From assembly GCA_013538805.1 (NCBI GenBank), contig JABXGR010000011.1, positions 7,020 to 39,019 of the forward strand: DNA of 32,000 nucleotides, in the 5' to 3' direction. This DNA is from Candidatus Nitrosocaldus schleperae. GTDB lineage: Archaea > Thermoproteota > Nitrososphaeria > Nitrososphaerales > Nitrosocaldaceae. The notes under the pieces are model-generated. The model did not search any database. It had not been told where the DNA came from and worked only from the letters and a program-made list of their open reading frames with translations. Below are positions 1 through 32,000 of this stretch, one piece after another. The translations under genes were made by a program, and so were the position numbers. How positions within the stretch are numbered: the stretch's first letter is position 1; each line of letters starts with the position of its first letter.

Positions 1-108
1 GAACTACGATGGCTCATGGAGTGAGTGGGGTAACGCTGTAGGGCTACCAATAGAGAAGTAAAGAAAGACAGAAAGAAAGAAAGACAACCATCCACTATAT
101 TTTTATAG

Positions 109-2841
109 TCAGGTTAGTTCAAGCCTCCCTATTAGAGTATCTTCATCCAATGCCTCAAGCCTAAAGCCCATCCTCTTCATAAGATCTATTATCCTAGCAT
201 TACTTGCAAGCATAACTGCATTAACAGCCTTGACATTCATATCCTCAGCTATCTCAAGTATGTAATCCACAAGTTTTGTGCCTAGTCCTAATCCCTGCCA
301 TGGATCTGCAACTATTACTGCTACCTCACCCTCTCTATAGCCATCCTTACCCCTACTCCTCCAATCTATTACTAGACTTGCTACACCTATTATCCTCTTT
401 GCATTACCCTCGCTAAGCTCAGCAACTATGCTCATCTCCCTAGCATAGTCTATGTTACAGTATCTAACTATCTGCTCATGAGGAGTATCCTTTATTACCG
501 TGAAGAACCTCTGATACACACTCTCTTGAGAGAGATGCTTGAACATATCGAGCCAGAGAGGCTCATCTTCAGGCTTTATTGGTCTTAGGAGTACTGTCCT
601 TCCATCCTTTAGCGTCCATAGCCTCTCATACCTCTTTGGATAAGGGCTTATCACTAGATGCCTATAAGGGTCATGATCCTTGCTTGTCCTTGCTCTAGCC
701 CTTACCTCATCTATCACTATCCTTGCATCTAGAGCAATTATGTCCTTGCCATGAACAAGCAATGGGTTTATATCAACCTCCTCTATCTCTGGGAAGTCTA
801 TCAGCATCTGAGAGAATGATACAAGCAACTGCTCCAATGCCCTCATATCTACTGCTGGTATATCCCTGTAACCCCTGAGTATTCTGTATACTCTAGTCTC
901 CTCAATGAGCATCCTTGCAAGGACTTGGTTTAATGGAGGTAGACCTACAGCAAAGTCTCTGAATATCTCAACTCCTACACCTCCCATGCCGAAGAGTATC
1001 ACTGGCCCAAATATTGGATCATGCCTTGCCCCAAGGATGACCTCTACGCCTTTCTTAGTAACCATAGGTTGGACTGTAACACCATCTATCCTAGCATCTG
1101 GCATCCTAGACTTGACATTCTGCATCATCCTGTTGTACGCTTCTCTAACCTCATCCTCATCCTTAAGGTTAAGCATGACTCCTCCCACATCGCTCTTATG
1201 CGTTATATCCTTAGAGTAGATCTTTAGCACTACAGGGTAGCCTATGCTTGATGCTAGTGCTACTGCCTCATCCTCGCTCCTTGCAATTAAAGTTCTTACA
1301 ACTGGTATGTTGTAGTATGAGATGAACTCTTTAGACTCTACCTCATCCAGAACCTTCCTCTTCTCTGCTATAGCATTATTTATCATTGTTAGCAATGGTC
1401 TCTTTGGTGGCATGAAGTCTATGAGTGCTTCAGGTGTCTGATACAGCATCTCAAGCCTATGCTTGTACTGGTACATGTAGATGAATGTCTTTACAGCCTG
1501 CTCTGGAGTATCGTATGTAGGGATGCCATTCTCGTTGAGTATCCTGTTTGCTTCATGCTGGAACATGAAGGATGTGAGGATTGGTTTGATTATACCACGC
1601 CCACCCCCACCACCATCATCACTACTACTACTCTTACATACATCAACAACGGTCTTTGCTATCTCTGTAGAGTCTATCATGGTTGGTGTGTATATTACAA
1701 GGATGCCATCAACATTGCTATCCTTCAAGCATAGTTCTAATGCCCTCCTATACCTTGATGCATCTGCATCCCCTATTAGATCTACAGGGTTGCCCTTGCT
1801 CCAATGCTTTGGAAGTACTTTGTTGAGTTCTTCTATAGTGTTAGGGTCCAACTCTGCCAACCTTCCTCCACTTGTCAGTAATGCATCTGTAGCCATTATC
1901 GCTGGTCCTCCAGCATTCGTTATTATTGCTAGCCTAGGTCCATTGGGCAATGGCTGCTTTGCCAATGCCTCAGCACAGTTGAAGAGTTCAGATATCTCAT
2001 CGACCCTTATTATCCCTGCCCTCTTGAATGCTGCATCATACACAACATCCTCACCTGCAAGGGAGCCTGTATGCGACTGCACTGCTCTAGCACTCTCTGC
2101 AAACTTGCCTGCCTTCACAACTATTATAGGCTTTGTCCTAGCGAAGTGCCTTGCAGCGCTTATGAACCTCTTTGCATCACTTATCCCCTCAACGTAGAGG
2201 AGGATGCTCTTTGTCTCTGGATCCTTGCCTAAATACTCTATAAGGTCTCCAAAGTCAACATCAAGCATTGAGCCTACGGAGATGAATGCACTAAACCCTA
2301 TACTCTCATCTATAGCCCATTCTACTATAGCTGAGCCAAGTGCACCACTCTGGGAGATGAAGGCAACGTTCCCTGGCTCTGGTGTCCTGCTTAGGAATGT
2401 TGCATTAAGGTTACTGCTAGGCCTTATTATGCCAAGGCAGTTTGGCCCTATTATGTTTAGAGCGTACTTATCCCTAGCCTCTATTATCTTTGCTTCAAGT
2501 GCCCTGCCTTCCTCACCAACCTCTCTGAAACCTGCAGAGATTATGATGAGGTTCTTCACACCTGCTCTGCCACACTGCTCAACTATCCCTGGTACTGTTG
2601 GTGCTGGTGTTGCTATAACAGCAAGATCAACGCTCTCTGGTATATCCTCTACACTCTTGTAAGCCTTTACACCCAACACTTCATCCTTCCTTATGTTCAC
2701 TGGGTACACATTGCCCTTGCCCTTGCCCTTATACTCCATGAGGTTCTTCATAAGCCTCCAGCCCACAGTACCTTCCTCATCACTAGCCCCTATCACAGCT
2801 ATGCTCCTTGGACTAAAGAAGGATGAGAGATCGCTAGCCAT
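109..2841 (-). CDS. ADP-forming acyl-CoA synthetase (fused ACD-type alpha+beta domains) with a C-terminal GNAT acetyltransferase domain; Pat-like architecture
   Basis: The N-terminus has a CoA-binding motif (SIAVIGAS...VYPVN), followed by NCLGII and SQSGALG ligase-CoA motifs. SHTGSLAG contains His257 (codon 2071-2073). An ATP-grasp segment follows (GYPVVLKIYSKDITHKSDVGGV). The C-terminal GNAT domain has the acetyl-CoA motif QGLGLGTKL. The ATG at 2839-2841 overlaps the phaC stop by 8 nt. Confidence 0.85.
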   Translation of the reverse strand: MASDLSSFFSPRSIAVIGASDEEGTVGWRLMKNLMEYKGKGKGNVYPVNIRKDEVLGVKAYKSVEDIPESVDLAVIATPAPTVPGIVEQCGRAGVKNLIIISAGFREVGEEGRALEAKIIEARDKYALNIIGPNCLGIIRPSSNLNATFLSRTPEPGNVAFISQSGALGSAIVEWAIDESIGFSAFISVGSMLDVDFGDLIEYLGKDPETKSILLYVEGISDAKRFISAARHFARTKPIIVVKAGKFAESARAVQSHTGSLAGEDVVYDAAFKRAGIIRVDEISELFNCAEALAKQPLPNGPRLAIITNAGGPAIMATDALLTSGGRLAELDPNTIEELNKVLPKHWSKGNPVDLIGDADASRYRRALELCLKDSNVDGILVIYTPTMIDSTEIAKTVVDVCKSSSSDDGGGGGRGIIKPILTSFMFQHEANRILNENGIPTYDTPEQAVKTFIYMYQYKHRLEMLYQTPEALIDFMPPKRPLLTMINNAIAEKRKVLDEVESKEFISYYNIPVVRTLIARSEDEAVALASSIGYPVVLKIYSKDITHKSDVGGVMLNLKDEDEVREAYNRMMQNVKSRMPDARIDGVTVQPMVTKKGVEVILGARHDPIFGPVILFGMGGVGVEIFRDFAVGLPPLNQVLARMLIEETRVYRILRGYRDIPAVDMRALEQLLVSFSQMLIDFPEIEEVDINPLLVHGKDIIALDARIVIDEVRARARTSKDHDPYRHLVISPYPKRYERLWTLKDGRTVLLRPIKPEDEPLWLDMFKHLSQESVYQRFFTVIKDTPHEQIVRYCNIDYAREMSIVAELSEGNAKRIIGVASLVIDWRSRGKDGYREGEVAVIVADPWQGLGLGTKLVDYILEIAEDMNVKAVNAVMLASNARIIDLMKRMGFRLEALDEDTLIGRLELT

Positions 2842-4306
2842 CTATACCACCTGAGGATATGCCAACATCTCCATTATCCTTACCCCCTCCTCCTACACCC
2901 CTCTCTCTAGCCTCTTCTATGATGCTAGACCTAGCCTTCTCAATAACCCATCTTGCAACACTTGGCCAGAGTTGCTTATGTGCAATGCTACTTATGCATA
3001 GACCAACATGCCCTCCTGGTATGCTCATAACCCTCTTCTCCTTACTTGAGATGTGATCGTTAACTGCAAGTGTTGATGCTGGTGCTGTAAGATCATCATT
3101 TTCAGCAACTATTGTAAGGATTGGTAGATCTATGCTCTTAAGATCAACCCTCTTACCATCAACCTCTAGTAACCCCCTCACTAGCATATTCCCCTTGTAT
3201 AGATCCTCTATTACCTGCTCATAGAACCTACCTGGCACATTTGGTGTATTGTAGAGCCATCTCTCAACTGCATAGAAAGTCTCTACAAAGGCTCTATCGT
3301 TAATCCTCTTCCATAGGTTGAGGTACTTCATAACAGTATATCTTACAGGATTGCGTAATAGGAATGCTATATCCAATGCTTGTCCATTCATATGCCCATA
3401 CTCTGCAACAAGCCTCCTAGCATCTATAGCCTTTGCCCATACAGCAAGTATACCATCATCCTTATCAAAGTCAACTGGTGCTGCCATAACTATGAGGCTG
3501 TTCAGTTTCTGCTTGTAAAGTGAAGCATAGATGAGTGATACTATTCCACCCCAACAGTAGCCAAGCATTGATATCCTATCCTTACTGCTTACCTCTCTAA
3601 CCCTATCCACAGCCTCATCAAGAATATGTATGTAATCTTCAAGTGAGAGATGCTCATCCTCATAGCCCATATGCCCCCAGTCTAGCATATATACATCCAA
3701 CCCTTCATCCATGAGCCTCCTCACAACACTCTTATCCTTACTCACATCCATTATATGATACCTGTTTATCATGGCATAGACTATGAGTATAGGGTACCCT
3801 TTACCTCCTCTATAGTGTAGAAGCCTAACCTTACCCTTGCTATACACAACATCATAACTACTTGCATCTACAGGCAGATCCTGTGTTGATAGCATGAATG
3901 AGAGCATCCTTGTGTATGATCTGAACTGCTCTGCAAGTACATCCTCAAGTATGTTATCGTAATCCTTTACAGGGTAGACCATCCTAAGCATGGCATGTAT
4001 GCTGAGCCATGAGCCAAGGTAATCTGTGAGCATATGGGCAAACCTCTCCGACTTCAACTCCTCATCAAGCATAACATCCATGATGTTAAGCATCCTCATG
4101 TATGGATGCTCTTTGCCTCTTCCTATACCATCCTCCTGCAATACCATCATCAATGCTTTATAGAATATGCTTGAGTATGTATCTGATATCTTGAGCATAC
4201 TGCTAGCCATCCCTAGCCACTCTAATGCTAGTCTGTTGTATACAAGTGGTAATGGTAATGGCAGACTCCTAGACCTCTCCCTTATGTACTCTATGGTCAT
4301 GGTCAT
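2834..4306 (-). CDS. phaC: Poly(3-hydroxyalkanoate) synthase, class III PhaC-like alpha/beta hydrolase with an N-terminal extension of about 100-130 aa
   Basis: The lipase-box-like GYCWGG contains Cys251 (codon 3554-3556). Asp404 (AENDDLTAP) and His433 (PGGHVGL) align with the Cys-Asp-His triad of Allochromatium-type PhaC as I recall that sequence. ILIVYAMINRYHIMD and YMLDWG match conserved class III blocks. The C-terminus is a Gly-rich low-complexity tail. Confidence 0.85.
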   Translation of the reverse strand: MTMTIEYIRERSRSLPLPLPLVYNRLALEWLGMASSMLKISDTYSSIFYKALMMVLQEDGIGRGKEHPYMRMLNIMDVMLDEELKSERFAHMLTDYLGSWLSIHAMLRMVYPVKDYDNILEDVLAEQFRSYTRMLSFMLSTQDLPVDASSYDVVYSKGKVRLLHYRGGKGYPILIVYAMINRYHIMDVSKDKSVVRRLMDEGLDVYMLDWGHMGYEDEHLSLEDYIHILDEAVDRVREVSSKDRISMLGYCWGGIVSLIYASLYKQKLNSLIVMAAPVDFDKDDGILAVWAKAIDARRLVAEYGHMNGQALDIAFLLRNPVRYTVMKYLNLWKRINDRAFVETFYAVERWLYNTPNVPGRFYEQVIEDLYKGNMLVRGLLEVDGKRVDLKSIDLPILTIVAENDDLTAPASTLAVNDHISSKEKRVMSIPGGHVGLCISSIAHKQLWPSVARWVIEKARSSIIEEARERGVGGGGKDNGDVGISSGGIDG

Positions 4307-4327
4307 GAGAGTGATGATATAAAAGTA

Positions 4328-4335
4328 TATTTAAA
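4328..4335 (-). promoter_or_regulatory. TATA-box-like element (minus-strand TTTAAATA) upstream of phaC
   Basis: It matches the archaeal TATA consensus and is centred about 25 nt upstream of the phaC ATG at 4306. This implies a leaderless or very short-leader transcript. Confidence 0.5.
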
Positions 4336-4373
4336 TCATTACCATTACAAGGCTCATTATGCCTTATTATGCC

Positions 4374-5150
4374 TTATCTTACCCTAATAAACCCTATACC
4401 ATCAGACTTCCTTACTAGCATGTGTATCAATGGCTCTTCCCTCCTTATCTCAAGGAGTTCATGTCCTCTCTCCTCACTCCACCTAACTATCTCTATATCT
4501 GCTGTAGGATCATCAGATACTATATGCACAACCTCGCCCTTCTCTATCCTTGCTATGAGTTCATCCAACTTTGGGATCACTGCAGCACACTCAACCCCTA
4601 TCTCAACCATCTCATGATCAGGGAATGCAGAGAAGCATCTAACATGCATCTCCCTTATCTTCTCAGCAAGTTTATCCTTACATCTCTCTATTGGTTCGAG
4701 TAGGTCAAGGTCTCTAGCATCGTGAACCTCAAGCACTGCTATCCAACCATCTCCATATGGATGATCATTAACAATCTTTGGCTTATCTGCTACCAACTTG
4801 TTCATCTCAACTATCCTACCCCTAACAGGGGATCTTACTACGCCAAAGTACCTTAGGCTCTCTATACTTGCTATACTCTTGCCCTTATCAACCTCAGTGC
4901 CTTCAGGTTTTATCCTTACGCTGGTAAGCCTGCCTGCAACATATGCAAGTATGCTTGTTATCCCTAGCCTTACCCTAAGTACCCTACCTCCAGTTATACT
5001 GCTTTCATTGCCCTCTTCTCTACCTCCCCATCCCCTCATACCAGCAGGATCTTCCACCCTTGCCCATACAAGATTCTCCAGATCGTACAGCAGGGTATCA
5101 TCGAACTCACAGTTATCTATCCTGATCATAGCAGCATCAGGTACAACCAA
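4374..5150 (-). CDS. Fusion protein: N-terminal glycine-cleavage-H-like (lipoyl-domain fold) and C-terminal TusA/SirA-like domain
   Basis: Residues about 60-145 align with GcvH (IASIESLRYFGVVRSPVRGRIVEMN...PYGDGWIAVLEV), but the lipoyl-Lys position is Arg100 (AGG, codon 4851-4853). Residues about 180-250 resemble TusA (ECAAVIPKLDELIARIEKGEVVHIVSDDPTADIEIVRWSEERGHELL). Cys188 (codon 4587-4589) is kept but the canonical CPxP is not. Confidence 0.65.
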   Translation of the reverse strand: MVVPDAAMIRIDNCEFDDTLLYDLENLVWARVEDPAGMRGWGGREEGNESSITGGRVLRVRLGITSILAYVAGRLTSVRIKPEGTEVDKGKSIASIESLRYFGVVRSPVRGRIVEMNKLVADKPKIVNDHPYGDGWIAVLEVHDARDLDLLEPIERCKDKLAEKIREMHVRCFSAFPDHEMVEIGVECAAVIPKLDELIARIEKGEVVHIVSDDPTADIEIVRWSEERGHELLEIRREEPLIHMLVRKSDGIGFIRVR

Positions 5151-5246
5151 ATCCTATTTATCCTTAATAGTTAGATAGTAACGCTTTATTATTTACAATT
5201 GTATATATCTTTAGATGTAGAGTGTTAGGATGGGGAAGAGGATGTT

Positions 5247-6050
5247 ATGCATAGCATAGCCATAAGCATAATAAGGAATCTACTCAACATTACTGGAGCA
5301 TATAAGGTGTATGAGTGGTATCTGGAGAAGCAGTTGGATCCTAGAAGGATACCAAACCATATAGGCATAATAATGGATGGGAATAGGAGATGGTCTGAAT
5401 CATTCATGTTTGATAAGTTCGATGGCTATGCTATTGGTGCAGATAAGGTGTACAAGGCAGTTGAGTGGTGCATAGACCTTGGGGTAAGGCAGATAACACT
5501 CTACGTACTCTCAACAGAGAATCTTAGGAGGAGCAAGGAAGATCTTGAATCACTCTTCAGGGTACTTGAATCAAGGCTAGATAGCCTCTACCATGATCCA
5601 AGGGTGTATGAGAAGAGGATGAGGATAAAGGCTATAGGCAAGGTTGAGAGGTTGCCTGAGAGCATAAGGGCTAAGATACATAGGCTTGAGGAGGCTACGA
5701 GGGAGCATGATGGTTACTATATAACGTTAGCAGTAGCATATGGAGGGAGGGCAGAGATAGTTGAGAGTATAAAGAGGATAGCAGAGAAGGTGAAGAGGGG
5801 AGAGATAGAGCCAGATGATATAGATGAGAAGGTTATAGAGGACCATCTCTTCACTAGAGATCTACCAAAACAAGAGCCAGATCTCATAATAAGGACATCT
5901 GGAGAGGTTAGGCTTAGTGGTTTCCTGCTCTGGCAGTCAGCGTACAGCGAGCTTGTATTCCTAGATGTTCTATGGCCAGAGTTCAGGAGGATAGATCTGC
6001 TTAGAGCCATAAGGATATATCAGAGCAGGAAGAGACGTTATGGACTATGA
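5247..6050 (+). CDS. uppS: cis-prenyltransferase (undecaprenyl-diphosphate synthase family)
   Basis: HIGIIMDGNRRW and IRTSGEVRLSGFLLWQSAYSELVF are hallmark UppS motifs. Confidence 0.9.
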   Translation: MHSIAISIIRNLLNITGAYKVYEWYLEKQLDPRRIPNHIGIIMDGNRRWSESFMFDKFDGYAIGADKVYKAVEWCIDLGVRQITLYVLSTENLRRSKEDLESLFRVLESRLDSLYHDPRVYEKRMRIKAIGKVERLPESIRAKIHRLEEATREHDGYYITLAVAYGGRAEIVESIKRIAEKVKRGEIEPDDIDEKVIEDHLFTRDLPKQEPDLIIRTSGEVRLSGFLLWQSAYSELVFLDVLWPEFRRIDLLRAIRIYQSRKRRYGL

Positions 6051-6083
6051 AGAGTAGTGCATGGTTAAACTTCTATTACTGCC

Positions 6084-6785
6084 ATGTTAGGGTTAGTACT
6101 CTTCATCATATATATGGTGATTAGCAGTTCTGCATCTATGCTCATACCTATCCTAGGGATTACGTACATACCATTCATTCAGTACTTCGATACATCTATG
6201 CTAGTAAGGGTAGCAGAGGCCATGGTACCACTTACATATGCAATAGTGATAGGTATAGGCACTACGCAAGGTGTTATAATAGGGGAAGCGATAGTTGAGA
6301 GGTTCCCAAGGCTGACATTCCATACTAGAGTAGCATCTATAACACTCTTCGCTCTGTTTGCAGCAAATGCTGTTGTGAATGTCCTAAGGTTCATAAGCCC
6401 AATGAAGATCCATACTCCTCCAATACTTAATGGTAGTGAGGGGTTAGCAATGGTAAGTAAGTTGCTAGATATAAGCAATCCTACAACACTTCTGATGTTC
6501 TCCATCAGCATGCTGGTATTTGCCTTGCTCAGCATGTTAAGGATCAGAGATTACAGGAGATCTTTCTTACTCATCATAAGCATAGTTATGGCCTTCATAA
6601 CATCTGCCCTAGTCTTCTCAGATTACAAGCCATCTGAGTTCGAGGTACTCCTCTACGCTCTCTACCAAGCAGGTATGGTTGGAGGTGTAGCACTAGGTAC
6701 AAGGAGGCAGTTGAGCAACAGGGAGATAAGGTTCAGGTATATGAAGGAGAGATGGATTGGTAATAGCGATGATAACTATTATTAG
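6084..6785 (+). CDS. Polytopic integral membrane protein, unknown function
   Basis: The 233-aa ORF has about 6 hydrophobic segments and the same codon usage as its neighbours. I recognise no motif. Confidence 0.55.
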   Translation: MLGLVLFIIYMVISSSASMLIPILGITYIPFIQYFDTSMLVRVAEAMVPLTYAIVIGIGTTQGVIIGEAIVERFPRLTFHTRVASITLFALFAANAVVNVLRFISPMKIHTPPILNGSEGLAMVSKLLDISNPTTLLMFSISMLVFALLSMLRIRDYRRSFLLIISIVMAFITSALVFSDYKPSEFEVLLYALYQAGMVGGVALGTRRQLSNREIRFRYMKERWIGNSDDNYY

Positions 6786-6853
6786 AGGATTGTGGGGATG
6801 GGTGGGAGAGTAGAACGCTAGAGTAAATACTTAATTCATCACTAACTAACTAT

Positions 6854-8260
6854 CTATGCTTGTTTTGTAATAGTTCCATCCTTTAAGCGGAGTATTGTGT
6901 AAAGGGGTATAATAACAATGCCAACAAAGAACATGGCAAGGTAAGGGGCATCTATGCTGAATGCATCAGCAACCACGCCAGAGGCTATTGGTCCTAACGC
7001 CCATCCTATTCCAAATACGGTCTCATACAATCCTACCATACTACCTATCATCGTGATGGGTACGTAGCGGGTAAGCATGGTAAGTGTTATAGGAAAGTAG
7101 ATGCTGAATGCAAAGCCTAATGCTAGCAGTGCTACACCAAATGATGGTGGTGTTGGTGCAGTATGCATTATAAGCATAGATGATGCTATTGCACTACTTG
7201 CAATGAGTATGCTGATATGCTCATACCTTGCAAAGAGTTGTATTGAGAGTAATGTTAGCAACCTTGCTATCCCAAATATGAAGAAGAGTATGCCTATCAA
7301 TTGCTCATCAACACCATTATCCTTCATATAACTTGGTACTATTGAGAGCAGTATTGCAAACGATGCACTGTAGTACATTATCATTGCTATAAGCATGATC
7401 CTACCCTTAACCAGGCTCATCAAGGTTAGATGTGCTTTACTGATACCAATCCTTCCCTTCTCCTCCTCCTGCCCATTCTTTATGCTATAATCAGGGTAGC
7501 CTTTCTTCATAGATAATAGGATGATGATAATGGAGCATACCAATGCTGGGATGATCATAGTTGAAGAATATATGAATAGTTGAAGGTATCCTAGATGGAA
7601 TAGTGATGAGCCTATGAGTGGACCTATCATATAGCCAGAGACCCATGCCATGGTGAATCTTGATATAGATCTTACACTACTTAAACTACTACCATTGCTA
7701 CTACTACTACCACTACCACTATTGCTGTTGCTGTTGCTGCTATTGCTACTACCCTTATCCCTACCACCACTACTGCTACTATTACTGCTACTAGAATAGC
7801 TGCCATCTCTCTCAAGGTCTTTGCTATATCTATCAACCCTCATACTCATGCTTATGATAGCCTCTGCAGATGGCCAGAAGAATGCATGTGCTATTCCAGA
7901 GAATGCTCTTATCAGTGCAAGGTCAACTACGCTCCTCGCTAGGCTTAACATCGCTATCGATGCTAGAGCCATACCAACCCCTGATAGAAGTATGCTTCCT
8001 TTGTTAATCCTATCTAGTAGCAATCCAACCATGAATGGGAAGAATGCATAAGGGATGTAGTTTGCCATGCCTATCATACCAACCTCTGTGTATGTTGCAT
8101 CTAGAACTTCTCTTGCAAAGACTGGAACCAATGGTACATGAGCACCATACGCTATACCCATGGAGAGTGCACAGATGTAGAGTAGGAGGAGTGTAATGCT
8201 ATACTTCCCCCTCCTCCCCTCTTCTCCCTTCTTCTTACCATCGTATCTATCGTAACCCAT
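6854..8260 (-). CDS. Major facilitator superfamily transporter with a Ser/Asn/Gly-rich central loop insertion
   Basis: There are about 12 TM segments in a 6+6 arrangement, with an MFS-like loop motif (LLLDRINKG). The central cytoplasmic loop is expanded by a poly-S/N/G tract. Confidence 0.75.
   Translation of the reverse strand: MGYDRYDGKKKGEEGRRGKYSITLLLLYICALSMGIAYGAHVPLVPVFAREVLDATYTEVGMIGMANYIPYAFFPFMVGLLLDRINKGSILLSGVGMALASIAMLSLARSVVDLALIRAFSGIAHAFFWPSAEAIISMSMRVDRYSKDLERDGSYSSSSNSSSSGGRDKGSSNSSNSNSNSGSGSSSSNGSSLSSVRSISRFTMAWVSGYMIGPLIGSSLFHLGYLQLFIYSSTMIIPALVCSIIIILLSMKKGYPDYSIKNGQEEEKGRIGISKAHLTLMSLVKGRIMLIAMIMYYSASFAILLSIVPSYMKDNGVDEQLIGILFFIFGIARLLTLLSIQLFARYEHISILIASSAIASSMLIMHTAPTPPSFGVALLALGFAFSIYFPITLTMLTRYVPITMIGSMVGLYETVFGIGWALGPIASGVVADAFSIDAPYLAMFFVGIVIIPLYTILRLKDGTITKQA
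7680..7800. repeat. Trinucleotide-type low-complexity tract (GCT/ACT/ATT units) encoding the poly-Ser/Asn/Gly loop of the MFS protein
   Basis: Runs of ctactactac, cactaccact and gctgttgctgttgctgc are visible. They translate to SSSSNSSSSGGRDKGSSNSSNSNSNSGSGSSSSNGSS. Confidence 0.7.
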
Positions 8261-8316
8261 GCATATCTTAGAGGATTGATATATTATTACTCTTTACATC
8301 ACCTCTTACCGATTAG

Positions 8317-9033
8317 TTACTTAGATGCTATGAATATTACAGCAGCACCAAGCATCCTAGATACCAACCTTACGCTACTAAACTTCTCTCTGAGCATTGC
8401 TATCATCTCTGAGTTCTTTGGTAACCTCTTGTATGTAGAGTATATCGCAGTGAACTTTAGCCCTAACCTGCCAGCAGCAAAGAATGCTAGGATGGCAAGT
8501 ATGAACCTAAGGTAGAGAGATGCTCCAAGCCTAGCAAATGGATCATCTGGCTTGCCTATATCAACTATGACTAGCCTACCATTATCCTTAAGCACCCTAT
8601 GGAACTCCCTTATCGCATCCTTCATGATCACTGCATCCCTGAATGAGTATCCACATACTATTGCATCGAATGTGTTGCTCTTGAATGGTATGTACTCGAA
8701 TACGCCAGATACAAGTGATATCCTGCTTCCGTACTTATTACCATCGTTCATCTTCTCACTTGCAAGATAGAGCATCTCTACTATTGGGTCAAGCATAACA
8801 ACCTTGACATTTGGGAAGATGCTAAGCATGCTCTTACTCATGTTACCAAAGCCAGAGCCAGCATCTAGCACTAGATAACCATCCTCAACGCCCTCAACTA
8901 TGCCTAGCCTCCTCATCTCCTCTGCCCTACCAAGAGAGATTACGTTATTTACCCTATCATATACAGGGATGATCTCCCTAAGCACATTTATTATACTATC
9001 CCATTCATCCCTTAACCCCAATCCTCTGCTCAC
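8317..9033 (-). CDS. ubiE: UbiE/MenG-family SAM-dependent (demethylmenaquinone-type) methyltransferase
   Basis: It has the YDRVNNVISLG N-terminal block and the SAM motif LDAGSGFGN, at a typical length. The GTG start at 9031-9033 directly abuts the pth2 stop. Confidence 0.75.
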   Translation of the reverse strand: MSRGLGLRDEWDSIINVLREIIPVYDRVNNVISLGRAEEMRRLGIVEGVEDGYLVLDAGSGFGNMSKSMLSIFPNVKVVMLDPIVEMLYLASEKMNDGNKYGSRISLVSGVFEYIPFKSNTFDAIVCGYSFRDAVIMKDAIREFHRVLKDNGRLVIVDIGKPDDPFARLGASLYLRFILAILAFFAAGRLGLKFTAIYSTYKRLPKNSEMIAMLREKFSSVRLVSRMLGAAVIFIASK

Positions 9034-9393
9034 CTAAAGCAACTTGAGTTCTCCAGTAACCTTATCTATCATATCAGCAGGAGCAGGACCTATTGCTATG
9101 CATGTTGTTGTTCCAGGCTCGAGTTGTGTTAGCCCAGCATCATCAACCTGAACAACTGGCAGAGCAAGCATCTCAGCCTTTTGCTTAACCTGCATCAGTT
9201 CATCCCTATCCTTGACCTTGAGTACTATCTTTGCTTGGCCATGCATCATCCATGACTCGAACCATTCCCTTCTAGTTGCTTTAACCTTTTCTGCACCAAG
9301 TACAGCAGCGTGAGCAACCTGTGCAGCAAGTTTGCCTATACCCATGTGTATATCCCTCCTAACTACTATAACCTGCTTGATCATATCAGACAT
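9034..9393 (-). CDS. pth2: Peptidyl-tRNA hydrolase, archaeal/eukaryotic Pth2 type
   Basis: The 119-aa product carries VVRRDIHMGIGKLAAQVAHAAV and the TCIAIGPAP C-terminal block typical of PTH2. Confidence 0.9.
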   Translation of the reverse strand: MSDMIKQVIVVRRDIHMGIGKLAAQVAHAAVLGAEKVKATRREWFESWMMHGQAKIVLKVKDRDELMQVKQKAEMLALPVVQVDDAGLTQLEPGTTTCIAIGPAPADMIDKVTGELKLL

Positions 9394-9439
9394 TAATTAC
9401 TTAACCTTAAATAGATAGGGATATCATCTTTTTCCTATC

Positions 9440-10654
9440 ATGTCTATGTATGATGTTATAGTGGTAGGGGGGAGCATATCAGGGCTCCTTGCTGCAAGGG
9501 AGATAGCAAGGAGAGGGTTCTCAGTTCTAGTGTTGGAAGAGGATGCTGAGATTGGTACTCCAGAGCACTGTGGAGGTTTGGTTAGTATTGATGCACTCAA
9601 CTCGTTAGGCATAGAGGAGTATAGATTGCTTAGTAGGATAAGGTATGCAACTATAAGTGTGCTTGATACAACAATAAGTATAGATGCTGAGAGCAAGAAT
9701 GTTATTACAATAGATAGAAGGGCACTTGATAAACATGTTGCAAAACAGGCTAGAAGGAATGGTGCTGATATGATGTTGATGTGTAGGGCAAGATCATTTG
9801 CAGTAAGGGATGGGTATGTTAAGGTAGATACAAACAGGGGCATGATGGAGTGCAAGGTATTGGTAGATGCTAGGGGATGCTCCATACCTGCAGGTACTGG
9901 CAAGGGATTCTTGCCATCTGCACAGTACGAGGTTGACTCTGCATGCTGGATAGATGCTGATAGGGTTGAGGTATACATAGATCAGGATAAGTATCCTGGG
10001 TTCTTTGCATGGATCATACCTGGAGGTAAGGAGAGGGGCAGGGTTGGCGTATCTGGAAAGGGCATAAATGCGATGGATAGGATTGAGCAGTTCATAGCCA
10101 TGAAGGAGGGTAAGTACATGCATGGTAGCAATACTAACTGTAATGGTGTTAATGGTAACAATGGAAGGTGTGTTACGCTTAGAAAGGTATTTGCACCAAT
10201 ATGGATCGATGGACCAAGGAGACCATTCGTTAAGGATGGGAGGGTTGTTGTGGTTGGTGATGCTGCTGGTCAAGCAAAACCAACAACTGCTGGAGGTATC
10301 TACACATCTGGCATGGGAGGTCTACTTGCTGGCACTACTATAGCAGATGCATTAGCAAACAATAATCTTGCTATACTTAACAGGTACGAGGATGCATGGC
10401 TCGATATATTTGGCAAAGAGTTTGAGAAGATGCTGATGCTTAGAAGGTTATTTGAGAGGTTGGATAACAAGGCTATAGAGAGGATCCTAAACTCAGTATA
10501 CCCTCATATCGATGAGGTATCAGCATCTGGAGACTTTGACTTCCATTCATCAGCATTGGCAAGGATGATCATGAGCATAGATGGCTTGAGAGTAGTGAAG
10601 GCTGTACTTGGGAGTGAGTTCAGAAGGTTCCTAGCAGGTATAGCAAAGGTATAA
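9440..10654 (+). CDS. FAD-dependent geranylgeranyl reductase family protein (lipid saturase)
   Basis: The N-terminal dinucleotide fold is YDVIVVGGSISGLLAAREIARRGFSVLVLEE, followed by CGG and the VVVVGDAAGQAKPTTAGGI motif. A small Asn/Gly-rich insertion is present (SNTNCNGVNGNNG). Confidence 0.85.
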   Translation: MSMYDVIVVGGSISGLLAAREIARRGFSVLVLEEDAEIGTPEHCGGLVSIDALNSLGIEEYRLLSRIRYATISVLDTTISIDAESKNVITIDRRALDKHVAKQARRNGADMMLMCRARSFAVRDGYVKVDTNRGMMECKVLVDARGCSIPAGTGKGFLPSAQYEVDSACWIDADRVEVYIDQDKYPGFFAWIIPGGKERGRVGVSGKGINAMDRIEQFIAMKEGKYMHGSNTNCNGVNGNNGRCVTLRKVFAPIWIDGPRRPFVKDGRVVVVGDAAGQAKPTTAGGIYTSGMGGLLAGTTIADALANNNLAILNRYEDAWLDIFGKEFEKMLMLRRLFERLDNKAIERILNSVYPHIDEVSASGDFDFHSSALARMIMSIDGLRVVKAVLGSEFRRFLAGIAKV

Positions 10655-10679
10655 ATTAGATCTTCTAGGGTAGCAACTC

Positions 10680-10862
10680 ATGTCACAAAGGGCAATAGCA
10701 TTACCATCATGCATATCATGCAACAGGGTAATAATGCCCAATGATAGATGTGTAAAGTTCAACTGCCCAAAGTGCAACAGGTTCCTTATATGGAGGTGTG
10801 AGTCATGCAGAGAGTTTGCAAGGATGTACAAGTGCAAAGAGTGTGGGTTTGAAGGCCCATAG
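10680..10862 (+). CDS. Small Zn-ribbon protein (four CxxC pairs) of the type usually found upstream of aEF-1beta
   Basis: It contains CISC...CPKC...CESC...CKEC. Adjacency to aEF-1beta is a conserved archaeal arrangement. Confidence 0.75.
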   Translation: MSQRAIALPSCISCNRVIMPNDRCVKFNCPKCNRFLIWRCESCREFARMYKCKECGFEGP

Positions 10863-10906
10863 TTGCAGTTAACAACATGTATGTTGTAGGTAGGTAGGTG
10901 AATGGT

Positions 10907-11185
10907 ATGGGCAAGCTTATAGCAAGGGTCAAGATAATGCCTGCTGATGTTGATGTTAACCTTGATTCTCTAGTAGAGAAGGTTAAGGGTAATATGCCAG
11001 ATGGTATGCAGGTTAAGAGGTATAGCAAAGAGCCAATAGCATTTGGGATAAATGCTCTCCTACTTGATATGGTGATGGATGAGGATACTGCAGATACAGA
11101 CTTGCTAGAGGAGAATTTAAGGAGCATAGATGGTGTTGGCGAGGTTGAGATTGTAAGCATGAGCAGAGAGTCTGCTAGGCTATGA
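10907..11185 (+). CDS. ef1b: Translation elongation factor aEF-1 beta
   Basis: MGKLIARVKIMPADVDVNLD...VGEVEIVSMSR is typical of the roughly 90-aa aEF-1beta. I prefer the ATG at 10907 to the GTG at 10898 used by the ORF track. The stop overlaps the cdc48 ATG (ATGA). Confidence 0.85.
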   Translation: MGKLIARVKIMPADVDVNLDSLVEKVKGNMPDGMQVKRYSKEPIAFGINALLLDMVMDEDTADTDLLEENLRSIDGVGEVEIVSMSRESARL

Positions 11186-13350
11186 AGCACGTACTTGAAC
11201 CAATACAGTTGAGGGTAGCAGAGGCAAAGGCTAGGGATGTTGGTAAGAGGAGGGCAAGGGTAAGCAGTAGCGTGCTTGAGATGCTACAGGCATCTGCTGG
11301 GGATGTTGTAGAACTCATAGGGAAGAGGAGTACTGTTGCTATAATATGGAATGATGAGGATATAGATGATCATACGATAAGGATAGATGGGCAGACTAGG
11401 AAGAATGCTGGGGTAAGCATAAACGATATCATAATGGTTAGGAGGGTTGAGGCCAAGGCAGCAAGGAGCATAACCCTCATACCTATAAGCGTGAAGATGA
11501 GTGTAGATAAGGAGTTCTCTGAGTTTGTGAGGAATAGGCTTAGATGCATACCAGTGGTTGAGGGGGATGAGATATCTGTTGTTATACTTGGGAGTTCTAT
11601 GGACTTTAAGGTTCAGAAGGTTATGCCAAAAGGGATAGTAAGGATAGAGCAGTCAACAAGGCTTAACATACTCTCAAGCACTGCTGTTGAGAAGAAGCCT
11701 AGAGTCACGTATGAGGATATTGGAGGCTTGAAGATGCAGATAGAGAGGCTTAGGGAGATAGTTGAGTTACCGTTGAAGCATCCAGAGGTATTCCAACGCT
11801 TAGGCATAGAACCCCCAAAGGGTATATTGCTCTATGGCCCTCCAGGATGTGGGAAGACACTTATAGCAAAAGCATTGGCAAGTGAGGCTGAGGCTAACTT
11901 CTACTCAATAAATGGACCAGAGATAATGAACAAGTACTACGGTGAGACTGAGGCAAGGCTTAGAGAGATATTCAAGGAGGCAAGGGAGAATGCTCCCAGC
12001 ATAATCTTCATAGATGAGATAGATGCTATAGCACCAAAGAGGGAAGAGGTCTTTGGTGATGTTGAGAAGAGGGTTGTTGCACAACTCTTAGCGTTGATGG
12101 ATGGGTTAGCAGATAGAGGTAATGTTATAGTCATAGGGGCAACTAATAGGCCAGAGAGTGTTGATCCAGCGCTTAGGAGGCCAGGGAGGTTCGATAGGGA
12201 GATAGAGATAACTGTACCAAATGCTGAAGGCAGGCTGGAGATACTCCAGATACATACTAGAGGGATGCCTCTAGCAGAGAATGTTAACCTGAAGAGGCTT
12301 GCTTCAGAGTTGCATGGTTACACTGGTGCAGATATAAAGGCACTATGCAGGGAAGCAGCAATGAAGGCAGTTAGGAGATACCTCCCAGAGATAGACCTTG
12401 AAGGTGAGAGCATACCCCCAGATCTGCTAGAGAAGATGGTTGTTACAAGCAAGGACTTCCACGATGCAATGAAGGAGATAGTGCCTACAGCACTAAGGGA
12501 GTTCTATGTTGAAGGGCAGAGGATAACATGGAATGATGTTGGTGGCTTGAAGAACGTTAAGAAGATACTCTACGATAACATAGTCAAGGCCTTGAATGAG
12601 CCTGAGAGGTTTGAAGATATGGGCATAACCCCGCCAAGGGGTGCACTACTCTATGGTCCTCCAGGGTGTGGGAAGACACTCCTGGCATTGGCAATGGCAA
12701 ATGAGAGCAATGCTAACTCCATAAAGGTCAAGGGCCCTGAGATACTAAGCAAGTGGGTTGGCGAGAGCGAGAAGGCTATAAGGGATATATACAAGAAGGC
12801 TAGAGCATCATCACCATGCATAGTAATCTTTGATGAACTTGATGCTATAGCAAGACCTAGAACAGGGGCTGAAGGATCTGATGTGAACGATAGAGTGCTA
12901 AGCCAGTTACTTACAGAGATGGATAATGTTGCAAATGGTGTAATAACCATAGGCATAACAAATAGGCCAGATCTAATAGATCCTTCACTGCTTAGACCTG
13001 GAAGGCTTGATATTATAGTATATGTTCAGCCTCCAAGCAAGGATGAGAGGCTTGAGATACTCCAGATACTTACCAGGAGGATGCCAATACAGCATGATAA
13101 GATAAACCTAGAGGAGATAGCAGGTGTAACCAATGGCTACACTGGCGCAGATCTTAACGCTCTATGTAGGGAAGCAGCAATAAACGCCATGAGGAGTGGG
13201 AGGAAGAGTATAGGCAGTGAGGACTTTGAGTATGCATTGAAGCAGGTGAAGCCATCAGTAACACCACAGATAGAGGGTTGGTACAACAGCATAAGCAAGA
13301 ATGTAACATATGCTATCCCAAAGCCAATAGATAAGGTATTCTATGGGTAG
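11182..13350 (+). CDS. cdc48: CDC48/VCP-type AAA+ ATPase (two AAA domains)
   Basis: It has a CDC48 N-domain, two Walker A motifs (GPPGCGKT twice) and two Walker B motifs ([16 protein letters not shown]). The C-terminus ...KVFYG fits an HbYX proteasome-docking motif. Confidence 0.95.
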
Positions 13351-13360
13351 ATGATAGGCT

Positions 13361-13651
13361 ATGATGACACCATTGAGAAATATAGTGTATGAGAAGATAA
13401 GGGGTGCAAGGAGCATAACCGATGTGGAACTCATGAATATGCTTACAAAGGAAGGGTTTGAATTCACAAGGGCTGAACTAAACAAGATACTGCTTGATCT
13501 TGAGATACTTGGGCTTGTAAGGGTTGGATGGATAAGCAAGGATAAGAGGAGGATAGAGGTTAGGGATGTTGAAGGGAAGGAGGGGAGGAGAGATAGGGAG
13601 GCAGATGAGGGTACAGGGGATATGGAAGAGGAGGAAGTGCTAGGTGAATAG
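13361..13651 (+). CDS. Small protein with a possible winged-helix core and an acidic/Arg-rich tail, unknown function
   Basis: The 96-aa ORF starts 10 nt after the cdc48 stop. ELNKILLDLEILGLVRV resembles a wHTH recognition region. The tail is a low-complexity E/R/G tract. Confidence 0.5.
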   Translation: MMTPLRNIVYEKIRGARSITDVELMNMLTKEGFEFTRAELNKILLDLEILGLVRVGWISKDKRRIEVRDVEGKEGRRDREADEGTGDMEEEEVLGE

Positions 13652-13670
13652 GATACATAGTAACATAAAA

Positions 13671-14558
13671 CTATACGATGATATACAATGGGTAGTTATA
13701 TATGGAATCAAGCATCAATGCTATGAATATTATTGCAAGGTATGGACTGGAGAGTTTGTAAGTATGCCATGCAACATCCTTGCTTGTATTCCTAACAAGC
13801 CTAATGTTATAGTGTAGGAGCATAATGCCAGCAACTATCGATGCTACAAGATACACTAACCCTAAGCCTAGGAATGCTATTGCAATGGAGTATGGTACAA
13901 GCACTATGGTATTAACAAGTATGTACTTTGCAGCTCTCTTATCCCCAACAAGCACAGGGAGCATTGGTACCCTAGCATTTGCGTACTCCTCTCTACCAAC
14001 TATCGATAAGCACCAGAAGTGGGTTGGTGTCCATAGGAATACTATGAGCCCAACCAGGAAGCCCAGTGGGTCAATGCTACCTGTTGCTGTTGCCCAACCA
14101 GCATATGATGCACAACTGCCAGCAAAGCCCCCTATCACTATGTTTGATGTATGCCTCCTCTTCAGCCATACAGTGTATATGAGTACATAGAAGAATATGC
14201 CTAGAGCGATGAAGAGTGCTGCCATTGCATTTAGTGTGAAGAATGCTATGATAACTGATGCTATGCTCATACCTAAACCATAGATAAGAGCATTCCTAGC
14301 CTTCATCATGCCCGAGGGTATCGGTCTCTTACTTGTTCTATTCATGAGCACATCTATATCCTTATCATAGTAATGGTTCAGTGCACTTGAACCCATCGAT
14401 GCCATGCTTCCAGTAAGGAGTAGGAATGCTACATCCCATGGATCAGCAGTCCCCTTACCTGCTGCTAGAAGAGATGTTATCGCTACGAGATTCAGTACAG
14501 CAACTATCCTAAGCTTCGATATTGCAATGTAACCTCTTAGCCCCAACTTGTATAGCAT
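13671..14558 (-). CDS. ctaB: Protoheme IX farnesyltransferase (heme O synthase), UbiA family
   Basis: It has the NHYYDKDIDVLMNRTSKRPIPSG motif and about 8-9 TM segments. Confidence 0.9.
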   Translation of the reverse strand: MLYKLGLRGYIAISKLRIVAVLNLVAITSLLAAGKGTADPWDVAFLLLTGSMASMGSSALNHYYDKDIDVLMNRTSKRPIPSGMMKARNALIYGLGMSIASVIIAFFTLNAMAALFIALGIFFYVLIYTVWLKRRHTSNIVIGGFAGSCASYAGWATATGSIDPLGFLVGLIVFLWTPTHFWCLSIVGREEYANARVPMLPVLVGDKRAAKYILVNTIVLVPYSIAIAFLGLGLVYLVASIVAGIMLLHYNIRLVRNTSKDVAWHTYKLSSPYLAIIFIALMLDSIYNYPLYIIV

Positions 14559-14681
14559 AGATATTCCAGCATTTAATCGTTAGTGTATTACATACATCAT
14601 CATAGATAACTTCATTCTTAATCCTTCAATCAATGTTATAAAGATTTTTTATCCCGTTTAGGCTATAAATACAGTAGAGAT

Positions 14682-15638
14682 ATGCCAAAGAGATACTCCA
14701 TCGAGGAGGTTAAGCAGAGGATAGTAGATGTGTTAAAGCAATCCGACTCTGGACTCTCTGGCATAGAGATAGCAGAGAGGACTGGTATAAACAGGGTTAC
14801 CATAACCAAGTATCTTAACATACTTGAGACCATGGGTATAATAAAGAGGAGGAGCATGGGTCCTGTGAATGTATGGTATATAAAGCATGGCGTGGATCTA
14901 AGCAGTAAGGACATACTAGAACTACAGCAGTTATACATGGATGCACTATTCACATATGATGAGGATAAGGCTAGAACCATACTCCTCAATGCAATACACT
15001 CAAACGTTGATCCAATACTGCTAATGAGCGATGTTATTATACCAACCATAAACACTGCTGGAGAGTTGTATGCAAGGGGAAGGATGAGCGCTATAGATAT
15101 CATGCTTGTAAACAATCTTGCAATGGAATCTCTAGACCTAATAAAGTTCAACGCTAGCAGGGTAGAGGTGAAGAGGGATGCATATGCAGTCTTCATGAGC
15201 ATGAGTGAGAAGATCGGGAGGGAGGCTGTTGATATGAAGGCAGCATCTATTGCATTCTACATAAAGGGTTGGAATCCATTCTTATTAGGCAATGTTGGCT
15301 CAGAGGCAGGGCTCTTCCTCGACATAGATATAGTTAGGTTCATCAACAAGATATTGAGGGATAGAGGAAAGGGCATCATCCTCCTCTACATATCTGCAGC
15401 AGAGGAGTTTGCAGCATTAAACGAGTTGATAAGATCTGTTAAGGAGAAGCTTGAGAAGAATATACTTGTAATAGTTGGGGGCAGGGTACTGGATAGGCTT
15501 GAGGGTAAATATAAGGATACAAGTGCAGGAGTAATGGTTGGAAAGGATACAGTATATCCATACATAGACCACTATACAATAGATATAATGAAGGCTGTAG
15601 AATGGGCTGAGAAGATGTATAGGAGTCTAAAGTTGTAA
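14682..15638 (+). CDS. Putative transcription regulator: N-terminal winged HTH fused to a cobalamin-binding-like module (helical bundle plus Rossmann) that lacks the His ligand
   Basis: Residues 1-70 form the wHTH (LSGIEIAERTGINRVTITKYLNILETMGIIKR). Residues 78-150 resemble the B12-binding_2 helical bundle. Residues 165-270 follow the B12-binding Rossmann pattern (GWNPFLLGNVG, ILLYISAA, ILVIVGG). The DxHxxG position reads MSEKIG (15201-15218). Confidence 0.55.
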   Translation: MPKRYSIEEVKQRIVDVLKQSDSGLSGIEIAERTGINRVTITKYLNILETMGIIKRRSMGPVNVWYIKHGVDLSSKDILELQQLYMDALFTYDEDKARTILLNAIHSNVDPILLMSDVIIPTINTAGELYARGRMSAIDIMLVNNLAMESLDLIKFNASRVEVKRDAYAVFMSMSEKIGREAVDMKAASIAFYIKGWNPFLLGNVGSEAGLFLDIDIVRFINKILRDRGKGIILLYISAAEEFAALNELIRSVKEKLEKNILVIVGGRVLDRLEGKYKDTSAGVMVGKDTVYPYIDHYTIDIMKAVEWAEKMYRSLKL

Positions 15639-15705
15639 TAAATAAAATAATCTGATACAATAACAGCAAATAATATTTATAAATAAGGGATAGAAGATAG
15701 ATTTA

Positions 15706-16194
15706 ATGTCTTTGCCAGATAAGGATGGGAGATTTGATAGACTACTGAAGAGGTATAGAGAGGCTATACTCTTCAACAAGAACCTGCTCATCTCTGGCAC
15801 GGGAGGTTTCTTTGCAAGTGCATACATCTCCCAAGTACATCTTGAGTATTATGCTGATAAACTTACAAACTCTATACTTGCATTAGTAATAGAGTATGCT
15901 GTATACATCCCTCTATTTGCTCTACTCTTCTACATGGATAATAGGAGTAGGTATATAGATCATGCAAGTGGTAAGAGGAACTCAAAGGCTTTAAAGGATG
16001 ATGTGAAGAAGCTCTTTGCAGCATTCTCTGTTGCAGAGATTGTATTCTCTATAACCAGATTTGCAAGCCAGTACCAGTTACTACAGGTAGATATTCAAGC
16101 ATACCAAGCATCTATGCTCAGTTCGGTTATTGCGTGGATAGTATTCTTCATAGTGATTAACATGATGGCAAGAATTGTAAGACTGTTAAGATGA
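15706..16194 (+). CDS. Small integral membrane protein (about 4 TM), unknown function
   Basis: The 162-aa ORF has hydrophobic segments and consistent codon usage. I recognise no motif. Confidence 0.5.
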   Translation: MSLPDKDGRFDRLLKRYREAILFNKNLLISGTGGFFASAYISQVHLEYYADKLTNSILALVIEYAVYIPLFALLFYMDNRSRYIDHASGKRNSKALKDDVKKLFAAFSVAEIVFSITRFASQYQLLQVDIQAYQASMLSSVIAWIVFFIVINMMARIVRLLR

Positions 16195-16272
16195 AATTGG
16201 ATGGGAGGGTATAGGATGGGATGAACAGCAACACCACACAATGTATCTTCATACTCCTAGTACTGGTACTTG

Positions 16273-18051
16273 CTACTGTGCATCATTCTCATAGTCCTCC
16301 TTTACCAATATATCTATTAGGCTCTTCTCTATCCTTCTATTCACAACTATGAACGTATCTAGCAGGAGGTATACAAATACTACAACTGCTGCTACGGATG
16401 CTGGAAGCATTATTTCCATATTGGTAACCAGAGAAGGTATTACGAATGATGTTATGACTAGCACTACTATGCTAACCACTATATTCCTTATAACTCTGTG
16501 CAGATGGTCCATCTTACGTGTTACAACTGGATACCTTGCTATCCTCCTCTGCACAGCCTCAAATATAGCATCTATAATCTCTCCTGCCCTGCCAAGTATG
16601 TTGAGTAATGGATAGATCACTACTCCAATCATGAATACAATCCTGAATATACTGTAAGGTAGTATATTGAAGGAAGAGAATGTATTGTAAAGCATTGATA
16701 TCAGGCCCTCGCTTAATAATACTATAGTTATCATAACTACTATTATTGATATGTTGATGAGCAGTCTTGAGAATATCCTCCCTATTCTCAATATACTATT
16801 CTTCTGCTGTGCATTCTTGAGTATGCCTCTAGTAACCCTTGCAGGAACCTCCAGGATGTTGAGTAGCCTTATGGGTACTATGCTCCTTGGATCAACTATA
16901 GTTGGTAGTGCTCTTGCAAATAACGGTATAACAAATATGCTTGCTAATGATATTATCATGGTTATAGGCATTATAGACTCCCTAGTAGCGTTAAGATCCA
17001 TACCCTGCTTTGCCATGACGAATGATAACTCACCCCTAGGCATCATCATTATCCCAACTGTAGATGCACTATCCCTACTGTAACCAACTATGCTTGTAGC
17101 GATGAAGTTGCCTATGAACTTGCTTAGTATTGCTACAACAACTATAGGTAGAGAGATGATCAGATTATCCAGTATAGCGTTGAGGCTTATCAGCATCCCT
17201 ATAGATATGAAGAATACAGTCCCAAACAGATCTCTTAATGGTACAACCTTCTCAGTTATCACACCTGCTCTAGGAGATGAGGCAATCATCATACCCATTA
17301 GGAATGCACCTATAGCCATACTCAATCCTAGATAGTTTGCAAATAGTGCTAGACCGAAGCCCATGACTATTGCAAGGAGTAATGGTGCCTCATCAAGATC
17401 AAGCCTTGATACATACTCTATCAGCCTAGGAACCACCTTAAGCCCTATCACTAGCGTTATTACAAAGAACGTTACGCTCTGAGCTATTATTAGTCCTATG
17501 CTGAATAGATCTGCAGTACCACTCTTCACTATGCCTGGGAGTATAACTAGCAGTATTATGGAGAAGATATCCTCAACTATGCTAACTACTATTATGAACT
17601 CCCCCTCTCTAGTGTGAAGGATACCAGCATCCTTGAGCAACTTGAGTACTATTGCTGTACTTGTTATGCTTATTATCCCTCCAATATATATAGCCTCTAT
17701 ACTATTGAAGCCTAGAGCAGCAGCAGCTATGAAGCCAAGGAAGAATGCTACGCCTATCTCAACAATGGCACCTACAAGTGCTACGCCTCCTACCCTCCTA
17801 AACCTGTTTATATTCAACTCTAACCCAACCACAAATACTAGCAGTATAACACCAATATCTGCAAGTATGTTAACTATCTGCACATCAGTAACAATCTTGA
17901 AGCCATATGGCCCTATAACCATACCAACAAGTATGAAACCTATAACAGATGGTAGCCTAGCCTTCCTTGCTAATAGGCTACCAAGTATGGCAGAGCCTAA
18001 TAGGATGGTAAGCATGAGCATGAACTCCACTGATGATGTGATGTTAACCAT
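16273..18051 (-). CDS. Cation:proton antiporter (CPA2/Kef-type Na+/H+ exchanger domain) with an extra C-terminal membrane domain
   Basis: The N-terminal 390 aa or so look like a typical Na_H_exchanger polytopic domain. The C-terminal 200 aa or so contain about 4 further TM helices instead of a soluble KTN/TrkA domain. Confidence 0.75.
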   Translation of the reverse strand: MVNITSSVEFMLMLTILLGSAILGSLLARKARLPSVIGFILVGMVIGPYGFKIVTDVQIVNILADIGVILLVFVVGLELNINRFRRVGGVALVGAIVEIGVAFFLGFIAAAALGFNSIEAIYIGGIISITSTAIVLKLLKDAGILHTREGEFIIVVSIVEDIFSIILLVILPGIVKSGTADLFSIGLIIAQSVTFFVITLVIGLKVVPRLIEYVSRLDLDEAPLLLAIVMGFGLALFANYLGLSMAIGAFLMGMMIASSPRAGVITEKVVPLRDLFGTVFFISIGMLISLNAILDNLIISLPIVVVAILSKFIGNFIATSIVGYSRDSASTVGIMMMPRGELSFVMAKQGMDLNATRESIMPITMIISLASIFVIPLFARALPTIVDPRSIVPIRLLNILEVPARVTRGILKNAQQKNSILRIGRIFSRLLINISIIVVMITIVLLSEGLISMLYNTFSSFNILPYSIFRIVFMIGVVIYPLLNILGRAGEIIDAIFEAVQRRIARYPVVTRKMDHLHRVIRNIVVSIVVLVITSFVIPSLVTNMEIMLPASVAAVVVFVYLLLDTFIVVNRRIEKSLIDILVKEDYENDAQ

Positions 18052-18094
18052 ACTCTTAATAAGTAGAAGAGGATATAAAAGTTAGGTAATTTGG

Positions 18095-18904
18095 ATGAAC
18101 AGGTTCAAGCATCTATATATTTACATGCTATCGGATAAAGTTGATTACAGTTCGATACTTACTTACCTTACTAGCATGATAAATTGCAATGTAGAGGGTA
18201 GGGGCGAAGATGCATTGTATAGAGGGCTAGATAGGCATTGTATTGCAGAGATGTATGCATCATGCAGGATTAAAGATATCTTCAAGGATATCAATTCTAA
18301 TAATTACACTACACATGTAAGTGAAGATGATGTAGAGTATGAATTATCTATACTTAATGGTGCCCCATCGAAACCAATAGTGTATGATGGATTTAGATTA
18401 CAATACCTATACTCTAACATGATAGATGCTAATGAGAGTTCGCTTGATAATGTGCATGTAATCATAACAGATAGATTGTTAGCAACTTACAATGAAGAGG
18501 ATATGAGATACCATCTCAACACTATAGTGTTAGGATATCCTAGCATAGTTAGCATAGATGGGATCGTTGAGGCACCAGCAAAACCTAAGGCATTCTATAC
18601 ACTATACTACTATCATATATCACAGGGTAGAAAGATAAGCATGGATGAGGTTAAGAGCATATTCAAGGATGAGATACTTGAGCATGATGATCCAAGGCTT
18701 ACAGATGCTGCAAAGGGTTACATAATGCAAGCATTATTCTACAACATGCTCAACGATGTTCCATTCTGTGATGATAAGAGATGCATGCTCTACAATGCTC
18801 ACTGGCAGGATGAGGTTATAGAGGCTCAGATAAGACATGGAAGGTTATGTTCAAAGCATAGAGAGATGTTGGATGAATTCAATAAGAAGTATGCATCATC
18901 GTAG
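18095..18904 (+). CDS. Hypothetical protein; possible catalytically inactive archaemetzincin-like protein
   Basis: The C-terminal segment LFYNMLNDVPFCDDKRCML...(19 aa)...CSKH mirrors part of the archaemetzincin signature HExxHxxGx3Cx4CxM...CxxC. All three catalytic positions (H, E, H) are substituted (L, F, M). Confidence 0.35.
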   Translation: MNRFKHLYIYMLSDKVDYSSILTYLTSMINCNVEGRGEDALYRGLDRHCIAEMYASCRIKDIFKDINSNNYTTHVSEDDVEYELSILNGAPSKPIVYDGFRLQYLYSNMIDANESSLDNVHVIITDRLLATYNEEDMRYHLNTIVLGYPSIVSIDGIVEAPAKPKAFYTLYYYHISQGRKISMDEVKSIFKDEILEHDDPRLTDAAKGYIMQALFYNMLNDVPFCDDKRCMLYNAHWQDEVIEAQIRHGRLCSKHREMLDEFNKKYASS

Positions 18905-18925
18905 TTACTACATTAACAGCATATG

Positions 18926-19738
18926 TCAGTATAGACCTTCATCAACATCGTTATAATCATCCATCGTCTCTCCTTCCCCTTCTCCCCCATCTCCTCTCTC
19001 TCCCCCTCCTCTTCCTTCCTCTTCCCTTCCCCATCTCCTTCTCTTATCTCTACCTCTCCTCCTAGCAATGCTCTCCTCAACACCCTCTGCAAGCCTATCC
19101 AACTCATCCAAGCTATCGAACCTGAGATATGTTAGTCTCTCCAGTGCCTGTATTATGCTCTTTGCTGCTCTATACTGGGGTATGCTAGGATCATCTATCT
19201 CACCATAGAGCCCTATACCATGTATGTTGTTAACCTTCGCAAAGCCAAGTATGAGGCCATTGAACCCAGTTATCAGTGATGAGCCATGTGTAGGATAAAG
19301 CCCAACCTTTGCTATGCTATCTGTAAGCATAGGGCTGGTCGTTGTTACAAGTACTCTAGGGCTCTTGCTCACTCTATCTGTGAGGAATGCACCAACAGTA
19401 TATATGAACTGTACAGAGTACATCTTTGCAACATCTATAACATCCTGGCAGAGAAGGTAGAGGTCACTGCTAGACTCTGGCTGACCAAGGGAACCTCCAA
19501 ATACTATGATCCTCTCAGCATATCTATACTCCCATCTAATCTGCTCAAACTCTATGTACCCTCCCTTATCAACAACGTATGGAGGGTAATGTGCATAAAC
19601 AACCCTGAATGGTCTTGTGTTTAGTGCCTTGTTTATGAAATCTATAACTATGCTACCTACATTGCCCATATCCTGCATTGCTGCTATCATTATTGGAACC
19701 CCTTTCAGGTCTGGCTCTATCAGTTTCTCAAAGTGCAT
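18926..19738 (-). CDS. PAC2-family protein (proteasome assembly chaperone-like) with a long charged low-complexity tail
   Basis: IMIAAMQDMGNVGSIVIDFI, SLITGFNGLILG and IGLYGEI are PAC2/COG1938-like blocks. The C-terminal 55 aa or so are an R/E/G-rich tract. Confidence 0.7.
   Translation of the reverse strand: MHFEKLIEPDLKGVPIMIAAMQDMGNVGSIVIDFINKALNTRPFRVVYAHYPPYVVDKGGYIEFEQIRWEYRYAERIIVFGGSLGQPESSSDLYLLCQDVIDVAKMYSVQFIYTVGAFLTDRVSKSPRVLVTTTSPMLTDSIAKVGLYPTHGSSLITGFNGLILGFAKVNNIHGIGLYGEIDDPSIPQYRAAKSIIQALERLTYLRFDSLDELDRLAEGVEESIARRRGRDKRRRWGREEEGRGGGERGDGGEGEGETMDDYNDVDEGLY
18961..19066. repeat. Polypyrimidine (plus strand) / polypurine (coding strand) tract of about 100 nt
   Basis: It is an almost pure C/T run, including a 43-nt uninterrupted stretch (ctcctctctctccccctcctcttccttcctcttcccttcccc). 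It encodes the PAC2 tail. Confidence 0.8.
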
Positions 19739-19823
19739 GACAAGTTAGTTTAGTGTATGAGAATAATAACTCTTCCTATCTGATACGCCTCTACATACTG
19801 CCTTTAGTTAATGCATTGATTGA

Positions 19824-20651
19824 TCAATCAAGGTTTAACTCCATACTCATGAACTCTATAATATTCTTCATCCTTAAGCAATCAAGCTCAAGCAGTGGGG
19901 ATTCACATATTATGGTTATATTTAGTCCCCTCCTAACTATCTCCAACGCTAAAGGTTCGAACTGTGGCTCCCCTATTGGTCTATGGATATCAACATACCT
20001 GTAACCCTTCCTTGCAAGCCCTGTAAAGTGTGCATTTATATGCTCTAGCCTAGCATTGAGCAGTCTATCTATAACATCTGCATAGTCTATCCTACCATCG
20101 TTCCTAGCAAATATATGTGCAAAGTCCACATAAGGTATAACCCAACCATTAAGATCCTTGTGGAGCCTCAACACCTCATCAAGAGTACCAAACTGATTCC
20201 TCCTTGCCATAGTCTCTGCACCAAGCTTAACATGCTTTATGCCCATGCTCCTCATCTCATCCACTATAGACTCATAACCTGCTCTAACCATAGTGTATGC
20301 CTCTTCCTTGCTCCTCTTCCCATAAAAGGCTGAGTGTATTGCTATTATATCAGCATGCATAGCCTCGCCTCTCTCTACACACTCTAGTATCCTACGCTTA
20401 GATCTCATTATCACATCCTCATCCTCCGAACATAGGTTTATGTAGTAAGGTGCATGTATGGATAGCCTTATACCCAACTCATCTGCTAGCCTTCCCAGAT
20501 CCTTACTCTCCTTTATGCTAAGGTAAATGCCATGAGCAAAGTCTACCTCAAGAGCATTGAGCCCAAGTTCGTAAATCCTCCTCATAGCAGCCTCTATACC
20601 ATGACCTCTTGCAGTGGCTGGGAAGCCTTGAGTCCCTATATATACTCTCAT
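19824..20651 (-). CDS. nfo: Endonuclease IV family AP endonuclease (TIM-barrel, Nfo-like)
   Basis: These blocks align with E. coli Nfo metal-ligand regions: SIHAPYYINL, IAIHSAFY, KLGAETMA, VDFAHIFA, DIHRPIGE, ITIICESP. I prefer the ATG at 20651 to the TTG at 20654. Confidence 0.75.
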   Translation of the reverse strand: MRVYIGTQGFPATARGHGIEAAMRRIYELGLNALEVDFAHGIYLSIKESKDLGRLADELGIRLSIHAPYYINLCSEDEDVIMRSKRRILECVERGEAMHADIIAIHSAFYGKRSKEEAYTMVRAGYESIVDEMRSMGIKHVKLGAETMARRNQFGTLDEVLRLHKDLNGWVIPYVDFAHIFARNDGRIDYADVIDRLLNARLEHINAHFTGLARKGYRYVDIHRPIGEPQFEPLALEIVRRGLNITIICESPLLELDCLRMKNIIEFMSMELNLD

Positions 20652-20730
20652 CAAGATAGGTTAGATCCCTAGCATATTATTAAATGCAGAGTATCCTATT
20701 GAACATGCTTAACAACTAAAATAAATCATC

Positions 20731-21105
20731 TTACCTCATCCCTCCTATCATCCCAGGAGCCTTGGGCATACTCCTGTACTCCTTCATTATATGTATGCTT
20801 GGTTCTGCAGTGATAACAACATACTCCTTGTTTGCATCATCTCTAGGTGAGAGGGATACCTTCTCTCCAGGCTTTATCCTTGGTATAAAGTCCTTATAAG
20901 TACCATAATCAACCACAATGTTTGTAACATCGTTCCTGCCAGTATTTGTGATGATAACCCTGTATATGTCCATCACATCTATCCTATCCTTGAATGCATC
21001 AACCTCAAGTGCATAATCCTGGTTAGAGTATGGCATCAGCATCAAGAATGCTGTTAGCATTGCAGTGCCCATGGCAGCAGCGCCTACTATTAGGTAGAGT
21101 AGCAT
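20731..21105 (-). CDS. N-terminally membrane-anchored small extracytoplasmic protein, beta-rich (possibly CARDB/Ig-like)
   Basis: An N-terminal hydrophobic anchor (LLYLIVGAAAMGTAMLTAFLMLM) is followed by ITNTGRNDVTNIVVDYG, which resembles the CARDB-type motif. The gene flanks the amo locus. Confidence 0.5.
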   Translation of the reverse strand: MLLYLIVGAAAMGTAMLTAFLMLMPYSNQDYALEVDAFKDRIDVMDIYRVIITNTGRNDVTNIVVDYGTYKDFIPRIKPGEKVSLSPRDDANKEYVVITAEPSIHIMKEYRSMPKAPGMIGGMR

Positions 21106-21215
21106 AACATTATAATCCCTTGGTTAGATTTAACATTTATCATTAACTAGAGCATGCTATCATCATATTATATTAGTACAACCATTATAGTTATATTTAA
21201 GTTAGTTTCATTATA

Positions 21216-21416
21216 ATGGTGATGAAGAACTACAGCATAATTGCAGTACTAGCCATACTGACTATGGCAGTAGTAGCAGTAATTATGCCAAGTGCATACG
21301 CCCAGACATGGGGTAGGCCTGACTCCATGATAATTGCAGGGTTACCACTGATAGTTGGTCTAGGTACTGGCATAGTGTACTTTATAATAATATCTGCAAG
21401 AAGATCTAGGAGGTAA
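21216..21416 (+). CDS. Very small signal-peptide plus single-TM protein, unknown function
   Basis: The 66-aa product has a signal-peptide-like N-terminus ending AYA-QT, then one TM helix and an RRSRR stop-transfer tail. A TATA-like TTATATTTA lies at 21191-21199. The start could instead be the ATG at 21222. Confidence 0.5.
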   Translation: MVMKNYSIIAVLAILTMAVVAVIMPSAYAQTWGRPDSMIIAGLPLIVGLGTGIVYFIIISARRSRR

Positions 21417-21560
21417 AGAACTGGGCTTATTTATTTATTATATTTCTTATTTTGCTATCCTTCCATTATGGGTAGATGATGAGTTATGTAACCTTTTGGT
21501 ATGCTAGTAGTATCGATCATTCACACATCCTGAATTAAATAAAGATAGCGAGTGATGGTG

Positions 21561-21577
21561 ATAAAATAACAAAAAGA
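21561..21577 (-). terminator. T-rich terminator-like tract downstream of amoA
   Basis: The minus strand reads ccatctttttgttattttat, starting about 20 nt after the amoA stop. Oligo-T is the usual archaeal termination signal. Confidence 0.4.
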
Positions 21578-21597
21578 TGGTGGGTATATTGTTATCT

Positions 21598-22251
21598 TTA
21601 ATCCCACTTGCTCCACGCAGCAGCCCATCTGTACGTCCAAGTGTTCAGCTTTGCTCCCAAGGCTGCCATTGGAACGCTTATAACAGCACTAATACCTGCT
21701 GCTAGGGCTACTGGGCTGTTGTAGAACTTGCCTACCTGAGGCTCGATTGGTGTTAGGTATGCTGGGAGTGTTGGTCTTGGGTACTTGAATGCCATCTCCA
21801 ATGGGTCATGTACAGTAAGCAAGTTTATCATGTTGAAGAGTGGCATCGACATGCCTAGTAGAGAGCCTCCTATGAGTATCGCTGCATGCTTGTTCCTCCT
21901 GGTTGCCCAGTATGCTAGATCCAATAGCATTGCACTTGGTATCCACACTGGGACTATCATGAAGTCGTATGGGTAGCCTAACCCTCCAATCCAAGCCCAT
22001 TTTGCAACCCAGGTGTAGATGGTCATTATTGTAGCGTAATAGGTTGCTGTACCAGGCACACCTGTGAATAGCAGGTAGTAGATGGCACCAACCACAAGCA
22101 TGGTTGACTGGCTAAGATTAAAGATCACAAAGGATGTCCACATCCAGTCAGAGTAGAAGATGTAGTCTCCAGCATTGATGGTCAGTAGCGTTGAGTTCAC
22201 TGCAACTACCACTATGAACAGGTAGTGTATTGTTCGTCTAATCCAGACCAT
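21598..22251 (-). CDS. amoA: Ammonia monooxygenase subunit A (archaeal type)
   Basis: The 217-aa product begins MVWIRRTIHYLFIVVVAVNSTLLTINAGDYIFYSDWMWTSF, nearly identical to the N-terminus of known thaumarchaeal AmoA. It has the expected length and 6 TM segments. Confidence 0.97.
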   Translation of the reverse strand: MVWIRRTIHYLFIVVVAVNSTLLTINAGDYIFYSDWMWTSFVIFNLSQSTMLVVGAIYYLLFTGVPGTATYYATIMTIYTWVAKWAWIGGLGYPYDFMIVPVWIPSAMLLDLAYWATRRNKHAAILIGGSLLGMSMPLFNMINLLTVHDPLEMAFKYPRPTLPAYLTPIEPQVGKFYNSPVALAAGISAVISVPMAALGAKLNTWTYRWAAAWSKWD

Positions 22252-22274
22252 TAGAATAATGTACTATACCCATA

Positions 22275-22282
22275 TATATAAA
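22275..22282 (-). promoter_or_regulatory. TATA-box-like element (minus-strand TTTATATA) for amoA
   Basis: About 24 nt separate the TATA 3' edge from the amoA ATG, consistent with a leaderless mRNA. Confidence 0.5.
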
Positions 22283-22347
22283 ACTTACTCTAGGTTAGTG
22301 CTAATAAATTATTAGAATAAAAATAAAATTAAGAAATATTTATAATT

Positions 22348-22608
22348 CTAGGGGATGGCTGGCTTCTCCATGGCAACTTTCCAGATGAAGATGAATCCAA
22401 AGACAATTATGACTGTCAACACGCTCAGTGCATACATCCCAGAACTGAATGGGTATGCCCATGCATAGTATGTGAACCCTACCCAGACACCAAATGCTGT
22501 TGCTGCCCACGCCATTATTGCTCCAATTATATATAAGCCCTTCATATGCTCTGTCCTCTTGCCTATCATCCTCTCTATCTCATCCTTGGGCGCCTCTTTC
22601 TTTGACAT
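22348..22608 (-). CDS. amoX: AmoX, the small two-TM protein conserved between amoA and amoC in ammonia-oxidising archaea
   Basis: The 86-aa product has two TM helices and sits between amoA and amoC, exactly as described for amoX. Confidence 0.8.
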   Translation of the reverse strand: MSKKEAPKDEIERMIGKRTEHMKGLYIIGAIMAWAATAFGVWVGFTYYAWAYPFSSGMYALSVLTVIIVFGFIFIWKVAMEKPAIP

Positions 22609-22630
22609 TAAGAATAATAAAACATATGCA

Positions 22631-22639
22631 TTATTAAAG
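22631..22639 (-). promoter_or_regulatory. TATA-box-like element (minus-strand CTTTAATAA) for amoX
   Basis: 22 nt separate this element from the amoX ATG at 22608. Confidence 0.45.
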
Positions 22640-22666
22640 TTTACTTTTGAACTACTGCTGGATAAT

Positions 22667-22698
22667 TAAAAAAAGAAAAGGGAGTTGCCCATTAGGGC
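22667..22698 (-). terminator. Hairpin plus U-tract terminator-like element downstream of amoC
   Basis: The stem is TGCCC (22685-22689) paired with GGGCA (22694-22698), with a 4-nt loop. On the minus strand it is followed by cttttctttttttaatt. Confidence 0.45.
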
Positions 22699-22748
22699 AG
22701 TTGCAATTTGTTTGCCTTGCCCACCTTGCTTGATATACCTTCTACTTC

Positions 22749-23312
22749 TTATGGTATGCTCCTGCTGTACAACTTGCCCTCTAGTGCAAGCTTGTACATC
22801 TCTGCAACGTATGGGTTGCTTGGTGGTGTCTCCATTCCTAGCTCTACCATCCTAACGTAGAGCCTTACCACATAGGCTAGAGCACCCATGAATGCTACAA
22901 CGACACCCATGTTGAATGACCAGTGGTTTGGAACTGCGAATACCTCCTCAACGAACCAGAAGTGCCACATCTCATTTATGCCTATGGTGAACATTGTACC
23001 TAAGTAGCCTATGATGGTCATCTTTATACCAGTGTTAACACTGTTGTTTGGACCCCTCATCAGTGGCACCCTTCTGTCATATATCATTATTGCACCCCAG
23101 CCTAGTGGTAGGGCTACGAAGTGGGAGTATAGCCACCAGTGTGCTGGTGTGAATGCACTATCCCTTATACTTGTCTGGTGAAGTGAGCCATCTACGAAGT
23201 TATCAACCTCAACACTTGCTGCAACTGAACCCATCACTATGACCATTATCAGTATCTTCTTCAGCCTCTGCATCTCAACCTCCTTTGGTAGTAGTGCTGG
23301 CATCTGAGCCAT
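22749..23312 (-). CDS. amoC: Ammonia monooxygenase subunit C (archaeal type)
   Basis: The 187-aa product carries TPAHWWLYSHFVALPLGWGA and EMWHFWFVEEVFAVPNHW blocks characteristic of thaumarchaeal AmoC. The genomic context supports the call. Confidence 0.95.
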   Translation of the reverse strand: MAQMPALLPKEVEMQRLKKILIMVIVMGSVAASVEVDNFVDGSLHQTSIRDSAFTPAHWWLYSHFVALPLGWGAIMIYDRRVPLMRGPNNSVNTGIKMTIIGYLGTMFTIGINEMWHFWFVEEVFAVPNHWSFNMGVVVAFMGALAYVVRLYVRMVELGMETPPSNPYVAEMYKLALEGKLYSRSIP

Positions 23313-23324
23313 ACCGCTTCAACT

Positions 23325-23341
23325 CTTGCTATCAGAGCAAG
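23325..23341. promoter_or_regulatory. Perfect 6-bp inverted repeat (CTTGCT-N5-AGCAAG) between the amoC TATA box and the ATG
   Basis: The repeat was read directly from the sequence. It occupies about -29 to -13 relative to the amoC ATG, immediately downstream of the TATA-like element. Confidence 0.4.
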
Positions 23342-23342
23342 G

Positions 23343-23350
23343 TATATTTA
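23343..23350 (-). promoter_or_regulatory. TATA-box-like element (minus-strand TAAATATA) for amoC
   Basis: It lies 30 nt upstream of the amoC ATG. This spacing is longer than for the other amo genes. Confidence 0.4.
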
Positions 23351-23593
23351 CCTTATGATAGAAATTATCAAATTAAATCTATATTAATTCTAAAAAAAGG
23401 TTATATAACATTAGATAAATATGTGAAAAGCCATATTTATATCGAATTATCTAAATGATCATATGATAAATAGATATGATTAACAATAGAATTCAATATA
23501 AGTAGATGTCCTTAAAGAAGTATTTCATTTATTGTTTATAAGTATACTCACATATCGCTTTACATATAAATCAAAAATGGGTTGGCAATGTAA

Positions 23594-23603
23594 AAATATA
23601 TAT
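23594..23603 (+). promoter_or_regulatory. TATA-box-like element (AAATATATAT) for amoB
   Basis: 24 nt separate this element from the amoB ATG at 23628. Confidence 0.45.
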
Positions 23604-23627
23604 CTATGTTAGTACAAGATTCTAATA

Positions 23628-24257
23628 ATGAAGGTAATGCATGTAGCATTGCTGACTGCAGTGGCGGTAGTACTGGTCCTTGGCTCATTTGCGCCCATGA
23701 TGAAGGATGCATTTGCACATGGTGTCCAGGCACAGTTACAGAGCAGGTTCGTAAAGATAGAGGATGAGACATTCTCAACATTCAGGGTCATTACAAAGCA
23801 AGAGTATGCAAACAGGACAGGGTTGACACTTGAGCAGATAGATGCTATGGGCTGTGACCCAAGAAGACAGGATATACTGATAGTTACTGGAAGGCTTGTA
23901 AGCCAGGTTAACAAGGATCTAAGGGCATGGATCTCCCTCTTCAACGAGTCAACCAATGCAGGCAACAGGTGGGAGTTCATATCAAGGGAGCCACCAGGTA
24001 ATGTATTCGATATACCTCCAGGTGGAGAGGTTCCATATAAGCTGTGTGTATCAGCACTTGAGCCTGGAACATACCATACGCATACACAGTTGAATGTAGC
24101 TAGTGTTGGTCCAGGTCTTGGTCCAGGTGCAACAATAGTAGTAGAGGGAGAGCCAACGATGAAGCCAATGTCAGTAGGTAATGTGATATATCAGACCATA
24201 CTGATTGCAATAGGTTTAGCAATATCATTTGCAACAAGACCATGGCAGGTTATATAA
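23628..24257 (+). CDS. amoB: Ammonia monooxygenase subunit B (archaeal short form)
   Basis: A signal peptide ends AFA, followed by HGVQAQLQSRF, the hallmark mature N-terminus of archaeal AmoB. His31 plus the His150-x-His152 motif (YHTHTQ) correspond to the CuB ligands of PmoB. A C-terminal TM anchor is present. Confidence 0.93.
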   Translation: MKVMHVALLTAVAVVLVLGSFAPMMKDAFAHGVQAQLQSRFVKIEDETFSTFRVITKQEYANRTGLTLEQIDAMGCDPRRQDILIVTGRLVSQVNKDLRAWISLFNESTNAGNRWEFISREPPGNVFDIPPGGEVPYKLCVSALEPGTYHTHTQLNVASVGPGLGPGATIVVEGEPTMKPMSVGNVIYQTILIAIGLAISFATRPWQVI

Positions 24258-24280
24258 CAGCATAATATACCATCAACATC

Positions 24281-24304
24281 CTTTCTTTTGTTTTGATTTA
24301 TTTA
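24281..24304 (+). terminator. T-rich terminator-like tract downstream of amoB
   Basis: ctttcttttgttttgatttattta begins 24 nt after the amoB stop. Confidence 0.45.
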
Positions 24305-24806
24305 CAAACATGCCCATACATACATACAGAAGATTATCATATTCTGCACAGTCTTGATTAATAAAAGGTGTATCATCTATCTAGTTATCTGTAAATACAA
24401 CATTGATGTAGTACATACATTAACAGGAATCGCTCTTTCCTCTACATATAAGATGTAAACAAGATATAGCAAGAATGTTAAGGTTATGGATAGCAGGCTA
24501 CTAACCGTACTCTTCAATAGTACAGAATGGTGGTCATGCTTGTACTTCTTGCATGAGTTGATGGTTTATTTTTACTTAAGTGGCTAGTCCCACAAAGCAT
24601 ATAATGCTAGCATCTAGCATAGAACATAGATATTAGTAGAGGTGTCATCTTTCACTTTATGAGGCTGAGTTACAGCATTTAGTGCTAACATCGTATACCA
24701 TATATTTTATCAGACAGGACCATCGTAAAGCTAGAATCTATTGGATATATGCTATAATAACAATAAATTTATAATATAAAAAAGGAGAATTTGGCTGTTA
24801 TTATTA

Positions 24807-25076
24807 TTACCTTCTCCTCTCCTCTGGCAATAAGCCTATACCTTCCCTCTCGTAGTACCTCTCCAGCTCCTGTACCCAAGTCTCCCTTGCAGTGCCTCCT
24901 ATACCCTTGTGTCTTATCCAGTATGCTATAACGCTCAGCAGGAATATGCCAAACATCATAGTGCCGAATATGTAGATCATCACATCGTAGAAGAGTGGGT
25001 CATATGCTGGGCCTATCTGCAGCACTATGCTCTTTATACCCATAGCCAGCGTTGCAATATCCATTAGTATAATCAT
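24807..25076 (-). CDS. Small two-TM membrane protein with a charged C-terminal tail; candidate accessory AMO subunit (AmoY/AmoZ class)
   Basis: The 89-aa product has two hydrophobic helices and then RETWVQELERYYEREG...EERRR. It is positioned next to amoB. The minus strand carries TTTTTTATAA at 25111-25120. Confidence 0.55.
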   Translation of the reverse strand: MIILMDIATLAMGIKSIVLQIGPAYDPLFYDVMIYIFGTMMFGIFLLSVIAYWIRHKGIGGTARETWVQELERYYEREGIGLLPEERRR

Positions 25077-25270
25077 CTAAGAGCATGAATATATACATTT
25101 CCGTTTTGCCTTATAAAAAATTTAGTTGACCTCAGATCTGCTAGTATCATTACTAGATATAACCACTATATCCATATAATAAAGTCACATAAGCATGAAT
25201 TATGATCCAATTATAATATATAGATGATGGGATAGAACATCAATAATAAAAAGTAGAATTGTATGTACAG

Positions 25271-25639
25271 TTATGTGCTCTTCTGTATCTTTGGCTTCCT
25301 TAGTGCCATTGCAAAGAATGCTGCAGATATGCCTCCAAATATGGCACCAAGAGCAGCAACATATATGCCTAGTTCACCGAATGTCCTTGCTACCATTGAT
25401 GTACCAGAGCCATATGCTCCCTCTTGCTGTGCTGTTGTGAGCCTCTTCTTTGCTAGTATGGAGTGCTGTGTACATGCAAACTCTGGTATGCCAAGTTGCT
25501 TGCACTCCTCCAACTGCTCAGGAGTAGCAGTTATATCACCACCAGCAGTGCCATACAGCTGTGCCATTGCTACTGAACTTCCTCCTATCCATGTTGCAAT
25601 TACTCCAGCCACAACTGCTAGAAGTGCAAACTTATTCAT
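25271..25639 (-). CDS. Signal-peptide protein with a small two-Cys ectodomain and a C-terminal TM anchor; candidate accessory AMO subunit (AmoY/AmoZ class)
   Basis: MNKFALLAVVAGVIATWIGGSSVAMA-Q is a classic signal peptide. It is followed by an ectodomain of about 60 aa (EECKQLGIPEFACTQH), a Gly/Ala-rich TM helix and a basic tail. I prefer the ATG at 25639 to the TTG at 25657 because of the TATA spacing. Confidence 0.6.
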   Translation of the reverse strand: MNKFALLAVVAGVIATWIGGSSVAMAQLYGTAGGDITATPEQLEECKQLGIPEFACTQHSILAKKRLTTAQQEGAYGSGTSMVARTFGELGIYVAALGAIFGGISAAFFAMALRKPKIQKST

Positions 25640-25662
25640 GTAAGTCTTAATGTACAAATGAT

Positions 25663-25670
25663 GTATATAA
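25663..25670 (-). promoter_or_regulatory. TATA-box-like element (minus-strand TTATATAC) for the 122-aa signal-peptide protein gene
   Basis: 23 nt separate this element from the ATG at 25639, the same spacing seen for amoA, amoX and amoB. Confidence 0.45.
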
Positions 25671-25737
25671 TCTTTCTCCCCTTCTTTTTAAATTATACAG
25701 GGCAAAGACTTTAATCTATCGACTAGAGAGTCTATGT

Positions 25738-26184
25738 ATGGCTAGGATACATGCACATAGGAAGGGCAAGTCACACTCAATAAGACCAGTACAGGTTAAT
25801 GCCCCATGGATAAGCAACATGAGCAAGGAAGAGATAACCAACCTTATAGTAAGCATGGCTAAGGATGGGCTTAAACCAAGCGAGATAGGGCTTAGGTTGA
25901 GGGATGAGTATGGTATCCCTCTTGTAAAGAAGGTTATAGGCAAGTCTATAACAGAGGTGCTAGAGGAGCATGGTATCAAGGCTTTGCCAGAGGATCTTAG
26001 CAATATGCTTGAGAAGGCCATAAGGCTTCAGAAGCATCTTAACGTGCATAGGAGTGATAGCAACAATATACGCTCTCTAGAGCTAATAGAGGCTAAGATA
26101 CATAGGCTTGCAAAGTACTACAAGAGGGAGGGAAAGATACCCCAAGACTGGAAGTACAAGGCTGTAATAGCAAGCCTTGAATGA
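25738..26184 (+). CDS. rps15: 30S ribosomal protein S15 (uS15, S13e type)
   Basis: It begins MARIHAHRKGKSHSIRP and is 148 aa long, typical of archaeal S15P/S13e. Confidence 0.95.
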   Translation: MARIHAHRKGKSHSIRPVQVNAPWISNMSKEEITNLIVSMAKDGLKPSEIGLRLRDEYGIPLVKKVIGKSITEVLEEHGIKALPEDLSNMLEKAIRLQKHLNVHRSDSNNIRSLELIEAKIHRLAKYYKREGKIPQDWKYKAVIASLE

Positions 26185-26205
26185 TAGGTAAGTAAGTAAG
26201 TAGTG

Positions 26206-27672
26206 ATGATAGACTTTATTAGTAATACTGGTGATGATATCAACATGGATTCATCCCTACAGAAACTATCTAGTAGAATACTCGATGCTATATCAGCAAG
26301 GAAAAGGATCATGGTTATAACACACTCTGATGCTGATGGTCTTGTATCTGGTAGCATAATAGCCAAGGCTATAATAAGGAAGGGTGGGCGATGCCTTGTT
26401 AGGGTTGTGAGCGATCTCAACCCTAATGTGTTGAGGAAGGTTGCTGGAGAGGATCATGACCTATACATAATAACTGATATGGGTGCTGGTCTGGCAGGTG
26501 TTATAGATGAGCATATAGGCAAAGGTAAGGGTAAGGATTGGATGGTTATAGATCACCACCAACTCCCAGAGGAGGAGATGGGTGATGATAGAATCTTTAA
26601 TGCATGGAAGTTCGGTATAGATGGAGGGATGGAGGCATGTGCTGGCACACTTGCATACAAGGTTGCCCATGCTTTAGATGAGTCCAACAAGGATCTCTCA
26701 GCACTTGCAGTAGTTGCCATGGTTGCTGATAGACAGGATCAGGGCGAGAGGAAGTCTCTACTTGGACTAAATGCAGATGTTGCAGATACTGCAAGAGAAC
26801 TTGGGTTGCTAAGCATAGATCTTGATCTCATGCTAGTTGGTAGGGAGACAAGAGCGGTTCATGAAGCACTTGCATATACATCCTATCCATACATAGATGG
26901 GCTAACATGGAACGTTGATTCATGCTACTCTCTACTCAACTCAACAGGACTAAGACTTAAGGATGATGGAAGATGGCGTACACTAGCAGAGATGAGTAGT
27001 GAGGAGAAGAGCAAGATAGTTGAGACCATAGCCATGTTCGCTTCATCCTCATCTGCTCCTAGCAGCAAGGATGCAAACACTATAGTTGATGAGTTGATAG
27101 GTTATGTATACACACTACTTAGGGAGGATAAGAGGAGCATGCTTAGGGATGCAAGGGAGTTCAGCATCATGCTAAATGCCTGTGCTAGGATAAGGAGATC
27201 TGGTGTTGGGATAGCAATATGCATGGGTGATAGGAACTCTATGCTTATGGAGGGTGAGATGATAGTCAATGAGTATAGAAGAACCTTAAGAGGCTATATA
27301 AGCACAATAATGGGTGAGCGATGGAGGGTTGTTGATGATGGTATGCTAGCCATGGTTAATGGGGATAACCTTATAGCACAGGATATGCTTGGGGCAGTCT
27401 CATCACTGCTTAGTGGGTCTCAAGCATTCCAAGGGAGGGTTATAGTTGTAAGGACTAGGACTGATGATGGTATGTACAAGTTCTCCTGCAGGAAGGGTCT
27501 TAACTGTAGTATTGATGTTAACCTTGGTCTACTGATGCGTGAATGCTCCAGCAGGTGCAATGGTGTTGGGGGAGGTCATAGTGCTGCTGCTGGTGCAAGG
27601 ATAAGTGCAGATATGCTAGATGAGTTCATGCGATGTGTTAAGGAGGGTGTGTACAGTAAAAGCAGTGCATAA
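26206..27672 (+). CDS. DHH/DHHA1 phosphoesterase, archaeal RecJ/Cdc45-like nuclease family
   Basis: DHH motifs are present: HSDADG, ITDMG, VIDHHQ, MVADRQD, plus the DHHA1 motif GVGGGHSAAAGA. It follows rps15, a common archaeal arrangement. I prefer the ATG at 26206 to the GTG at 26203. Confidence 0.8.
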   Translation: MIDFISNTGDDINMDSSLQKLSSRILDAISARKRIMVITHSDADGLVSGSIIAKAIIRKGGRCLVRVVSDLNPNVLRKVAGEDHDLYIITDMGAGLAGVIDEHIGKGKGKDWMVIDHHQLPEEEMGDDRIFNAWKFGIDGGMEACAGTLAYKVAHALDESNKDLSALAVVAMVADRQDQGERKSLLGLNADVADTARELGLLSIDLDLMLVGRETRAVHEALAYTSYPYIDGLTWNVDSCYSLLNSTGLRLKDDGRWRTLAEMSSEEKSKIVETIAMFASSSSAPSSKDANTIVDELIGYVYTLLREDKRSMLRDAREFSIMLNACARIRRSGVGIAICMGDRNSMLMEGEMIVNEYRRTLRGYISTIMGERWRVVDDGMLAMVNGDNLIAQDMLGAVSSLLSGSQAFQGRVIVVRTRTDDGMYKFSCRKGLNCSIDVNLGLLMRECSSRCNGVGGGHSAAAGARISADMLDEFMRCVKEGVYSKSSA

Positions 27673-27675
27673 GGG

Positions 27676-27969
27676 ATGCAAGAGGTTAATGTTAGGGTTA
27701 GGGTTAGAGTTAGAGTTAGAGTTACCATAAGGATGGATGAGCATGGTAAGGCTGCTACCTCTATGCTTGAGTCACTGCTACCAGATAACGTTGGTATCCC
27801 AGAGGGGCTATACATAGACTTCCATACTGATGGAAGTATGCTAGTGCTGATCTTTGAGGCCATACTAGAAGGGGATAAAAGGATGTCATCGCTCATATCA
27901 ACTATAGATGAGGTGTTGGAGCACATCAACACAATGGTTAGGGTCATGAATATTGTTGATGTTGGATGA
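27676..27969 (+). CDS. Pcc1-like KEOPS subunit candidate with an N-terminal (Val-Arg)n repeat
   Basis: The core pattern AATSMLESLLPDN...LVLIFEA...LISTIDEVLEHINTMVRVM resembles the Pcc1/CTAG fold signature, and the protein is small. This identification is tentative. Confidence 0.5.
   Translation: MQEVNVRVRVRVRVRVTIRMDEHGKAATSMLESLLPDNVGIPEGLYIDFHTDGSMLVLIFEAILEGDKRMSSLISTIDEVLEHINTMVRVMNIVDVG
27685..27726 (+). repeat. Seven tandem hexanucleotide units (GTTAAT GTTAGG GTTAGG GTTAGA GTTAGA GTTAGA GTTACC), in frame
   Basis: The units were read directly from the sequence. They encode VNVRVRVRVRVRVT at the N-terminus of the Pcc1-like ORF. Confidence 0.9.
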
Positions 27970-28022
27970 ATTTAGAGTAAGGATAATGATTATAATGATG
28001 TTAGATATTGTAAGGTGATCGT

Positions 28023-29306
28023 ATGATTGATCCAAAGATACTGAGGGAGCAGCCTAACATAATAGCAAATATGCTTGAGAGGAGGAGGATTGCATTCCCG
28101 TTGGATGAACTGCTAGACATGGATAGAAGGAGACGCATGCTAATGAAGGAGGTTCAAGAACTTAACCATAGAAGGAACGTTGTTGCACAACAGATAGCAG
28201 CAAAGAAGAGGCTCAATCAGGATACAACAGATGAGGTTAATGAGATGAAGGCTTTGAGTAAGAGGATAGAGATGCTAGATAAAGAACTCAACGCATTGGA
28301 GAAGGATTACAATAGGATGCTTATGATGCTACCAAACCTAGTGCATGAATCTGTTCCTGATGGTAAAGGTGAAGAGGATAACGTTGTTGTAAGGGAATGG
28401 GGTGAGCCAAGGAGATTCAAGGATGTAAGAGGGCATGTAGATATAGGGTTATCCCTTAACCTCTTAGACCTAGAGAGGGCAGCAAAGATCTCAGGCTCTA
28501 GATTCTACTTCCTGCTTGATGATCTAGTGTTATTGAACCATGCACTTATACAGTATGCTCTGGAGTTCATGAAGGGGAAGGGCTTTACACTTGTACAAAC
28601 TCCCTACATGATAAAGCGTGATGCAATGGAAGGGGCAATAATGCTTAGCGACTTTGAGGATGTTATATACAAGATTGAGGGAGAAGATCTATACCTCATA
28701 GGCACTGCTGAGCATGCCATAGCAGCAATGCACATGGATGAGATACTAGATGGTAAAAGGATGCCGTTACGCTACGCTGGCATCTCCCCATGCTTCAGGA
28801 AGGAGGCTGGTGCTCATGGCAAGGATACAAAGGGCATATTCAGGGTGCATCAGTTTGAGAAGGTTGAGCAGTTCATATTCTGCAAGCCAGAGCAGTCATG
28901 GGATGAGCATGAACTATTGCTCAGGAATGCTGAGGAGTTCTTCCAGATGCTTGGGATACCATACAGAGTAGTGCTGTTATGCTCAGCAGAACTAGGCAAG
29001 GTATCAGCAAAGACATACGATATAGAGGCTTGGATGCCAGCACAAGGCATGTATAGGGAGGTTGTATCATGCTCAAACTGCCTAGACTTCCAGGCAAGGA
29101 GGTTGAGGATAAGGTACAGGGACAAGCCCAATGAGGAGACGAGATATGTTCATACACTCAACTCTACGCTAGTTGCTACTGAGCGTACCCTAGTTGCCAT
29201 GATAGAGAATAACCAGAGTGAGGATGGGAAGAGCATAATGGTACCAAAGGTTCTAAGACCGTACATGAACGGTATAGATAGCATACCATCATCACGCACC
29301 CATTAA
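28023..29306 (+). CDS. serS: Seryl-tRNA synthetase
   Basis: An N-terminal coiled-coil arm is followed by class II motifs including FRVHQFEKVEQF and TLNSTLVATERTLVAMIEN. Confidence 0.95.
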   Translation: MIDPKILREQPNIIANMLERRRIAFPLDELLDMDRRRRMLMKEVQELNHRRNVVAQQIAAKKRLNQDTTDEVNEMKALSKRIEMLDKELNALEKDYNRMLMMLPNLVHESVPDGKGEEDNVVVREWGEPRRFKDVRGHVDIGLSLNLLDLERAAKISGSRFYFLLDDLVLLNHALIQYALEFMKGKGFTLVQTPYMIKRDAMEGAIMLSDFEDVIYKIEGEDLYLIGTAEHAIAAMHMDEILDGKRMPLRYAGISPCFRKEAGAHGKDTKGIFRVHQFEKVEQFIFCKPEQSWDEHELLLRNAEEFFQMLGIPYRVVLLCSAELGKVSAKTYDIEAWMPAQGMYREVVSCSNCLDFQARRLRIRYRDKPNEETRYVHTLNSTLVATERTLVAMIENNQSEDGKSIMVPKVLRPYMNGIDSIPSSRTH

Positions 29307-29434
29307 TTAATTAACAGACCTTTGCTCTTGTATGATACAGAAATAACTATATGCGAGTTGCAATGGCAACATATTTAAACTAATTATATGGATAGTAATA
29401 GGTAGGTAATAGGTAGTATAGGTGGTTGATTGGT

Positions 29435-29740
29435 ATGGCTAGGTCTAGGGGGTTCAGAAGGAAGACCAGACAACTATTAACAAAGGATGCGATTAGGGGT
29501 CTCTCTTATCTCTTACATGAGTATAAGATAGGTGATAAGGTTGTTATAGATATAGATGCTAGGGAGCATAAAGGAATGCCACATAGGCGCTTCCAAGGCA
29601 AGGTTGGTATTGTTGAGGCTATAAGTAAGAGGGCTCTAAGGATAAGGGTTAGGATAGGCAAGAAGGATAAGATGGTTATAGCAAGGGTTGCACATGTTAA
29701 ACCTTTAAGCAGTATAAGTATATCCTCTAACAATGGGTGA
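29435..29740 (+). CDS. rpl21e: 50S ribosomal protein L21e
   Basis: It begins MARSRGFRRKTRQLL and contains HRRFQGKVG. I prefer the ATG at 29435 to the TTG at 29426. Confidence 0.9.
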   Translation: MARSRGFRRKTRQLLTKDAIRGLSYLLHEYKIGDKVVIDIDAREHKGMPHRRFQGKVGIVEAISKRALRIRVRIGKKDKMVIARVAHVKPLSSISISSNNG

Positions 29741-30069
29741 TCATATTGGCAGATATAGTAAGCAAGAAGGTCATAACTCTACCAGAGGTTAAGGAGATAC
29801 TTGCAAGGATAGACCCAGAGAAGATGGATCAGATACAGAGGTGGACATACAACTATGTTACAAAATTTGCAAAGGTAAGTACAGATAAGGCTAGAGTGAT
29901 GAAGGATAGGCTCATGAATGAGTGTGGGCTTACTGAGGAGGAAGCAGTAGAGATAGTAAACATAATGCCCTCAAGCATAGAGGAGTTGAGGACATTTACC
30001 TTTGGCTGGAAGAAGCTGATATTAACAGAGACGCTGGAGAAGATGCTTAAGATACTTAGAGAGGCATAG
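29737..30069 (+). CDS. rpoF: DNA-directed RNA polymerase subunit F (Rpo4)
   Basis: The 110-aa ORF sits in the conserved L21e-rpoF-DUF655 position. Its GTG start overlaps the L21e stop (GTGA). The helical C-terminal region is consistent with Rpo4. Confidence 0.7.
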   Translation: MIILADIVSKKVITLPEVKEILARIDPEKMDQIQRWTYNYVTKFAKVSTDKARVMKDRLMNECGLTEEEAVEIVNIMPSSIEELRTFTFGWKKLILTETLEKMLKILREA

Positions 30070-30089
30070 AGTAGCAGTTGGAGTATACA

Positions 30090-30641
30090 ATGCAGCAGAA
30101 GAGGTACGAGGAATACGCATATGTGTTAAGTGTTGAGCCTAGAGGCAAGTCTATCAGGGTCAAGGGTAGAGAAGGTATAATAGTACAGGCTATAGGGGAG
30201 GAGCGCTTAACCCTGCTTGAACTCCTAGGTACTCCAGGGATAAGCATAGATGTTGGTGAAAGGGTCTACATAGGAAGGGATGGTAGAACAAAGATACTCA
30301 GTGTTCTAGGCAAATTGGAGTATAATGAGTTGAGCCCATATGCTAGAGATGAGTTACCAAATGTTATAGAGAGTATTGTGAAGAATAACGAGCGTAGGTT
30401 CATAGAGTTCATCAACACAGCAGGACCTATAAACCCAAGGATACACAAACTTGAACTTATACCAGGTATAGGCAAGGTTATCATGATGAATATATTGAAG
30501 GAGAGGGAGATGAAGCCGTTTGAGAGCTTTGCTGATCTGCAAAAGAGGACTGGTCTTAGGGAGCCACATAAACTCATAGCAAAGAGGATACTGCAAGAGA
30601 TAAGCGGGGATGAGAGGATAAACCTGTTCATAAAGTTCTAG
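30090..30641 (+). CDS. DUF655-family protein (OB-fold plus helix-hairpin-helix)
   Basis: It has the EEYAYVLSVEPRG N-terminus and the HhH motif LELIPGIGKVIMMNILKERE, with conserved synteny after rpoF. I prefer the ATG at 30090 to the TTG at 30078. Confidence 0.8.
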   Translation: MQQKRYEEYAYVLSVEPRGKSIRVKGREGIIVQAIGEERLTLLELLGTPGISIDVGERVYIGRDGRTKILSVLGKLEYNELSPYARDELPNVIESIVKNNERRFIEFINTAGPINPRIHKLELIPGIGKVIMMNILKEREMKPFESFADLQKRTGLREPHKLIAKRILQEISGDERINLFIKF

Positions 30642-30759
30642 ACCCTCTTTAGGGATAACCTAGTTAATCAGATAGATTGCTTTTATGAACCAATTAGATA
30701 ACTTGTTGATATGCATAGGAATAAAAGTTGGATAGGCAGAAGAATCAATTAAGAAATAT

Positions 30760-31350
30760 ATGATAGGGGAGGAGGATGAGGATAGCATCTACAAGCCAGC
30801 AGAGGATACATTCATGCTTGCAGATGCTATAGATGGGTTGCATGGCTATAATGCATTGGAGATTGGTACTGGCAGTGGTTACATAGCATACGTATTGAGC
30901 AAGGGATTTGGAAGGGTTGTGGCAACAGATATCAACCTTGAAGCACTGATCTATGCTAAGAATAGGGATGATGGTATTAGAGATGTTGAGTTTGTATGCT
31001 GCAACAGTGCAGATGCCATATCAAACATCTCATTCGATCTAATAGCAGTAAACCCACCTTATCTGCCATCTGAGCATATAGAGGATGCTGCTGTTGATGG
31101 AGGCATGCAGGGGATAGAGGTTGCAATGAGCATGATCAAGAGCGCTTCAAGATTGCTCAAGGATGATGGTAGGATGATCATTGTAATCTCATCTCTTGCA
31201 AGGTATGATCTCCTACTCTCCTCACTTCATGATATTGGATTAGAGGGTAGGATAACTGCAAGGAAGCGGTATGGGTTTGAAGACCTCATCTTGATTGAGA
31301 TAAGATCTATCAAGCATGCAACTCGACAACATCAAGATCATCAAGGATGA
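30760..31350 (+). CDS. HemK/Mtq2-like N5-glutamine (release factor) methyltransferase family protein
   Basis: It has the SAM motif LEIGTGSGYIA and the catalytic VNPPYLP motif. Confidence 0.75.
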   Translation: MIGEEDEDSIYKPAEDTFMLADAIDGLHGYNALEIGTGSGYIAYVLSKGFGRVVATDINLEALIYAKNRDDGIRDVEFVCCNSADAISNISFDLIAVNPPYLPSEHIEDAAVDGGMQGIEVAMSMIKSASRLLKDDGRMIIVISSLARYDLLLSSLHDIGLEGRITARKRYGFEDLILIEIRSIKHATRQHQDHQG

Positions 31351-32000
31351 AGTCCTTGCCAACCTTGATTATGCTTCCACGCCTCCATACCCTTGCATAC
31401 TTGAATGCTATAGCAAAGTCCCTATGGATCCTCTCTGCAAGCTCTATAACCCTTGAGCCTCTATGCATAAGCAATGGCTCATCTACGGGATCAGAGCCTA
31501 CCTTCTTTGTGAATACCCTTATAAGCCCAAGGCGCTTGAGTAGATCTAGCATGAATGAGTCCTTATCACCATTGAAGATGATGGGATCTATTCCATTAAC
31601 ATCACAAACGTTATCTGCAAATGCTACAAATACAGCATCCTTACTGACCCTTCCAAATATAGCATCTTCAACATCCTCCAACGTTGTATTAGAGTAGAGC
31701 CTTACTATTGCATTCTTTATACCATAGCTCTTGATCAGATTGAATACACTGCCCTCATCCACATGATAAGATCTACCAACTATCCTTATACCTCCATGAG
31801 GAGTATACTCTATCTCAGCCTTAGATCTTGCTAGAATGTTGATATTTCTTGCCTCGAACCATTTGCATACATCATCCATATACTTGCTTGACTCAACAAC
31901 AACCATTATTGCATCAGCATTCCTTGCTATGCTTATCAACTTGTCCAATCTATCCTCCCCTATCATGTAATCCAATGGTGTCAAGACCATCTGAGCCCTT
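31310..32000 (-). CDS. DRG/Rbg-family GTPase with C-terminal TGS domain, 5' end truncated by the window edge
   Basis: The frame stays open to position 32000. The TGS-like C-terminus reads RGSRVIELAERIHRDFAIAFKYARVW...DLDVVELHA. The gene converges on and overlaps the methyltransferase gene by 41 nt. Confidence 0.75.
   Translation of the reverse strand, partial: RAQMVLTPLDYMIGEDRLDKLISIARNADAIMVVVESSKYMDDVCKWFEARNINILARSKAEIEYTPHGGIRIVGRSYHVDEGSVFNLIKSYGIKNAIVRLYSNTTLEDVEDAIFGRVSKDAVFVAFADNVCDVNGIDPIIFNGDKDSFMLDLLKRLGLIRVFTKKVGSDPVDEPLLMHRGSRVIELAERIHRDFAIAFKYARVWRRGSIIKVGKDFILDDLDVVELHA

Follow-up and report, generated by a model that had tools for sequence, protein, structure and literature searches.

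A GcvH-like/TusA-like fusion family in archaea as a putative lipoate-independent, cysteine-based sulfur relay partner of rhodanese

The protein analyzed here is encoded in a window of 32,000 nt from the ammonia-oxidizing archaeon Candidatus Nitrosocaldus schleperae and represents a widespread family of experimentally uncharacterized archaeal proteins, in which an LbpA-like domain of the GcvH fold is joined to a domain of the TusA fold. Since two sulfur-carrier folds are combined, the lipoate-bearing lysine is usually absent and the conserved neighbor is a sulfurtransferase, the protein probably passes sulfur between cysteines. Based on gene linkage and residue conservation, we assign a probability of roughly 55% to the interpretation that it acts as a lipoate-independent, cysteine-based sulfur relay partner of rhodanese. 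The folds, the conservation pattern, the Lys/Arg polymorphism at the lipoyl position and the gene linkage were all observed directly. The relevant features of the window are as follows.

4374-5150, minus strand: whole open reading frame of the fusion gene as called, 258 aa, TTG start
4635-5129, minus strand: LbpA-like domain of the GcvH fold; it spans residues 8-172, with its C-terminal helix and Cys172 (Pfam, Foldseek)
5109-5111, minus strand: codon of Cys14 in the N-terminal motif N-C-x-F-[PD], universal across fusion sequences
4977-5054, minus strand: G/R/E-rich insertion, residues about 33-58, predicted to be disordered (alignment, pLDDT about 33)
4851-4853, minus strand: Arg100 codon AGG at the lipoyl-lysine position of GcvH/LbpA (PDB alignments, codon read)
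4587-4643, minus strand: best-conserved segment V-R-C172-F-x-A-F-P-D-H-E-M-x-E-I-G-V-E-C188, joining both domains (invariant alignment columns)
4635-4637, minus strand: codon of Cys172, inside the best-conserved segment
4587-4589, minus strand: codon of Cys188, inside the best-conserved segment
4407-4613, minus strand: domain of the TusA fold spanning residues 180-248; helix 1 has Cys188 at its N-terminus, and S-D-D-P is conserved (Pfam, phmmer against PDB, Foldseek)
2834-4306, minus strand: phaC-like alpha/beta hydrolase, between the fusion gene and rhodanese (Pfam)
109-2841, minus strand: ADP-forming acyl-CoA synthetase fused to GNAT, likewise located between the fusion gene and rhodanese (Pfam)
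2-61, plus strand: 3' end of a tandem-rhodanese thiosulfate sulfurtransferase gene (last 19 codons, NYDGSWSEWGNAVGLPIEK, and stop), equal to the rhodanese C-terminus of locus L004; the remainder lies upstream of the window

The actual translation start is probably the ATG at position 5129 (Met8), giving a protein of 251 aa, because most homologs in the alignment begin there (MIKIENC or MKIDNC). An artefact of gene calling or assembly was ruled out, because the same continuous reading frame is present on hundreds of independent contigs.

Both folds that the first-pass annotation had proposed were recovered by profile and structure comparison. The N-terminal half matches Pfam GCV_H over residues 60-157 (E=1.9e-26, 92.8 bits vs. 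a cut-off of 22.2), and its AlphaFold2 model superimposes on 1onl_A in Foldseek with a TM score of 0.91 and an rmsd of 1.4 Å. The C-terminal half matches Pfam TusA over residues 185-248 (E=3.5e-8, 33.6 bits vs. a gathering threshold of 28.6), finds 1je3, 1dcj and 3lvj among PDB sequences with phmmer, and has a TM score of 0.84 to 3lvj_C. The model of a compact homolog (pLDDT 95, pTM 0.86) yields similar values for the GcvH-like domain (TM 0.91, rmsd 1.3 Å to 3a7l), and the TusA-like domains of the two models are placed at TM 0.84-0.90 to E. coli TusA (3lvj_C and 3lvk_B). In the reading favored here, the two domains form one rigid unit. The protein scores below the cut-offs of all equivalog-level profiles considered: 59.4 bits for GcvH TIGR00527 (cut-off 115.85), 77.8 bits for NF002270 (117), and 25 bits, far under the cut-off of 78, for the NCBIfam TusA equivalog. 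The G/R/E-rich insertion noted earlier is real by alignment and pLDDT; it occurs only in Nitrosocaldales-type sequences and varies in length.

The sequence search produced 884 matches, and nearly all of the best 120 combine GCV_H with TusA. The fusion family was found in 149 GTDB species genomes of Nitrosocaldales, Nitrososphaeraceae, Bathyarchaeia and Thermoplasmata, the last represented by a large, divergent clade; at 50% identity and E<=1e-30 it falls into 50 clusters. In a metagenome scan with a narrower alignment, most matches were plain GcvH-domain proteins. The impression that such a fusion is unusual was thus not borne out: it is a large archaeal family with hundreds of database entries, and its double nature already appears in automated annotation, e.g., 'glycine cleavage system H lipoate-binding protein/TusA-related sulfurtransferase' at JGI. 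A paper describing the family was not found in the literature. Its members also occur in cultivable genera such as Nitrososphaera.

The conserved genomic partner of the fusion gene is a tandem rhodanese, convergent and adjacent to it in 65 of the 77 loci, with a median stop-to-stop gap of 71.5 bp. Being convergent, the two genes are not co-transcribed. The partner has two Pfam Rhodanese domains and matches the Thermus thermophilus rhodanese 1UAR at E=2.8e-117; with a single conserved catalytic cysteine and the active-site loop CRIGERS, it is a genuine TST-type enzyme. The linkage extends to the divergent Thermoplasmata clade, where rhodanese lies 5-18 bp from the fusion gene; in the deepest metagenomic branch ('GGECPE'), just 2 of about 9 loci have rhodanese nearby. 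The window has the two genes 4.3 kb apart and separated by two others.

Those two genes, the phaC-like hydrolase and the acyl-CoA synthetase-GNAT gene, had been noted just downstream of the fusion gene; their block is specific to Nitrosocaldales-type loci (the window and L001-L006, 7/77), and the family-wide neighbor is rhodanese. It seems to have been inserted between two partners of older standing. A scan of positions 4200-5300 for promoters and terminators gave nothing above shuffled expectation with a sigma-70 model, which is not valid for archaea. Among the recurrent neighbors within 8 kb on either side in the 77 loci, and in L081-L084, neither Hdr-like nor lipoate-ligase genes were found; gcvT and gcvP are absent from the window and from the recurrent neighbors of the 77 loci; and the examined neighborhoods contain no consistent downstream acceptor (DsrE, DsrC, sHdr, MnmA, MoaD or a biosynthetic enzyme). 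A single ThiS-family neighbor, in L093 only, is anecdotal.

Three cysteines are universal in the family. Cys14 is conserved in 120 of 120 sequences and in all 32 aligned fusion representatives, and 35 of 64 stand-alone GcvH-like relatives have its equivalent; Cys188 is invariant in every fusion sequence examined, and neither Cys172 nor Cys188 varies in the diverse alignment. The TusA cysteine is matched by Cys188, which, as had been noticed, is kept in the context VECAAVIP rather than CPxP, the motif that defines sulfur-binding TusA proteins (PMC11094781). The earlier claim of an altered TusA motif therefore stands for the window but not as a local peculiarity: C-[SA]-A-[TV] (C-A-A-V in the window) replaces CPxP throughout the main clades. 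CPGP or CPE is kept in some deep branches alone, linking the domain to ancestors that were functional TusA proteins. LbpA proteins are marked by one N-terminal and one C-terminal conserved cysteine missing in GcvH (Cao et al., 2018, PMC6067878), and Cys14 and Cys172 fit this pair when judged by the published description and by stand-alone relatives of unverified function; the choice of LbpA and TusA as relevant comparisons was thus well founded.

The same cysteines could serve another purpose. Cys14, Cys172 and Cys188, possibly with His209 and His243, might form a metal or Fe-S site or an interface disulfide switch of a scaffold or thiol-redox-sensing regulator that relays no sulfur. Three universal cysteines contributed by three different regions of the protein, along with histidines that are mostly conserved, would suit such a site, as would the low confidence of residues 175-187, within the best-conserved segment, in the window protein (pLDDT below 50), which cofactor-dependent regions can give; moreover, stand-alone relatives having an N-terminal cysteine and a C-terminal CxRC are encoded beside hemerythrin and Thioredoxin_3, a redox context. 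However, the homolog model, built from a diverse alignment with no cofactor, is confident throughout, including the linker in the 172-188 region (pLDDT 87-95). His209 is mostly conserved, but several branches have L, R or M in its place, and His179 and Cys157 are conserved in the close clade only. In addition, the conserved partner is a catalytic sulfurtransferase, and Cys188 occupies exactly the sulfur-binding position of TusA, with helix 1 of the homolog model beginning directly after it. We therefore consider a metal-binding or redox-sensing role possible but doubtful.

The lipoyl position also distinguishes this family from GcvH and LbpA. In phmmer alignments against PDB, E97-S98-L99-R100 matches the E-S-V-K lipoyl motif of the H-proteins from T. 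thermophilus, T. maritima and pea, and CCT on the plus strand at 4851-4853 reads AGG on the coding strand, in agreement with the arginine reported previously. No alternative lysine is present in the hairpin in alignments to the pea and Thermus H-proteins; K89 and K91 lie 9-11 residues upstream of Arg100, in a turn where these H-proteins also have lysines. The substitution is nonetheless not a local degeneration, as had been supposed. Among 224 family sequences the position is occupied by R in 177, K in 43, T in 2, and V and S in one each; on their tree the K/R state changes at least 21 times, with R as the parsimony root. At the species level (77 loci) the counts are R 42, K 34 and T 1, both states being present in nearly every clade, although whole clades are fixed for Arg; the representatives at 50% identity comprise 22 R, 10 K and 5 T/S/V. 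In Nitrosocaldales, AAG alternates with AGG or AGA while all else is conserved. When the K/R state was compared with the other alignment columns by mutual information, no specific compensating residue emerged, the top columns reflecting clade differences only. Judging from the alignment, lipoylation cannot be the common function of the family, because Arg outnumbers Lys 177 to 43 and the state has switched so often. The hairpin tip carries Arg or Lys, so that positive charge, rather than lysine, appears to be what is conserved there.

This distribution makes it unlikely that the family consists of genuine lipoyl carriers analogous to LbpA or GcvH, in which Lys members would be lipoylated and Arg forms would be inactive or regulatory. 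The GcvH fold is good and its hairpin intact, Lys stands at the exact position in about 20-45% of members, depending on sampling, and an LplA-like ligase gene lies two genes from the stand-alone relative P0197. Yet Arg is both the majority and the inferred root state, and Thr, Ser and Val also occur; the Arg forms retain all other conserved residues and the rhodanese partner, and bulky Tyr-Phe follows the position where ESVKA has a small residue (Ala/Thr/Ser). Lipoate ligase and synthase genes are absent from the window and the examined loci. Ammonia-oxidizing archaea (AOA) are reported to have lost both the glycine cleavage system and the 2-oxoacid dehydrogenase complex (PMC7554672), and lipoylation genes are absent from surveyed Thaumarchaeota (PMC3904984); apart from these two studies, the literature search turned up no paper that explicitly surveys Nitrosocaldus or Nitrososphaera for lipoate genes. 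A role alongside the phaC-like and acyl-CoA synthetase-GNAT proteins, in which the protein would, for example, carry an acyl or another prosthetic group for polyhydroxyalkanoate or acyl-CoA metabolism, is highly improbable: the three genes are co-directional (67-bp gap, 8-bp overlap) in an arrangement shared with L001-L006, and the scan, itself unsuited to archaea, shows no terminator-like site after the fusion gene, but other clades lack both genes nearby and have rhodanese directly abutting the fusion gene, and the block resembles a later insertion.

Comparison with known systems places the fusion protein among rhodanese, TusA and LbpA. In sulfur oxidizers, LbpA is the lipoate-binding protein that accompanies sHdr (Cao et al., 2018, PMC6067878; Tanabe et al., 2023, 2024). 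Like LbpA, the N-terminal half is a single GcvH-fold domain with N- and C-terminal cysteines, and the functional ties of LbpA to TusA and rhodaneses have their counterpart in the attached TusA domain and the adjoining rhodanese gene. In contrast, LbpA is free-standing, its lysine is strictly conserved and lipoylated, and its genes lie in or beside shdr and lipoate-ligase clusters (sLpl(AB), LipS1/S2), none of which is near the fusion genes. The closest stand-alone relatives of the domain likewise have an N-terminal G-C-x-x-P-[ED] and a C-terminal cysteine, several ending in GFGGC or GFSGC. They were not accepted as true sHdr LbpAs, because the four loci inspected (Acidithiobacillus, Thermithiobacillus, Acidiferrobacter-like and Microbaculum) all lie outside shdr clusters; these loci adjoin genes for hemerythrin, Thioredoxin_3, Crp and, once, LplA. 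LbpA has no PDB entry, and none was found in an hdr context in the plasmid collection.

With TusA/SirA proteins (PF01206; E. coli TusA, 3LVJ) the C-terminal half shares the two-layer alpha/beta fold, the cysteine at the N-terminus of helix 1, the D-D-P motif and a gene position beside rhodanese, as for Rhd_2599-TusA in Allochromatium; it differs in the C-[SA]-A-[TV] motif of the main clades, the attached GcvH-like domain and the lack of a DsrE, IscS or Tus partner nearby. GcvH (PF01597, TIGR00527) shares the fold (rmsd 1.3-1.4 Å), the E-S-x-[KR] hairpin and the PYG(D/E)GW block. Unlike GcvH, the window protein has no lipoyl-lysine, extra conserved cysteines, no gcvT/gcvP neighbors and a score under the cut-off, in a lineage reported to have lost glycine cleavage (PMC7554672). 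Finally, the pairing of a TST-type rhodanese gene with a TusA-fold carrier having a single active cysteine resembles the Rhd-TusA-DsrE2/DsrE3 relays, which differ in that the fusion gene has no linked DsrE-family protein or terminal oxidizing/reducing complex and its carrier has a built-in LbpA-like domain with two further cysteines. There are precedents for parts of such a relay: rhodanese passes sulfur to the TusA of the neighboring gene in Allochromatium, and TusA physically binds LbpA in Aquifex (PMC11094781); DsrE3A-TusA transfer of thiosulfonate takes place in archaeal Metallosphaera (PMC4175335); and dihydrolipoate is a known rhodanese acceptor (PMC6067878).

In the sulfur relay that we favor, rhodanese would load sulfane sulfur, e.g., from thiosulfate, onto its catalytic cysteine and deliver it to the TusA-like domain at Cys188; from there, Cys172 and Cys14 might take over or resolve it. 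The fusion protein would thus be a relay or acceptor that feeds assimilatory or trafficking reactions in organisms with no sHdr or Dsr sulfur-oxidation system nearby; that sulfur is bound, which way it moves and what finally accepts it are inferred. A rather speculative version regards the protein as an LbpA that dispenses with lipoate: Cys14 and Cys172 would replace the dithiol of dihydrolipoamide, and sulfur passing from rhodanese via Cys188 to Cys172/Cys14 would be released as sulfide or handed on, leaving a protein disulfide and making the protein a self-contained thiosulfate/persulfide unit.

To our knowledge, sulfur trafficking in AOA is essentially unstudied. The fusion family constitutes a natural experiment: its LbpA-like domain has no need for the lipoyl-lysine, is joined to a carrier resembling TusA and has a thiosulfate sulfurtransferase as its partner. 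It also allows 'glycine cleavage system H protein' and similar annotations to be corrected, which wrongly suggest glycine cleavage or lipoylation. If the relay is real, the rhodanese/TusA/LbpA network would have a new variant that relies on cysteines only, and abundant soil and hot-spring archaea would have a candidate route for the use of thiosulfate or sulfane sulfur. Should the protein prove to be a lipoate-free LbpA, it would point to an unrecognized assimilation or detoxification of thiosulfate and sulfane sulfur in AOA, Bathyarchaeia and Thermoplasmata, and would offer a direct view of the role of the unexplained conserved cysteines of LbpA.

The window protein joins a GcvH fold to a TusA fold, as the first-pass annotation had proposed. 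Both halves are assigned by Pfam above the gathering scores of the respective families (GCV_H at residues 60-157, E=1.9e-26; TusA at residues 185-248, E=3.5e-8), and the C-terminal part aligns with YhhP/TusA and YedF in a phmmer search against PDB. NCBIfam recovers the same two folds, with scores far short of every equivalog cut-off (59 vs 116 bits for GcvH, 25 vs 78 bits for TusA). In the AlphaFold2 model (pLDDT 78.9), the GcvH half matches the T. thermophilus H-protein (TM 0.91, 1.4 A) and the TusA half matches E. coli TusA (TM 0.84). Residues are numbered from the TTG start, although the ATG at Met8 is the likely true start, since homologs begin there. The relevant features are:

4374..5150, minus strand: fusion ORF, 258 codons, TTG start
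4977-5054, minus strand: low-complexity insertion of the fusion protein
4377-4406, minus strand: its C-terminal 10-residue tail SDGIGFIRVR, predicted disordered
2834-4306, minus strand: phaC-like protein with low-complexity C-terminus GVGGGGKDNGDVGISSGGIDG
6854-8260, minus strand: MFS transporter with low-complexity stretch SSSSNSSSSGGRDKGSSNSSNSNSNSGSGSSSSNGSS

The G/R/E-rich insertion noticed earlier is real; it spans about residues 33-58, is predicted to be disordered, varies in length and is restricted to Nitrosocaldales-type sequences. The tail is common only to the window protein and its closest relative, P0002; the remaining family members stop directly after V-R-K. Gly/Ser/Asn/Arg-rich insertions or tails occur in several unrelated window proteins, which suggests a genome-wide tendency rather than a peculiarity of the fusion gene.

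P0019, a compact homolog of 219 aa, was modelled from an alignment of 80 sequences that covers the Nitrososphaerales and Thermoplasmata clades; its prediction is confident in all segments (pLDDT 95.0, pTM 0.86), including the conserved linker R-C-F-x-A-F-P-D-H-E-M-x-E-I-G-V-E-C. Its halves match known GcvH (TM 0.91) and TusA (TM 0.87-0.90) structures, and no PDB chain spans both domains (best query-normalised TM 0.55). The two domains are thus modelled as one rigid unit.

The fusion is not the unrecognised oddity it was first taken for. A total of 884 matches were found in 5.8 billion proteins; nearly all of the best 120 are ~219 aa long with both Pfam domains, and several top matches are auto-annotated as 'glycine cleavage system H lipoate-binding protein/TusA-related sulfurtransferase'. 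Scanning one genome for each GTDB species yielded relatives in 149 genomes, namely those of Nitrosocaldales and many Nitrososphaeraceae, plus MAGs with Bathyarchaeia and Thermoplasmata labels. At E<=1e-30, 50 clusters emerged from exhaustive HMM searching of 1.84 billion cluster representatives, and a further large Thermoplasmata clade was reached via one divergent representative. The family is real, widespread and mis-annotated, and no published description of it was found in the literature searched. Some Nitrososphaeraceae genomes carry two copies on separate contigs (loci L010 and L011 in MAG MFD09055.bin.2.18; L009 and L032 in SMAG_U8522); a convergent rhodanese gene lies directly downstream in L009, L010 and L011, and the L032 contig stops about 100 bp past the fusion gene, the region beyond falling outside it. 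The closest homologs of the window protein are from Candidatus Nitrosocaldus, which together with the amo genes of the window identifies the host as a thermophilic ammonia oxidizer. A possible cobalamin-responsive regulator is also encoded:

21598..22251, minus strand: amoA
22749..23312, minus strand: amoC
23628..24257, plus strand: amoB-like ORF, 209 aa only, weak Pfam Monooxygenase_B match
14682-15638, plus strand: 318-aa protein with HTH_11/HTH_24 DNA-binding and B12-binding_2 domains

All fusion sequences examined share the three cysteines C14, C172 and C188, whereas C157 and H179 are seemingly invariant among close relatives and not conserved more widely. Cys188 occupies the TusA active-site position and, as noted earlier, is retained in the window protein without C-P-x-P (V-E-C-A-A-V-I-P). 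In the main clades the motif reads C-[SA]-A-[TV]; some deep branches keep CPGP or CPE, indicating descent of this domain from ordinary TusA proteins. The GcvH-like domain bears C14 at its N-terminus and C172 at its C-terminal end, an arrangement that fits the published description of the cysteine pair most conspicuously distinguishing sHdr-associated LbpA from GcvH (Cao et al. 2018, PMC6067878). Consistent with such a pair, the family profile's top stand-alone matches are GcvH-like and about 145-160 aa long, 35 of 64 with the N-terminal Cys motif and 23 additionally with a C-terminal Cys, several of the latter ending GFGGC or GFSGC; lower ranks are held mostly by the Tyr/Phe-containing proteins among these matches, canonical ETVKA-type GcvH included. 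The invariance of C14, C172 and C188 would also be accommodated if the three together made up a metal- or redox-sensing site, an alternative that we regard as unlikely.

One unnamed stand-alone family of 148 aa occurs in Acidithiobacillus, Thermithiobacillus, Acidiferrobacter-like bacteria and Microbaculum (L085-L089, around P0420, P0405, P0197 and P0427), and also on A. ferrooxidans plasmids. It combines an N-terminal G-C-x-x-P-[ED], a retained Lys (ESGKW) and a C-terminal C-[MF]-R-C. Thioredoxin_3 genes repeatedly adjoin it, as do hemerythrin in 3/5 loci, a Crp regulator in two and an LplA-like ligase once; shdr clusters are absent around the inspected loci.

Arginine at the lipoyl position, another early observation, was confirmed by the AGG codon at 4851-4853 (coding strand) and by phmmer alignment of E97-S98-L99-R100 with the E-S-V-K motif of three solved H-proteins. 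The hairpin contains no other lysine; K89 and K91 lie in the preceding turn, where pea and Thermus H-proteins carry lysines too. Lys was found in 114/120 of the closest database clusters, a sample dominated by a single heavily sequenced soil clade. At the species level (77 loci), Arg occurs in 42, Lys in 34 and Thr in 1, with Arg and Lys in nearly every clade; among 37 representatives at 50% identity, the counts are Arg 22, Lys 10 and Thr/Ser/Val 5. When 224 fusion sequences (R 177, K 43) are placed on a neighbour-joining tree, parsimony gives at least 21 changes, and Arg is tentatively reconstructed at the midpoint root of this tree, sampling being uneven. Nitrosocaldales show one transition (AAG vs AGG/AGA) in otherwise conserved proteins, and differing Arg codons in the window and its nearest relative indicate that Arg has persisted there. 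These distributions argue that Arg is the normal state of the family. The feature kept at the hairpin tip is a positive charge. R106, six residues further on, is invariant in the family and missing from canonical GcvH and from P0197.

Genuine lipoyl carriage, with the Arg forms as degenerate derivatives, would explain the Lys sequences, but is improbable: lipoylation of Arg is impossible, yet the sequences that carry Arg retain the rest of the conserved residues as well as the conserved neighbour gene, so lipoylation cannot be a function common to the family. In line with this are the reported loss of the 2-oxoacid dehydrogenase complex and glycine cleavage system in ammonia-oxidizing archaea (PMC7554672) and the absence of lipoylation genes from surveyed Thaumarchaeota (PMC3904984); such genes are limited to some deep-sea lineages (PMC7265257).

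Clustering the ORFs of 80 loci revealed a ~280-aa protein encoded directly downstream of, and convergently with, the fusion gene in 65/77 loci across all phyla of the family (median stop-to-stop distance 71.5 bp). It carries two rhodanese domains, matches T. thermophilus rhodanese 1UAR (E=2.8e-117) and mycobacterial CysA/SseA thiosulfate sulfurtransferases, and has a single conserved cysteine, which in 62/64 sequences lies in a CRIGERS loop. The pair recurs in the divergent Thermoplasmata clade (gap 5-18 bp) and in only 2 of ~9 loci of the deep 'GGECPE' metagenomic branch. Around the window gene lie:

first 61 bases of the window: rhodanese gene 3' end, last 19 residues
109-2841, minus strand: acyl-CoA synthetase (ADP-forming)-GNAT gene, 8-bp overlap with the phaC-like gene
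2834-4306, minus strand: phaC-like gene, mainly an alpha/beta-hydrolase match

The phaC and synthetase neighbourhood highlighted initially is present in Nitrosocaldales, where both genes are inserted between the fusion and rhodanese genes, and is therefore lineage-specific; the conserved partner is the rhodanese, not phaC. PHA synthase is not a secure assignment, as PhaC_N scores below threshold (20.6 vs 23.7 bits). Joint action with PhaC and the synthetase, suggested by this adjacency, is very improbable. Across the surveyed neighbourhoods, fusion genes showed no consistent linkage to DsrE, sHdr, Dsr or biosynthetic enzymes. In L093, a deep-branch metagenomic locus with no rhodanese nearby, a ThiS/MoaD-family sulfur-carrier gene (5658-5927, minus strand) lies divergently upstream of the fusion gene; this single case could hint at a thiocarboxylate acceptor.

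Rhodaneses take up sulfane sulfur and hand it to TusA encoded alongside, and TusA contacts LbpA (PMC11094781); dihydrolipoate can accept rhodanese sulfur (PMC6067878), and archaeal TusA can carry thiosulfonate (PMC4175335; PMC11094781). From these systems and the folds, cysteines and rhodanese linkage described here, we propose, with a probability of roughly 55%, a relay in which sulfur would pass from rhodanese to C188 and then to C172 and C14, as next acceptor or resolving thiols standing in for the lipoamide dithiol of LbpA. R/K100 and R106 may, speculatively, bind anionic sulfur species or a partner.

The fusion protein has the GcvH and TusA folds, the TusA active-site Cys position and the LbpA-type cysteine pair, but lacks the lipoyl-lysine of GcvH and LbpA, the curated scores of GcvH and TusA, and the CPxP motif of TusA; its gene is accompanied neither by gcvTP, as in GcvH, nor by shdr, as in LbpA, and shares rhodanese linkage with rhodanese-relay systems. 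It thus falls outside GcvH, LbpA and canonical TusA, and would work most like an LbpA/TusA hybrid inside a rhodanese relay.

Follow-up and report, generated by a model that had tools for sequence, protein, structure and literature searches.

The window, i.e., the whole stretch of 32,000 nt that was analysed, carries amo genes in the order amoA-amoX-amoC-amoB-amoY-amoZ, followed by rps15. The features of this region are given below with their coordinates in the window:

21598 to 22251, minus strand: amoA, 217 aa, matching Pfam Archaeal_AmoA with E = 4.8e-107
22348 to 22608, minus strand: amoX, 86 aa, two TM helices according to hydropathy, situated between amoA and amoC
22749 to 23312, minus strand: amoC, 187 aa as in NCAV_0490, matching Pfam AmoC with E = 4.4e-14
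23628 to 24257, plus strand: amoB, 209 aa as in NCAV_0489, matching Pfam Monooxygenase_B with E = 1.6e-07, convergent with amoY
24778 to 24783, minus strand: T6 run read from the sequence, 24 nt past the amoY stop codon, possibly the archaeal oligo-T terminator of amoY
24807 to 25064, minus strand: amoY in the preferred 85-aa form, starting MDIATLAMG, 84/85 identity to NCAV_0488
25065 to 25076, minus strand: MIIL codons of the 89-aa reading, four extra codons that are probably untranslated
25090 to 25097, minus strand: amoY TATA element TGTATATA, inside GAAATGTATATATTCATG, an octamer found in 65/68 AOA loci
25248 to 25252, minus strand: T5 run read from the sequence, past the amoZ stop codon, perhaps a terminator separating amoZ from amoY
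25271 to 25639, minus strand: amoZ, 122 aa with signal peptide, ectodomain and C-terminal TM helix, 122/129 identity to NCAV_0486
25663 to 25670, minus strand: amoZ TATA element TTATATAC, which begins 31 nt upstream of the start codon at 25639
25738 to 26184, plus strand: rps15, the ribosomal protein S15 gene, a conserved neighbour divergent from amoZ

The amoX gene shares 52-98% identity with the corresponding gene in 33 loci (tblastn). The two minus-strand ORFs beyond amoB to which the original prediction drew attention, 24807-25076 (89 aa) and 25271-25639 (122 aa), are both present as claimed. They occupy the same strand with amoZ upstream, and 194 bp separate the end of amoZ from amoY. Between the converging amoB and amoY genes lies an AT-rich spacer of 549 bp (24258-24806) with no convincing ORF and no Rfam match; the Rfam scan of positions 20000-27000 returned nothing meaningful. 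Among the Nitrosocaldus relatives the length of this spacer differs by about 300-380 bp, and the midpoints of amoB and amoY are 631-1012 bp apart in loci L001-L004 compared to 993 bp in the window.

In BLASTP comparisons, the 89-aa ORF was identical at 84 of 85 positions (99%) to P0182 (SPC33681.1 / UniRef100_A0A2K5APV6), and the longer reading of the 122-aa ORF at 122 of 129 positions (95%) to P0187 (SPC33679.1 / UniRef100_A0A2K5APZ8), both proteins of Candidatus Nitrosocaldus cavascurensis according to a cluster look-up. Hodgskiss et al. (2023, PMC10030591) define AmoY as NVIE_004540 / NCAV_0488 / Nmar_1506 and AmoZ as NVIE_004550 / NCAV_0486 / Nmar_1507, and their Dataset S1 equates NCAV_0488 with A0A2K5APV6 (85 aa, 9.9186 kDa) and NCAV_0486 with A0A2K5APZ8 (130 aa). 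Due to this near-identity to accessions named NCAV_0488 and NCAV_0486, the 89-aa gene is assigned as amoY and the 122-aa gene as amoZ. ORFs and locus tags were linked via the UniProt accessions of Dataset S1 and the cluster look-up, followed by BLASTP, since the best 80 of 565 matches in the genome scan for AmoY relatives were MAGs only and included no record of N. viennensis, N. maritimus or N. cavascurensis. An independent pointer to the 89-aa gene as amoY is given by the Nitrosopumilus-type AmoY homologue P0126, whose only histidines occupy positions 55 and 73 and thus coincide with the His55 and His73 listed for NmAmoF in a 2026 bioRxiv cryo-EM preprint. We are therefore highly confident that two of the three small AOA-specific AMO subunits are encoded here, in a Nitrosocaldus-type genome: AmoY with 85 aa (89 aa if read from the first ATG) and AmoZ with 122 aa. 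The original prediction had named both genes as candidates for these subunits and proposed a BLASTP comparison with named AmoY and AmoZ proteins, which, with the N. cavascurensis proteins as reference, was positive in both cases. Its reservation that either gene might be a further unnamed partner applies to neither, since each matches a named subunit.

On the basis of its mass (an 85-aa subsequence of 9.9186 kDa), P0053 was also considered as NCAV_0488, but it is a protein of archaeon HR04; P0053 and P0182 are equal in mass because their sequences differ only by I versus L. Scans of both proteins against Pfam and NCBIfam, neither of which holds a model for AmoY or AmoZ, returned sub-threshold noise only (FixQ, CXCL16, Trp_oprn_chp, hexose kinase). 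PDB sequence searches with both yielded chance matches only (ATP synthase subunit a, SLCO2A1), and archaeal AmoA had no match in the PDB sequence search. The AmoY and AmoZ entries met were deposited as 'hypothetical protein' or under similar automatic labels. One of these labels, the UniRef name 'PDGLE domain-containing protein' for AmoZ, was rejected, as the Pfam scan showed no PDGLE match at E <= 1. Since AmoY and AmoZ belong to the enzyme with which the most abundant ammonia oxidisers begin nitrification, their correct labelling matters for genome annotation. Both proteins, the linkage of their genes to amoABCX in Nitrosocaldus and the role they play are known from earlier publications; small refinements from the window are the likely start codons, the conserved amoY promoter box and the Cys hairpin missing in marine AmoZ.

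The order A-X-C-B-Y-Z of the window is that of N. islandicus, for which the corresponding entries of Table S16 give consecutive locus tags and mark the genome as 'fully syntenic' (Hodgskiss et al. 2023, PMC10030591). In other Nitrosocaldus genomes amoY is likewise situated directly downstream of amoZ and beside amoB. The position of amoZ between amoY and rps15 is also that of the known AmoZ: in N. viennensis, rps15p (NVIE_004560) adjoins amoZ (NVIE_004550) (Hodgskiss et al. 2023 Dataset S1, PMC10030591). At the protein level, relatives of the 89-aa ORF were identified in 565 species-representative genome stretches, and the regions around the best 80 of these 565 matches, all of them Nitrososphaeria-type records, were compared with the window. 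In 73 of these 80 loci the strand of AmoY also carries an AmoZ relative, 375-1347 bp upstream, so that the synteny across AOA which the original prediction had suggested examining is borne out for the amoZ-amoY pair. S15 was observed in 71 of the 80, mostly directly beside amoZ (tblastn). The protein collection contained 52 and 116 clusters of relatives in the searches with the two ORFs, and protein identities range from 50 to 100% across AOA orders. According to Table S15 of Hodgskiss et al. (2023, PMC10030591), both families are conserved throughout the AOA and confined to them.

In case of AmoY, translation most likely starts at the second ATG (25064), giving 85 aa. The TGTATATA box is located 31 nt before this ATG and 19 nt before the first ATG (25076), in L005-L007 a TTG takes the place of the first ATG, and codon 4 is either L or P. 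Thus, the spacing of the box fits the second ATG, the first ATG is not kept in L005-L007 and the four extra codons are variable, all of which argues for the shorter form. Most members of the 90% cluster of AmoY are annotated with 85 aa as well, like NCAV_0488. The choice of the start codon affects the predicted topology. For the 89-aa form, the Kyte-Doolittle mean over 19 residues is 2.0 for residues 1-19 versus 1.18 for residues 5-23, the N-terminal 19 residues of the 85-aa form. Without MIIL the N-terminal segment hence falls below the usual TM threshold, leaving a single TM helix at about residues 32-54 of the 89-aa form (about 28-50 of the 85-aa form), and a single TM segment is also reported for NVIE_004540 (Hodgskiss et al. 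2023, PMC10030591). The AF2 monomer, of low to moderate confidence, contains helices 2-21, 27-57 and 59-78, with a pLDDT of about 90 over the TM helix and 69.6 overall. A two-TM topology was rejected in view of the hydropathy of the 85-aa form and the conserved promoter spacing. From the earlier description as an 89-aa two-TM protein with a charged tail, the tail is retained (35 aa with 8 K/R and 7 D/E), while the second TM segment is not, as only one helix is clear. In 19 homologues the motif QIGPxYDPLFYDV shows no variation. Size class, single TM helix, QIGPxYDPLFYDV motif and charged C-terminal tail are shared by NCAV_0488 and the window protein, which differ in one residue, S16 (89-aa reading) versus N, and show no difference of kind.

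The architecture that had been proposed for the 122-aa protein, i.e., a signal peptide, an ectodomain of roughly 60 aa with C-x9-C-x2-H and a C-terminal TM segment, was recovered in full. A signal-peptide-like N-terminus (residues 1-26, ending AMA|Q) precedes about 63 aa of ectodomain, containing C46-x9-C56-x2-H59, and a C-terminal hydrophobic helix at roughly residues 86-113, followed by RKPKIQKST. The AF2 monomer is of low confidence (pLDDT 55.8) and shows helices 3-18, 40-48, 58-71 and 86-113, of which 40-48 and 58-71 flank the C46/C56 pair. Besides the two cysteines, ILAKKR and GSG do not vary in the 24 homologues aligned. Signal peptide, two-helix Cys-pair ectodomain (predicted disulfide) and C-terminal TM helix are shared with NCAV_0486. 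The window protein is two residues shorter in the Gly-rich linker that follows its signal peptide, and the annotation of NCAV_0486 has 6 extra N-terminal residues, which in the window overlap the TATA box. An alternative TTG start at 25657 would give an AmoZ of 128 aa. As the TATA box falls inside this TTG reading and is conserved in other lineages, occurring as AAAG(A/G)TTATATAC at -31 to -33 in L001, L002, L005, L008 and L014, we prefer the 122-aa form over forms of 128 or 130 aa.

For amoA, amoX, amoB and amoZ, the distance from the first base of a TATA-like hexamer to the start codon is 29-31 nt, and amoY shows the same spacing when read from its second ATG. Such a spacing applies to 2% of all ATGs in the window and to 8% of positions in the local AT-rich spacers. 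That the 122-aa gene shares its TATA-to-ATG distance with amoA, amoX and amoB, as originally suggested, is correct, but the quoted value of 23 nt becomes 23-25 nt depending on the end of the box chosen. Of 68 AOA loci, 65 carry the octamer TGTATATA no more than 140 nt upstream of the QIGP codons, compared to a background of 0.07 per kb per strand, and in all 65 loci with the octamer an in-frame ATG follows 31-35 nt after the start of TATATA. An extended amoY element, GAAATGTATATAT(T/C) (window 25088-25100, minus strand), is almost invariant across AOA orders; it was found in Nitrosocaldus, Nitrosomirales and Nitrososphaeraceae, and in a variant form in a marine genome. The conservation of this box is specific to amoY. 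No motif common to all six amo genes was reported by Hodgskiss et al. (2023, PMC10030591). From the spacing, amoY and amoZ would each be transcribed from their own promoter as a leaderless mRNA.

For the position of both proteins in the AMO complex, published data are available from close and distant relatives. BN-PAGE migration of N. cavascurensis AmoY and AmoZ is strongly correlated with AmoABC, in N. viennensis cross-links join AmoY and AmoZ to AmoABCX, co-regulation is reported, and for amoZ co-expression with amoA, amoB and amoC is reported in N. viennensis (Hodgskiss et al. 2023, PMC10030591). Together with AlphaFold-Multimer models, in which the AmoZ ectodomain is situated against the AmoB cupredoxin domain, BN-PAGE, cross-links and co-regulation assign AmoX, AmoY and AmoZ to the AMO protomer (Hodgskiss et al. 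2023, PMC10030591). The N. cavascurensis entries of Dataset S1 list summed intensities of 8.8e9 for AmoY and 8.7e9 for AmoZ versus 7.3e9 for AmoB, and 4 AmoY peptides (28.2% coverage) and 3 AmoZ peptides (28.5% coverage) were detected (PMC10030591).

In the 2026 bioRxiv cryo-EM preprint, AmoY and AmoZ of N. maritimus are termed AmoF and AmoG, respectively, and form a clamp-like heterodimer between adjacent AMO protomers. Each crosses the membrane once, and the N-termini bridge the periplasmic sides. The charged C-termini bridge the cytoplasmic sides with AmoH, a subunit of unassigned gene, and electrostatic contacts are made through the charged AmoF/AmoG termini. Archaeal AmoB is missing one helix of its bacterial counterpart; the AmoZ helix makes up for this loss and occupies the vacant place, and the inter-protomer contacts of the bacterial C-terminal cupredoxin domain are taken over by the AmoY/AmoZ pair according to the literature. 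In contrast to these parts of bacterial AmoB, AmoY and AmoZ are separate polypeptides without a cupredoxin fold, and with no Pfam Monooxygenase_B match, sequence homology to AmoB was not detected; the analogy is a functional one only. By analogy to the marine AMO we infer a scaffold (clamp) role for AmoY and AmoZ of the window. AmoZ would be exported via its signal peptide and cleaved after AMA, and a C46-C56 disulfide would join the two short helices of its ectodomain, which would lean on the AmoB cupredoxin domain, while AmoY would be inserted with its N-terminus outside and the K/R-rich tail inside.

Since both ORFs are short and lack Pfam, NCBIfam and PDB sequence matches, they could be taken for chance open frames in AT-rich spacer DNA. 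With relatives in 565 genome stretches, identities of 50-100% across AOA orders and long invariant motifs, this explanation can be dismissed for either ORF: it is refuted by the conservation and by the detection of peptides in N. cavascurensis. Another objection accepts the genes as real and regards them as conserved neighbours whose products are not stoichiometric subunits but act on AMO transiently, e.g., in its assembly, copper delivery or membrane insertion. The lower expression of amoZ than of amoY in N. maritimus and the 2-3 amoZ copies in some AOA (Hodgskiss et al. 2023, PMC10030591) would agree with such factors. However, in N. cavascurensis, the closest relative of the window, both proteins co-migrate strongly with AmoABC at an AmoB-like abundance, cross-links tie them to AmoABCX, and in the 2026 cryo-EM preprint AmoF and AmoG are built into every protomer. 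A merely transient association is thus very improbable, and subunits of the complex remain the preferred reading.

The cysteines of AmoZ raise a similar question, namely whether C-x9-C-x2-H represents a metal (copper) or redox-active thiol site for catalysis or for electron or copper transfer instead of a structural disulfide. In favour of a site of this kind, C46 and C56 are invariant in 24/24 aligned AmoZ homologues, none of which is marine-type; a His is situated two residues past the second Cys in the window protein, and the domain faces the compartment of the AmoB copper site. But H59 is present in only 13 of the 24 homologues and replaced by T, Q or V in the others, and the marine AmoZ lacks the whole Cys segment while the marine AMO is still active. 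Moreover, the AlphaFold-Multimer models of Hodgskiss et al. (2023, PMC10030591) put both AmoZ cysteines in a disulfide. A metal or redox function is hardly to be expected under these circumstances, and a structural C46-C56 disulfide is predicted from the models.

The marine-type AmoZ (L081:7511-7837, beside the marine AmoY) is clearly homologous (hhalign probability 98.3%, E = 2e-14). The marine protein, which is the form present in the only archaeal AMO solved to date, differs from the window AmoZ by the lack of a 13-residue segment holding both cysteines, with about 34% identity between the two. Due to this low identity and the missing Cys segment, any periplasmic contacts made by the ectodomain of Nitrosocaldus AmoZ are to be regarded as a prediction. 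A Cys hairpin is also absent from P0048-P0052, AmoZ relatives among JGI metagenome proteins, which carry a C-terminal extension past the TM helix with a zinc-ribbon-like CxxC…CxxC motif (FCTNCGAPAGNQKFCGNCG). As this extension follows the TM helix, it would be cytoplasmic.

Two further small ORFs are located near amoA. The 66-aa ORF orf66 (21216-21416, plus strand) diverges from amoA; its product has an N-terminus resembling a signal peptide (…PSAYA|QT), another TM helix and a tail with RRSRR, and no family match. It occurs beside amoA with 81-83% identity in Nitrosocaldus and with 48-78% in L005-L008, L014 and L017, the match in L017 being partial (tblastn). It may encode a small membrane partner confined to certain lineages, or be unrelated. 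The 124-aa ORF orf124 (20731-21105, minus strand) encodes a TM helix at the N-terminus plus a soluble domain of about 95 aa and has no Pfam or NCBIfam match. Relatives beside the amo cluster were observed in Nitrosocaldus (88-97% identity), Nitrosomirales (51%) and L008 (55%), and in several Nitrososphaeraceae loci within a few kb of amoY (28-39%). Neither orf124 nor the N. cavascurensis neighbours NCAV_0487 and NCAV_0493-0495 are among the entries covered of the N. cavascurensis BN-PAGE table. A parallel for such small genes beside amoA is given by marine AmoE, a lineage-specific AMO partner. It is tempting to speculate, although we consider it rather unlikely, that the Cys-tied AmoZ ectodomain gives the AMO of thermophilic and soil AOA a different periplasmic architecture and that, separately, orf66 and orf124 encode further lineage-specific AMO partners. 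If true, the architecture around the AmoB cupredoxin domain would differ, with consequences for ammonia capture or stability.

In the marine locus L081 a single gene of 170 aa (8484-8996, minus strand), whose product combines a TM or signal segment at the N-terminus with a soluble domain, is situated between amoB and amoY; no counterpart was found between amoB and amoY in the window. By position, it is probably one of the marine-specific genes of the cryo-EM preprint (Nmar_1504 or the AmoE gene). A GT/AC dinucleotide-type repeat is located at 27676-27760 (plus strand) and 27616-27700 (minus strand) of the window and encodes an (RV)n run in a 97-aa ORF (27676-27969) and a (TL)n run in an ORF on the opposite strand. 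Relatives of the 97-aa ORF occur in 60 of the 80 loci around the best 80 of the 565 AmoY matches.
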